Assembly: GCA_963735595.1 (NCBI GenBank)
Contig: CAVTLK010000004.1
Span: forward strand, 512,001-576,000
Direction of reading: 5' to 3'
DNA: 64,000 nt
Origin: an uncultured delta proteobacterium
GTDB lineage: Bacteria; Desulfobacterota; Zymogenia; Zymogenales; Zymogenaceae
The position numbers and the translations under genes are program-made. The notes beneath the pieces were generated by a model, which was given only the letters and a program-made list of their open reading frames with translations, ran no database searches and was not told the origin of the DNA. Below are positions 1-64,000 of the stretch, in pieces; the stretch's first letter is position 1, and each line of letters starts with the position of its first letter.

Positions 1-9
1 CGGGGAGTA

Positions 10-1095
10 ATGAAGGTGGAGGCGCCGATAGCCGATACCCCCGGCGTCCCCGAGGCGACGGGGTGGGTCACCCTTTCGGACTGGACCCTGAGCGTTCCCT
101 TCTTCACCAAGACCCCCTTGCCGGGGGAGGCCACGCTGATCTTCGAAGGGAATCGAATGAGTATACCGCCCGTTACGATAAAGTTCGCCGAGTCGATACT
201 TTCCGGAGAAGGGACATTGACCAATTTTGCGCGGCCGCGGCTCGTGATGTCGATCAGCGCCCCCGCCATCGACCTTGCCGAGCTTTTTGGAACGGGTGAC
301 GCAACGCTGCTGCTGGACGATCTTACCGCCCGGCTCATCTTCGAAGAAGGGTACATTATCCTGCCCGATCTGAAAGGCGGCCTCTACGGCGGCACCTGTT
401 CCGGCGAGTTCGGATACGTATACCCGGAGACGGGATCGGAAAGCCTCTTCTATCTCAATCTCATCGGGGAGGCAGCCGATATCGGCGCCCTGCTCTCGGA
501 TGCCGATATATCCGATAACGTCATGGGACGGGCCGACCTTACACTCTCATTGCGATCTGAGCCCGGAGACCCGCGGACTATTCTGGAAACGATGGATGGG
601 ACGGCGGCAATTACCGTAACCGACGGGACAATCAAGAGACTGTCGCTATTGTCAAAAGTCATGTCTATCGCGCAGATTTCAAACTATCTACGCCTTAAAT
701 TTCCCAAACTCGATACCGAGGGGATACCGTTTGACTCGATCACCGGGGATTTTACTATCGAGGACGGGGCACTCAAGACGGAAAACCTATATTTTAACAG
801 CAGGGTTGTGAAGATGAGCGTCGTGGGAGGCTATGACGCGGTCCGGGACGATCTCGATATGGTCCTCGGATTTCAACTCCTGCAGACGATCGACCTTATC
901 ATCAACAAGATTCCCGTCGTCGGCTACATCCTCACGGGGGATGACGGCAACCTCTTTACCACCTATTTTACCGTCACCGGGAGCATCAAAGACCCCAATG
1001 TGGAGCCGATGACCCTCGAGGGACTTGGGAAGGGAACGCTCAACATTTTCTCGCGAATCTTTCACTTCCCGCTGAAAGGGTTCAAACCCCGCTAA
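10..1095 (+). CDS. AsmA-like/YhdP family envelope protein, C-terminal part (probably begins upstream of window)
   Basis: Beta-taco-like repeats and AsmA-like C-terminal signature ([15 protein letters not shown]..., KIPVVGYIL..., F.VTGSIKDP). Confidence 0.75.
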
Positions 1096-1105
1096 GGAAC
1101 GGTCT

Positions 1106-1579
1106 ATGGAAACAAAGCGGCATCTCCTGCTCGATGAACTGCTGCCCCTGATCGCCGAACACACGAAAGAGGGGCGGACGGTGGTTTTTACCAACGGCTG
1201 TTTTGACCTGCTGCACGTGGGTCATATCCGTTACCTTGCCCGGGCCAAATCAGAGGGGGATATCCTCGTGGTAGGGCTCAACTCCGACCGGTCGGTACGG
1301 GGACTCAAGGGGCCGGACCGCCCCATACAACGGGAGGACAACCGGGCGGAGATCCTGGCGGCCATCAGGGTCGTCGATTACGTGGTGATCTTTGACGAGC
1401 CGACCCCGATCGGCCTGATAACGGCCCTCAAACCGGCCGTGCTGGTCAAGGGGGAAGACTGGAAGGAAGACGACATCGTGGGTGCGAAGGAAGTGAAGTC
1501 GTGGGGGGGGAGGGTCGTGCGCGCCGCGTTCACCGCCGGGGCGTCCACGACGAGCCTGGTCGATCGTATGAAAAAATGA
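1106..1579 (+). CDS. rfaE2: D-glycero-beta-D-manno-heptose 1-phosphate adenylyltransferase (stand-alone HldE domain II)
   Basis: [36 protein letters not shown] motifs. Confidence 0.93.
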
Positions 1580-1672
1580 ACGTCCCGGGCACGAGGGACT
1601 TCCCGGGCCGTCAGGGGGAAGCCCGCCGGGCCGGCTCTTCGTGCCGTAATCGTATCGGTCTGGGAGGTTACT

Positions 1673-2254
1673 ATGCGTACTATGCATACGGCGGCCAGTG
1701 AAACACCCCATCTCCCGGCTCTTCCCGAGGTGCGGCAGATAGGGATCGTCGTCCGCAGCGCCCCGAAAGCGGTCGCGTACTATTCGAAAACCTTCGGCAT
1801 CGGGCCGTGGTTTCGGCCGAAGCTTTCGGGTCAGGAACACTACCTTGCGGGGAAACGACCGGCGCAGTTCGACCTCGACCTTGCCATTGCCTACGCCGGG
1901 AAAATACAGTACGAGATCATCGAGCACAAAGGCGGCGACCGGAGCATTTACAGCGACCATCTGGATAGATACGGGGAGGGGGTTCATCACCTCGGTTTCT
2001 ACGTGAACGACTTCGACAAGAGGCTCGCCGCGTATACGGGCAGCGGGATCGGCGTCCTTCAGGCGGGGTCGTTGGCGAGCGGCGGGAACGCGGGGGGGTC
2101 GATAACCAAATACGCGTACCTGGATACCGCGGCGATCGCCGGGGTCATCCTCGAGATCATCGAAACGAGATTCCTGAAAATAAACATCAACATGTCCCGC
2201 TTCTGGTTTGAGCTTGGGGCCGTTTTGGGGGATGTGGAACGGATACGCCCGTAG
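1673..2254 (+). CDS. VOC/glyoxalase family protein (methylmalonyl-CoA epimerase-like)
   Basis: QIGIVV, YEII, GEGVHHLGFYV, AYLDT, ILEII; GGAGG SD upstream. Confidence 0.8.
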   Translation: MRTMHTAASETPHLPALPEVRQIGIVVRSAPKAVAYYSKTFGIGPWFRPKLSGQEHYLAGKRPAQFDLDLAIAYAGKIQYEIIEHKGGDRSIYSDHLDRYGEGVHHLGFYVNDFDKRLAAYTGSGIGVLQAGSLASGGNAGGSITKYAYLDTAAIAGVILEIIETRFLKININMSRFWFELGAVLGDVERIRP

Positions 2255-2264
2255 GGGACCTGCC

Positions 2265-3053
2265 CTATTTATAGTATTGGGGCCTCCGGTCGCCAAACAG
2301 GTCGTTTATGGGCGTGACCTTCTTGTCGCGGGCCTCGGCCGGCTCGATCCGAACGGTCCGGCACTGCTCGGTATGCGTATCCAGCTCCATGAGATAGTTA
2401 CCCGTCGGGGAGACGACCACCGAGCCGCCGGTGAAGGCGTTGCGCCGGCCCCCGTTTTCTTCCGTGCCGACCCGGTTTGCCGTGACGGTATAGACCCGGT
2501 TTTCCACCGCACGGGCGAACATCGCCCGCTGGCAGTAGGGCAGGACGAGGTTGGCGGGGTGCAGGATCACCTCGGCGCCCGAGAGCGCCAGCGTACGGGC
2601 GCCCTCGGGGAAGAACCAGTCAAAGCAGATCATCATCCCGAATCGCGCCCCCTTGTACGAAAAGACGGAAAAACCGGTGTCGCCGGGAGAGAAGAACTCC
2701 TTCTCGTGGGAGAAAAGGTGGGTCTTCCGGTAGTTTGCGATGAGCGCGCCGTCACCGATGAAAAAGGCGGAGTTGAAATAGCGGTCGCCCGCCCGCTCCG
2801 CATATCCCCCGCAAATACCCATCGAGCGATCCCGGGATAGCGTATAGAGCGGCAGCAGGACGGCGTCGTCGGGGCCAATGGATACCGCCCGCACCTCATC
2901 GGGGTCCGCAAAGGTATAGCCTGACGTGCAGAGCTCCGGGAGGACCACCACATCGGCCCCGGTCCCGGCCAGAAGATCGGCCGCTCTTTCGACGTTGGCC
3001 GCAACGTCCAGGAAGGCCGGTTCGGTCTGCGCGATGGCGATTTTTATGGGCAA
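2265..3053 (-). CDS. Carbon-nitrogen hydrolase (nitrilase/amidase family)
   Basis: E-K-C triad motifs VLPEL, YRKTHL, ICFDWFFPE. Confidence 0.9.
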   Translation of the reverse strand: MPIKIAIAQTEPAFLDVAANVERAADLLAGTGADVVVLPELCTSGYTFADPDEVRAVSIGPDDAVLLPLYTLSRDRSMGICGGYAERAGDRYFNSAFFIGDGALIANYRKTHLFSHEKEFFSPGDTGFSVFSYKGARFGMMICFDWFFPEGARTLALSGAEVILHPANLVLPYCQRAMFARAVENRVYTVTANRVGTEENGGRRNAFTGGSVVVSPTGNYLMELDTHTEQCRTVRIEPAEARDKKVTPINDLFGDRRPQYYK

Positions 3054-3165
3054 TAGTTTTTACCTCCCGCGTTTGTTTAAATATACCACCGCCAATCGTC
3101 GATGACAAGGGGCAACGGGACAATGGCGGGGGGCGGTACGGCGCCGGGGCAGGCCGTGAAAGTCC

Positions 3166-3195
3166 TTGACAAAGGCTCGGCCGGGCGTCTACTAT
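3166..3195 (+). promoter_or_regulatory. Putative sigma70 promoter of the Ser/Thr dehydratase gene
   Basis: TTGACA (3166-3171), 18 nt, TACTAT (3190-3195). Confidence 0.45.
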
Positions 3196-3235
3196 TTTAT
3201 AAGGATTATACGTATCCTGGATATATTCTGACCAG

Positions 3236-4213
3236 ATGATTACGCCGGACGACATACTGGGCGCCCACGGCCGCATACGAGGTGCGATCAACCGGACCCC
3301 CGTCATGACCTCGCGGACGCTGGACGGGATCATCGGCGCGCGCGTCTTTTTCAAGTGCGAGAACTTCCAGAGGGTCGGCGCGTTTAAGATCCGGGGGGCG
3401 CTCAACGCGGTGAGCATCCTTTCAGCGGAAGAGAAGACACGCGGGGTGATCACCCATTCCAGCGGCAACCACGCCCAGGCGCTTGCGCTGGCGGCTCGCC
3501 TTTCGTCGGTCGGGGCTACGGTCGTCATGCCGAAGGGGGCCCCGGCCGTCAAGGTCGAGGCCACCCGGGGCTACGGGGCCGACGTGGTCTTCTGCGAAAA
3601 CAGCGAGGCCTCCCGGATCGAAACGACCGAGGGCCTCATCTCCCGGTTCGGTTATACCCTCGTACACCCCTACGATAACGACGCGGTCATCGCGGGTGCG
3701 GGCACGGCGGCCGGAGAGCTCATGGGAGAAACCGGCGGCCTGGACATCCTGGTCTGCCCCATCGGGGGGGGAGGGCTGGTTTCGGGGAGCGCGATCGCCG
3801 CCGCGGGGGCGGGCAAGAGGCCCATCGTCGTTGCGGCGGAGCCGGAGCGCGCCGACGATGCCTGCCGGTCGCTGGCGGCGGGCCGCATCGTCAGGAACCT
3901 CTCCACGGACACCATCGCCGACGGCCTGCGGACCACGCTGTGTGACCGCACCTTCGCGATAATCCAACGGCATGTCGATTCGATCGTGACCGTGTCGGAA
4001 CCGGAGATCGTCAACGCCATGAGGTTTTTGTGGGAGCGGATGAAGCTGGTCGTGGAGCCGTCCGGGGCGGTCGGGCTTGCCGGCGTCCTGTCGGGCAGGA
4101 TTGCCGTCAAAGACGCCCGGGTGGGGGTAATCATCAGCGGGGGGAACGTCGATCTCTCGGACTATTTTGCGATACTCAGCGCGAAAATACCGGAAGGACA
4201 AACCAAACACTGA
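3236..4213 (+). CDS. PLP-dependent threonine/serine dehydratase (serine racemase-like, fold type II)
   Basis: KCENFQRVGAFKIRGA, SSGNHAQ, PIGGGGL, TIADGL, VEPSGA, SGGNVD. Confidence 0.9.
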   Translation: MITPDDILGAHGRIRGAINRTPVMTSRTLDGIIGARVFFKCENFQRVGAFKIRGALNAVSILSAEEKTRGVITHSSGNHAQALALAARLSSVGATVVMPKGAPAVKVEATRGYGADVVFCENSEASRIETTEGLISRFGYTLVHPYDNDAVIAGAGTAAGELMGETGGLDILVCPIGGGGLVSGSAIAAAGAGKRPIVVAAEPERADDACRSLAAGRIVRNLSTDTIADGLRTTLCDRTFAIIQRHVDSIVTVSEPEIVNAMRFLWERMKLVVEPSGAVGLAGVLSGRIAVKDARVGVIISGGNVDLSDYFAILSAKIPEGQTKH

Positions 4214-4235
4214 ACACAACCCGATGGAGGGGGAA

Positions 4236-5135
4236 ATGCCCGGGACAATCGATCGGAAAAAGATCCTGCTCTTTCTCGGCCTCACGTTTACGGCCGATTG
4301 GCTCATGGCGGGCCTCTTCTACCTGTTCGGGGGGAGACTGAATACAACGCCGGCAGTCTTCATGGCCCTCGCCTATATGTTCGTCCCGATGATCATGGCC
4401 GTCGTCGTCCAGAGATTCATCTATCACCGGGACCTTAAAGGGCCCCTGGGCATATCGTTCCGCGTCAACCCGTGGTGGATTGCCGCCTGGCTCGTCCCCG
4501 TGGTTATCGCGTTCGGGGCGTTCGGGATAAGCCTCCTGTTTCGCTCCGTGTCCTACTCGCCGGAGATGGCCGGGATCTACGAACACTTTGCCAGGGTCTT
4601 CACCCCCGAGCAGATACAGGAGATCAGGAGAAAGCAGGATATGCTCCCGTTTCACCCGGTATGGTTTGCCCTCGCCCAGGGATTGATCATCGGTCCCACC
4701 CTTAATGCGGTGGCCGCCTTCGGGGAGGAGCTTGGCTGGCGTGGATTCCTGCAGAGGGAGCTGGCGCCGATCGGGTTCTGGGGTTCATCGGCCCTCATCG
4801 GATTTATCTGGGGGGTGTGGCACCTCCCCCTTATCCTCATGGGGCATAACTACCCCGAGCACCCGGTACCGGGGGTGTTTCTCTGGACGGTAAACTGCGT
4901 ATTCCTGGGTATCGTTATCAGCTACGTGCGGGTACGGGCGCGATCGGTGATCGCCGCGGCCGTTATGCACGGGACGTATAATGCCATGGCGGGCCTGGCT
5001 ATTATCCTGATCATCGGCGGAAACGACCTGATCTCCGGGGTTCAGGGAATTTCGGGAGTGATCGTTGCGGGAGTTCTGGCGGGCCTGGTCTTTATTATCG
5101 ACCGCTTCGTGATGAAGGGCCCGGTCGGCCAATAG
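4236..5135 (+). CDS. CPBP (Abi/CAAX) family intramembrane metalloprotease
   Basis: GEELGWRG, WGVWHLP, HG.YN motifs; multiple TM segments; ATG 4236 follows GGAGGGG. Confidence 0.88.
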   Translation: MPGTIDRKKILLFLGLTFTADWLMAGLFYLFGGRLNTTPAVFMALAYMFVPMIMAVVVQRFIYHRDLKGPLGISFRVNPWWIAAWLVPVVIAFGAFGISLLFRSVSYSPEMAGIYEHFARVFTPEQIQEIRRKQDMLPFHPVWFALAQGLIIGPTLNAVAAFGEELGWRGFLQRELAPIGFWGSSALIGFIWGVWHLPLILMGHNYPEHPVPGVFLWTVNCVFLGIVISYVRVRARSVIAAAVMHGTYNAMAGLAIILIIGGNDLISGVQGISGVIVAGVLAGLVFIIDRFVMKGPVGQ

Positions 5136-5265
5136 CGCCTATAGCCCTATACTATAGCCGGAGGACGCGAAATGACTGTCTCCCATGAGACCGTGCGCGG
5201 CACCAATCCGCGGGCGGCGGAGGGTCCGCCGGCCCCGGGGACTGCGTTGACGGGTATGAATGGAT

Positions 5266-5306
5266 GCGGCGCCCGCATACGATAACGTTATCGGATGGGG
5301 CGCCGC
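5266..5306. terminator. Long imperfect palindrome between convergent genes, possible terminator
   Basis: GCGGCGCCC/GGGCGCCGC arms around a CGATAACGTTATCG core; no clear U-tract. Confidence 0.35.
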
Positions 5307-5368
5307 CTCGCGAAGCGGTTCTCCTATCTCGTTTTACGCCGTCCTGAACCGTCCTCCGTCCTACGGTC

Positions 5369-5698
5369 CTACAGGGACTTGCCGATAGCCTTTTCCAATT
5401 CGGCCTTGGGAACGGCCCCAACGACCTGATCCACAACCTTCCCGTCCTTATAGAGGATAATGGTGGGTATACCGCGGACGCCGTACGACGACGCGGTCAT
5501 GGGATTGTCGTCCACGTTGAGCTTGGTGAACTTTACCTTGCCGTCATAGGTCGAGGCCAGCTCCTCGATCACCGGTGCGATGGCCTTGCACGGCATGCAC
5601 CAGGGCGCCCAGAAGTCGACAAGTGTTAGCTTATCTGACTTGATGACCTCGTCTCCGAAGCTGCTGTCGCTAATCTCTTTGACCTTATCTGATGCCAT
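5369..5698 (-). CDS. trxA: Thioredoxin
   Basis: DFWAPWCMPCK active site, GIPT cis-Pro loop. Confidence 0.93.
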   Translation of the reverse strand: MASDKVKEISDSSFGDEVIKSDKLTLVDFWAPWCMPCKAIAPVIEELASTYDGKVKFTKLNVDDNPMTASSYGVRGIPTIILYKDGKVVDQVVGAVPKAELEKAIGKSL

Positions 5699-5797
5699 AA
5701 TTCAGTACCTCCAGGGTTTACTGTCATAGATGATACTAACCCGGCCACGATTCAAAAACAAGAGCCATTTTCCAAGTTCCGGGCGGAAAATATATCC

Positions 5798-5825
5798 TTG
5801 ACATTCGGGCCTATCTGAATAATAT
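5798..5825 (+). promoter_or_regulatory. Putative sigma70 promoter of the permease operon
   Basis: TTGACA (5798-5803), 16 nt, TAATAT (5820-5825). Confidence 0.45.
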
Positions 5826-5878
5826 ACATCTTATCTCATGTTTTCTTTCCCCTTTTTACACCAACCAAGAGGTTTACC

Positions 5879-7249
5879 ATGGCAGAAGCGGAATTAAAAC
5901 GTACGGTCTCGCTGGCCGGCGCGATCGCCATCACGGTGGGCAGTGTTATCGGGATGTCGATATTCGTCCTGATTAACTCGATGGCATCCCTGACGGGGCC
6001 ATCCCTGCCGATTGCCTTCTTCCTTGCCTTGATTCCGGCCCTCCTCAATGCGGTAACCGTATCGCAGCTGGGAAGCTCGATCCCCCGGGCGGGCGGCGGA
6101 TACGTCTTTACCTCGCGGATTCTCGGACCCTTCTGGGGATTTGCCACTTCGTGGTTCATCTGCCTTGCCATTGTCGGGGCCCTGTGCACCGTCGGGATCG
6201 GCCTCGCCCAGTACGTCAACCTCTATCTTACCCCGCCTGTTGACGTGACGATTATCGCGATCCTGCTCGTTGCCGCGTTTGTGATCATCAACGCGGTCGG
6301 CCTGCTGTTCGCGGAGACCGTTCAGATCATCATGGTCGTCCAGATGATCATCGCCATGCTCATATTTGCCGTCTGGGGCTTCGTTGCCGGACCGAGGACG
6401 GAGACGGTGGGCGTCCCGTTTCTTGCGGGCGGCATCGGGGGCTTGGCCATGGCGTCGGTCCTCTGCTACTATTCCTATGTTGGGTTCGCCGTGATCGCCG
6501 AAGTCGGAGAGGAAATGAATAACCCCAAGAAAAACATCCCGCTTTCCATCGGGATTTCGGCGGTTATCATCTTCATCGCCTACGCCCTGGTAGCGACGAC
6601 GTTCAACCGGCTGGTCGGGTATGACAAGGAGATGCTCGCGGGGCTCTCCGCGCCGGTGGCATACGCGGCGGGCCTGTTCCTGCCGGTATGGGCGGTCCAT
6701 TTCCTGAACCTCGGGGCCCTTGGCGCGGGGCTCACCTCGATTAACGCGGGGGTCATCGCCATGCCCCGGGAGCTCTTCGCCCAGGGCAGGGACGGGATCC
6801 TGCCGTCCGCCTTTAAATACGTTACGAAGAAGGCCAAGACGCCGCTATGGGCGGTCCTCTCGGTTTTCCCGCCGGTCCTGGTCCTGCTGCTGTTCAGGCA
6901 GACCGCCGATTTTTACGGCTTCCTGGCCGTGGGAGCGCTGCTGCTTACCAACGTCACCATCGCGCTTGCCTGCGTACGGCTCCCGAAGCGGTTCCCCGAT
7001 CTGTACAACAAGGCCACGTTCCGGATCGGCAGGGGGTGGCTCACGTTCATTTCGTGGGCGGCCATCGTTACCTCCGGTATCTTCCTTGCGTTCATCGTCC
7101 TCCAGTTCGGTATCCTTCCCCTCATCCTGCTTGGATGGGCAATCGTGGTCTGTCTCTTCTATATCGTCAGAAAGCGGGCCATGATGCGGGGGGGGACGGA
7201 TTTCTTCGGCATCTACAAGAAGATACCCGGACATGAGGAGAAGAAATGA
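5879..7249 (+). CDS. APC family amino acid permease
   Basis: GSVIG.SIF, P.AGGGYVF, YVGF..IAEVGEE..NPKKNIP; about 12 TM segments. Confidence 0.9.
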   Translation: MAEAELKRTVSLAGAIAITVGSVIGMSIFVLINSMASLTGPSLPIAFFLALIPALLNAVTVSQLGSSIPRAGGGYVFTSRILGPFWGFATSWFICLAIVGALCTVGIGLAQYVNLYLTPPVDVTIIAILLVAAFVIINAVGLLFAETVQIIMVVQMIIAMLIFAVWGFVAGPRTETVGVPFLAGGIGGLAMASVLCYYSYVGFAVIAEVGEEMNNPKKNIPLSIGISAVIIFIAYALVATTFNRLVGYDKEMLAGLSAPVAYAAGLFLPVWAVHFLNLGALGAGLTSINAGVIAMPRELFAQGRDGILPSAFKYVTKKAKTPLWAVLSVFPPVLVLLLFRQTADFYGFLAVGALLLTNVTIALACVRLPKRFPDLYNKATFRIGRGWLTFISWAAIVTSGIFLAFIVLQFGILPLILLGWAIVVCLFYIVRKRAMMRGGTDFFGIYKKIPGHEEKK

Positions 7250-8325
7250 GAGTCCGAAACAAGAAGGAGTATATCGATACCCCGGCGCTATTGCTGGACC
7301 TCGACAAGGTCGAGTTCAACCTGGCCAGGGCCGCCGATTTCATCAAGACGACCAAGGCCAAGCTCCGCCCCCACATCAAGACGCACAAGTGCCCGGTGCT
7401 TGCCCAGAAGCAGGTCCGCGCCGGTGCTATCGGGGTGACCTGCGCCAAGGTCGGTGAGGCGGAGGTGATGGCCAAGGCCGGCATTGCGGACATACTGATC
7501 GCAAACCAGGTGGTGGGCGCGCGAAAGATCATGCGGCTCATGGACCTCCTGGCTATATCCGACGTGAAGGTCGCGGTGGAAAACGAGGGAAACGTCGCGC
7601 AGCTCTCCGAGGCGGCCCAGTGCCGGGGCAAGACGCTGCCGGTCCTCATCGAGGTGGACGTGGGGATGGGCCGATGCGGGGTTAAGACCGCCGACGAGGC
7701 GGTAGCGCTGGCAGGGAAAATCGACGCGGCAAAGGGCATACAGCTTGCCGGCATCATGGGGTACGAGGGCCACATCATCTTCACGTTTGAACGGGCCGAG
7801 CGCGAAAAGGCGGCACGCGAATGCATGGAGGCGCTGGTCGACGTCAAAAAACGGCTCGAAAAAGAGGGATTCCCCATCGGGATCGTCTCGGGAGGAGGAA
7901 CGGGAACGTACGATATCTCCTCGAAAGTCGAGGGGATTACCGAGATCCAGGCCGGCTCCTACCTGACCATGGACGCCACCTACGGGTACCTCAACCTCGG
8001 GTTTAAGCAGGCGCTAACCCTCATGACCACCGTCATCGCGATCCACGGCGATCACGTGATCCTCGATTGCGGCATGAAATCGCTCACCCATGAGTTCGGC
8101 ATGGCCCAGGTGATCGGGATCGAGGGGGCGGCGGTCACGTCGCTCTCGGAAGAGCACGGGCACATGACGGTTCCCGACACGGCCACAATCGCCGTCGGCG
8201 ATAAGATCGAGCTTGTCCCCACCCACGGCTGTACCACTATCAACCTGCACGACACGTTTTACGCCGTCCGGGGGGACATGGTTGACGCCGAATGGGAGAT
8301 CGCTGCCAGGGGAAAGTTCGTGTAG
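7246..8325 (+). CDS. DSD1 family PLP enzyme (D-threonine aldolase / D-serine dehydratase-like, fold type III)
   Basis: TPALLLD, LRPHIKTHK, GMGRCG, YEGH, SGGGTGT, EIQAGSY, LSEEHG, HGCTT; ATGA overlap with permease. Confidence 0.88.
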   Translation: MRVRNKKEYIDTPALLLDLDKVEFNLARAADFIKTTKAKLRPHIKTHKCPVLAQKQVRAGAIGVTCAKVGEAEVMAKAGIADILIANQVVGARKIMRLMDLLAISDVKVAVENEGNVAQLSEAAQCRGKTLPVLIEVDVGMGRCGVKTADEAVALAGKIDAAKGIQLAGIMGYEGHIIFTFERAEREKAARECMEALVDVKKRLEKEGFPIGIVSGGGTGTYDISSKVEGITEIQAGSYLTMDATYGYLNLGFKQALTLMTTVIAIHGDHVILDCGMKSLTHEFGMAQVIGIEGAAVTSLSEEHGHMTVPDTATIAVGDKIELVPTHGCTTINLHDTFYAVRGDMVDAEWEIAARGKFV

Positions 8326-8361
8326 CATCGCCGCCTATTTTATTTATCCGCGTTTACGCGT

Positions 8362-8389
8362 GCCGGCGGCAGGGGGACCTGCCGCCGGT
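8362..8389 (+). terminator. GC-rich hairpin after the permease-aldolase operon
   Basis: CCGGCGGCAGG-GGGA-CCTGCCGCCGG followed by a T-rich tail. Confidence 0.5.
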
Positions 8390-8528
8390 ATTGTGTATTG
8401 TTAATAGGCGTTCCGGGATGTGCCATCTGTTCTCGTTTCTCGTAAAGTACCGGTTTTGTCCACCGGCCCGGGAACTCTCCCCCCGCCGTTGTGTCAGATA
8501 CGGGTGACACCACATACGGAGAATTTCT

Positions 8529-9767
8529 ATGGGTAAGAAAATCGCGGCTATTATTTTTATCTTCTTTTGTACGGCGCTGGCGTGGGTTATCCTCGGTGCG
8601 TCCATCGGGACGCGCACCTCGGATACCGACACCCGGCTGGGCGAGGAGGTGGCGCACCTCTGGGGAGATATACAGCACCAGTACCCTCCCCTCTTTACGT
8701 CTCCCTATATAGAATACCAGGACAAGGTCGATGAGAAGACCAAGAAGGTCGTCAAAGAAAAAGTCCTCATGTACCGGAGCCTTCCGATCGCGGGAAGCGA
8801 GATCATGGCCGACTTCTCGCTGGACTACCGGAAGAAAGGACTCCTCTGGTATTCCACCTACGTCGTCAAATTCGACGGCACCTACCGGGTAATCAACGAC
8901 ACGCCGAAGGGCGAGACGGTTACCATTACCCATAAATTTCCCACCGCCAATGCCGAGTACGACGATTTTCACATCTTTGTCGACGGTAACGAGATCGAAA
9001 CGCTCACCTGGTCCGCCGACGGAATTACCACGTCCGTGGAGCTTCCCGCGGGAAAGCCGCTCGATTTCCGGGTCGTCTACACGAGCCGCGGGCTTTCGGA
9101 GTGGCACTACTATTTCAGCCAGGGAAGCGTGGAAGAGGTCAGGGACTTCTCGATGAAGATCACGACCGACTTTACGGGGCTTGACTTTCCCGTGGGGACG
9201 TTGTCTCCCACCGCAAAGGAAGAGACGGAATCCGGGATGGCCCTCGCCTGGGACTTCACCAAGCGGATTACCGGAAACCATATCGGGATCTCGATGCCCG
9301 AGCGGGTAAACCCGGGCCCGATGGCGGAGCGGATGACCTTTTTCGCGCCGGTGTCGCTCCTCTTTTTCTTCTTCATCATCTTTATCATCACGACGCTCAG
9401 GGGAATCAACCTGCACCCGATGAACTACTTCTTCCTGGCGGCCGCCTTCTTTGCCTTTCACCTGCTGATGGCCTACCTCGTCGATCACCTGGATATCCAC
9501 CTCGCGTTCCTGATTTCGGCGGCGGTCTCGTTGTTCCTGGTTGTCAGCTACCTGAGGCTTGTGACGGGAATGAGGTTCGCACTGGTCGAGGCCGGCACGG
9601 CGCAGCTCATCTACCTCATCCTCTTCTCCTATTCGTTTTTCTTCAAGGGATATACCGGGTTGATTATCACGATTTCCTCCATCCTGACGCTCTTTGTCGT
9701 CATGCAGATGACCGGCCGTATTAAATGGGAGGAGAAATTCAGGTCAATCACCGAAAAGAAGGAATAG
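8529..9767 (+). CDS. Inner membrane CreD-like protein
   Basis: N-terminal TM, periplasmic domain, C-terminal TM bundle with HPMNY and FHLLMAYL..H. Confidence 0.75.
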   Translation: MGKKIAAIIFIFFCTALAWVILGASIGTRTSDTDTRLGEEVAHLWGDIQHQYPPLFTSPYIEYQDKVDEKTKKVVKEKVLMYRSLPIAGSEIMADFSLDYRKKGLLWYSTYVVKFDGTYRVINDTPKGETVTITHKFPTANAEYDDFHIFVDGNEIETLTWSADGITTSVELPAGKPLDFRVVYTSRGLSEWHYYFSQGSVEEVRDFSMKITTDFTGLDFPVGTLSPTAKEETESGMALAWDFTKRITGNHIGISMPERVNPGPMAERMTFFAPVSLLFFFFIIFIITTLRGINLHPMNYFFLAAAFFAFHLLMAYLVDHLDIHLAFLISAAVSLFLVVSYLRLVTGMRFALVEAGTAQLIYLILFSYSFFFKGYTGLIITISSILTLFVVMQMTGRIKWEEKFRSITEKKE

Positions 9768-9860
9768 GAACGACGCGCGCGCGATGAGGCAGGACGAGGG
9801 AAAAGGGGAGAGGGGAGAGGGGGCGGGCGGTATTTGCGCCGGGTGGCACCGGCGCAGGGT

Positions 9861-10012
9861 GTAGGGGCGGCTCGCGAGCCGCCCACCGGACAATAGGGCC
9901 GTTCACGAACGGCCCCTACGAGAGGAAAACGGACACGACAAGTCGTGTCCCTACGGGTGCTAAATCGTTACGCGTTTGTATTCGTAGGGGCACGACTTGT
10001 CGTGCCCGTTTT
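9861..10012. repeat. Cluster of four GTAG-tagged REP-like palindromes
   Basis: GTAG+hairpin at 9861-9884 (+), 9896-9919 (-), 9931-9954 (-), 9984-10007 (+). Confidence 0.85.
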
Positions 10013-10030
10013 GCGTTTACGCCACTCTGC

Positions 10031-10073
10031 CGTCATTGCGAGGAGGCCCGTTCGGGCCGACGCGGCAATCCCC
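10031..10073 (+). repeat. CGTC-tagged palindromic repeat
   Basis: CGTCATTGCGAGGAGGCC..GGCCGACGCGGCAATCCCC; near-identical copy at 36443-36482. Confidence 0.8.
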
Positions 10074-10140
10074 TGACTATAGAGCACGAACCTTTCACAC
10101 CGCCCTATTCATATCGATAAATTTCCCTATCGGAAAAGGC

Positions 10141-10169
10141 TTGACACTCGCTTAGCATAGACTTATCCT
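10141..10169 (+). promoter_or_regulatory. Putative sigma70 promoter upstream of the WG-repeat gene
   Basis: TTGACA (10141-10146), 17 nt, TATCCT (10164-10169). Confidence 0.4.
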
Positions 10170-10315
10170 TCGGGAAAAGCGGGGTTTATAGAGGCGATAT
10201 TAATGCCGTCTTTTTGAGGGCACCAACCGGAGGGTTGCCGCGTTTCGCTCTATGAATAAGAGTCAAACGGAGATTTGACCCCTATTCTCCTTATAGAGTC
10301 TAAAAGGAGTCTAAG

Positions 10316-11365
10316 ATGAAAAATATATTCAGCATAGTCCTCTCTATTCACATTCTATTTTTCACGATTAGTCCAATTCCAGTTCTCGCGGGTGAGTATA
10401 AGGGGTTGGAGTTCGCAGTTAGTCCTCAATTTGATGATGCCAAGAGGTTCAGTGAAGGTCTTGCTCGGGTGAAAATCGGTGATAAGTGGGGCTATATCGA
10501 CAAGACGGGAAAGTACGTCGTCAACCCGCAGTTCTTTCGTGCCGAGGATTTCAGCGAGGGCCTGGCTTGGGTAGAAATGGGCGGCGAGCAAGGCTATAAG
10601 TTTGGCTGCATAGACAAGACGGGTAAGTTCGCCATCAACCCGCAGTTCTTTCGTGGCGCGCATTTCAGGGAGGGTCTGGCTTCGGTATGGGTAAAGGTGG
10701 GCACTAAGAAAAGCTATCAGGGTGGCTACATCGACAGGACGGGAAAGTACGTCGTCAACCCGCAGTTCGAAGACGCCTGGGATTTCAGCGAGGGCCTGGC
10801 TCCGGTGAAGTCAAGCGGTAAGTGGGGCTACATCGACAAGACGGGTAAGTACGTCATCAACCCGCAGTTCCATATACCCGGGGATTTCAGTGAGGGCCTG
10901 GCTCGGGTGGAAGTGGGTGGCAAGCGGGGCTACATCGATAAGACGGGAAAGTACGTCGTTAAACCGCAGTTCTTGCGTGCCGAGGGTTTCAGCGAGGGCA
11001 TGGCTCCAGTGGAAGTGGGTGGCAAGTGGGGCTATATCGAGAAGACGGGTAAGTACGTCATCAACCCGCAGTTCGATGGGGCCGGTTATTTTAGTGAGGG
11101 GCTGGCTTCGGTGAAAATCGGTGATAAGTGGGGCTACATCGACAAGACGGGAAAGTACGTCGTTAAACCGCAGTTCGATGGGACCGTTTGTTTCAGCGAG
11201 GGCCTGGCTCCGGTAATGAAATTCGATAAAGGGTGGGGTTACATCGACAAGACGGGGGAGTATGTCCTTAACCTGAACGTGGATTGCGCACGGGAGTTCA
11301 GTGAGGGCCTGGCTCTAGTGAATATAAGCGGTAAGTGGGGCTATATCAAGAATCCACTTAAATAG
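10316..11365 (+). CDS. Secreted WG-repeat (KWG-type) protein
   Basis: Signal peptide followed by nine FSEGLA.V....KWGYIDKTG....PQF units. Confidence 0.9.
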   Translation: MKNIFSIVLSIHILFFTISPIPVLAGEYKGLEFAVSPQFDDAKRFSEGLARVKIGDKWGYIDKTGKYVVNPQFFRAEDFSEGLAWVEMGGEQGYKFGCIDKTGKFAINPQFFRGAHFREGLASVWVKVGTKKSYQGGYIDRTGKYVVNPQFEDAWDFSEGLAPVKSSGKWGYIDKTGKYVINPQFHIPGDFSEGLARVEVGGKRGYIDKTGKYVVKPQFLRAEGFSEGMAPVEVGGKWGYIEKTGKYVINPQFDGAGYFSEGLASVKIGDKWGYIDKTGKYVVKPQFDGTVCFSEGLAPVMKFDKGWGYIDKTGEYVLNLNVDCAREFSEGLALVNISGKWGYIKNPLK

Positions 11366-11447
11366 ATAGAAGATCGAAAAGGGTTCGGAGTCGAAAAGGA
11401 GTCATGTCTTTTGTTGACACTATTTCCCTTCCGTTTTAACTCGGAAG

Positions 11448-11576
11448 GCCGCGTCGGTCTTCGGCGGCCTCTCAATGACGGCGAAGTGGCGAGAAAACGG
11501 ACACGACAAGTCGTGTCCCTACGAGTGGTATGGGCGTATCGTGTTTTAACCCGTAGGGGCGGTATTTGTATGTCCC
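11448..11576 (-). repeat. Inverted copy of the GTAG+CGTC REP module at 9931-10068
   Basis: Reverse complement aligns with the left module; 28/30 identical over the core 11494-11523 vs 9983-10012. Confidence 0.8.
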
Positions 11577-11581
11577 AGGTC

Positions 11582-11610
11582 TTGATTCCGTCGCCCGCCG
11601 GTGATATACT
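11582..11610 (+). promoter_or_regulatory. Putative sigma70 promoter of the acyl-CoA ligase gene
   Basis: TTGATT (11582-11587), 17 nt, TATACT (11605-11610). Confidence 0.45.
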
Positions 11611-11663
11611 GACGACCCTTGAGATCCTCTGGAAACTAATATGACCTACTTGCGGAGGCGGTC

Positions 11664-13366
11664 ATGAGAAAAGAAAAGAACTTTTCCCGATGGCCGATAG
11701 GGGCGGCGCGCACCCTTACCTATCCGGAGATACCGGTGCACGGTTTCCTGGACTCGGCGGTCGCCCGCTTTCCCGACACCGTGGCGATGCGTTTTTCCGG
11801 CACGGAGATCACGTACACCGAGTTGGACTCCTCGTCAACCGGTTCGCCCACGCGCTGGCGGCCCGGGGTGTTAAAAAGGGCGACCGGGTGGCGATCCACC
11901 TGCTCAACTGCCCCCAGTTCGCGATCGCCTACTACGCCCTGCTCAGGCTGGGGGCGGTCTTCGTCCCCTGCTCCCCGCTCTTGACCGACCGGGAGCTCGA
12001 ATACCAGATCGCCGATTCCGGCGCCGAGACGCTGATCACCACGGACCTGTTTTTTGCCGTGACCGGAAAGGTCATCGAGCGGCGGCCGGTAAAGAACCTC
12101 ATCGTCACGAGCCTCGCGGATGTGTACCCCCCGCTGACGATCATGACCAAGCCGCTGCGCAAGATCGCCATCGACAAGGGGGAGGACTTCGTCGCCCTGC
12201 TGGAGGAGGGGAGCCCCGACCCGATCTCCGTGCCCGTCGACCCGAAGAAGGACCTGGCGCACCTGGCCTATACGGGGGGGACGACGGGCCTGCCCAAGGG
12301 GGTTATGCTGACGCACTACAATATCGTGTCCAACGTGCTGCAGTGTTTCCATTTCTACAGCCTGGGAAAGCCGGATGTCCGGGACGGCGTCCTGGTTCCT
12401 GACCTCTCGGGCATACCCGCGGGTGTTGATCCGTTGATGAAGCTCAGGATGAAGACGCTCGTCGTGGTGCCGTGGTTTCACGCCATGGGGACGATCGCCT
12501 ACCTCAACCTGCAGCTCTACGCGGGGCATACGATGATCCTGTTCCCGCGGTTTGACCCCGGACCCTTTATCAGGGCGGTGGAAAAGTACGGCGCCGAGGT
12601 GATCGGCGGGGCGCCCCAGCTCTTCATCCAGATGATCGACCACCCCGAGTTTTCACGCACGGACCTTTCCTCCATCAGGGCGGTGATCTCCGGGGCTGCG
12701 CCCCTGCCCGAGCACGTAATGCGGCGCATGATGGGGGCCTTCCCCGGCGTGGTTACGGAGGGCTACGGGATGACAGAGGTGACGCTGGTGGCAACGGCAA
12801 ACCCGGCGGACCGCGCGGCCGTAAAGGTGGGCTCCGTTGGGATGCCGGTCATCGACACCGACGTTACGGTCGTCGATCTGGAAACGGGCGAGCCCGTTGC
12901 CGTCGGCGAGCAGGGGGAACTCTGCATCCGGGGGCCGCAGTGTATGAGAGGTTACTGGAACAGGCCCGAGGAGACCAAGAACGTCCTGATCGACGGCTGG
13001 ATACACTCGGGGGATATCGGTTGTGAGGATGAGGACGGCTATTTCTTCATCACCGACCGAAAGAAGGACATGATCATCTACAAGGGCTATAACGTTTACC
13101 CGCGGGAGCTGGAGGAGATCCTGTTTACCCACCCGGCCGTGCTCCAGTGCGCCGTCATTGGAAAGCTCGACGAGGCCGGCGGCGAGATCCCCGTGGCCTT
13201 TATCCAGCTTGGGCCGGATAAAAAGGCCACCGAGGCCGAGATCATGGACTTCGTCAACGGCTCGGTCGCGGCCTACAAGCACGTGCGCAGGGTCGTTTTT
13301 GTTGAGAGCCTCCCGGTCAACATGGCAGGAAAGGTGCTGAAACGGGAGCTTCGGGAAAAGGTGTAG
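11664..13366 (+). CDS. Long-chain fatty acid--CoA ligase (apparent 1-nt frameshift near 11825)
   Basis: N-terminus in ORF 11664 joins ORF 11690; YTGGTTGLPKG, EGYGMTE, SGD, GKVLKREL. Confidence 0.88.
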
Positions 13367-13490
13367 GGAAGGCGCACGGTTTACGGAACGGATGCGATAG
13401 GCGGAGTGGGCCGATAGGCCGATAAGCTAATAGGCCGAGTTAGCCCCGCCGAGTTAGCCCCGGCGCCAGGGCAGCGATGAGAATGGAGGG

Positions 13491-14552
13491 CTACAGAAAG
13501 ATCCGGGTGAACTTATCTTTCCTGCCGGTGCATTGAAAGAGGGTCTTCTTTGCGGGGATCATCACGACCGAGGCGGAGGTCTTGTAGAACCCCGCGGAGA
13601 TCCGAACCTCGCGCTCCCGATCCAGCAGCAGGTCTCCCAGCCCCTGGGAGTCCCATACCTTTTTCGGCTCGATCATGTCCCAGGCGTTGTCAAGGCGCCG
13701 CTCGCTCACCTCGTAGACCCGTTTCCCGATAAGCTCCGACGGCGCCGTCGGGGGCCAGGTGGTCTCGTGCGGAATGTCGCGCCCCATCATCGCGGGCAGC
13801 AGGAAGTGGCCCGGGGCGACGTGAAAGCCGCTCTTTATTTCTCTTGCTTCCAGCGAGTTGGGAGTTACCTCCGCAACCATGACCGAATAGGCATCGGCGA
13901 CAGCGATCGTCCCCGAAGCGCCCCGCGGCATTGATTCGATCAGCCTGAGTGCGCCGCGGACGTCCCTGCACCGCCGCAGGACCTCCCGTACGATGAGGGA
14001 AAGCGGAATGCTGCCCCTCCCGTCGCCCTCGAAGGGCTTGAGACAAAGGGCCGCTCCCAGGCCGTGATCATTGATCCCCGCCAGCGCCCCCGCCAGAGTG
14101 ATCAGCGAAAGCTCGACATGATAATACGAACCCTTCGGATGGTACCTCCGGGCGACGAGAAACGGCACGAGAAAGACCGGAATATCAATATTCACGCCGA
14201 GGGCGCAAACCCCCTCCGCGAACCGGTCGCAGGCGAGCGCGGCGATCAATGCGGTCGCCGGCGGGACCAGAGAAAACGTAACGCCCATCTCCCGCGACCA
14301 TATCGGCAGGAGGTCTGCGGGATCAAGGACGGCCCCCCGGCAGATCCCCTCGATTCTCTCCTCCTCGTCGGGGAGAAAGGACGACAGCCCCCGCCTGAAG
14401 ACGGCGGGATCGATATTGGGGGTCGCGGAATAGACGTCGGTTATCGCGCCACCCCATATGATCTTTTCGAGGGCGTCCCGGTACGCCCTTCCTTCGTCGA
14501 TCCCGATGGTCCTTTTCTCGCCGGAGAACAGCAGGACGGTCATGGACGGCAC
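13491..14552 (-). CDS. Peptidase C45/AAT-like Ntn-hydrolase homologue, catalytic residues apparently altered
   Basis: E.IEGI..G, GVNID, AGINDHGL, LIVREVL..C motifs; no CT dipeptide at the expected site. Confidence 0.65.
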   Translation of the reverse strand: MPSMTVLLFSGEKRTIGIDEGRAYRDALEKIIWGGAITDVYSATPNIDPAVFRRGLSSFLPDEEERIEGICRGAVLDPADLLPIWSREMGVTFSLVPPATALIAALACDRFAEGVCALGVNIDIPVFLVPFLVARRYHPKGSYYHVELSLITLAGALAGINDHGLGAALCLKPFEGDGRGSIPLSLIVREVLRRCRDVRGALRLIESMPRGASGTIAVADAYSVMVAEVTPNSLEAREIKSGFHVAPGHFLLPAMMGRDIPHETTWPPTAPSELIGKRVYEVSERRLDNAWDMIEPKKVWDSQGLGDLLLDREREVRISAGFYKTSASVVMIPAKKTLFQCTGRKDKFTRIFL

Positions 14553-14626
14553 CCGATTTGGGCGTCAAGGGCCTTCGCCCGGCCAGGGAATGCCGATCGG
14601 GATTTGATGAGACGCGGGTAGTGCAT

Positions 14627-15571
14627 CTAATAGCCCTGTTCTTTGAAATACTCGGCCGCGCCCGGATGGAGACGTATCGGGCAGTAGGTTTGCGTCATCG
14701 ATTCGGTCAGGGGGTAGGGGAGCCCCGTCGGCTCCCGTCCGCCGGCCTTTTCGTCTTCGTACAGGCGCGTTAAAACGGCCTTTACTGTTGCCTTGTCAAG
14801 ATCCTGGGAGGCCAGCAGCAGGATCGGCCGGGCAACGGTTTCATAGGGTTCGTCCACGGCGGGATAGCTGTTGCCGGCAACGACATAGGGGAACCAGACA
14901 GGCCACCGATCGCGGATGGCCATTAGTTTATCGTCCGGGACCGTAAGCAGGACCAGATGGGCTCCCATCGTTGAGGTGAGACGGGAAACGGCGGTAATCG
15001 GCACGATTCCCGAAAATACCGCACCGTCAAACGTCCCGTCGACCATCAGCTCGGCGGCGGTGTCGTAGTCCCAATCGTCCCCAACCTCAAAGAAAGATTC
15101 GACCCCCGAAGCGCCGATTATAATCTTGGCGGCATGGGCCTCGGTGTCGTTACCCGGTCCCAGGTAGAGAATCTTGCCCGAAAGAGCGGTGATGTCCTTC
15201 GGATCACGTATTGAGGCTGCCAAGAGGAAATGCTCGACTGATAATCCCACGACGGCCGCCGCCGGCACCCCCCCCTTTTTCGCGGGCGAAAACGTTCCGA
15301 TGCCGAGAGCGGCCTCATAAGCCGACAGGGAATCGACGACCGCAAGGTCCGCCGATCCGGAAACGATGCGTGCGATACTTTCCGTATCGCCGGCCGACTC
15401 GACGGCCTTTACGGTCAGGCTATTATCGCTCAGGATTTCGGCAAGGGTAAATCCGATTCGAGCCGTATCACCGCCGTTGGAACCGACGGCCAGCACCAGT
15501 TCTTCGGCCCTTCCGGTACCGATATACGTCAGGATAAGGAGGATACAGAGAGAAAAGGCCCCTTTTTTCAT
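14627..15571 (-). CDS. TAXI family TRAP transporter solute-binding subunit
   Basis: Signal peptide, ESAG..E, C-terminal LHPGAAEYFKE.G. Confidence 0.8.
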   Translation of the reverse strand: MKKGAFSLCILLILTYIGTGRAEELVLAVGSNGGDTARIGFTLAEILSDNSLTVKAVESAGDTESIARIVSGSADLAVVDSLSAYEAALGIGTFSPAKKGGVPAAAVVGLSVEHFLLAASIRDPKDITALSGKILYLGPGNDTEAHAAKIIIGASGVESFFEVGDDWDYDTAAELMVDGTFDGAVFSGIVPITAVSRLTSTMGAHLVLLTVPDDKLMAIRDRWPVWFPYVVAGNSYPAVDEPYETVARPILLLASQDLDKATVKAVLTRLYEDEKAGGREPTGLPYPLTESMTQTYCPIRLHPGAAEYFKEQGY

Positions 15572-15746
15572 TGCCTTGCGCCATTTTTTACGGGAATTGT
15601 ATATGATAGACGCCAGAAGTCAAGGCTATTATAGTCACGGCCGCCTATTCGGCGCTACGCAATTAGAGCAATCTAATTGTTTTTTTGTTGACACGCCGCG
15701 ACAGCGAAAGGTACAGTTAACGACATTAATGGATACTCGTCTTGCC

Positions 15747-16411
15747 ATGAGAAGGTTCTTAGCAACCTTTTTCGTTTTTTTGCTCTTTTTCAATTTACTG
15801 TCAGGGATTTCCCGCGCCCGGGAGCTAACCCTCGGCTCCGCTGATTTTCCGAGCGAAGTCGCGGATCTCTTTCGGGCGAAATTCCCCGAGCTTCAGCGGG
15901 AATTCAAGACGCTCGGCGCCGGATGGGCGCAGCTGTTGATCTACCACGAGGCGACGAACGACGAATACAAGGTGACGCTCATCATGCCGCTGGATCGGTC
16001 GACCTTCGGCGTTGACGAACGGCGGGTAACCCGCACGAAGCTGGACTTGAGGCCGTTCGCGCCCTATTTCCTCTCTCTCGATTCGTACCTCAGCGAGGTC
16101 AAAAAGTCGTCGCCCGACCCGGACGTGCGGGCGTTCATATCGCGGATGACGATGAGCATCATGCTCATGAACTGTCGAGGGAGATGCAGATTTTCGAGTT
16201 TTACGGGGAAACGGACTTCTTCATGGGGGTGCGCGAGGCCATTATCTCCCCCAATTTCGTCTTTCAGCGCAGCGGCAAAAAACCGATTACCGTCTACATG
16301 GAGCCGACGGCGGTCGTCACCCAGGTCTTTATCCTGCCGCCGGCCAGGGACGAGAATAAAAAACCGACGGCGGCAAGCCTCATCTATGATTTTTTCTATT
16401 TTCAGTATTGA
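15747..16411 (+). CDS. Hypothetical exported protein (apparent frameshift near 16172)
   Basis: Signal peptide MRRFLATFFVFLLFF...; reading continues into ORF 16184-16411. Confidence 0.5.
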
Positions 16412-16576
16412 GGATAACAGGCAAGCATACCGGACCCGCCGGCTGTCTCTCGGGAGCAAGCGGGACGCGGGCCGGACTTTGAGCTCAAATGAGCTGATGA
16501 TTCAATGAAGGAGCAGCGTGTGAGTGGAATGAGCATGTATCACAAGAATAACACCGAAAGGAGGGGGACAGACGCC

Positions 16577-17002
16577 ATGAAAAGTGTAATTCGCCTATCC
16601 TTGCTTCTTTTCGTTTTCGTTTCGGTAGTCTCGATTGCCCAAATCGCCTACGCCCAATGGAATGGGATCGTTCCCTACAAGACCACGCGGGGCGAGGTAC
16701 TGGCGATCCTCGGCGAGCCGTCCTACGATTCGGGACTGGTTATGATCTACGATCAGAACAAGGCCCCCGCCGATACGAATGGGGCCGCGATCTATATCGT
16801 AAACGGCACCGTCACAATGGTTCGGATCATCCCGCTGAATGACGTCTCCGAGGGGGATATCTGCGGCGCCTTCGGGAAACCCGCGACGGTCTCGTTTAAG
16901 AACCCAAATATCGAAGAGCAGGTCTTCAATTCCCCGACAGGGAAGATCTGCGTTATGTTCACCAAACAGGACAAGCGGGCTATTCGCATCGACTATTTTT
17001 AG
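16577..17002 (+). CDS. Hypothetical secreted protein with two small repeats (EV..ILGEP / DI..AFGKP; BamE/SmpA-like)
   Basis: GGAGGGG SD, signal peptide ending AYA, internal duplication. Confidence 0.6.
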   Translation: MKSVIRLSLLLFVFVSVVSIAQIAYAQWNGIVPYKTTRGEVLAILGEPSYDSGLVMIYDQNKAPADTNGAAIYIVNGTVTMVRIIPLNDVSEGDICGAFGKPATVSFKNPNIEEQVFNSPTGKICVMFTKQDKRAIRIDYF

Positions 17003-17005
17003 CGT

Positions 17006-17809
17006 ATGACCGATCCCACGCAGGCCGCCCCATGGCGGCCTTTTTCATTCATCGGACCCCGGAAGCTGCACAGTGCCGAGTCGGCCGTTCGGCGCACGTT
17101 TGCGGCGTTGCTCGAGCTGATCTTCCCTCCGGTTTGCGTTACGTGCGGGGGATTGATTTCGACGGATCGACGCCACCTCTGTAACGCGTGCCTGGACCGA
17201 ATCGTCCGGATCGGGCGGCCGCTCTGTACCGTCTGCGGCAAGCCCTTCCTGACGGCGGGCGACGACGACCACCTGTGCGGCGCGTGTATGCACAAAAGAC
17301 CCCCGTTCGCCGAAGCTAGGAGTTTCGGCGTATACGGCGGCGTGCTCCTGGAGGCGGTGCACCTGTTCAAGTATCACCACCAGACGGCCCTTTCGTCGGT
17401 CCTATGCAGACTCGCCGCGGCTCACGACTGGGGCAGTCTTGATCCGAAACGATATGACGTCATGGTTCCGGTCCCGCTCCATAAGCGGCGGCTCTATGAG
17501 CGGGGGTTTAACCAGGCGATGCTGTTATGCCGGGGGCTTGGGGATGCGTGGGGAATCGAGGTCGAAGAAACGGGGCTGGCGCGGACGCGGCAGACCGCTG
17601 CCCAGATACGGCTGACGCCCGCCGAACGGGAACAGAACGTCCGGGGGGCCTTTGCGGTGACGGGCGGCGTGTTTAAGGGCAGGCGGGTGCTCCTGGTGGA
17701 TGACGTCTATACCACCGGGGCCACGGTGACGGAGTGTTCCCGGGTTTTGATGGACGCCGGGGCCGAAGCGGTGGGCGTCCTCACGATAGCCCGGGTTGTC
17801 ATTACGTAG
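17006..17809 (+). CDS. comF: ComF family protein (zinc ribbon plus phosphoribosyltransferase)
   Basis: CxxC pairs, PVPLH, RGFNQA, LVDDVYTTGAT. Confidence 0.9.
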   Translation: MTDPTQAAPWRPFSFIGPRKLHSAESAVRRTFAALLELIFPPVCVTCGGLISTDRRHLCNACLDRIVRIGRPLCTVCGKPFLTAGDDDHLCGACMHKRPPFAEARSFGVYGGVLLEAVHLFKYHHQTALSSVLCRLAAAHDWGSLDPKRYDVMVPVPLHKRRLYERGFNQAMLLCRGLGDAWGIEVEETGLARTRQTAAQIRLTPAEREQNVRGAFAVTGGVFKGRRVLLVDDVYTTGATVTECSRVLMDAGAEAVGVLTIARVVIT

Positions 17810-17884
17810 GCATCGGGGAGGGCCGCCCGGCCGGGGGCGCCGGACAGATGCCCTGTCCGCGGGTGCGGAACGATTACTTCGAAA

Positions 17885-18385
17885 TTACTTCGGCTCGACC
17901 GTTACCTCGGCCTCCACATAGACTGCCCCGCCCCCGATCTTATCCCGGACGTTGATCTGGATCGTGTAGATGCCGGGTTGGGCCGTATCGAACAACGTGA
18001 TAGTATTGTTTACGGGTACGCTGGCCATTCCCTTCGGCGGGGGGATGCGATCGTCGATCAGGTTTTGGCGCGCCAACACCGAAACGCCTCCCGGATCATT
18101 CATGGTCAGGTCTTCCTGGACCCAGAGATTTCCCTCGGAATCGAGCTGGAATTCGGAAAGAGAAAACCGAATATGTATTTCATCTCCCGGATGAAAGATC
18201 CGGGGATCGGCGGAAGGCCCGTCCTTTTCGTGAGAGATGACCAGGTCTTCGGCGGTAAGCCCGTACGAGGTGATTTTTTCGTTTGATCCCGGGCAGGCCC
18301 AGAGAAAGACGCCGGCAAACAGTATCGATACGAGCACGAGCCGGGATATCCTCACCGGCAGCGCGGTCTTTTCCCCTTTTGTCAT
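17885..18385 (-). CDS. Hypothetical lipoprotein with Ig-like beta domain
   Basis: Hydrophobic stretch ending LWAC lipobox; PGIYTIQINVRD. Confidence 0.6.
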   Translation of the reverse strand: MTKGEKTALPVRISRLVLVSILFAGVFLWACPGSNEKITSYGLTAEDLVISHEKDGPSADPRIFHPGDEIHIRFSLSEFQLDSEGNLWVQEDLTMNDPGGVSVLARQNLIDDRIPPPKGMASVPVNNTITLFDTAQPGIYTIQINVRDKIGGGAVYVEAEVTVEPK

Positions 18386-18526
18386 GGTTGTTTCCCCCTT
18401 GTGTTTACTATCGGGCAGCATCCCCGGTATTGTCAAGGGATTTTTTCACGTTTTTTAGCGTTGCTATTGACCGGCTTTTATAGTATTAAATATTGTTCTG
18501 GTAAACATCTGAAGCAGAGGCCTTTT

Positions 18527-19621
18527 ATTATAGATACGCAATCCATCAACCGGATTCTCATTGTCCGCCTCTCGGCGATCGGGGATGTGGTGCGCACCCT
18601 TCCCGCGCTGGCGGTGATCAGGCGGCGGTTTCCGAACGCGTTTATCGCCTGGGTCGTCGAAGAGAAGGCAGGCGAAATCCTCATGGGACGAAAGGACCTC
18701 GATGAGGTAATCGTCTTTCCCCGCCGGTCCCTCGCACGGCAGGCAAAAAACCCCCTTACGCTGTTTCGCGCGGTGGCCACCCTTTACCGGTTTGTGCGGT
18801 ATCTCAAGGCAAAGCGCTTTGACGTGGCCGTCGATTTTCACGGGCTTTTGAAGAGCGCCTTGATTTCCTTTTTTTCGGGTGCGCCGGTCCGTTTCGGATT
18901 CGAGAAGGGATTCGACAAGGAGATGAACCACCTGTTTTCCACGAGGCGCGTTTCTCTTCCCGAGCCGAAGCTCTCCCGCGTCAGTCGCAACCTCCTTATG
19001 GCCGAGGCGCTCTGCGGGCGGGTCGAGACTCCCCGGGTCAGGATAGAGCCCTCCAAAAAGGACAGGGCCGCCGTCGATCGTATGTTGCGGAAAGGGTCCA
19101 CGGGCGACCGTCCCCGCATCATCATTCACCCCGGCACGTCGGCCAAGACCGCCTATAAGCGGTGGGACGCCCGAAAATTCGCCGAAGCCGCCGACCTTGT
19201 CGTCTCCCGTCACGGGGGCGAGGTGATCGTAACCGGGGGACCGGGGGAAGAGACGATCGTGTCGGAGACGGCGCGCCATATGAAACACAATCCCTCCATT
19301 ATCGACGGGCCGCTGTCCCTGCTTGAGCTGGCGGCCCTTTTTGAGACGGCCGACCTCTATATCGGAGGTGACACCGGGCCGACACATATTTCTTCTTTCG
19401 TGGGCACGCCCGTGGTGGCGGTCTTCGGCCCTACCGATCCTGTTGAGAACGAGCCCTATACCGGGACGCCGTTCCGTATAGTGCGCGTTCCGTCGCACTG
19501 TGCCCCGTGCCGGGAAAAGACGTGCACGCGCGCCGACTGCTTTGACGGGATTACCCCCCTGATGGTGGCCCAGGCCGCCGGAGAGCTCCTGGCCGAAACG
19601 GGGAAGACCGGCAGCCGGTAA
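18527..19621 (+). CDS. Glycosyltransferase family 9 (LPS heptosyltransferase); start codon uncertain
   Basis: RILIVRLSAIGDVV, DFHGLLKS, KRW, GDTGPTH, FGPTDP. Confidence 0.88.
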   Translation: MIDTQSINRILIVRLSAIGDVVRTLPALAVIRRRFPNAFIAWVVEEKAGEILMGRKDLDEVIVFPRRSLARQAKNPLTLFRAVATLYRFVRYLKAKRFDVAVDFHGLLKSALISFFSGAPVRFGFEKGFDKEMNHLFSTRRVSLPEPKLSRVSRNLLMAEALCGRVETPRVRIEPSKKDRAAVDRMLRKGSTGDRPRIIIHPGTSAKTAYKRWDARKFAEAADLVVSRHGGEVIVTGGPGEETIVSETARHMKHNPSIIDGPLSLLELAALFETADLYIGGDTGPTHISSFVGTPVVAVFGPTDPVENEPYTGTPFRIVRVPSHCAPCREKTCTRADCFDGITPLMVAQAAGELLAETGKTGSR

Positions 19622-19755
19622 GGTGTATAATTGCTTTAACGGTGCCGGGATTTATATCCGGGATGGTCTCGATACCGGCGCTTTATTGCGGACGACGGCG
19701 GTAATGCGGGACGGGTCGCCTCTTTGATCGGTGTGTATAAAGGGAGAACAACCCG

Positions 19756-20919
19756 ATGAGAATCCTTCATCTGTTGGCCGACTGGAAATGGACCGGGCCG
19801 TCCGAGCCGGTTCTCATCCTGGCCGATGCCCTTGCGAAACGGGGACACGAGGTGCTCTTTGCGGTTCAGAAGCCGCCCGAAGACGCCGGACAGGCCAACA
19901 CCATCGTTACGTTCGCCCGCCCGCGCGGAGTGCGGATCGATACCTCCCTTGACTGGGACCGACGCACCAAACCGGATAATCTCTTCGGCATACCCGGAAT
20001 CATCCGTGACGCGCGCAGGCTTGCCCGGATCATAGAAGAGTTCCGCGCCGACGTCATCAATGCCCATTCCGACCACGACCACATAACAGCGGCGCTGGCC
20101 CTGCGCTCCGTCAAGGCCCGGCCGATCCTCGTCAGGACCGACCATAAACGGGATTCGTTTCCGGCCGGTATCGCGACGCGTTTCCTTTTGTCTCGCGGGA
20201 CCGACGGGATCATCACGTTTTCGTCCGGGGCCGCATGGCGCATAATCGAAACCTTCTCGTTTCCGAAAGGCAGGCTCCTGGTGGCCGATCCGGCCCTCGA
20301 CCTTGCGCGCTGGCAACCTGGCCCGCCGGTAAAAAATATGCGGGCAACCTTCGGGATCGAGCCTGACGCATTTGTCATCGGCATGGTGGCACGCTTTCAG
20401 GCCTATAGAAAGACCGACCGGGTCATCGCGGCGTTTGCCCGACTGACGAAAAAACATCCGGAGGCCCGGTTGCTCCTGTTGGGACGAAGCTCCCAGATGG
20501 AACAGAGCGTACGGCGTCCCGCCCGGCGGCTCGGCGTGGCCGACCGGGTCATTACCCCGGGCTACGTCCGCGAGGACTACCGGGACGCGCTCGCGTCAAT
20601 GGACGCGTTCGTATTCATGATGCCGGGATCGGACGGTACGGCCCGAGCATTGAGGGAGGCAATGGCGCTGGGGCTGCCGGTCGTGGCGGCCCGTATCGGG
20701 ATGCTCCCGGAAATCGTGGAAGACATGGCCTCGGGGCTTGTCGTTGAGCCGACCGAAGACGGTATTGCGGCGGCCCTCGAACTGCTCTGCAGCGATGCCG
20801 GATTACGCAGGAGGCTTGGGGAAGGCGCGCGGCACGCCGCGCAACGGTTTGACCTGGCGCGTCACGCACAGAACGTCGATGATTTCTACGGGGCGCTCAT
20901 AAAGGCCGGCAAGAGATGA
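19756..20919 (+). CDS. Glycosyltransferase family 4
   Basis: GT-B fold; EAMALGLPVVA...G.LPEIV. Confidence 0.85.
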   Translation: MRILHLLADWKWTGPSEPVLILADALAKRGHEVLFAVQKPPEDAGQANTIVTFARPRGVRIDTSLDWDRRTKPDNLFGIPGIIRDARRLARIIEEFRADVINAHSDHDHITAALALRSVKARPILVRTDHKRDSFPAGIATRFLLSRGTDGIITFSSGAAWRIIETFSFPKGRLLVADPALDLARWQPGPPVKNMRATFGIEPDAFVIGMVARFQAYRKTDRVIAAFARLTKKHPEARLLLLGRSSQMEQSVRRPARRLGVADRVITPGYVREDYRDALASMDAFVFMMPGSDGTARALREAMALGLPVVAARIGMLPEIVEDMASGLVVEPTEDGIAAALELLCSDAGLRRRLGEGARHAAQRFDLARHAQNVDDFYGALIKAGKR

Positions 20920-22145
20920 TTCCCTTTATACGACGAGGATGGGCCGGGCCGGCCGCCTTCTTTCTCCCGCTCTTCCTGGCGGTAGCAGCGGCGTCCGGCG
21001 CGCAGATCACTGTCGGTCCCCTGCTGGAGCTGCCGGGCGCCGATACGATGACCGTCGTGTGGGAGACGGACTCCGCGTGCGCCAGTTCGGTGATCGTGCG
21101 CGATCCTTTGGGGACAGACCGGGAGGTAGCCTCTCCTGAAAGGGGCACGCGCCACGCCGCGACGATCGCGGGGCTGGCGCCCGACACGCGGTACGAGTAT
21201 GCGGTCCGCGTGGACGGAGAACCTATTTACCGCTCGCGCTTTCGCACGCTGCCGGAACGGGGGCCGTACCGCGTGGTGTTCCTCGGCGATACGCGGGAAA
21301 ACAGGGGCGTTTTACAGGACCTCTTCTCCCGGATCGACGCCTATCATCCGCGGCTGATCGTTTTGCTGGGCGATCACGCGACCCGGGCGGACCGGACAGA
21401 CAATTGGGAAGAGGAACTGTTTGATCCCGGGAGGGATCTCTTCGACCATATCCCGGTCATTGCCATAACCGGAAACCATGAATTTACTGACGACCCCGAA
21501 AGGACGGTGTTTCGACGGTTCTTCCCCCTGCCCCCCGGCGCACCGCCGGATGCCATGATATATGACCTGAGACTATGCGGGGATCTCTATGTATTACTCG
21601 ATTTCTATAACAGCAATCCGGTGCTACCGATCACCAACGGAATATGGCTCTACCGATTCCTGAGGGATGCATCGGAGAGGAAGGATCACGGGAACATTTT
21701 CATTATCACCCACGAAGGGGTAATCAGCCATTGGAGACTCCGCAGGGGCGATGTTGGTTTGAAACCGCTGCTCAGGATCATGGGTAAATACGGGGTCACG
21801 GCCATGATTTCGGGACACGATCACTACTACGCCCGCGGCACTACCTATTCCGGGGTACCATTTTTCATTACCGGCGGCGGGGGTTCGGCTCTCCGCACCG
21901 TTAACCGATACAATTTCTATGCCGTTCTCACGGGCAGGACCGACTTCGTAGAATCCGCCTATCATTTCCTGGTCATGGATGTTGACGGCCGGGGATGCAC
22001 GTTCAGGGCGGTGTCGCCCAACGGGACGGAATTCGATCGGGTTGTCATAAAAAAGAAAGACGGGTCCGCGGGCCGGCACCGGCTTTTTATACACATCCCT
22101 GGTTTAGGCGAAAGCTCGGAGAAGATGGAAGATGAGAGACATTAG
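20916..22145 (+). CDS. Metallophosphoesterase with N-terminal fn3-like (purple acid phosphatase-like) domain, signal peptide
   Basis: LGD, LGDH, GNHE, GHDH, GGGG motifs. Confidence 0.82.
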   Translation: MIPFIRRGWAGPAAFFLPLFLAVAAASGAQITVGPLLELPGADTMTVVWETDSACASSVIVRDPLGTDREVASPERGTRHAATIAGLAPDTRYEYAVRVDGEPIYRSRFRTLPERGPYRVVFLGDTRENRGVLQDLFSRIDAYHPRLIVLLGDHATRADRTDNWEEELFDPGRDLFDHIPVIAITGNHEFTDDPERTVFRRFFPLPPGAPPDAMIYDLRLCGDLYVLLDFYNSNPVLPITNGIWLYRFLRDASERKDHGNIFIITHEGVISHWRLRRGDVGLKPLLRIMGKYGVTAMISGHDHYYARGTTYSGVPFFITGGGGSALRTVNRYNFYAVLTGRTDFVESAYHFLVMDVDGRGCTFRAVSPNGTEFDRVVIKKKDGSAGRHRLFIHIPGLGESSEKMEDERH

Positions 22146-23235
22146 GAAAGATATAGGGCTTGCTGTCGGCCCCGTTCTCCAATACTCCGGCGGCGATACG
22201 TTGACGGTCGTCTGGGAAACACCGGGGGAGGTCGCCGGCGAGGTCGTCTACGGGCCATCCGGAACGTCCTCCGGAACCACACGGGACCGCGTGGTTGATC
22301 GGTGCCCGGTTACTCTGCACCGTAACATTATAACGGGTCTCGTTGCGTCGACTGCCTATGACTATTCGTTGGTCGTCAAGGGGAAGGCCCTGTTTCACGG
22401 CTCGTTCAAGACGCCGCCGGCGCGCGGGCCGTACCGGGTCGTCATGTTCGGCGATCCCCATGTCCCGGCCGACGGCTTCCGGATCCTGGCGCCGCGGATA
22501 GCGGCCGAGAACCCGGATCTTATCGTGTGCCTGGGCGATATTGTCTCCGGGCCCCACCATCAGCAGAGGTGGCCGAACTTTTTTGAAATGGGCGGGGGTC
22601 TTTTCGCCCGCATCCCGTTTACCACGGCCGTCGGCAATCACGATGTCCAGGGTGGAACCGTCCTGTACGACCGCTACATCGGGAGGCCGGAGAGGACGCC
22701 GGAAGGTTACTACTACTCCGCGTTTGAGATGGGGTCTGACTATTTTCTCATCCTCGATTCGCGAAACGACCACCTCTTCTTTCATCACGGGTTCTGGCTC
22801 ATCAGAAAGCTCAGGGAGCTGAAGCGCCGCACGGACGTCCGGTATATCTTTGTCTTCAGCCACCTTGGGCCGGTCAGCTATAAAGGGATCCGCCGCGGCT
22901 TTATCGGCCTGAAGCCGCTCCTGCCGCTGATGGTCAGGGCCGGGGTATCGGCGTTATTTTCCGGCCACGACCATCATTACGTGCGCGGGAAGATACACCG
23001 GGGGTTTCCCTTCTTCGTCTCCGGCGGCGGGGGCGGGAAGTTACAGCCGGTCAGTCGATACAGCCCGTACGGCTGGTTCGCGGGGAAGAAGGAGGTCCAG
23101 GCAGAGGCAAACCACTATCTGGTAATGGACGTTGGCGACGGCCGGTGCACCGTTCGGGCGGTCGACGACCGCGGTGCGGCCTTCGATGAAGCGGTGCTGT
23201 CGCCGAGGGCCGGGCGCGCGGCGCCCGAGGATTAG
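22132..23235 (+). CDS. Second metallophosphoesterase (tandem paralogue)
   Basis: GDPH, LGDI, GNHD, GHDHHY, SGGGG. Confidence 0.82.
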   Translation: MRDIRKDIGLAVGPVLQYSGGDTLTVVWETPGEVAGEVVYGPSGTSSGTTRDRVVDRCPVTLHRNIITGLVASTAYDYSLVVKGKALFHGSFKTPPARGPYRVVMFGDPHVPADGFRILAPRIAAENPDLIVCLGDIVSGPHHQQRWPNFFEMGGGLFARIPFTTAVGNHDVQGGTVLYDRYIGRPERTPEGYYYSAFEMGSDYFLILDSRNDHLFFHHGFWLIRKLRELKRRTDVRYIFVFSHLGPVSYKGIRRGFIGLKPLLPLMVRAGVSALFSGHDHHYVRGKIHRGFPFFVSGGGGGKLQPVSRYSPYGWFAGKKEVQAEANHYLVMDVGDGRCTVRAVDDRGAAFDEAVLSPRAGRAAPED

Positions 23236-23245
23236 GAAGACGCCA

Positions 23246-24889
23246 ATGGCAGAGGGGAAACCGACGTATCGCACGGGGAAGGCGGGCGGGATGGTCTGGA
23301 CGTACCGCTCGGGATGCGAGGACCTGATCGCTGCGGATTTTGCCCGGGAGATGCATGCCGGTGCACGCGAGAACATGGTGCGCATCCGGGGTCTGCTCGA
23401 CAGGGGCATGAACCGCTATTTCGTGAAAATCTTCAAACACGTCGGTATCGGGCGCTCCCTCAAGTCGCTGCTGCTGGGCCATGTCGCGAAAAAGGAATTC
23501 CGCGCCTCAGATTACCTTGTCTCGTGCGGGATTCGGACGCCGGAGGCCCTCGCCGTGGGGCTATCGCGCAGGGAACCCGATCACGCGGTTATCGTCTTTC
23601 GCGAGATTCCAGGCGCCGTCCCCGTGAAGGATATCTTTATGAAGGCGAAACCGGGCCGGCGGGAAAAGTACCTTGACCTGATTGCGGGGACGACCGCGGC
23701 CCTGCACCGGGCCTCTTTCTATCACCGTGACTATCACGGGGGAAACCTCCTGACGGCGATGGACGAAGCGGGGAAGGCGGTCCTCTGGGTCGTCGATCTG
23801 CATCGCTCGTCATTCCCGTGCGAAATGTCCGGCCGGCGGGGGCCTAAAAATATCGCCGATATCATACATTCGCTGCTGCCTGCCGTCGGTCGAGACGATA
23901 TCCCGCGTTTCTTATCTCACTATCGAAAGGAATATCCGGCGGCGCGCTGGGACGCGGCGGACGCCCAACGCTCCATCGAAAGACGTCTCAAAAAGATCGA
24001 GACGCGCCGGCTCCGGAGCCGTACAAAACGGTGCTTTGTCAACTCGAGCGGCTTTTTTGCTACGAACGACCCGGGCGAGGCCGTCTACGCGCGGCGGGAG
24101 ATGTCGCCGGAAGAAATCGACCGGGTCATCGGCCGGTTCACCCGGGGCGAATACCGGCTCATCAAAAAAGATACGAAGGCGACCATCGGCCTGGTCAGGG
24201 AGGAGCGGGGAGAGCTTTGCGTCAAGGCCTACGAGCACCTTGGTTTTTCCGGCCTGATCAAGACGCTGATGGGCATCAGCCGCGGTCACAGCTCATGGAG
24301 GGCGGCCCATGGCCTGTCGCTCAGGGGTTTTGACGCACCCCGGGGCTTCTGCCTGGTAATAAAACGGCGCCTTTTCATCCCGCGGTCGGCATACCTTGTT
24401 ACGGAATCTATTGCGCCCCGTCTCGAGATGGCCCGGTTTATCCTCAGAAATCTGAAAGGCGCGCCGCCGGACGAGGCCGCCCGTTTCGTGACGGACTTCG
24501 GCTTGGTTATCGGCTCACTGCATCGGGCGGGTATTTACCACCGGGACCTGAAGACCTCCAATATCGCCGTCGGAAGGCAGGGCACGGGTTTTTCCATCTC
24601 TTTCCTTGATCTGGACGCGGTTTCGTTCGGCGGTCATGTTTCGACGACGCGCAGGGCTAAGAACCTGGCCCAGATATTCCTCTCTACCCCGCGGATGATC
24701 GGCGCCGAACAACGTACGCTATTCTTTGAGGCGTATACCGCCGCCTCGGGGAAGCCGGAGGATTCACGGAAGATCGCACGCCTCGTCGGCAATCTCGTGA
24801 AGGGCAGGGGCATCCGTTACGTGTCCGATACCGGAGACGTGATCGAGGACGCCCGCGCCCTCTATACGCAATTGTGGGGGGACGATTAG
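23246..24889 (+). CDS. Tandem double LPS kinase (WaaP/Kdo/InaA family)
   Basis: Two kinase modules: HRDYHGGN..VDL and HRDLKTSN..LDLD. Confidence 0.82.
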   Translation: MAEGKPTYRTGKAGGMVWTYRSGCEDLIAADFAREMHAGARENMVRIRGLLDRGMNRYFVKIFKHVGIGRSLKSLLLGHVAKKEFRASDYLVSCGIRTPEALAVGLSRREPDHAVIVFREIPGAVPVKDIFMKAKPGRREKYLDLIAGTTAALHRASFYHRDYHGGNLLTAMDEAGKAVLWVVDLHRSSFPCEMSGRRGPKNIADIIHSLLPAVGRDDIPRFLSHYRKEYPAARWDAADAQRSIERRLKKIETRRLRSRTKRCFVNSSGFFATNDPGEAVYARREMSPEEIDRVIGRFTRGEYRLIKKDTKATIGLVREERGELCVKAYEHLGFSGLIKTLMGISRGHSSWRAAHGLSLRGFDAPRGFCLVIKRRLFIPRSAYLVTESIAPRLEMARFILRNLKGAPPDEAARFVTDFGLVIGSLHRAGIYHRDLKTSNIAVGRQGTGFSISFLDLDAVSFGGHVSTTRRAKNLAQIFLSTPRMIGAEQRTLFFEAYTAASGKPEDSRKIARLVGNLVKGRGIRYVSDTGDVIEDARALYTQLWGDD

Positions 24890-24894
24890 GGGCG

Positions 24895-26820
24895 ATGTGC
24901 GGAATTGTGGGAATCGTTCGATTTGACGGCCGCCCCATTGACCCGGGGCGTCTTGAGGCCATGCGCGACACCATGATCCACCGGGGTCCGGACGACCGGG
25001 GGATCTACCTCTCCCGTGACGGGGAGACGCCGACGGTAGGCCTCGGCCACCGGCGCCTTTCCATCATCGACCTTTCGACCGCCGGGCGCCAGCCCATGGC
25101 CACCGAGGACGGCCGCCTCGTCATTGTCCATAACGGCGAGATATACAACTTCCGTCAGCTGCGCGGCCAGCTCGAATCGCTCGGACATACCTTCTTTTCC
25201 CAGACAGATACTGAGGTCATCCTCCGGGGCTACCGGCAGTGGGGAGAAGACGTCGTCCACCGGCTGGTGGGGATGTTCGCGTTTGCCGTGTGGGATGCGC
25301 GGGAGCGCCGCCTCTTCGCCGCCCGCGATCCGTTCGGGATCAAGCCGCTGGTCTATTATCATGACGACGCGGCGCTTATCTTTGCCTCGGAGATCAAGGC
25401 GATTACCGCGTCCGATATGGCGCGCCTTTCGGTCGATCCCGAGGCGCTCTCCGAGTACGTCTGTCTCAACTATATTCCGGCCCCCCGGAGCGTGTATCGC
25501 GAGATACAAAAGCTTCCCCCCGGCCATACCCTTACCGTCGATTCCGGCACGATCAGGATACATCGCTATTACGATTTGGCGGCCCGCGTCAGCGGGGCCG
25601 AGCCGCTCACGTACCGGCAGGCGCGCCGCGAGCTCAGACAGCGCCTCACCGCCTCGGTGGAAGGGCAGCTCGTTGCCGACGTGCCCCTGGCGGCTTTCTT
25701 GAGCGGCGGACTGGATTCCTCCATTATCACCGGAATCGTGAATTCCCTCGGGGAACCGGTCAAAACCTTCACCATAGGGTTTGGCAAGGACGGGCTCTTT
25801 GATGAGACCGATTACGCCAGGGACGTGATTGAAATGAATAAGAACGTCCGGGGGACTATCCTGGACCTGACGAGTGACGACCTGTTTGACCTGATACCGA
25901 CCGTTATGGACGGCCTGGACGAGCCGTTCGCCGATTTTTCCGTCGTGCCGACCTATCTCGTCACCAAGAAGGCACGCCGGGAGGTTACGGTGGCGCTGTC
26001 GGGTGACGGCGCCGACGAGGTCTTCGGCGGATACCGGAAGTATCTCGGCGAACAGTTTTATCGCTGGTGGCGCCTGATACCGGCTCCCGTGCGGCACGGG
26101 GTCATCGGCCCGATGGTCGCCCGTCTCCCGCAGTCGCGGGGCACCCGGTTGGGCGAAGCGGCTCGCAAGGTTAAAAGGTTTATCGACGGCCAGGCGCTCG
26201 ACCCCGCCGGACGGCACTTTCGGTGGCTCTCGGTCCTCACGTCGGATACCGCCGGCCGGATACTGACGGGTGATTTTATGCGTCAGTTTCGAGACGCGGC
26301 ATCCGCCCGCTCAATTGTCGAGGAGCTTTTTTCGTCGTTTCCCGGCGACGTAAAAAACAGGATGTTCTATACGGACGTCAGCCTGGTGCTCCCCGACGAT
26401 ATGCTGGCAAAGGTGGATGCCATGAGCATGAAAAACTCCCTCGAGGTAAGGGTTCCCTTCCTCGATCCGTCGGTTCTGGAGCTCGCCTTTGCACTGCCCG
26501 GTGAGTTCAAGCTTTCGGGTATACGGAGAAAGCGAATCCTGCAGGATGCCTTTAGCGATATACTGCCGAGACGGATCATCAATCGACCCAAACAGGGATT
26601 TGAGATGCCTATCGGCGAATGGTTCAAGGGACGGCTTGCCCCCCTCTTCTTTGACGTCGTTACCAAGGACGCGGCCGACAGGCTCGGGGTTTTTCGGTAT
26701 GACGGGATCAAAGAAATCTATCGAATGCACCGGGACAACCGGCGGGATTATACCTTTTTGTTGTGGAATATCTTCGCCCTCGTATGGTGGGACACAAGGA
26801 GGCGCGCGGAAAGGTCGTGA
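24895..26820 (+). CDS. asnB: Asparagine synthase (glutamine-hydrolysing) family amidotransferase
   Basis: MCGI start, HRGPD, RRLSIID, NGEIYN, LSGGLDSS, SGDGADE, EVRVPFLD. Confidence 0.92.
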   Translation: MCGIVGIVRFDGRPIDPGRLEAMRDTMIHRGPDDRGIYLSRDGETPTVGLGHRRLSIIDLSTAGRQPMATEDGRLVIVHNGEIYNFRQLRGQLESLGHTFFSQTDTEVILRGYRQWGEDVVHRLVGMFAFAVWDARERRLFAARDPFGIKPLVYYHDDAALIFASEIKAITASDMARLSVDPEALSEYVCLNYIPAPRSVYREIQKLPPGHTLTVDSGTIRIHRYYDLAARVSGAEPLTYRQARRELRQRLTASVEGQLVADVPLAAFLSGGLDSSIITGIVNSLGEPVKTFTIGFGKDGLFDETDYARDVIEMNKNVRGTILDLTSDDLFDLIPTVMDGLDEPFADFSVVPTYLVTKKARREVTVALSGDGADEVFGGYRKYLGEQFYRWWRLIPAPVRHGVIGPMVARLPQSRGTRLGEAARKVKRFIDGQALDPAGRHFRWLSVLTSDTAGRILTGDFMRQFRDAASARSIVEELFSSFPGDVKNRMFYTDVSLVLPDDMLAKVDAMSMKNSLEVRVPFLDPSVLELAFALPGEFKLSGIRRKRILQDAFSDILPRRIINRPKQGFEMPIGEWFKGRLAPLFFDVVTKDAADRLGVFRYDGIKEIYRMHRDNRRDYTFLLWNIFALVWWDTRRRAERS

Positions 26821-28028
26821 CCAGAATCAAGGTTATGCGCATCATTACCCGGCTCAACGTCGGCGGGCCGTCGATTCACGCGGTGCTGTTAGCCAAGGGA
26901 CTTGATACACGCGTGTTTGAGTCTATCCTGGTTACGGGCCAGCTCAGCAAGGGGGAGGGGAGCATGGGGTACCTTGCCGAGGAAGCCGGGATCAACCCGA
27001 TTGTCGTGCCCACCCTCGGACGGGAGATCAACGTCATCGATGATATCATCTCATTCGTGCAGATCGTCCGGCTCATTGCCTCGTATCGGCCGGATATCAT
27101 CCATACACATCTGGCCAAGGCGGGAACCCTCGGGAGGATCGGCGGGGCCTTCGCGAAGTTTATCTTGATTTTCTGTAATAAGAAGATTAAGATATTCCAC
27201 ACTTATCACGGGCACTATTTTTACGGCTATTTTGGACCGGTCAAAACCAGGGTATTCATATATATTGAGCGGACGCTCGCCCTCTTTTGCAGAAACATAG
27301 TTATTATCAGCCGGCTCCTGAAGGATGATATTGTCAAGACCTACCGAATTGTCCCGGAACGCAAGGCCCTCGTCATCCCACTCGGTTTCAATTTCGACAA
27401 GCTCGCCACCGGCAGGGAAAATGGGGAGAGATTCAGGCGGGAGATCGGTGCGCGTACCAACGAAAAAACCGTGGGTATAGTGGGAAGGCTCACGACGATA
27501 AAGAACCACGATTTGTTTCTTGAGACAGCCGCCCGCTTCATCGCGGACGATACGATGCCGAGCGTGCGTTTCGCAGTAATAGGGGACGGGGAATTGCGGC
27601 AAAGACTGGAACGAAAGGCCGAGAAGCTCGGGATTGCACAGAGGGTCGCTTTTACGGGGTGGCGGCGGGATATGGGCGACGTGTATGCGGGACTTGACGT
27701 GCTGATGCTCACGTCAATCAACGAAGGGACGCCGGTAACGATCATCGAGGCAATGGCCCTTGGAATCCCCGTCGTCGCCACCGCGGTCGGTGGGGTCCCG
27801 GATCTCTTCGGCGCCGGTGTGGGCGGATCCACTACGGTCCGTCAGAGGGGTGTCATGGTTGCCTCCGGCGACGACGCAGGGCTTGCCGAAGGGCTGAAGC
27901 TCGTCCTGACCGATGAGACTACCACGGCGGCTGTCGTAAAACGGGCACAGGAGTATGTGCGGCGTGAATACGACGCAAAGAGGCTCATAAAGGATATCGA
28001 GTCTCTATACCTTGATGCACTGACTTGA
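26817..28028 (+). CDS. Glycosyltransferase family 4
   Basis: IITRLNVGG, HTH.AKAG, TS.NEGTP..IIEAM; GTG start overlapping asnB stop. Confidence 0.88.
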   Translation: MTRIKVMRIITRLNVGGPSIHAVLLAKGLDTRVFESILVTGQLSKGEGSMGYLAEEAGINPIVVPTLGREINVIDDIISFVQIVRLIASYRPDIIHTHLAKAGTLGRIGGAFAKFILIFCNKKIKIFHTYHGHYFYGYFGPVKTRVFIYIERTLALFCRNIVIISRLLKDDIVKTYRIVPERKALVIPLGFNFDKLATGRENGERFRREIGARTNEKTVGIVGRLTTIKNHDLFLETAARFIADDTMPSVRFAVIGDGELRQRLERKAEKLGIAQRVAFTGWRRDMGDVYAGLDVLMLTSINEGTPVTIIEAMALGIPVVATAVGGVPDLFGAGVGGSTTVRQRGVMVASGDDAGLAEGLKLVLTDETTTAAVVKRAQEYVRREYDAKRLIKDIESLYLDALT

Positions 28029-28069
28029 TGCACTGGCGTATCGTAGTGGCTTAGCGTGCTGGTGAAAAA

Positions 28070-29044
28070 ATGAATGTACTCATAACGGGTGGCGCCGGTT
28101 TCATCGGCTCTCATCTGGCCGAAAGGCTCATTTCCCGGGGAGACGATGTGTATATCATCGACAATCTTTCGACCGGGAGCCTGAAAAACATCGAAGCGAT
28201 CAAGAAGCACGGGGCATGTCACGCGGTCATAGACTCCGTCCTCAATGAGGGGACGCTCAACGAACTTGCCGGAAGATGCGACTGCATATACCATCTGGCG
28301 GCCGCGGTTGGCGTCAAGCTCATCATGGAAAACCCGGTAGAAACCTTGGAGACTAACGTCCTGGGGACCGAGGCGGTGCTGCGGACGGCCAACCTCCATA
28401 AGAGAAAGGTTCTCGTTGCCTCCACCTCGGAGGTTTATGGCAAAGCGATGGATATCCAGGGAGAGGGGGGGATGCTCATGGAGGAAAACGACCTCCTCCT
28501 CGGGCCGACGTGTAAGCGGCGGTGGGCATACGCCTGCTCCAAGGCCCTTGACGAATTCCTGGCCCTGGCTTACTATGACGAGAAGGGACTTCCCGTGATT
28601 ATCACGCGGCTCTTTAACACGGTCGGCCCCCGGCAGACCGGGCGCTATGGAATGGTGATACCGACCTTCGTCACGTCGGCCCTGCTGGGGAAACCCCTGC
28701 CGGTTTTTGGCACCGGTGAGCAATCCAGAAGCTTTACCCATGTCGATGATGTTGTTTCGGCGATAATCTCCCTCATGGAGTGCCCCGGCGCCGAGGGACA
28801 GATATTCAATATCGGGAACTCTGAGGAGATTACCATTAACGAACTGGCTAAAAAGGTAATCGAGTTTGCCAACAGTAAATCGACCATCGAGCATATCCCA
28901 TACGAACGAGCATACGGCAAGGGTTTCGAAGACATGGAACGGCGATACCCGGATCTTACGAAAATTCAGAAGCTCATCGGATACCGCCCTGAAAAGAGCA
29001 TCGACGATATTATTCGAAGCGTCATCGAGTACTACGAGAAATAG
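28070..29044 (+). CDS. NAD-dependent nucleotide-sugar epimerase/dehydratase
   Basis: TGGAGFIG, STSEVYG, YACSK, RLFNTVGPRQ. Confidence 0.9.
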   Translation: MNVLITGGAGFIGSHLAERLISRGDDVYIIDNLSTGSLKNIEAIKKHGACHAVIDSVLNEGTLNELAGRCDCIYHLAAAVGVKLIMENPVETLETNVLGTEAVLRTANLHKRKVLVASTSEVYGKAMDIQGEGGMLMEENDLLLGPTCKRRWAYACSKALDEFLALAYYDEKGLPVIITRLFNTVGPRQTGRYGMVIPTFVTSALLGKPLPVFGTGEQSRSFTHVDDVVSAIISLMECPGAEGQIFNIGNSEEITINELAKKVIEFANSKSTIEHIPYERAYGKGFEDMERRYPDLTKIQKLIGYRPEKSIDDIIRSVIEYYEK

Positions 29045-30850
29045 ATGGATTCTTCCTTTATAAAATACCTTGCGGTTTTTATTGCTTCGCTGGGGATCTC
29101 ACTCGTTGGGACCCGCGCGCTGATCTCGCTCGGCCCCGTAATAGGGTGGGTCGAAAAAATAAAAAAAGACCGCTGGCACTCCAAGCCGACGGCCAAGCTC
29201 GGCGGAATCGCCATATATATCGCCCTCATGGTCGTCACAATCCTCGCTTTCTGGCCCCCGACAGAGATGAAGATCATAGGGTTGTTAGCCGGTACGACCG
29301 TGATCTTTATTCTCGGTCTGGTCGACGATCTGAAATCCGTTTCTCCGGGGATTAAGATTGTCGTGGAGGTGGCCGCTGCGGCCGTGGTGGTTGCCTTCGG
29401 CGTCTATTCGGAATACTTCAACCCGTTTTTCGGTATTCCCCTCACGATCTTCTGGATAGTGGCGATTACCAATGCGTATAACCTCATCGATAACATGGAT
29501 GGCCTGGCTTCCGGGATTGCGGCGATTTCGGCCATGACCTTGTTCGCGCTGTCGGCGATTATGGGCTGGGCGGACACGGCAATCCTCTCGGCCGTGATGT
29601 GCGGGGCGGCACTCGGATTTCTGCACTATAACTTTAATCCTGCGCGGATCTTCATGGGGGACTGCGGGGCGCTGACGATCGGCTTTTATCTCTCGGTCGT
29701 TACGCTGATCGGGTCGATGACCTATATGAGCAACCTTATCCTGACACTCGTCGCCCCGATCCTCGTTATGGCGGTTCCGATACTTGATACGGCTTTCGTC
29801 ACGACTCTCAGGGCGGTTTCCGGCCGACGGGTCTACGAGGGCGGTAAGGACCACACCTCTCATCGCCTCGTTATCATGGGACTGTCTGAAAAAAGATCGG
29901 TCCTCGCGATATACCTCTTTTCGCTGGTCTTCGGCGGCTTCGCGGTGTTTCTCGCATTTCCGGGGGCAAGCTACCTGCTCGTCTGGACGCTCCTGGTCAT
30001 CTCCCTGGTATTTCTGTTTTTACTGGGGCTCTTCCTGAGCGGGCCGGATCTCAGGGAGATAGAGAACCGCGTTCGCGCCAACAAGGGTCCTAACGGGATC
30101 ATCGCGCTTCTCATTAAGAAAAGAAACATTGTCGTCAAGATCGCCGCCGATGCGTTGATTGTCGCGGCATCATATATCCTGGCCTACTACCTGATGGGAA
30201 ACGGCTCCGTCGGCCGGGCCGAGGGGGTCCTCATCGGGAGGTCTCTGCCTATATTCGTTTTTTTCCAGATGACCTCGTTCTACTTGTTCGGGATTTATCG
30301 CGGAGTATGGAAATATGTCTCGTTTGGGGATATGATACGGATCGTTGAGGCGGCCCTGGCGGGCACGGCGATCTCATCCCTTATCCTGTTTCTCTTCACC
30401 TTTTTTGCGGGCTATTCGGCGTCCCTGGTGATCGTCTATTTCTTTATCATGACCTTTTTCATAGCCGCGCGGGCTGCAAGCATCAGGGGCTTTACCGATT
30501 TTTTTACCCGCCATCGAGCCCGGCGGGCGGAAAAGAGGGTCCTTATCTTCGGGGCCGGGGACTCGGGTAACGCCGTCCTCCGGGAGATACTCAATAACGG
30601 CGGGCCGGACCGCCTGCCGCTGGCCTTCATCGATGACGATCCCTCCAAGGTCGGCAAGATCATCAATGGGATCGAGGTCCTGGGTACCCGCCACGATCTG
30701 GGCCGGGTAATCCGCGAGAATAAGGCCGACGAGGTAATCGTGGCCGTCAGTAATCTTCCCGCCGAGACCCGGCGGTATATTCAGCGTGTCTGCAAGGAAT
30801 TGGGAATCGCCGTTGTGAGGGTATCGGGAATCTTTACTGTAGATGGATAA
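29045..30850 (+). CDS. MraY/WecA-like polyprenyl-phosphate sugar-1-phosphate transferase fused to a CapD-like N-terminal membrane/Rossmann module
   Basis: GLVDD, NLIDNMDG, NFNPARIFMGD, DHTSHRL; C-terminal GIYRGVWKY, GAG.SG, FIDDD. Confidence 0.85.
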   Translation: MDSSFIKYLAVFIASLGISLVGTRALISLGPVIGWVEKIKKDRWHSKPTAKLGGIAIYIALMVVTILAFWPPTEMKIIGLLAGTTVIFILGLVDDLKSVSPGIKIVVEVAAAAVVVAFGVYSEYFNPFFGIPLTIFWIVAITNAYNLIDNMDGLASGIAAISAMTLFALSAIMGWADTAILSAVMCGAALGFLHYNFNPARIFMGDCGALTIGFYLSVVTLIGSMTYMSNLILTLVAPILVMAVPILDTAFVTTLRAVSGRRVYEGGKDHTSHRLVIMGLSEKRSVLAIYLFSLVFGGFAVFLAFPGASYLLVWTLLVISLVFLFLLGLFLSGPDLREIENRVRANKGPNGIIALLIKKRNIVVKIAADALIVAASYILAYYLMGNGSVGRAEGVLIGRSLPIFVFFQMTSFYLFGIYRGVWKYVSFGDMIRIVEAALAGTAISSLILFLFTFFAGYSASLVIVYFFIMTFFIAARAASIRGFTDFFTRHRARRAEKRVLIFGAGDSGNAVLREILNNGGPDRLPLAFIDDDPSKVGKIINGIEVLGTRHDLGRVIRENKADEVIVAVSNLPAETRRYIQRVCKELGIAVVRVSGIFTVDG

Positions 30851-31792
30851 CGATATGGAATGTCTGGTAACCGGGGGTGCCGGTTTCATCGGTTCGCACA
30901 TAGCTGAGACGCTCCTGAAGTCGGGCAGAAAGGTGCGTATTCTGGATAACTTTTACACCGGGAGGCGGCAAAATATTGCCTCGTTCGTCCGCGATATAGA
31001 GCTGATCGAAGGAGATCTCAGAGACCAGGGCGCCGTCGCCAGGGCGGTGCGCGGAGTGGACGTGGTCTTTCACCAGGCCGCCATACCGTCCGTCCCCCGT
31101 TCCGTCCGTGAGCCCCGGCTTACCCACGACGTGAATGTCAACGGCACCCTGGGGCTGCTTCTCGCGGCAAAGGACGCCGGGGTTTCGCGATTCGTGTACG
31201 CGTCGTCCTCCTCCGCTTACGGCGATACGCCGACGCTCCCCAAGGACGAAGAAATGCCCCCCTCGCCCCTGTCGCCTTATGCCGTTCAGAAGCTCATGGG
31301 GGAATACTATACCCGCGTATTCTACCTCGTCTACGGGATGCCGACGGTGGCGCTGCGTTACTTCAATGTCTTCGGCCCCCGGCAGGACCCCGCGTCGGAA
31401 TATGCCGCGGTCATCCCGAAGTTCATCACGCTGATGATGGGGGGAAACCACCCCTTATTTACGGAGACGGTGCCCAGACGCGGGACTTTACCTACATTGA
31501 AAACGTCGTTTCGGCCAATATACTGGCGGCCGACGACACCCGATGCCTGGGGGAAGTCATGAACATTTCCACCGGGCAGCAACTTGGTCTGATCGAGCTT
31601 GCCAAGGCAATCGGGAGCCTGCTGGGGACCTCGATCGACCCGACCTTTGATCCCCCCAGGGACGGCGATATCAAGCATTCGTTCGGCAGCATCGAAAAGG
31701 CACAGAGGCTGCTGGGGTATTCCGTGCGGGTCGGCATGGATGAGGGACTCGCTCGCACGATACGATGGTACCGGGAAGGGACGCCGACGTGA
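30843..31792 (+). CDS. NAD-dependent epimerase (UDP-GlcNAc/Glc 4-epimerase-like); frameshift in G-run near 31440
   Basis: TGGAGFIG, SSSAYG, YAVQK, RYFNVFGPRQ; IYGDGAQTRDFT resumes in shifted frame. Confidence 0.85.
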
Positions 31793-32751
31793 AAGGCGCG
31801 CCGAGGTTCTCATTCATCATCGTCTGTTTCAATAACCGGGTGCTCCTGCCGTCATGCATCGATTCGATCTACGGTACCGTTGAACGGTCGCGCCATGAGA
31901 TCATCGTCTCTGATAACGGATCGACGGACGGGAGCGATCGGCTCATTCGGGAGCAGTGGCCCGATATCCATCTCATCGAAAACGGAAGGAACCTCGGGTT
32001 TGCCGCGGCAGTCAATCGGGGAATCGCCGTGGCCCGGGGCGATTATATTGTGCTGATGAACTCAGACGCCCGGCTGACCCCGGGCGCCCTGGAGACGATC
32101 GGGCGGTTCATGGACGACCATCCCGATGTGGCGATTGCCGGAGGGCGGCTTATGGACCCTTCCGGAAGCTCCCCAGAACAGCGCGGCCGCCTTCCCGGGG
32201 ATGGCCACGGAATTCGGCCTTAAGCCGCTGCTCAAGATCCTTTTTCCGCGGCGTTTCCCGGGCAGTGCGGCGGGCAGGCGCGATCCTTTTGACGTCGATT
32301 CGATCATCGGGGCGCTCATGGTCGTGCGGATGGACGCCGTTCGGCGCGTGGGGGGGCTCGACGAGGACTACTTTTTCTTCCTCGAGGAGACCGATTGGTG
32401 CCTGAGGATGAAGCGGGCCGGGATGCGGGTAGTGGTCGTGCCGAAGGCGCGCATCATCCACGACCAGGGGAAAACCGCGAAGCGGTACCCGCTCAGGGCC
32501 AAGGTGGAATATTACCGCTCGCTGGTTACCTTCATGGAGAAGAACCGCGGACGATTTCTACCGAGCGGTCTTTGTTGGAGGACTCGTGATCCGGTTCAGC
32601 GTGGATATTCTGCTGCAGGCGCTGTATGTGCTGTGTTACCCTGTTTATTGCCCGGAGTCCCCGGGAGCGATGCAAGCGGTATGCGGGCCTCCTCGTATGG
32701 GTCCTCCTGGGGCGGCCCGCCTCATGGGGACTTTCCGGTATCAATCAGTAG
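31789..32751 (+). CDS. Glycosyltransferase family 2 (several apparent frameshifts)
   Basis: DNGSTDG, NLGFAAAVN, NSD, FFLEETDWC; C-terminus ...GRPASWGL in a shifted frame. Confidence 0.75.
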
Positions 32752-32760
32752 CGGAGACGT

Positions 32761-33798
32761 GTGCCAATGGACCAGTTATACCCGACGATAGACATGATTG
32801 GCTGTATCGACCGGTTCGGTGAGGCGGGGGTCCTCGTCGTAGGGGACGTCATGGTCGATGAGTTCGTCTGGGGAAGAGTGGAGCGGATATCCCCCGAGGC
32901 GCCGGTCCCGGTTGTGGAGGTTCAGCGTGAGGCGCTGCTGTTGGGCGGCGGCGCAAACGTTGTCAATAATATTCGGGCGCTGGGCGGCCGTGTTTTCCTG
33001 GCCGGCGTCGTGGGTAAGGACGCGATGGGCGGCCACCTCATCGACGAGCTGGCCAAGATCGGGGTTGCGCCGGACGGGATCGTAACGCTCTCGGACCGAC
33101 CCACTACCATCAAGACACGCGTGATAGCCCACCATCAGCAGGTCGTTCGAGTTGACCGTGAAAGACGCATAAAGATCGACAAGGAGACGACCGACAGGAT
33201 CATCGGGTATGCCCGGTCTCTCGGCACACAGATCCGCGCCATTATTATCTCCGACTACGGGAAGGGGGTCATCAACGAGCGTCTCGTCTCCGGCCTTGTC
33301 GATTACGCCGCAAAGAACGACCTGATCGTCTCGGTCGACCCGAAAGTGGAAAACTTCTCGATATACAGGAACGTGACCGTTATCACTCCCAACCACCACG
33401 AGGCCGCCAGCGGAGTCCACCACAAGATTGTCGATGACGAGAGCCTCCTGGCTACCGGAAGACTCATACTCTCCAGGCTCGGCTGTAAAAACGTCATCAT
33501 TACCCGTGGAGAGGACGGGATGACCCTCTTCGAGGCGCCGGGCGGTATCGTCCACATCCCGACGGTGGCGCGCGAGGTCTTTGATGTGACCGGCGCCGGG
33601 GATACCGTTATATCGACGCTGACGCTGGCGCTGGCAGCCGGCGCCGGCATGCGGGATGCCGCGGTTATCTCCAACTACGCCGCAGGCATCGTCGTGGGTA
33701 AGGTTGGAACGGCAGTCACTACCGCCGGGGAACTAAAGGAAGAAATACGGCGCGCTATCGACGCCAAGGAAAGGCCCGGCGCACCGGGCAGGTCATAA
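32761..33798 (+). CDS. rfaE1: D-glycero-beta-D-manno-heptose-7-phosphate kinase (stand-alone HldE domain I)
   Basis: RISPEAPVPVV, SDYGKG, TPN, DVTGAGDT. Confidence 0.93.
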   Translation: MPMDQLYPTIDMIGCIDRFGEAGVLVVGDVMVDEFVWGRVERISPEAPVPVVEVQREALLLGGGANVVNNIRALGGRVFLAGVVGKDAMGGHLIDELAKIGVAPDGIVTLSDRPTTIKTRVIAHHQQVVRVDRERRIKIDKETTDRIIGYARSLGTQIRAIIISDYGKGVINERLVSGLVDYAAKNDLIVSVDPKVENFSIYRNVTVITPNHHEAASGVHHKIVDDESLLATGRLILSRLGCKNVIITRGEDGMTLFEAPGGIVHIPTVAREVFDVTGAGDTVISTLTLALAAGAGMRDAAVISNYAAGIVVGKVGTAVTTAGELKEEIRRAIDAKERPGAPGRS

Positions 33799-33848
33799 GG
33801 CGACGGGATATCCCGATCGCAGACAGTAACAAGGGAGACGGTGACTGT

Positions 33849-34731
33849 ATGAAGACAGTCTGTTCGATGACCGGATACGGCGAAGGGACGTGGGATTCAA
33901 GCGAGGCGACCTATCTGCTCGTTGCCAAGTCGCTCAATCACCGGTTCTTGGAGACGCGGGTAAAGCTCCCGCCGAAATACGATGCATGGGAATTCGAGAT
34001 ACAGCGAAAGATCAAGGAGCGCTTTGACCGGGGACGAATAGACCTCGTGGTCACGGAGGCGGCGGGGCAGCAGAAGAAGACGATGCCGGCCATGGATCTT
34101 GATCTGGCCGCCCGGTACGTTGAACTGATGAACGCGCTCAAGGACGACCTCTCGCTTCCCGGAGAGGTGAACCTGGATATCGTCTGCCGGATGCGGGATG
34201 TCATCTATCAGTCGGCGCCGACACTCGATATGCAGAACGCCTGGGCAGAGTTTGAGCCGATTCTCGAAGGGGTTTTAGAGCGGCTGGAAAAGAGCCGCGC
34301 CCAGGAAGGGGAGGCGCTGTCGGCCGACCTCATGGGACGGCTGGAACACCTGCGGCAGATCAGCTGCGGCCGTCGAGAAAGAGGCCCCCGGGATGATCAC
34401 GCACTTTCGGGAGCGATTGATCGGGCGGATCAAGGAACTTTCCGACGACCGCCTCAACGTCGACCGGATCGAGGAGGAGGTGGTGATCTTCTCCGATCGC
34501 GTCGACTTTACCGAGGAGTTGGTCAGGCTTACGGCCCATGTCGGCGCGTTCGGCCGGACGATTGAGGCCGGCGGACCGATGGGAAGGAAGCTCGACTTCC
34601 TGCTCCAGGAGATGGGACGCGAGATCAACACGATCGGCAACAAAAACGTGAGCTCGGATATCTCCGAGCAGGTCGTTTCAGCGAAGGTGGAGCTTGAAAA
34701 GATGAGGCAGCAGGTTCAAAATATCGAGTAG
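33849..34731 (+). CDS. yicC: YicC/YloC family endoribonuclease (frameshift near 34362)
   Basis: SMTGYG, SLNHRFLE; C-terminal GRKLDFLLQEM.RE.NT, QVQNIE. Confidence 0.88.
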
Positions 34732-34740
34732 GACTGGCAC

Positions 34741-35013
34741 ATGGAATTAAAGCTATTGAGTCTCGGGTTCGGAAACTCCGTCATCGTCAGCCGGATCGTC
34801 GCGGTCCTTTCCCCCGATTCATCGCCGATGAAACGGCTCAAAGACGAGGCAAAAGGCAAGGGCCTCTTGATAGACGCAACTCACGGCAGGAAGACGCGCT
34901 CCATCATCATCACCGATTCGCATCATGTCATCCTTTCGGCGGTGCAGTCCGACACGATTGCCCAGCGCCTGGCCGCCGACGACCGGACCGAAAAGAAGTG
35001 GGGCGCACAGTAG
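34741..35013 (+). CDS. DUF370/RemA family protein
   Basis: [28 protein letters not shown]; conserved yicC-remA-gmk order. Confidence 0.88.
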
Positions 35014-35045
35014 CGCCCGAGGCAACCGGGGGAATACCGAGTACC

Positions 35046-35679
35046 ATGAACCAACCGATTACCGATACGCCACAAACGGGGATCGCCTTTATCCTCTCGG
35101 CGCCGTCCGGCGCGGGGAAGACGACGATTGCCCGTGAGGCGGTCAATAGGATCGGGAAAATCCGCATCAGCGTCAGCCACACCACCAGGAGGCCGCGACC
35201 GCGCGAGACCGACGGAACGGATTACCACTTCGTTACCTCCGAGCGTTTTACCCTGATGCAGGACGAGGGGGCGTTTCTCGAGGCGGCATGACGTCCACGG
35301 CAACTGGTACGGCACCCACGAGGGAGAGGTGCTTCCGTATATTTCCGCAGGTACCGACGTGATCCTGGATATCGACGTCCAGGGGGCGCTGATCATCAGG
35401 GAGAAGATCAACGCGGTGCTCATCTTCATCCTCCCCCCGAGCATGGAAGAGCTGATGCGCAGGCTCAGGGTTCGTGATACCGAGGAGCAGGACGCGATAA
35501 AACGCCGGATTGAAAACGCCCGCCGTGAGATCTCCCAGGCATCATACTACGACTACCTGGTGATCAACGACGATTTCTCCCGGGCAGTGGCTGACGTTAC
35601 AACCATCATCGGAGCCGCCAGGATGGGTATGGTCCGTAACCGCGAGGTTATCGATGAGTTCATCAAGAACAACAAATAG
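35046..35679 (+). CDS. gmk: Guanylate kinase (frameshift near 35287)
   Basis: SAPSGAGKTT, SHTTR.PR, VHGNWYGT, DIDVQGA, YDYLVIND. Confidence 0.9.
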
Positions 35680-36381
35680 CGGCCCGCGAAAAGATCGAAT
35701 CATCGTCGCGCTGGATCAGGAAGACCTGGCCGCGGCGCAAAGGCTCGTGAAGTCGCTTTCCGGCCTCATCTCCTTTTTCAAGGTGGGCAGCGAGCTGTTT
35801 TCGGCCGCCGGTCCCGACGCCGTCAGGATGGTGCGTGACGGCGGGGCGGAGGTATTCCTCGATCTCAAGTATCACGACATCCCCAACACGGTCTCGCGGG
35901 CGGTGCGGAGCTGCGGCCGGCCTCGGGGTTTCGCTCGTAAACGTCCATACGCTGGGCGGTGTCCAGATGATGCGGGCGGCGGCCGACTCGGCGCGCGAAA
36001 TAGATCCCCGATACCCGCGTTATCGGCGTCACGGTATTGACCTCCATGGACGCAACCGACCTGTTGCGGGTGGGTATCGACGACGCGCCCGAGGAGGCGG
36101 TTGTGAGGCTGGCGCGGCTGGCGCGCGAGGCGGGTCTTGCCGGCGTGGTATCGTCCGCCCGGGAGGTGGCGCGGCTCCGGGAGGAGTTCGGTCCCGGTTT
36201 TATCCTCATGACCCCCGGCATCAGGCCCGCGGGCGCAGACGTGGGCGACCAGAAACGGATCGTGACGCCGCGCGAGGCCTTCGAGGCCGGCGCGGACTAT
36301 ATCGTGGTGGGAAGGCCGATCGCGGCGGCGCCCGACCCGCGGGCGGCGGCCGAATCGATTATCGAGGAGATCGGGGAGTAA
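35654..36381 (+). CDS. pyrF: Orotidine-5'-phosphate decarboxylase (frameshifts near 35910 and 36008)
   Basis: IIVALD, FKVG, FLDLKYHDIPNTV, VTVLTS, TPGIRP, DQKR, VGRPI. Confidence 0.9.
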
Positions 36382-36442
36382 GCGGCGCGACCCACAGTAT
36401 CCGTCGCGATCGTCCATTCCAAAGAACTACGCCATATATATA

Positions 36443-36482
36443 GTCATTGCGAGGAGGCCGTCAGGCCGACGCGGCAATCCCC
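36443..36482 (+). repeat. CGTC-type palindromic repeat, second copy
   Basis: GTCATTGCGAGGAGGCC-GTCA-GGCCGACGCGGCAATCCCC, matches 10032-10073. Confidence 0.8.
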
Positions 36483-36583
36483 GTGATTGCCAGGAGGCCG
36501 TGGACTCGGCAATGCGCTTCGGCGCCCGCGAAGGACGGCATTGACAAGTGAAACCTGCCAGTATTCTTGAATCTCGTGGCCTT

Positions 36584-37236
36584 CTATCGCAGTGACTTAA
36601 CGAACACCAGCGTCCTGACTGTCGGCGGGGACTTCTTTTCCCAGAGCTTGGTGGGGAGCTCCTTGAAGACGGTGAAGCCCTCCTTGCGGTAAAAGGGGAG
36701 GGCCTTTTTGTTCTCGGTGGAGGTGACCAGGTGCACGCCCGGGCGCGCCGGCCGCGCGCATCGAGTCTAAGAACCGCGCCATGAGGCGGCCGCCGAGGCC
36801 CTGCCGCTGATACTCGGGCAAGACGTTCATGTGCAGGTGGGCGGGGAATTTCGTGACAAGGTCTTCGGTGAAGAGCTCCTTTTCGTACTCGGCGTGATCG
36901 GTAAGGCCCAACAGAAACAGGACGTCGCCCGGATGGCGGAAGAGCGTCCGGGTGAACGCGCGCCTGATGATCCGGGGGACGATGAGGCGGTCAAACGCCT
37001 CACGCTGCGCCCCGGTGTCGGCTGACCCGATGATGTAGCCGACGGCCTTTCCGTTGTCGTCGGCCACGAAAGCAGTGCTCCGGCTCATAGTCGAGATAGT
37101 AGGCGGCAAAGAGGAGGCCGAAGAGCTCGGCGTCCTTGAAATAGGGCGCCGCGTCTTCACCGAAATAGCCGGTCCGGTGGCAGATCGTGACGACGGCGTC
37201 CCGGTCCCTTTTCTCGTATCTCCTGATTTCGACCAT
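36584..37236 (-). CDS. GNAT family N-acetyltransferase (frameshifts near 37075 and 36740)
   Basis: IRRY...D, PAHLHMNVLPEYQRQGLG, GVHL...N..A..FY.K.GF. Confidence 0.8.
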
Positions 37237-37329
37237 GACGCGAGTATACGAGATATCTCCCCGGAAGGCAACGGGGATATTTTGGAGCTCCTGGACCGGG
37301 GTACCCGCCCCAATATTTACATATTATAA

Positions 37330-37358
37330 TTGACTTATTGCCGGAAATATGATAATAA
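37330..37358 (+). promoter_or_regulatory. Putative sigma70 promoter of the Hint-protein gene
   Basis: TTGACT (37330-37335), 17 nt, TAATAA (37353-37358) in an AT-rich divergent spacer. Confidence 0.45.
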
Positions 37359-37386
37359 TGGTAGCCTATCATCAAAGGAGGCTGCT

Positions 37387-38179
37387 ATGAAGAGACGTAG
37401 TCTTTTATCGGTCGTCTTTGCGCTATCTTTTCTCCTTGTCCTTTCGCTCTCGGCGGGCGCCGTCGAGGGGATTCTGGTCGGCCCGGAAGGTCTGCCGCTG
37501 GAGGGGTTCTCGAATGTCTACATCATCGACGGCAAGCCCCAGCCGGTCTATAATTTTGCGGAACACACGTGGTACGACGTCTTCATCGTCGGAACGGACG
37601 AAAACGGGGTGCCGATCTGCAACGTTGCCCCGGACCCGTCCGACAACCAGGAACAGGGACGCGATAAGGGGAACCAAAGGAGATTCGAGTGCTTCTCCGG
37701 CACCACACTCGTGCTGATGGCCGACGGCTCGGCGAAGATGATCAAGGATATCGCAATCGGCGAGAAGGTCATGGGATACGATCTGGCTGCCGGGCGGCTT
37801 TACCTCGTGCGAGGTGGTCGACAACTACCCGACGGTCAAGAGCGACTATTACATCCTCAACGGCCTGAAGGTCACGGCGGGCCACCCGTTCTACGCCAGG
37901 AACTTCGGCCCCACCCCGGCGAGCCTCGGGCCGGCTCCGGTAACGACCGTCATGACCCAGGACCTGAAGCCATACGCGACGCTCTACGGTTTCAACCCGG
38001 CGAAGGACTCAGGGCTCAAGAAGATCACCCTCACCTCCGTTATCCATGTCAGCGAGCCCGGGACGTTCTATAACCTCCAGGTGGACGGGACCAGGAATTT
38101 CTTCGTGTCGCCGGACGGAAAGGTATTTGTCGTGGCCGGCGTGAAAATTAAATTTAGTGTACTAACAAGAGCAATCTGA
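37387..38179 (+). CDS. Secreted Hint-domain protein (frameshift near 37800)
   Basis: AAGGAGG SD, signal peptide; Hint blocks CFSGTTLVLMADG, VTAGHPF, FYNLQVDGTRNFFV. Confidence 0.8.
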
Positions 38180-38190
38180 ATGAACCTTCC

Positions 38191-38230
38191 GACAGAGTCC
38201 CCGCCCCCGGGCGGGGACTCTGTTCTTTTC
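38191..38230 (+). terminator. Intrinsic terminator
   Basis: ACAGAGTCCCCGCCC/GGGCGGGGACTCTGT stem followed by TCTTTTC. Confidence 0.8.
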
Positions 38231-38401
38231 TAAAAAGGCGCTGTGACCGGCTCGTACAACAGGCATTTACGTCGAAAGCCTCGGGATCCGATCGTGGACG
38301 TTCGATCGGTCCGCGGTTTGTGCCTAATCCCGCGTGGCTCGTGAGAGCCGGCCGTCGGCACGACATTTTCGCCCCTGCCTCAAAATAATTTCAGAAATAT
38401 C

Positions 38402-38430
38402 TTGACATTTCCGTCGTTTTTCTACACAAT
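38402..38430 (+). promoter_or_regulatory. Putative promoter of the tRNA-tuf operon
   Basis: TTGACA (38402-38407), 17 nt, CACAAT (38425-38430). Confidence 0.55.
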
Positions 38431-38452
38431 AGTAATTTTAGATTGCCAGATT

Positions 38453-38528
38453 GCTGGCGTAGCTCAACTGGTAGAGCAGCTGATTTGTAATCAGCAGGTT
38501 GCGGGTTCGAGTCCCATCGCCAGCTCCA
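38453..38528 (+). tRNA. tRNA-Thr(TGT)
   Basis: Cloverleaf, anticodon arm CTGAT-TTGTAAT, TTCGA, encoded CCA. Confidence 0.96.
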
Positions 38529-38560
38529 TTGAGCGTTCCGTGTTCTTTGATAGTAATACC

Positions 38561-38645
<85 letters not shown>

Positions 38646-38656
38646 TAGCAAGAAAC

Positions 38657-38732
38657 GCGGGAATAGCTCAGTGGCTAGAGCGTCAGCCTTCCAAGCTGAG
38701 GGTCGCGGGTTCGAATCCCGTTTCCCGCTCCA
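38657..38732 (+). tRNA. tRNA-Gly(TCC)
   Basis: Cloverleaf, CTTCCAA loop, CCA. Confidence 0.96.
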
Positions 38733-38745
38733 GGTCGCAGCGGCG

Positions 38746-38821
38746 GCCCACGTAGCTCAGTCGGTGGAGCACTTCCTTGGTAAGGAAGAGGTCCCCGGTT
38801 CAAGTCCGGGCGTGGGCTCCA
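38746..38821 (+). tRNA. tRNA-Thr(GGT)
   Basis: Cloverleaf, TTGGTAA loop, CCA. Confidence 0.95.
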
Positions 38822-38869
38822 TACAAACATATTTATAAAATATAGGCCTTTTCGTGGAGGGACAGTCAT

Positions 38870-40070
38870 ATGGCAAAGAAGAAGTTTGAGCGGACGAAGC
38901 CGCACGTGAACGTTGGGACGATCGGTCACATTGACCACGGCAAGACGACGTTGACGGCGGCGATTACGCGTGTGCTGGCGGCGCAGGGCAAGGGTTTTGC
39001 GGATTACGTACCGTTTGACCAGATTGACAAGGCGCCGGAGGAGAAGGAGCGCGGTATCACGATTGCGACGGCGCACGTGGAGTACTCAGACGGAGAAGCG
39101 GCACTATGCGCACGTGGACTGTCCCGGGCACGCGGACTATATCAAGAACATGATTACGGGCGCGGCGCAGATGGACGGTGCGATTTTGGTTGTTGGCGCC
39201 AACGACGGTCCGATGCCTCAGACGCGGGAGCACATATTGCTGGCGCGGCAGGTTGGCGTTCCGTACATGGTGGTATTTTTAAACAAGGTTGACATGGTTG
39301 ACGATCCGGAGCTGATCGAGCTGGTAGAGCTGGAGCTTCGGGAGTTGTTGACTGCGTACGAGTTTCCGGGTGAGGAGATACCGATCATTCGGGGCAGTGC
39401 GTTGAAGGCATTGGAGAGCGGTGATCCGAATAGTCCGGACACGAAGTGCATATTCGAGTTACTGGACGCATTGGACAGCTACATTCCGGTGCCGGAGCGT
39501 CCGGTTGATAAGCCCTTCCTGATGCCGATCGAGGACGTATTTTCGATTTCGGGACGTGGGACGGTTGTGACGGGCCGTATTGACCGGGGTATTGTAAAGA
39601 CGGGCGAGGAGGTAGAGATTGTTGGTATTCGTCCGACGGTCAAGACGGTATGCACGGGCGTGGAGATGTTCAGGAAGACGCTGGACGAGGGCCGCGCGGG
39701 GGACAACGTTGGGGTATTGCTGCGGGGCACGAAGCGGGACGATGTAGAGCGTGGGCAGGTTGTGGCCAAGCCGGGCAGCATCAAGCCGCACAAGAAGTTC
39801 AAGGCGTCGGTATATATATTGACGAAGGAAGAGGGTGGTCGCCACACGCCGTTTTTCCCCGGGTATCGTCCGCAGTTTTATTTTCGGACGACTGACGTGA
39901 CGGGAGTGTGCACGTTGCCTGAGGGGACGGAGATGGTGATGCCGGGGGATAACACGAATTTGGCCATTGAGTTGATCACGCCGATCGCGATGGAGAAAGA
40001 GCTTCGATTCGCGATTCGCGAGGGCGGCAGGACCGTGGGCGCCGGCGTCGTCAGCGACATCATGGAGTAA
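38870..40070 (+). CDS. tuf: Elongation factor Tu, copy 1 (one extra base near 39088)
   Basis: [18 protein letters not shown]; nearly identical to 55686-56885. Confidence 0.95.
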
Positions 40071-40079
40071 GGCGATACC

Positions 40080-40229
40080 ATGAGAGATATCATTATGCTT
40101 GCCTGCACGGAATGCAAGCAGAGAAACTATTCGACGACGAAAAACAAGAAGAGGACTCCGGACCGGCTCGAATTTAAGAAATATTGCAGATTCTGCAAGA
40201 CGCATACGCCGCACAAGGAGACCAAATAA
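40080..40229 (+). CDS. rpmG: 50S ribosomal protein L33 (Zn-binding type)
   Basis: Manual translation [17 protein letters not shown]...[17 protein letters not shown]. Confidence 0.95.
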
Positions 40230-40247
40230 CAGGCTCGATTGTTCAAC

Positions 40248-40324
40248 AGGCCAGTAGCTCTAACGGTTAGAGCACCGGACTCCAAATCCGGGTGCTGGGG
40301 GTTCGAATCCCTCCTGGCCTGCCA
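40248..40324 (+). tRNA. tRNA-Trp(CCA)
   Basis: Cloverleaf, CTCCAAA loop, CCA; canonical position before secE. Confidence 0.96.
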
Positions 40325-40385
40325 TTGACTTACAGTAAGGGGAACGGTTTTTCCAAAACGGTCGTTTCCCGTATGTGATATACAA

Positions 40386-40583
40386 ATGAAAGATACCTGG
40401 GAAAAGATACTTCAGTTCTTTCGTGAGGTGCGGGTCGAAATCAAGAAGGTCACCTGGCCGACTCGAAAGGAAACCATCGCGTCCACGATCGTCGTCTTGA
40501 TAACGACAATTATCATCGGGGCCTTCCTGGGGATAGTAGATTTCTTCCTCTCGACAGGCGTAGAGAAGATCCTGACGGGCTAA
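40386..40583 (+). CDS. secE: Preprotein translocase subunit SecE
   Basis: EIKKVTWP motif plus single TM. Confidence 0.95.
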   Translation: MKDTWEKILQFFREVRVEIKKVTWPTRKETIASTIVVLITTIIIGAFLGIVDFFLSTGVEKILTG

Positions 40584-40589
40584 CGATGA

Positions 40590-40985
40590 TGTGAAAGGGC
40601 TCATCCCCGCTGCTGAAGGTACGGTAATGCAGGGCGGTTGGGGACGGCCCGGCGAAGATCAGGTTCGGCGGATCAGCCGTTTTCCCGGGTACCGGAAATA
40701 TCCGTGAGACGGACGGCCCGCCGCGTAAGGCGACCAGAGGTAATTCGTAGGTGGGACGGCATCCCTTGAGATGCTCGATATAGAGAATAGAGACTACCGG
40801 CGCGAACCCGATGCCCTCGCAACAAACGGTGCAAGGGATGAGAGGGATTTTTGCCGTCTGCAAACCGGGATACCGAAGAGGGTGATACCCGGCAAAAGGC
40901 GGAAGGCATCGTAAGGACGCCGATTAGGAGCGGCCGGAAGTCAAACGTCCCAAATATATAATTGACAGAATAAGTACGAATGACG
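40590..40985 (+). ncRNA. Candidate large structured RNA / nusG leader of unknown family
   Basis: No credible ORF; many hairpins and a seven-level nested domain (see findings). Confidence 0.55.
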
Positions 40986-40989
40986 ATAC

Positions 40990-41520
40990 ATGGCACATAA
41001 ATGGTATATAGTCCATACATACTCGGGATATGAGCAGACCGCAAAATCCGCCCTCGAAGCGCGCGTCAGGTCAATGAGTAAAGAAGACGAGATCATCGAG
41101 GTAATGGTTCCCGCGGAAAAAGTGGTGGAGATGGTCAAGGGTGAAAAGCGGACGACTATGCGCAAGTTCTTCCCCGGCTATATGCTCGTCAAAATGGAGC
41201 TGAACGAGGAGACTTGGCACATCGTCCGTAACACCCCTAAGGTGACCGGTTTTGTCGGAGGTTCTACCCGTCCACCCGCCCTGACCGATAGGGAAGTGGA
41301 AGAGATTCTGAAGCAGATGGAGGACGGGTCCACCAAGCCCAAGCCGAAGGTGACCTTTGAGAAGGGGGACGTCATTACCGTTACCGACGGACCCTTTGCG
41401 ACGTTCACCGGAAGCGTGGATGAAGTCTATCCCGATAAGGGGAAGGTAAAGGTGATGGTGTCTATATTCGGGAGAGCCACACCGGTAGAATTAGAATTTT
41501 TTCAGGTGAAGAAGGGATAG
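40990..41520 (+). CDS. nusG: Transcription termination/antitermination factor NusG
   Basis: WYIVHTYSGYE, FPGY, TPKVTGFVG, KOW domain, IFGR.TPVEL. Confidence 0.97.
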   Translation: MAHKWYIVHTYSGYEQTAKSALEARVRSMSKEDEIIEVMVPAEKVVEMVKGEKRTTMRKFFPGYMLVKMELNEETWHIVRNTPKVTGFVGGSTRPPALTDREVEEILKQMEDGSTKPKPKVTFEKGDVITVTDGPFATFTGSVDEVYPDKGKVKVMVSIFGRATPVELEFFQVKKG

Positions 41521-41535
41521 AGAAAAGGAGTCGCT

Positions 41536-41961
41536 ATGGCAAAGAAGATCACGGGAATGATAAAACTTCAGATACCGGCCGGGCAGGCGACACCGTCGCC
41601 TCCGGTTGGACCCGCGCTCGGTCAGCACGGCGTAAATATCATGGAGTTCTGCAAGATATTCAACGCGAGAACCCAGGCTCAGCCGGGGATGATTATCCCG
41701 GTGGTGATTACCGTTTACGCGGATCGTTCGTTCTCATTTATCACCAAAACCCCTCCGGCGGCGATTCTGATCAAGAAGGCCGTGGGGATCGTCAAAGGGA
41801 GCGGCACGCCGAATAAGGAAAAGGTGGGAACAATCACCAAAAGCCAGATCGAGGAAATCGCAAGGACGAAGCTTCCCGATCTCAATGCCGTAGACCTGCC
41901 CGGGGCGGTGCACATTATTGAAGGCACCGCGCGGAGCATGGGAATAGATATTGTGGAATAA
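41536..41961 (+). CDS. rplK: 50S ribosomal protein L11
   Basis: [17 protein letters not shown]. Confidence 0.97.
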
Positions 41962-41980
41962 GTAAAACCGGAGAGTTGAA

Positions 41981-42685
41981 ATGCCGAGACACGGAAAGCT
42001 ATTTCGTAACATCAAGACCAAGATCGATACCGCAAAACGGTTTGAATTCGACGAGGCCCTTGAGATCATAACAAAGAATCCTGCCGCCAAATTCGACGAG
42101 AGCGTCGACATAGCACTGAGGCTTGGGGTCAACCCGAAGCACTCGGACCAGATGGTGCGCGGGGCGGTAGTGCTCCCGAACGGAACGGGGAAGTCCGTGC
42201 GGGTGCTGGTTTTCGCGAAGGGCGAGAAGGAAAAAGAGGCCATGGACGCCAAGGCGGATTACGTCGGCGCGGAGGACCTTGTGGAGAAGATCAGCGGTGG
42301 CTGGTTTGATTTCGACAAGGCTATCGCGACGCCGGACATCATGGGCCTGGTCAGCAAGCTCGGCAAGATTCTCGGTCCCCGGGGTTTGATGCCAAACGCA
42401 AAGATCGGCACCGTCACCTTTGACGTGGGCAGGGCGATCGCGGAGCTCAAGGCCGGTAAGGTCGATTTCAGGGTCGATAAGAACGGGATTCTCCACGTGG
42501 CGGTCGGTAAGCTTTCCTTCGGACCGGCCAAACTTAAAGAGAATATCATAGCCTTTCTGGAAGCGGTCATGAAGCTCAAACCGTCGACAAGCAAGGGAAC
42601 CTATCTGAGGGGGGTGGCGATCTCCTCAACGATGGGTCCGGGGATAAAGATCGATCCGGTATACGTAAGGAATCTCCTGAAATAA
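41981..42685 (+). CDS. rplA: 50S ribosomal protein L1
   Basis: [23 protein letters not shown]. Confidence 0.97.
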
Positions 42686-42719
42686 ACATAGAGATACAGA
42701 ACACATAGTATATATACCT

Positions 42720-42866
42720 CCCCTGTCAGAGACAGCCGGTGCACCTTGCGTGCTTAATCCGAAAGGGCCCGCCGAGACCAGGGTGAAAACGACATGATCC
42801 CTCACGATTTTTGGGGCATGCACGGGCGTTTGCTTTCATGACGCGGGAGAGACGAAGGAGGTTTGG
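42720..42866 (+). promoter_or_regulatory. L10 leader (autogenous rplJL regulatory RNA)
   Basis: GAGACAG.CGG...TTAA...CC.GCCGAGA pattern in the rplA-rplJ spacer. Confidence 0.65.
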
Positions 42867-43397
42867 GTGAAAAAGAAGGAAAAGGAAGTGATCGTATCTG
42901 CGATGCACACGGCCCTTACCGATTCCAGTGTCCTCTTCCTGACGGACTATCGGGGCCTCACGGCAGAGCAGATCAACGAGCTGAGGGGTGGGTTCCGCAA
43001 GGTCGGCGTTCAGTACCGGGTGGTTAAGAATAACCTCCTCAGGCGCGCCGCCGAAGGAACCGATTTTGCGCGCGTCATTGAAAGCGTTACGGGTCCTACC
43101 GGGATGATCGTCTCCAAATCGGACCCCGTTGAGGCCTCCAAAATCCTCGTGGAGTACATGGCCAAGTACAACGTCCTTTCTTTTAAGGCGGGCGTTCTCA
43201 GCGGCAAGCAGTTAGGCGAGGCCGACATTAAGTCGATCGCCAAACTCCCGCCGCGCGACGTGTTGCTGGCCAAGCTCCTCGGGACCATGAACTCGGTTCC
43301 GGGAGGATTTGTTGGAGTGCTGTCCGGAGTTATGAGGAAGTTCGTGTATGCCCTGGCGGCCGTCAAGGAAGCCAAAGAAAGCGGAAAATTAGCCTAA
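42867..43397 (+). CDS. rplJ: 50S ribosomal protein L10
   Basis: DYRGLT, VVKNNL, LP.RDVLLAKL; GTG start after AAGGAGG. Confidence 0.95.
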   Translation: MKKKEKEVIVSAMHTALTDSSVLFLTDYRGLTAEQINELRGGFRKVGVQYRVVKNNLLRRAAEGTDFARVIESVTGPTGMIVSKSDPVEASKILVEYMAKYNVLSFKAGVLSGKQLGEADIKSIAKLPPRDVLLAKLLGTMNSVPGGFVGVLSGVMRKFVYALAAVKEAKESGKLA

Positions 43398-43409
43398 AGG
43401 AGGAGAGTC

Positions 43410-43856
43410 ATGTCGGAAGAGACTATTGTCAAGGAAGAGAAAAAGAAGACGGCAAAGGAAGGATCGGCCGCCAAGATATCCAAAGAGGACGTCATCGCCT
43501 TTATCGAGAGCATGACGGTCCTCGAGCTTGCCGAGCTCGTTAAGGAGCTGGAAGAAAAATTCGGGGTTTCCGCCTCCGCGCCTATGGTTATGGCCGGTGT
43601 TGCTGCCGGCGGCGGTGGTTCCGAGGCCGCGGCGGTCGAGGAGAAGACCGAATTTGACGTCGTCCTGACCGAGGCGGGCGCCGAGAAGATCAAGGTCATC
43701 AAGGTAGTGCGGGAGTTCACTACGCTGGGCCTTAAGGAGGCCAAGGATCTCGTCGAATCGGCTCCGAAGCCGGTGAAAGAGGCCGTTTCAAAAGAGACGG
43801 CCGAAGAAATCAAGAAGAAGCTCGAAGAAGTCGGCGCAAAAGTGGAAATCAAATAA
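43410..43856 (+). CDS. rplL: 50S ribosomal protein L7/L12 with N-terminal extension
   Basis: [31 protein letters not shown]. Confidence 0.96.
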
Positions 43857-43867
43857 GTCATCGCTTT

Positions 43868-43893
43868 TGGGGTGGGGGGGTACCCCCACCCCA
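43868..43893. other. Strong hairpin in the rplL-rpoB spacer
   Basis: TGGGGTGGGGG/CCCCCACCCCA; no 3' U-tract. Confidence 0.5.
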
Positions 43894-44012
43894 TCACCGT
43901 ACATTCATCGAACGTACTCAAATACATTATCTGTCTTCTCGATATTCATTTTCATTTCTCATGTCATATTCGGACTCATTACTCGTGACAACGTAACAGT
44001 GAGGGGTTTTTT

Positions 44013-47000
44013 ATGGCCGAAACCGTAAGGAAATATCAGTGGGAACGGGTCGATTTTGGAAAGATCAGAAACATTATCGAGATCCCGAATCTCATCGAGG
44101 TCCAGGAGAGATCCTACCTGCGATTCCTTCAAAAGGACGTACCGTTAGAAGAGCGCGAGGATATTGGTTTGGAGGGTGTTTTCAAGAGCATCTTCCCCAT
44201 CTGGGATTTTAACGAGACGGCATCTCTCGAGTACGTGCACTTTACGCTCAGCGATCCGAAATATGACGTTATCGAGTGTCATCAGCGGGGAATGACCTTT
44301 GCCGCCCCGTTTAAAGTAACGGTCAGGCTCGTCGTATGGGACAAGGACGAGGAGACCGGCGTCAAGAATATCCGTGATATTAAGGAGCAAGAGGTTTTCT
44401 TCGGCGAGATCCCCCTGATGACCGGCAACGGAAGCTTCGTCATCAACGGGACGGAGCGCGTCGTCGTCAGCCAGCTGCACCGGTCACCGGGCGTCTTCTT
44501 CGATCACGACAAGGGCAAAACACACCTGTCCGGTAAGCTTCTCTATTCCTGCCGGATCATTCCGTACCGCGGATCATGGCTTGACTTTGAGTTCGACGCC
44601 CGGGATGTCATCCACGTGCGAATCGACCGGCGGAGGAAATTCCCGGCCACAATACTCCTGAAGGCCCTCGGGTATACTACCGAAGAGCTCCTCAACTTCT
44701 TCTACAAGACCGAGCGGATTATCATCGGGGAAGGTCAATACAGCAAGGTCCCGGCCCTCGAATACCTGGCGGGACAGCGGGCGGCTGTGGATATGGTTGA
44801 CCGCAACGGAGAAGTGATCATAAAGAAAGGGAGGAAGTATACCAAGGCGACGGTCAAGAGAATGGCCGAAGAAGGTATCGATACTATCTCCATCGAGTAT
44901 GAGTCCATGATCGGCAAAATCGCCGCGAAAGATATCGTCGTGCCCGACTCCGGCGAGGTGATCCTCGAGGTAAACGAGGAGATCACCAAGGAAAAGCTTG
45001 AGGAGATCGTCAAGAAGGGAATCCGGGAGTTCATGGTCCTGTTCATCGACGAGGTCAACGTATCGGCGGCTATCCGCAATACGCTATTGGCCGACAAGGT
45101 CTCGTCCCAGAATAACGCCATCATCGAGATCTACCGCAGGCTCCGGCCGGGCGATCCGCCGACTCTCGATACGGCCCAGAACCTCTTCTTTAACCTCTTC
45201 TTCAACGCCGAGCGCTACGACCTTTCCAAGGTCGGCCGTCTCAAACTAAATTACAAACTCGGCCTGGATACCCCCCTGGACGTGCGCATCCTTCTCAAGG
45301 AGGATATCCTCCATTCGGTGCGATACCTTTTTAACCTGCGCAACGGGATCGGCCAGATAGACGACATCGATCATCTTGGAAACCGCCGGGTCAGAGCGGT
45401 CGGTGAGCTGTTGGAAAACCAGTTCCGGATCGGCCTTGTGCGGATGGAGCGGGCGATAAAGGAACGAATGAGCCTGTCGGAGGTGGAGACCCTCATGCCG
45501 CACGACCTGATCAACTCCAAGCCGGTCAGCGCGGTCATCAAGGAATTCTTCGGCTCCTCCCAGCTCTCACAATTCATGGATCAGACCAATCCTCTTTCGG
45601 AGATCACGCACAAACGGAGGTTGTCGGCCCTCGGCCCCGGGGGACTTACCCGGGAACGGGCGGGTTTTGAGGTCCGGGACGTCCATAACACGCACTATGG
45701 CCGTATCTGCCCCATCGAGACGCCGGAGGGCCCCAATATCGGCCTGATCGCGTCGCTATCGACGTACGCCTCCGTCAACGATTACGGCTTCATTGAGACC
45801 CCGTATCGGCGAGTGGAAAACGGGAAAGTAACCGACCAAACCGATTTATTGACGGCCCTGGACGAAGAGGTATGCATCATCGCTCAGGCAAATGCCCCCA
45901 TAGATCAGGACGGTTCTTTCGGCACCGAGATGATCAACGTCAGGCGGGGCGGTGAACCCGCGATGACCAGCTCCGAAGATATTAACTATATGGATGTTTC
46001 GCCCAAGCAGCTGGTGAGCGTCGCGGCATCGCTTATCCCGTTTCTCGAAAACGACGACGCTAACAGGGCCCTCATGGGCTCCAACATGCAGCGGCAGGCG
46101 GTGCCGCTCCTTCGTCCGCAGGCCCCGCTGGTGGGTACCGGCATGGAGCGGGTCGTTGCCAGAGACAGCGGCGTAACGGTTATGGCGAAGCGGGATGGGG
46201 TCGTTGAAAACGTCGATGCGTCCCGTGTTATCATCCGTACCGATGAGGAGAGTGTCTCCGGGGCGGGGGTGGATATCTATAACCTTATCAAGTACCAGCG
46301 ATCAAACCAGAACACCTGTATCAACCAGAAGCCAATCGTCAAAAAGGGAGATCCCATTGTCAAGGGGCAGATCATCGCCGACGGCCCGGCCATCCAGAAC
46401 GGGGAGCTGGCCCTCGGGATCAACGTTATCGTTGCCTTCATGCCGTGGGGCGGATACAACTTCGAGGATTCGATCCTTATCTCCGATAAAGTTGTTCAGG
46501 ACGATTCGTTCACCTCGATTCATATCGAGGAATTCGAGCTCCTGGCGCGGGACACCAAACTGGGGCCGGAAGAGATCACGCGCGACATACCCAACGTCGG
46601 TGAGGAGGCGCTCAAGGATCTGGACGAATCCGGAATAGTCCGGATCGGCGCCGAGGTGCACCCGGGAGATATCCTCATCGGAAAGATATCCCCCAAGGGT
46701 GAGACGCAGCTTTCGCCCGAGGAGAAGCTGCTCAGGGCCATTTTCGGTGAAAAGGCGGGAGACGTCCGGGATTCTTCCCTTCGGGTCCCGCCGGGTATCG
46801 AGGGCATCGTCATCGGGGCGAAGGTATTCTCGCGCAAGGGAATCGAAAAGGACGACCGCACCCGCTCGATAGAGAACGACGAGGTCGAAAAACTCACAAA
46901 GGACATGAACGACGAGATTACGATCATCAAGCATAGCGGGATCGAGCGGATAAAGAACCTCCTGTTGGGCCAGAAGCTATCAGCGAACGTCCTGGACGGC

Positions 47001-48131
47001 AAGGACAACGTCATCATCAAGAAGGGGACTTCCATAGAGGAAGAAAGCTTTGCCGGCCTGAAATTCGAGGATCTCAGGGATATCAAGATCAAGGGGAATG
47101 AAGAGATCACCGATAAGCTCTCACAGATCTATGAGAGCATTTCGGAGCAGATCGACGTCATCAGGATTATCTTTCAGGAGAAAATCAACAAGGTGACACG
47201 GGACGATGAGCTTCCCCCCGGCGTCATCAAGCTCGTCAAGGTCTACGTCGCGATGAAGCGTAAGCTCTCCGTGGGCGATAAGATGGCCGGGCGCCACGGG
47301 AACAAGGGCGTCCTTTCCCGGATACTGCCCGTAGAGGACATGCCGTATATGCAGGACGGTACGCCCGTCGATATCGTGCTCAATCCCCTCGGTGTCCCGT
47401 CCCGTATGAACGTTGGACAGATTCTCGAGACCCACATCGGCTGGGCCGCCAAGGAGATCGGCAATCAGATTAACGAAATCATCGAGAAGAACTTCTCTCC
47501 CCAGGCCCTGCGAAAAAGCCTGGCCGCCGTTTTCGGTATGGGCAACAGAAAAAACTATATTGACGAGCTTTCAGACGATGAGGTCCTGGTCGTGGCCAGG
47601 AAATTCGATAACGGCGTCTTTATTTCAACGCCGGTCTTTGACGGCGCCACGGAGGAAGAGGTTTCTCGGGCGCTGGTCCATGCCGGGCTTCCCGAGCACG
47701 GCCAGGCAACCCTCTACGACGGACGTACGGGCGAAGCGTTCAGGAATTCCGTGACAGTGGGTATGATGTACATGCTTAAGCTCCACCACCTGGTAGATGA
47801 TAAGATCCATGCCCGCTCAATCGGGCCGTACTCCCTGGTTACGCAGCAGCCGCTCGGCGGTAAAGCGCAGTTCGGTGGCCAGCGCCTGGGCGAGATGGAA
47901 GTGTGGGCAATGGAGGCCTACGGGGCCGCCTATTCTCTCCAGGAGTTCCTCACTGTCAAGTCAGACGACGTTACGGGCAGGAACCGCATGTACGAGTCGA
48001 TCGTCAAGGACGAGCAGTACCTCGAGCCGGGACTTCCGGAGTCATTCAACGTCCTGGTCAAGGAGCTCCAGAGCCTCGGGCTTGATATGGACTTAATCGA
48101 ACGGAGTACTAGAAAGGCCAAGGCCAACTAA
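44013..48131 (+). CDS. rpoB: DNA-directed RNA polymerase subunit beta
   Basis: [30 protein letters not shown]. Confidence 0.99.
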
Positions 48132-48149
48132 CGATAGAGAGGTGTAAAC

Positions 48150-51100
48150 TTGGACGACATTTATAGCTATTTTGAAAAGCCGCGGGACCCAATTGACATC
48201 GAGGCGGTTAAGATCTCGATCGCGTCGCCGGAGAAGATTCGGTCATGGTCCCACGGTGAAGTAAAAAAGCCGGAGACCATTAATTACCGCACCTTCAAGC
48301 CGGAGCGAGACGGTCTATTCTGCGCAAAGATCTTCGGGCCCACGAAGGACTACGAATGCAACTGCGGGAAGTATAAGCGCATGAAGCACCGCGGTGTCGT
48401 CTGTGAAAAGTGCGGCGTCGAGGTGATTCAGTCCAAGGTCAGGCGGGAGCGTCTCGGGCATATCGAGCTTGCCACCCCCGTCACCCACATCTGGTTCTTG
48501 AAGAGCCTTCCCTCCCGGGTAGGGACGGTACTTGACATCAGCCTGAAGGACCTGGAGCGTATCCTCTACTTTGAGACCTACGTCGTCAAAGATCCGAAGG
48601 AGACCCCCCACCAGAAGGGCGACCTCCTTACCGACGACCAGCTATACCGCGTTAGGGAAAAACACGGGGAAATCGAAGTCGATATCGGCGCAGAAGCCAT
48701 CCGCGACCTTCTTCGGGAGCTTGATATCAGCAAGCTCGCCGACGATCTCCGGCGGGAGATGAAGGAGACCAATTCGGAGGCCAAGCGCAAGAAAATAGCC
48801 AAGCGTCTCAAGGTCATCGAGGCGTTCCTGCTTTCCGGCAACCGCCCCGAGTGGATGGTCATGGAATGCATCCCGGTCATTCCGCCCGATCTCAGGCCGC
48901 TGGTGCCGCTCGATGGGGGCAGGTTCGCGACTTCCGACCTCAACGACCTCTATCGGCGGGTTATCAACCGGAACAACCGCCTCAAAAGGCTGCAGGATCT
49001 CAATGCCCCCGGCATTATCATACAGAACGAGAAGCGGATGCTGCAGGAGTCGGTGGATGCGCTCTTTGACAACGGACGGCGCGGCAGGGCCATTACCGGC
49101 CAGAACAAGCGTCCGCTCAAGTCGTTGTCCGATATGCTTAAGGGCAAGCAGGGCCGGTTCCGCCAGAACCTCCTGGGCAAACGCGTTGACTACTCGGGCC
49201 GCTCGGTTATCGTCATCGGCCCGGAGCTGCGGCTCCACCAGTGCGGGTTGCCCAAGAAGATGGCCGTCGAGCTGTTCAAGCCCTTTATCTACGCCAAGCT
49301 GGAGAACCAGGGGTTCGTCTCCACCATCAAGAGCGCCAAGAAGGCGGTGGAAAAGGAGCGGCCCGAGGTGTGGGATATCCTGGACGAAGTCATCAAGGAA
49401 CATCCGGTTCTATTAAACCGCGCACCGACGCTCCATCGTCTCGGGATACAGGCGTTTGAGCCGATTCTCATCGAAGGGAAGGCTATTCAGCTACACCCGC
49501 TGGTCTGCACCGCGTTCAACGCCGACTTTGATGGAGACCAGATGGCGGTCCACGTACCGCTGTCCGTCGAGGCCCAGGTAGAGGCGCGGGTTCTCATGAT
49601 GAGTACGAATAACATCCTGCTTCCGGCCAACGGAAAACCGATCATCGTGCCGAGCCAGGACATCGTACTGGGTCTATACTATATGACCCGCAGCCGGGAT
49701 GGGGTTTACGGAGAGAAGAAGGTATTCGCCGATCTGGACGAGGTGCGGATGGCCTTTGACGCCGGCGAGGTGGACCTGCAGGCCAAGGTCAGGGTCCGCG
49801 TAAACGGGAAGCTCGTAGAGACGACGACCGGTCGCTGCATCCTCTACGAGGTTGTTCCCAAGGAGATCCCCTTCGAGGCGGTCAATACCGTTATGACCAA
49901 GAAGGAGGTCGTCCGTCTCATCGACCTCTCATATCGAAACGCCGGCAATAAGAGCACGGTGCTTCTGGCAGACCGGCTAAAGGACCTCGGTTATAAATAT
50001 GCCACCAACGCGGGAATCTCTATATCCATCAAAGATATGCGCATACCCACCAACAAGCACGACCTGCTGGAGTCCGCCGCACAGGAGGTTCAGAAGGTCG
50101 AGCATCAGTACACCGAGGGATTGATCACCGACGGGGAACGCTACAATAAGGTTATTGATATATGGGCCGAGGTTACCGAAGAGATCGCCCGACAAATGGC
50201 CGATGAGCTCTCGTATGATACCGTTATCGATAAGGACGGCAAGGAGCGGCGCATCCCGAGCTTCAATTCGATTCACATGATGGTTGACTCCGGATCCCGG
50301 GGCTCTCAACAGCAAATCAGGCAGCTGGCCGGGATGCGGGGGCTCATGGCAAAACCTTCCGGCGAGATTATAGAGACGCCGATTACCGCCAACTTCCGCG
50401 AGGGGCTGACCGTTCTGCAGTACTTTATCTCGACCCACGGTGCGCGCAAGGGCCTTGCCGATACCGCGCTCAAAACGGCCAACTCCGGGTATCTCACCCG
50501 GCGTCTCGTGGACGTCGTGCAGGATGTCATTATCTCCGAGGAAGACTGCGGAACGGCCGACGGTATCTTCGTGACTCCCCTGATGGAGGGGGGCGAGATA
50601 ATCGAGCCGGTAGGAGACCGCATACTCGGTAAGGTCGCCCTTGACGACATACGCGATCCCTATACCGAGGAAATACTGATTCACGCCAACGAGGAAATTG
50701 ACGAAGCCCTGGTCGAGAAGATCGAAGAAGCGGGGCTGGAGCGTATCAAGACCCGGTCAGTCCTCACGTGCCGTACCAAGCGGGGCATCTGCGCCAAATG
50801 TTACGGGCGGGACCTGGCCCGGGGCCAGGAGGCAAACATCGGCGAGGCCGTCGGCGTTATCGCGGCCCAGTCCATCGGCGAGCCGGGCACACAGCTTACA
50901 ATGAGGACCTTCCACATCGGCGGCACGGCCTCCCGGCGGGCCGAGCAGACGATGCTCGAGACAAGAAACGAGGGAACGGTAAAGTACTTCAATCTGAACG
51001 TCGTCAAGAATAAGGAAGGCTTCTTTATCGTCATGAATCGCAACGGCGAAATCATCATCCAGGACGAAAGCGGCCGCGAGCGGGAGCGGTACTCCCTCAT

Positions 51101-52235
51101 CTACGGCTCCAAGCTTCTGGTGGCCGAGGACGACCAGGTGAGCGCCGGCCAGTTGGTAGCCGAATGGGACCCCTACACGCTCCCGATTCTCACCGAGGTT
51201 AGCGGTATTATCAAGTTCGGCGACGTGATCGAGGGCGTTACCATGCAGGAACAATTGGACCCCGTGACCAGCCTTTCGAGAAAGGTCATCGTGGAATCCA
51301 AGGACCCGGATACCCGTCCCCGCGTCTCCATCAAGGACGACCAGGGAAAGACCCTGAAACTGCCCGGTTCGACGGCCATGGCACGCTACTTCATGCCGGT
51401 CGGGGCTAACCTCATGGTTTCGGAGGGAAGCCGCGTGGAAGCCGGTGACGTCCTGTCCAAAATCCCCCGGGAAACAACCAAGACAAAAGACATCACGGGC
51501 GGTCTGCCGCGGGTGGCGGAGCTTTTCGAGGCGCGGCGCCCCAAGGAGTTTGCCGTTATTTCGGAGATCGACGGTGTCGTGAGCTTCGGCAAGGATGTCA
51601 AAGGAAAGCGCAAGGTCATCATTACTCCCGATGTTGGAGAGCCCAAAGAATATCTGATCGCCAAGGGAAAGCATATCAACGTACACGAGAACGATTTAGT
51701 CAGGGCGGGGGAGCCCCTCATGGAGGGGTCCGCGAACCCGCATGACATCCTCCAGGTTCTTGGAGAAAAGGAACTGGCCAAGTACCTCGTCGACGAGGTC
51801 CAGGAGGTATACCGGCTTCAGGGCGTCAAGATAAACGACAAACACATAGAGGTCATCGTGCGACAGATGCTCAGGCGTGTCAGGATTACCGATGTGGGTG
51901 ACACGAAGTTCCTGGTCGGCGAGCAGGTGGAAAAGCACGAGTTTGAAGAGGAGAACCGGTCCGCTATCGGCAAAGGGGGCAGTCCGGCCGTTGGAGAGCC
52001 GCTGCTGTTGGGGATTACCAAGGCATCCCTGTCCACCGACAGCTTCCTGTCGGCCGCCTCGTTCCAGGAGACCACCAAGGTTCTCACCGAGGCCTCGATC
52101 CTCGGTAAGGTGGACTACCTGCAGGGGCTCAAGGAAAACGTATTGATGGGAAGGCTCATCCCCGCCGGTACCGGATACCAGAAGTACCACGAACTGGAGC
52201 GGGAAGTAGATCAGGAGGAGGCGGTGGCCGATTGA
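48150..52235 (+). CDS. rpoC: DNA-directed RNA polymerase subunit beta'
   Basis: NADFDGDQM, zinc-binding Cys motifs; TTG start after GAGGTG. Confidence 0.99.
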
Positions 52236-52332
52236 GCACGGTAAGCGGGACGCGCCGGGAAAGCGGATCGGCTATTTACTGTTCGGCGGCAATAGGTAAA
52301 CGTTCTTTTCTTATAAAGCCGGCAGAAAAAGC

Positions 52333-52360
52333 TTGACAAAACTAATTATCCTGATATTAT
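52333..52360 (+). promoter_or_regulatory. Putative str operon promoter
   Basis: TTGACA (52333-52338), 16 nt, TGn-TATTAT (52355-52360). Confidence 0.55.
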
Positions 52361-52396
52361 TACAGAGTTTTTCTCTATTGGACTATAGGAGTATTG

Positions 52397-52771
52397 ATGC
52401 CCACCATTAATCAACTGGTGAGAAAAGGGCGGGAAAAGCTCAAGGCCAAAACAAAGGCCCCTGCCCTCCAGGGATCGCCCCAGAAACGGGGGGTCTGCGT
52501 CAGGGTATATACCACGACGCCGAAGAAACCTAACTCGGCGCTCAGGAAGGTGGCGCGCGTCAGGTTGACGAACGGAATCGAGGTGACCAGCTATATTCCC
52601 GGTGTCGGTCACAACCTTCAGGAGCACTCGGTGGTTCTCATCAGGGGTGGAAGGGTAAAGGACATCCCGGGCGTACGGTATCACATCGTCCGCGGAACCC
52701 TGGATACGCTCGGCGTCGCCAACCGCAAGCAGAGTCGATCCAAGTACGGCGCCAAGCGTCCGAAGGCCTAA
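52397..52771 (+). CDS. rpsL: 30S ribosomal protein S12
   Basis: [17 protein letters not shown]. Confidence 0.98.
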
Positions 52772-52928
52772 CAAAGGCGCGGGTTCCCACGAAAGACGGG
52801 ACGCGGGCGACTGGGTGACTGTAATGGGGCGGGAGGCAGTGGGGCAGTAGCGTGAAGAACGATCTCGGAGAAAACCGGTAGAAGAGATAAATTAATATCG
52901 CATGTGTAAAGACTGATAAGGTAAAGAG

Positions 52929-53399
52929 ATGCCAAGACGGCGCGTAGTAGCAAAGAGGGTCATCTTGCCGGACCCGAAATTCAAAGATCGGCTCGTGGCC
53001 AAGTTCATCAATTCGCTGATGTACCAGGGCAAAAAAGGCGTTGGCGAGGAGATCTTCTATGATGCCATGGATATCGTCGCCGACAAGACGAAGAACGATC
53101 CGATTAGGGTCTTCAAAAAGGCGATGGATAATATCAAGCCGATTATAGAGGTAAAGGCCCGGCGTGTCGGCGGTTCGACCTATCAGGTGCCTATCGAGGT
53201 CAGGTCGGATCGGCGGGAGGCGCTCGGCATTCGCTGGCTTATACGGTACTCCCGTGCCAGGGGCGAGAAATCCATGCGGGATAAGCTAGCCGCCGAGATT
53301 ATCGACGCCTTCAACGGAAAGGGAGCGGCGGTCAAGAAGCGCGAAGAGACCCACCGGATGGCCGAGGCCAATAAGGCGTTTGCCCATTACCGCTGGTAG
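52929..53399 (+). CDS. rpsG: 30S ribosomal protein S7
   Basis: [24 protein letters not shown]. Confidence 0.98.
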
Positions 53400-53420
53400 A
53401 TTATTTGAGAAAGTATATAT

Positions 53421-53448
53421 AGAAAGCCTTAATTGCGAGGCTTTTTTT
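53421..53448 (+). terminator. Intrinsic terminator-like hairpin between rpsG and fusA
   Basis: AAAGCCTT-AATTGC-GAGGCTTT followed by TTTT. Confidence 0.6.
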
Positions 53449-53461
53449 GTCCTAAGGGGAA

Positions 53462-55546
53462 GTGAGTCAGTTGAGAACGTTTCCACTTCATAAGATTCGT
53501 AACATCGGGATCATGGCCCACATCGATGCGGGCAAGACCACGACAACCGAGAGGATACTCTATTACACCGGTATATCCTACAAGATGGGTGAGGTGCACG
53601 AGGGAACGGCGGTCATGGACTGGATGGAGCAGGAACAGGAGCGCGGCATTACCATCACTTCGGCGGCTACCACCTGTCTCTGGAAAGATCACCGCATTAA
53701 TATCATCGATACGCCGGGTCACGTGGACTTTACCGCCGAGGTGGAGCGTTCACTTCGAGTTCTGGACGGAGTCGTTGCAGTATTTTGTGCGGTCGGCGGC
53801 GTAGAACCCCAATCCGAGACGGTCTGGCGCCAGGCTGATAAGTATAAAATCCCTCGTATCGCGTTCATCAATAAAATGGATAGGACCGGCGCGGACTACA
53901 CGCTGGTTATCTCCCAGATACAAGAGCGTTTGAAGGCGCGGCCGGTGTTGCTCCAGCTGCCCATTGGGGCTGAGGGCGATTTTTCGGGCATTGTCGATCT
54001 CATCGGGCGAAAAGGCTATATCTATGACGCGACGACGCTGGGCAGCAACTACCAGGAAATCGATATACCCGATCAGATAAAGCCCGAGACGGAGCGGATG
54101 CGCGAGCAAATGGTGGAGGCCGTCTGTGAGTACGACGATACAATGATGGCCCGCTATCTCGAGGGAGAGGACATCTCCGTATCGGAAATCTCCGCAGGAA
54201 TACGAAAGGCGACGGTCGAGGGTAAGATAATCCCCGTACTCCTGGGAGCCTCCTTCAAGAACAAGGGAGTACAGCAGCTCCTGGATGCCGTTGTCGATTA
54301 CCTGCCTTCCCCCCTTGACAGGCCCGAGATCACCGGGAAGAACCCCGATTCGAACGAAGAAATCGTTATTCCTCAGAAGGACGACGCGCCGTTTGCCGCG
54401 CTGGCCTTCAAGATCATGGCCGATCCCTATGTCGGCCAGCTGACATATATCAGGGTCTACAGCGGACACCTCAAGGCCGGGTCCGACGTCTATAACGCCA
54501 CCCGGCAAAAGAAGGAGCGGATCGGAAGGCTTCTCAAGGTGCACGCCAACAAAATGGAAGACATCAAGGATGTACTGACCGGCGACATCGCCGCGGTTGT
54601 GGGATTGAAGTCCACCAACACCGGTGATACGCTGTGCGATTCCAAATCGCCGGTCCTTCTTGAATCGGTGGAATTCCCCGAGCCGGTCATCTCGGTTGCA
54701 GTCGAGCCAAAATCGAAGGCAGACGAGGAAAAACTGGGCATTGCCCTGGGCAAGCTCGCCATGGAAGACCCGTCCTTCAAGGTCAGGGTCGATAAAGAGA
54801 CCGCGCAAACCCTGATTTCCGGGATGGGCGAGCTCCACCTTGAAATCATCGTAGATCGGCTCATGAGGGAATACAAGGTAGACGCGAAGGTCGGCAAACC
54901 GCAGGTCGCCTATAAAGAAACCATCACCAAGACATCCACGGCGGAGGGGAAATTCGTCCGCCAGTCGGGCGGCCGCGGCCAATACGGCCACGTGATCCTG
55001 ACGGTATCACCCAACGAGCAGGGGAAAGGTTTCGAGTTTCAGAACAAGGTCGTGGGGGGAAGGGTGCCGCGGGAGTACGTGCCGGCCGTGGAAAAGGGGA
55101 TACGGGGCGCACTCGATCAGGGGATTCTGGCCGGTTATCCCGTCGTGGACGTGAAGGTGACGCTGGACGACGGTTCATATCATGATGTGGACTCGTCGGA
55201 ATTCGCCTTTTCGGTGGCGGGCTCTATCGGGTTTAAAGAAGCGGTAAAGAAGGGATCACCGATCCTCCTGGAGCCGATTATGGACGTGGAGGTGGTGACG
55301 CCCGAGGAATTTACCGGTGACATCGTCGGGGATCTCAGCTCCCGGCGGGGTAAGATCTCGGGCATCGAGGCCCGCTCGGGCACCCAGGCGATACGGGCGC
55401 GGGTCCCTCTTGAAGAGATGTTCGGCTACGCCACCGATATTCGGTCAAAGACGCAGGGGCGGGCCACCTACACGATGCAGTTTATGCACTACGAAGAGGT
55501 CCCGCACCAGAAATCGACCGAGATCATGGCCGGGGCCAAGGGGTAG
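53462..55546 (+). CDS. fusA: Elongation factor G
   Basis: [25 protein letters not shown]. Confidence 0.98.
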
Positions 55547-55685
55547 GGGTCGGCGGTTTGCCGACGCCGAGATCGAAGGGCCGCCGAAAGTGCGGGCAGA
55601 CGCTGAACAATAGATAGAAAAAATGCAAACGAAATGCTTGTTTGCGTACCAATAACTGTCAGGAATTGATTCTAAGGATACTGAG

Positions 55686-56885
55686 ATGGCAAAGAAGAAG
55701 TTTGAGCGGACCAAGCCACACGTGAACGTCGGGACGATCGGTCACATTGACCACGGCAAGACGACGTTGACGGCGGCGATTACGCGTGTGCTGGCGGCGC
55801 AGGGCAAGGGTTTTGCGGATTACGTACCGTTTGACCAGATTGACAAGGCGCCGGAGGAGAAGGAGCGTGGGATCACGATTGCGACGGCGCACGTAGAATA
55901 CTCGACTGAGAAGCGGCACTATGCGCACGTGGACTGTCCCGGGCACGCGGACTATATCAAGAACATGATTACGGGCGCGGCGCAGATGGACGGTGCGATT
56001 TTGGTTGTTGGCGCCAACGACGGTCCGATGCCTCAGACGCGGGAGCACATATTGCTGGCGCGGCAGGTTGGCGTTCCGTACATGGTGGTATTTTTAAACA
56101 AGGTTGACATGGTTGACGATCCGGAGCTGATCGAGCTGGTAGAGCTGGAGCTTCGGGAGTTGTTGACTGCGTACGAGTTTCCGGGTGAGGAGATACCGAT
56201 CATTCGGGGCAGTGCGTTGAAGGCATTGGAGAGCGGTGATCCGAATAGTCCGGACACGAAGTGCATATTCGAGTTACTGGACGCATTGGACAGCTACATT
56301 CCGGTGCCGGAGCGTCCGGTTGATAAGCCCTTCCTGATGCCGATCGAGGACGTATTTTCGATTTCGGGACGTGGGACGGTTGTGACGGGCCGTATTGACC
56401 GGGGTATTGTAAAGACGGGCGAGGAGGTAGAGATTGTTGGTATTCGTCCGACGGTCAAGACGGTATGCACGGGCGTGGAGATGTTCAGGAAGACGCTGGA
56501 CGAGGGCCGCGCGGGGGACAACGTTGGGGTATTGCTGCGGGGCACGAAGCGGGACGATGTAGAGCGTGGGCAGGTTGTGGCCAAGCCGGGCAGCATCAAG
56601 CCGCATAAGAAGTTCAAGGCGTCGGTATATATATTGACGAAGGAAGAGGGTGGTCGCCACACGCCGTTTTTCCCCGGGTATCGTCCGCAGTTTTATTTTC
56701 GGACGACTGACGTGACGGGAGTGTGCACGTTGCCTGAGGGGACGGAGATGGTGATGCCGGGGGATAACACGAATTTGGCCATTGAGTTGATCACGCCGAT
56801 CGCGATGGAGAAAGAGCTTCGATTCGCGATTCGCGAGGGCGGCAGGACCGTGGGCGCCGGCGTCGTCAGCGACATCATGGAGTAA
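55686..56885 (+). CDS. tuf: Elongation factor Tu, copy 2 (intact)
   Basis: Full-length 399 aa EF-Tu. Confidence 0.99.
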
Positions 56886-56912
56886 GGCGACCTTTTTTGG
56901 AGGAATAGTCCA

Positions 56913-57221
56913 ATGCCCGCACAGAAGATACGGATCAGGCTTAAGGCCTACGATCATAAGCTCCTGGATCAATCGGCAGGCGAGATCATTGAAACCGCGC
57001 GCCGAACGGGAGCCAGGGTTGCCGGCCCCATTCCGCTGCCGACGGTGATAAATCGGTACTGCGTGTTGCGTTCTCCGCATATCGATAAGAAATCTCGTGA
57101 GCAGTTTGAAATCAGGACTCATAAGCGGATACTTGATATTCTCGAACCAACCCAGCAGACGGTCGATGCCCTCATGAGACTTGACCTGTCGGCCGGCGTT
57201 AATGTTGAGATAAAACTATAA
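56913..57221 (+). CDS. rpsJ: 30S ribosomal protein S10
   Basis: [23 protein letters not shown]. Confidence 0.98.
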
Positions 57222-57280
57222 ACCATACACCGGTGTCCGAACCGCCCGTCGGGCGGCGTCGGTAAGGGCCGGGAGGTGAC

Positions 57281-57910
57281 ATGGCTACTGGAATAATCGG
57301 TAAGAAACTCGGCATGACCCAGGTCTTCGACGAATCGGGAAACCACATACCCGTTACCGTCCTGGAGGCGGGTCCCTGTACCGTCGTGGACGTCAGGACT
57401 CCCAAGCGCAACGGGTATGCGGCGGTGGCCCTCGGTTTCGGGAAAAAAGACCTCAAAAAGGTTAATAAACCGAAACGAGGACTCTTCGAAAAAGTCGGGA
57501 GTTCAGCCTTCGCGGTGGTCAAGGAATTCAGGATATCCGAAGACGGGATAGATGAATTCGCGCCGGGTCAGGAAATCACCGTCCAGATGTTCTCGATTGG
57601 ACAGCTGGTCGATGTGGTTGGTATCTCCAAGGGAAGGGGTTTTGCCGGCGTCGTTAAACGCTGGGGTTTCCACGGCGGCCGTGCGACTCATGGATCGCGC
57701 TTCCACCGGGCCCCGGGTTCCATCGGCATGTGCGCCGACCCGTCCAGGACATTCAAAGGGCGCAAGCTCCCCGGACACCTGGGGGATTCCCGGGTAACGG
57801 TCAAGGACCTCTCGATCGTGGATGTAAAACCCGAAAAGAATATCATCCTGATTAAGGGAGCAATCCCCGGAGCCAAGGATGGAATCGTATTTATTAAGGG
57901 AATTAGTTAA
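57281..57910 (+). CDS. rplC: 50S ribosomal protein L3
   Basis: GKKLGMTQ, SKGRGFAG, HRAPGSIG. Confidence 0.97.
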   Translation: MATGIIGKKLGMTQVFDESGNHIPVTVLEAGPCTVVDVRTPKRNGYAAVALGFGKKDLKKVNKPKRGLFEKVGSSAFAVVKEFRISEDGIDEFAPGQEITVQMFSIGQLVDVVGISKGRGFAGVVKRWGFHGGRATHGSRFHRAPGSIGMCADPSRTFKGRKLPGHLGDSRVTVKDLSIVDVKPEKNIILIKGAIPGAKDGIVFIKGIS

Positions 57911-57924
57911 TCGGGAGATGACCC

Positions 57925-58545
57925 ATGTCAAAGATTGACGTATATAATTCGAATAAAGAGGTCGTCTCATCGGTCGAGTTGAATTCGGCCGTGTTCGGAG
58001 TCGAAGCCAAGGAGCATCTCTTCTGGGACGTAGTGAAGATGCAGCTGGCTAATCGGCGCAGCGGCACCGCTCGCACGAAAACGAGGGCGGAGGTCGCGGG
58101 CAGCGGCAAGAAACCGTACCGGCAGAAGGGAACGGGACGCGCCCGGGCAGGATCCGTCACCTCTCCAATCTGGGTGGGCGGCGGCACCATATTCGGCCCA
58201 AAACCCCGGGATCATTACTATAAGGTCCCTAAGAAGGTCAGGAAGGCGGCCCTCCGCAGCGCGCTGATAAAGAAGCTCTCCGATGGAAAGCTGACTGTTA
58301 TAGAGTCCTTCGATATCTCCGAGATCAAGACAAAGCGCTTTCTTGAGATTATAGGAAAGCTCGGTCTCTCAAAGGCCCTTATCGTCATTGCCGAGCACGA
58401 CAAAAATCTTGAATTATCGGCGCGCAATGTACGGGGGATAAAGATCCTGATGGCCGAGGGGCTCAACGTATTTGATATCCTGAAGTTTGATAACCTTGTG
58501 GTTACGCGTGGAGCGCTTGAAAACATACATAAGGCCCTGTCATGA
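57925..58545 (+). CDS. rplD: 50S ribosomal protein L4
   Basis: KPYRQKGTGRARAGS. Confidence 0.97.
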   Translation: MSKIDVYNSNKEVVSSVELNSAVFGVEAKEHLFWDVVKMQLANRRSGTARTKTRAEVAGSGKKPYRQKGTGRARAGSVTSPIWVGGGTIFGPKPRDHYYKVPKKVRKAALRSALIKKLSDGKLTVIESFDISEIKTKRFLEIIGKLGLSKALIVIAEHDKNLELSARNVRGIKILMAEGLNVFDILKFDNLVVTRGALENIHKALS

Positions 58546-58832
58546 AAAATCATTATGACGTGCTCCTGGAGCCGATCATCACCGAGAAAAGCAACATCCA
58601 GAAGGAAGAAGCACAGCAGGTAACGTTCCGCGTCCCGCTCTGGGCGACGAAGATCGAGGTCAGGAAGGCCGTTGAGAAAATCTTCAACAAAAAGGTCGTT
58701 GAAGTCAAGACCGTTACGATGCGGGGTAAGACCAAGAGAGTCGGGCGTTCTCATGGGAAGCTTCCCGACTGGAAGAAGGCAATTGTCCGTCTCAAACCCG
58801 GGGAGCGTATCGACTTCTTTGAGGGAGTATAA
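58542..58832 (+). CDS. rplW: 50S ribosomal protein L23
   Basis: PIITEKS, WKKAIV.L. Confidence 0.96.
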   Translation: MKNHYDVLLEPIITEKSNIQKEEAQQVTFRVPLWATKIEVRKAVEKIFNKKVVEVKTVTMRGKTKRVGRSHGKLPDWKKAIVRLKPGERIDFFEGV

Positions 58833-58838
58833 CCAGAC

Positions 58839-59660
58839 ATGACCGTTAAGAAATACAAGCCTACATCGCCCGGCAGGAGATTCCAGGAAGTCGCTGACTT
58901 TTCGGGATTGACGAAGAAGGCACCTGAAAAAAGCCTCATCCAACCACTGAAGAGCTCCGGCGGAAGGAACAATGCCGGGACTATTACGATGCGGCGACGT
59001 GGCGACGGGCACAAACGGCGCTACCGCATTATTGATTTCAAACGCGATAAGCGTGAAATTCCGGCAAAGGTGTTTTCTATCGAGTATGATCCGAACCGGT
59101 CGGCGCGTATCGCGCTGCTCCACTACGTGGATGGCGAGAAGCGCTACATCATCGCCCCGGTGGGGCTTTCGGTCGGAGAAGAGGTGGTCGTTTCCGAGAC
59201 CGCGGAGATCAAGCCGGGTAACGCAATGCCTCTTAAGAATATCCCGCTCGGCACGCAGATCCACAACATCGAGCTCAAGCCGGGAAAGGGCGGGCAGATA
59301 GTCCGATCGGCGGGGGCCTCGGCCCAGCTTATGGCCAAGGAAGGTAATTACGTTCAGGTGAAGCTCCCCTCGGGGGAGGTTCGTCTGGTCCGAAAGGAAT
59401 GCGTTGCGACGATCGGCGTTGTCGGAAACGCCGACCACGGCAACATCAGCATTGGGAAGGCGGGGCGTTCCCGATGGCTCGGCAAGCGGCCGAAGGTACG
59501 GGGCGTGGCCATGAACCCGATCGACCATCCCCATGGCGGCGGCGAGGGGAAGACCTCGGGTGGCAGACACCCGGTAACGCCCTGGGGCGTGCCTACCAAG
59601 GGGCACAAGACGCGTTCGAATAAAGAGACCGACCGGTATATCGTGAAGAGGAGAAGCTGA
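58839..59660 (+). CDS. rplB: 50S ribosomal protein L2
   Basis: [25 protein letters not shown]. Confidence 0.98.
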
Positions 59661-59662
59661 GT

Positions 59663-59953
59663 ATGGCACGATCCCTCAAAAAAGGCCCATTTATCGACGA
59701 CCATCTCATGAAGAAGGTCACCGTGTCGCAGAATACCGGTGATCGCCAGGTCATCAAAACATGGTCCCGGCGTTCAACAGTTATTCCGGAGATGGTAGGG
59801 CTGACGATTGCGATTCACAACGGGAGGAAGTTCATCCCTGTATTCATCACCGAGAATATGGTGGGCTATAAACTGGGAGAATTTTCGCCGACTCGGACCT
59901 TCTTCGGACATGCCGCAGATAAGAAGGCGAAACTCCGGGGCAAAAAGAGATAG
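59663..59953 (+). CDS. rpsS: 30S ribosomal protein S19
   Basis: [24 protein letters not shown]. Confidence 0.97.
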
Positions 59954-59965
59954 GGGCGCAGGACG

Positions 59966-60298
59966 ATGGAAATGACGGCTAAGACACGATTCGTGAGGAT
60001 CTCTCCCTATAAGGTAAGGCTGGTGGCCGACATGGTCCGGGGCAAGCCCGTCGGTATAGCGCGGGATCTCCTCAACCTAACCGACAAAAAGGCTTCGGCC
60101 CTCGTCAAGAAATTGATCGACAGCGCCGTGGCCAACGCCGGCCAGAATAAAGAAATCGACGTCGATAATCTCTACGTCGGTCGGATTTTCGTCGATCAGG
60201 GACCCTCGTGGAAACGATTTCGTCCACGCTCGATGGGGAGATTCAACCGTATTTTGAAAAGAACGAGCCACATTACCGTGGTTCTCGAAGAGAAATAA
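59966..60298 (+). CDS. rplV: 50S ribosomal protein L22
   Basis: [21 protein letters not shown]. Confidence 0.96.
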
Positions 60299-60311
60299 CT
60301 GGAGGAAAGCT

Positions 60312-60959
60312 GTGGGTCATAAGGTTAATCCCATCGGATTAAGGCTCGGTATCATTCGCGACTGGAATTCGAAATGGTACGGCATGAAGGATTATCAGAA
60401 GAACCTCCATGATGACATTGCCATACGCAAGTATATTAAGAAAAATTTCTATCACGCCGGCATCGCAAAGATAGAAATAGAGCGGGCCGCGTCCAAGGCG
60501 TCGGTTAATATCTATACGGCCCGCCCCGGCATCATCATCGGCAGGAAAGGTTCAGAGATCGAGAACATCCGCAAGGGCCTTGTCAAGGTGACCGGTAACG
60601 ACATCTCCATAAATATCAAGGAAATCAAGAAACCGGAAACGAATGCGCAGTTAATAGCGGAAAACGTTGCCACCCAGCTCGAACGCCGGGTTTCCTTCCG
60701 TCGCGCCATGAAGAAATCGGTATTTGGCGCGCTGAAGCTCGGCGTAGAGGGTATAAAAATCGCCTGTGCCGGCCGACTCGGAGGGGCGGAAATGGCCCGC
60801 CGGGAATGGTACCGGGAAGGGCGGGTGCCGCTTCACACGCTTCGGGCGGATATCGATTACGGTACGGCCATAGCCCAAACGACGTACGGGATCATCGGAA
60901 TAAAGGTTTGGGTGTTCAATGGCGAGGTGCTCCCCGGTGATAAGGCGCGTCCCCTGTAG
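60312..60959 (+). CDS. rpsC: 30S ribosomal protein S3
   Basis: [26 protein letters not shown]. Confidence 0.97.
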
Positions 60960-60971
60960 GAGGAATAGACC

Positions 60972-61394
60972 ATGTTAATGCCCAAGAAAGTAAAATACAG
61001 AAAGCAGCAGAAGGGACGTATGACAGGTGTCCGTACCAGGGGAGCGACCATCAGCTTCGGTGAATACGGTCTCCAGGTTTTGGTTCCCGGAAGGATCACG
61101 GCCCGGCAGATAGAAGCCGCTCGTATCGCCATGACGCGGTACATCAAGAGGGGCGGAAAGATCTGGATTCGCATCTTTCCCGATAAGCCGGTCTGCAAAA
61201 AACCCGCAGAGACCCGCATGGGAAAGGGTAAGGGAAGCGTCGAGGAATGGGTGGTCGTCGTAAGACCCGGAAGGATTCTCTATGAAATGGAAGGGGTAAG
61301 CGAGGAACAGGCGCGAGAGGCCCTGCGGCTGGCCGCGCGCAAACTGCCGCTTGCAACCCGGTTCGTCTCAAGGAGCACGGAATATGAAGGCTAG
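60972..61394 (+). CDS. rplP: 50S ribosomal protein L16
   Basis: QIEAAR, RMGKGKG. Confidence 0.97.
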
Positions 61395-61590
61395 CGAATT
61401 GAGGGATTTATCGGTCGGGGAACTCAAGGAGCGCCACCTTACGCTGGCCCAGGAGGTTTTCAACCTGAGGTTTCAGCGGGCGGCCAACCAACTTGAAGAT
61501 AAACGCAAGATCAGGAATACTCGCAAAGAGATAGCCCGTGTGTTGACCGTGATCGCCCAGAAGGAGCGGTCCGAGGGAGGGGATGCATAA
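61384..61590 (+). CDS. rpmC: 50S ribosomal protein L29
   Basis: [22 protein letters not shown]. Confidence 0.95.
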
Positions 61591-61849
61591 GATGGAAACG
61601 CAGTTAAAACGCAGAACCCTCACGGGCACGGTGGTGAGCGATAAGATGGAAAAGACCATCGTCGTCCAGGTCGAGCGAACGGTTATGCACGCGAAGTATA
61701 AGAAATACATCAACAGACGCGATAAATATATGGCCCACGATCCCGAGGGTCAGTGCGGCATAGGTGATCTGGTCGTGATTATGGAGAGTCGACCGTTGAG
61801 CAGGCACAAACGCTGGGTGCTCAAGGATGTGCTACAAAAGGCGGTGTAA
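61583..61849 (+). CDS. rpsQ: 30S ribosomal protein S17
   Basis: GTVVSDKMEKT, ESRPLSRHKRW. Confidence 0.96.
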   Translation: MHKMETQLKRRTLTGTVVSDKMEKTIVVQVERTVMHAKYKKYINRRDKYMAHDPEGQCGIGDLVVIMESRPLSRHKRWVLKDVLQKAV

Positions 61850-61869
61850 GCCCGCGCGAGGGATAAGAA

Positions 61870-62238
61870 ATGATACAGATGCAGACGTTGCTCAATGTTG
61901 CCGACAACTCCGGCGCCCGCAAACTATACACGATTAAGGTCCTCGGCGGATCGAAACGGAAATACGCCGCCCTCGGTGACGTGGTGACGGTATCCGTGAG
62001 AGAGGCCATACCGACCGGAAAGGTGAAAAAGGGAGAGGTACTCAAAGCCGTGATCGTTCGAACGAAGAAGGAAGTCAGAAGGCAGGACGGCACGTATATA
62101 AAGTTCGACGATAACTCGGCAGTCCTCATTAATAATCAGAATGAGCCGATCGGGACGCGTATATTTGGACCCGTAGCGCGAGAGCTTCGCGCGAAAAGGT
62201 TCATGAAGATCGTATCTCTGGCGCCCGAGGTCTTATGA
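61870..62238 (+). CDS. rplN: 50S ribosomal protein L14
   Basis: [26 protein letters not shown]. Confidence 0.98.
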
Positions 62239-62252
62239 TAAGGGAGGGATCG

Positions 62253-62585
62253 GTGGACACCGTCAAGACCAAGATTAAGAAAAATGATATCGTTCAGGTC
62301 ATCTCGGGCAAGCAGAAGGGCGAAAAGGGGAAGGTGTTGAAAGTCGACCGCGAGAAGGGCCGAATCTTCGTAGAGAAGGTGAACGTTATCAAGAGGCACC
62401 TTAGGCCGAGTGCTGCTCACCGGCAGGGTGGTATCGTTGAAAAGGAAGGGGCCGTTAATATTTCCAATGTTATGCTCCTTTGCCCGAAGTGCAAGCTTCC
62501 GACCAAGGTCGGAACGCGGCTTCTCGAAGACAGTTCCAAGGTTCGAATCTGCAAGAAGTGTGATGAAATACTTGATGATAAGTAA
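62253..62585 (+). CDS. rplX: 50S ribosomal protein L24
   Basis: KKND.VQVISGK KOW motif; GTG start after GGAGGG. Confidence 0.95.
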
Positions 62586-62596
62586 ATGGTGATTGT

Positions 62597-63139
62597 ATGG
62601 CTCGTTTGAAGGACTACTACAAGAAAGAGATTGTTCCGCGCTTAACCAAGGATTTTGCGTACAAGAACGTCATGCAGGTGCCCAAGATCACCAAGATCGT
62701 CGTGAATATGGGATTGGGCGAGGCGCTCTCAAACATCAAGATCCTCGACAGCGCGTCCGAAGAGATCTCTCTGATAACCGGGCAGCGGCCCATTATCACT
62801 AAGGCTCGCAGATCGGTCGCGAATTTCAAGCTGCGCGAGGGCAACCCGATCGGCTGTGCGGTGACGCTGAGAAGGGAAAAGATGTATGAGTTTCTCGATA
62901 GGCTGGTCAACGTGGCCCTCCCGCGCGTTAGGGACTTTAGGGGGATATCCCCCAAAGGGTTCGACGGAAGGGGAAACTACACCTTCGGGATCAAAGAACA
63001 GATTATATTCCCCGAGATCAGCTACGACAAGATAGATAAGATCAAGGGAATGAATATCACCGTTGTCACCACCGCTAAAACGGATGAAGAGGCGCGGTCC
63101 CTGTTGAGATATCTCGGCATGCCCTTTGCCGGATCATAA
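62597..63139 (+). CDS. rplE: 50S ribosomal protein L5
   Basis: [20 protein letters not shown]. Confidence 0.97.
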
Positions 63140-63157
63140 AAAAAGAGGAGATGTTCT

Positions 63158-63343
63158 GTGGCAAAGAAGTCACTGATCGCCAAAGCGAAACGGAAACCAA
63201 AGTTTTCCTCAAGACGGTATAATAGATGCCCCATCTGCGGGCGGCCGCGGGGATATCACCGGAAGTTCGATATGTGTCGTATCTGCCTGAGGCTGTATGC
63301 TTCCAAGGGTGATATTCCCGGTGTAATAAAATCGAGCTGGTAA
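63158..63343 (+). CDS. rpsN: 30S ribosomal protein S14 (type Z)
   Basis: [20 protein letters not shown]. Confidence 0.96.
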
Positions 63344-63359
63344 GAGTGAGGAGTGAGCG

Positions 63360-63755
63360 ATGATAACGGACCCGATCGCCGATATGCTGACCCGCATCAG
63401 GAATGGCGTTAAAGCGAAATTTGAAGTTGTTGACATTCCGTCTTCGAAGATAAAAGAATCGATAGCCAAGTTACTGGTGCAGGAAGGGTATGTCGAGAGC
63501 TATAAAGTCTTGGAAGACAACAAACAAAATATCCTTCGGATACACCTCAAGTACGACCGGGGGAAAGACGGAGCCATAAACAAGGTTATACGTGTTTCGA
63601 AACCGGGTCGCAGGGTCTACGTCGATAAAGACGAAATCCCCATGGTCTTACGGGGGTACGGGATCGCAATTCTCTCTACCTCGCGGGGCGTTATTACCGA
63701 CAAGGAAGCGCGGAAAGCCGGGATCGGCGGCGAAGTGATCTGTAAGATCTGGTAA
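63360..63755 (+). CDS. rpsH: 30S ribosomal protein S8
   Basis: [24 protein letters not shown]. Confidence 0.97.
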
Positions 63756-63833
63756 GGTGGGCCGATAGCGATTTACGGGTGGTCCTGTGGAGACCAACCC
63801 ATCACTCATAGCGCACGAGTCAAAAGGTATACC

Positions 63834-64000
63834 ATGTCACGAATTGGAAAAAAGCCGATTACGATACCATCGGGCGTCACAATCGAGGTCTCGGGTTCCG
63901 ATGTTACCGTCACCGGTCCCAAGGGAAGCCTCAAACAGGCTGTTGTTTCCGGGATAAAGGTCGAGATTCACGAAAACGAGCTTTCGGTCATCGCGGAAAA
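63834..64000 (+). CDS. rplF: 50S ribosomal protein L6 (partial, runs off window)
   Basis: MSRIGKKPITIPSGV...VTGPKGSL. Confidence 0.95.
   Translation, partial: MSRIGKKPITIPSGVTIEVSGSDVTVTGPKGSLKQAVVSGIKVEIHENELSVIAE

Follow-up and report, generated by a model that had tools for sequence, protein, structure and literature searches.

Leaders of ribosomal protein (r-protein) operons typically have a narrow distribution (PMC3616713, PMC7247131), and outside Gammaproteobacteria and Firmicutes the control of these operons has been described as under-catalogued (PMC3616713). The main text of a survey of 20 such leaders makes no mention of secE, rplK or L11 (PMC7247131). NusG-dependent pauses are marked by a -11 TTNTTT -6 tract lying behind a hairpin (PMC9963633). 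An N-T pair in NusG has been proposed as pro-pausing, and an E. coli-type His is considered in the same work (bioRxiv 10.1101/2022.10.21.513233). Little is described in the literature searched on the control of nusG expression outside E. coli; PMC7819879 and PMC5793797 describe the locus and the OxyS control of E. coli nusG.

The DNA analysed here (the window) is a stretch of 64,000 nucleotides from an uncultured delta proteobacterium, in which a tRNA cluster, tuf, rpmG, tRNA-Trp, secE, a 406-nt spacer, nusG, rplK and rplA follow one another (Table 1). The spacer length given in a preliminary description of the locus was borne out by open reading frames and TIGR models; rplA was identified from its own sequence and the gene order. 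The short spacers before rplK and rplA leave no room there for a separate leader, and the three genes nusG, rplK and rplA lie 15-22 nt apart in genomes carrying the element described below. Short nusG-rplK spacers are frequent in non-carrier genomes too, and the idea that the element substitutes for a missing nusG-rplK leader was therefore rejected.

Table 1. Coordinates of genes and elements around the secE-nusG spacer (positions in the window)
Feature	Position	Strand	Description
secE	40386-40583	+	ORF; TIGR00964 above cut-off; gene upstream of spacer
5' variable domain	40584-40746	+	lineage-specific hairpins; 102-175 nt in homologues
P1 5' strand	40752-40758	+	pairs with 40946-40952, closing the 3' domain; pairing probability 0.98
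P2 hairpin	40759-40774	+	near-invariant arms, constant 6-nt spacing; 95% of cells paired
Possible uORF	40771-40914	+	47 codons; 30-42 in six homologues; out of frame in three
Purine/A-rich linker	40775-40791	+	TA.A conserved in the alignment
P3 5' strand	40792-40801	+	pairs with 40933-40942
Stem I	40798-40856	+	basal CGG/CCG, AACC(C)/GG; covarying apical stem 40814-40837
T-tract and invariant TTGCCGT	40847-40857	+	directly 3' of hairpin; candidate pause signal (inferred)
Variable 3' arm	40872-40932	+	length and sequence differ by subclade; identity 0.29-0.44 between subclades
P1 3' strand	40946-40952	+	partner of 40752-40758
AT-rich tail before nusG start	40953-40989	+	conserved in genus; no strong Shine-Dalgarno
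nusG	40990-41520	+	ORF; TIGR00922 above cut-off; first gene downstream of spacer
rplK then rplA	41536-42685	+	spacers 15 and 19 nt

Several further features of the window and its relatives were recorded. A frameshift near 39086 interrupts the tuf gene (38870-40070), and at this point one base is missing from RNA-library contigs of other organisms; because several other genes are split as well (the 33849-36443 region, RNase III), assembly indel errors in the window's genome are suggested. A second copy of tuf lies near 55686-56885. At 37330-38179 (+) a Hint-type domain (Pfam Hom_end_hint above cut-off) is encoded, together with a hydrophobic N-terminus, by one or more split ORFs; RNA-library contigs reach a depth of 9-28 there, and the region is absent from the syntenic alignment of G002. 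The rplL-rpoB spacer measures 475 nt in the sister-genus genome G005 (L056) versus 159 nt in the window (43854-44012). Elsewhere on C4, the contig that contains the window (75304-78751 of C4), a palindromic 14-mer occurs eight times at a spacing of about 288 nt, pointing to a tandem repeat array.

Searches anchored on NusG yielded three genomes of the same genus, five metagenome contigs and one sister-genus genome, so that ten distinct homologous spacers including that of the window are available (identical ones counted once). They are 384-450 nt long and all lie between secE and nusG. They fall into lineages A (G000, which is the window's genome, with G003 and L043), B (G001, L040, L041), C (G002, L042, L044) and D (G005, the sister genus). 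Scans of 141 genomes with a covariance model and of 401 with a relaxed pattern each located the element in five, invariably between secE and nusG and in single copy; the five genomes matched are those from which the model was built, and the independent test is a held-out profile of the nine genus sequences, which recovers the spacer of G005 at E=4e-6. Among the genomes searched, the family is limited to two genera related to Ca. Zymogenaceae (Desulfobacterota). The other five genomes of the family also have long secE-nusG spacers (110-389 nt), unrelated to the element. In the other three genera of the family the best model score within the spacer is 10 bits (E=1.4), and their spacers do not align with the element. 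Long unrelated spacers from other family genera are found at L007:625-906, L008:669-950, L009:600-988 and L006:573-847; a block toward the 3' end is conserved between the spacers of G007 and G008, and the same two genomes have very G-rich nusG-rplK spacers of 182-200 nt. At the 21 best-scoring loci outside the family (51 such genomes searched), secE and nusG are separated by 6-155 nt, with a median of 36.

Judged by the alignment, conservation above that of synonymous sites is limited to a core of about 120 nt (40747-40871) and the closing helix. In the three genus genomes 77 of the 121 core positions are invariant (64%), compared with 37% at 825 four-fold sites taken from neighbouring genes (p=3e-8); with G005 added the values are 48 of 121 (40%) and 23% (p=9e-5), the boundaries of the core and the helix pairs having been chosen after the alignment was viewed. 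The 3' strand of P1 with the tail is 52% invariant in the genus (p=0.02) and 12% with G005. The 5' half (19% and 11%, respectively) is not above neutral, and the 3' arm reaches 23% and 9%. The 5' hairpins and the 3' arm are likely to be drifting, G-rich filler, and the AT-rich tail is likely to be the nusG initiation region. Averaged over its whole length, the spacer is as invariant as the four-fold sites (37% versus 37%), and its overall conservation (0.63-0.65) is far exceeded by that of the rplA-rplJ spacer (42686-42866; 0.86-0.87, corresponding to 86-87% identity across the genus). A G004 region homologous to the rplA-rplJ spacer gives a sub-threshold L10_leader match.

The secE-nusG spacer is real and single-copy, and it is not one uniformly structured RNA of 400 nt. 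The preliminary description had called the insert of about 400 nt highly structured; the minimum free energy z-scores of -1.93 (+) and -2.42 (-) for the whole spacer do not bear this out, since among 247 crude ORF-free controls of 244 nt (drawn from 500 segments found) 21% attain a z of -1.9. The 5' half has a folding z of -0.26. The 3' domain has -3.4, a value that 6.5% of the control segments reach. Assignment of the spacer RNA to the + strand finds no support in energy, which does not discriminate; it is favoured by one-sided changes between G-C and G-U pairs.

The absence of a known RNA family was confirmed, as Rfam gave no match in the spacer at E<=1. The best match was at E=2 when the spacer was searched alone with the Rfam 15 covariance models, and six homologous and three other family spacers had no match at E<=5. 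Identity with RNase P, 6S, SRP or tmRNA was ruled out, the genome's own copies lying elsewhere and scoring above cut-off. Group I and II introns have a conserved catalytic core (P7; domain V). They were likewise ruled out: Rfam has no intron match in the spacer, and a GACUA resembling group I P7 is unconserved in homologues, its would-be partner being nusG coding sequence. The spacer is no multicopy MITE either, being single-copy in the genome and fixed in its context; a search for a second copy in the genome, plasmids, phages and viral contigs found none. Fourteen viral pattern matches score as chance, and two matches of a 21-nt pattern in non-relatives (L045, L049) share the motif alone. On the + strand, no site for an intrinsic terminator (GC stem plus U run) was found.

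All nine helices named in the preliminary description are complementary, and three of them (P1, P2 and the outer 4 bp of P3) recur across lineages, CCGGG/CCCGG doing so partly (3-5 of 5 pairs). Its central helix CGATGCC/GGCATCG has a pairing probability of 0.00 and keeps 1-2 of 7 pairs in the seven homologues outside lineage A, and its outer helix ATTCGTA/TACGAAT drops to 5, 3 and 0 of 7 pairs in homologues. The inner part of the nested 3' fold is largely a matter of one subclade, and the best-supported helix, 40814-40837, had been missed. What stands of the proposed new RNA family is an uncatalogued, conserved, partly covarying structure on the + strand, comprising about 120 nt plus a closing helix and not 400 nt. 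Among the findings that the description had named as speaking against it, none was clearly made: there is no Rfam family, the spacer is not multicopy and covarying stems exist.

P1 retains 6-7 of 7 pairs in nine of ten homologues, with one compensatory pair, and its duplex beats shuffles at p<0.05 in seven of ten. An ATG at 40771, in the 3' arm of P2, is invariant; as four of the six P2 pairs never vary, no covariation can be seen in this hairpin. Between subclades, two compensatory pairs are seen among the outer 4 bp of P3, which are weak in four of ten. Stem I occurs in the isolated minimum free energy fold of nine of the ten homologues. Its apical stem has four compensatory (double-change) pairs together with changes preserving G-U, and its internal loop (40810-13 / 40838-43) is invariant, asymmetric and purine-rich. 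In full-length folds its basal pairs lose to P3/P5 in seven of ten. The TTGCCGT that follows is kept in all ten sequences, while the T-tract itself varies. A three-way-junction fold of the core was rejected: 94% of its cells are paired, its own helices lack covariation, and it has higher energy than the extended hairpin in all ten. Pairing of P5 with the variable arm over a long range did no better than shuffles and was also discarded.

In the 27-pair consensus 91.9% of cells are paired, versus 30-49% in slid controls, and seven pairs have double changes. When the tree is taken into account, the apical stem has 4 double changes against 1.5 expected (p=0.019), and the whole set 7 against 4.7 (p=0.14, not significant); the paired-cell p-values of the tree simulation are too generous owing to the long branch of G005, and covariation rests on four deep lineages. 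Of 16 held-out pairwise comparisons on the + strand, one had more double changes than expected at p<0.05. Broken pairs were fewer than expected (p<0.05) in 6 of 16, versus 2 of 12 reverse-strand controls, a test confounded with the conservation of the core. Selection probably acts on the RNA fold, with few lineages behind this estimate.

The 38-codon frame considered earlier to be the best + ORF is surpassed by frames of 43 (40638-40769) and 47 codons (40771-40914). As described, an in-frame TGA lies three codons ahead of the nusG ATG; it recurs in all nine genus-level sequences. No codon-position signal was found in the 47-codon frame (12/11/14 variable columns), where pN is close to pS, and Pfam gave no match; constraint on the core, as read from the alignment, is at the nucleotide level.

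Our preferred but tentative reading is that the element may be a cis-acting feedback leader of nusG-rplK-rplA, working by a pause and Rho-dependent release. Such a leader would set the share of the tuf-rpmG-secE transcript that is continued into nusG-rplK-rplA, and with it the cell's output of NusG and of ribosomal proteins L11 and L1. Stem I would fold as polymerase reaches the T-tract, stabilising a pause there. The paused complex would be pushed toward Rho-dependent release, within the long untranslated stretch, by a product of the downstream genes: NusG acting at the pause, or uL11/uL1 bound to the invariant loop. After read-through, P1 and P3 would close the domain, and the nusG start would stay free. 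We infer from the sequences everything that goes beyond a fold conserved in front of nusG. With its end at 40846, immediately before the T-tract, the hairpin has a geometry that fits a NusG-dependent pause, where the hairpin end lies 11-13 nt before the pause; its outer pairs reach p>0.89 in six of ten sequences, in prefixes of the 3' domain. Compared with TTNTTT, the tract has 3-4 of 5 T in the best register, and the critical last three are complete in seven of ten. The window's NusG has the N-T pair, plus His as in the anti-pausing E. coli NusG, a motif found also in relatives without the RNA element. Rho is encoded in all five genomes tested. RNA-library contigs of relatives cover the spacer and join it to secE (X1, X2, X3) and to nusG (X4), with a summed depth of X1 of 13.6-15.6 over the spacer bins versus 0-4.6 in 20 bins at 29500-37519; these contigs match at about 90% identity, give no information on strand, level or ends, and DNA may be among them. 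Co-transcription of the spacer with its neighbours is weakly indicated by the bridging contigs; no contig joint skipping the spacer occurs among the matches listed.

In a narrower and doubtful version of the leader, a pause before its own gene would be stimulated by NusG, a negative feedback throttling nusG-rplK-rplA, possibly by a two-state switch. Two invariant segments, ACGGCA at 40756 and UGCCGU at 40852, are able to pair with each other at the expense of P1 and P2; this alternative helix has 95% of cells paired and no double change, and is populated above 0.45 solely in truncated folds, in four of ten. If true, this would be RNA-encoded negative feedback on a universal elongation factor. 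In either version, a conserved leader at secE-nusG offers a compact system in which feedback by NusG or L11/L1 can be tested, of small reach in that ten sequences from two genera of uncultured bacteria carry it. As far as searched, the RNA element is undescribed; supplements of motif-discovery papers may list the motif.

Other explanations have to be weighed against a feedback leader. Somewhat unlikely in our view is an element of mRNA processing or stabilisation, in which the long irregular helices would be either a site for RNase III (or another nuclease) or a protective 5' structure, uncoupling the nusG-rplK-rplA mRNA from the tuf-tRNA-secE part. P1 joins both ends of the 3' domain, subclade C spacers fold a long rod, RNase III is encoded in all three genomes tested (its gene split in the window's assembly), RNA contigs from two studies stop at 40772 and 40781, and the E. 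coli secE-nusG leader and rplL-rpoB spacer, which reportedly contain RNase III processing stems, would be a precedent. Yet conservation is lowest in the long rod, which in all ten sequences pairs with the core no better than shuffles do; RNase III does not need invariant unpaired purines; and the contig ends may be assembly branch points, the coverage of X1 running on. We regard as unlikely a translational attenuator, in which a uORF starts from the invariant ATG in the P2 arm and a ribosome over Stem I would couple read-through to translation capacity. That ATG is present in all ten sequences, in seven the frame stays in register and crosses the core without a stop, ending right after C-R-L in five of these, and the indel of subclade A measures 3 nt. 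The results of the coding tests and the Pfam search oppose a translated frame, as do its disruption in L040, L041 and G005, the position of the ATG inside a hairpin and the lack of a Shine-Dalgarno at normal distance.

No better a prospect than the attenuator is a decaying insertion or a neutrally expanded spacer with generic structure, G-rich and folded merely against Rho loading on 400 untranslated bases. The ordinary z of the whole spacer, its overall invariance equal to four-fold sites, a C/G ratio of 0.63-0.75 in all ten spacers and the long unrelated spacers of other family genera all agree with neutrality, but a sharply bounded core covaries and is conserved above neutral; also against this reading are the single copy of the spacer and the chance-level viral matches. 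A closing helix that joins the two ends, and variable insertions around a conserved core, both known from large non-coding RNAs, could suit a trans-acting RNA of about 200 nt (P1 to P1) cut out of the operon transcript. This is improbable, as RNase P, 6S, SRP and tmRNA are all encoded elsewhere, the element is never found apart from nusG, and contigs are no deeper over it than over nusG (contigs cannot give levels). We give very little credence to constraint at the DNA level, with the P2 palindrome acting as an internal promoter or as an operator of nusG-rplK-rplA: the P2 arms never covary and their spacing is constant, but no sigma-70-like site was found in the spacer, the P2 palindrome occurs only four times in 3.6 Mb, similar to other spacings, and the changes in Stem I that preserve G-U indicate RNA.

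Set beside known systems, the locus resembles the RNase III stems reported for E. coli in belonging to the same operon and in having long stems in an untranslated stretch; it differs in position, and here the long stems are the unconserved part. The consensus kink-turn is a 0x3 loop, with tandem GA/AG plus a 3-nt bulge. The element is like it in its tandem G-A/A-G beside a C-G helix and its purine-rich asymmetric loop, in a register that fits eight of ten sequences, and unlike it in that the loop beyond the GA pairs is 2x4; L7Ae protein was found in none of the four genomes tested. With NusG-dependent pauses (B. subtilis trp, rib, tlrB, vmlR; PMC9963633) it shares a hairpin followed by a T-rich tract, an untranslated leader and an N-T NusG, whereas its tract departs from TTNTTT and its candidate target is nusG itself, for which the literature searched has no such loop. 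With r-protein leaders such as those of L1 and L10 it has in common a lineage-restricted structured RNA, an invariant purine-rich internal loop and an r-protein operon (PMC3616713, PMC7247131), though no Rfam leader model matches it. Unlike the L1 leader, which lies before rplK or rplA (PMC3616713), it sits before nusG, and it has no mimic of the 23S H76-78 bulge, the topology of its loop differing from the genome's own 23S site (PMC3616713, PMC10931766); a narrow pattern for the L1-type site found none in the ten spacers or at 40200-42900 of the window. The position and the missing rRNA mimic set the element apart from the L1 leader class; in its proposed working it would be closest to r-protein leaders and pause-containing leaders.
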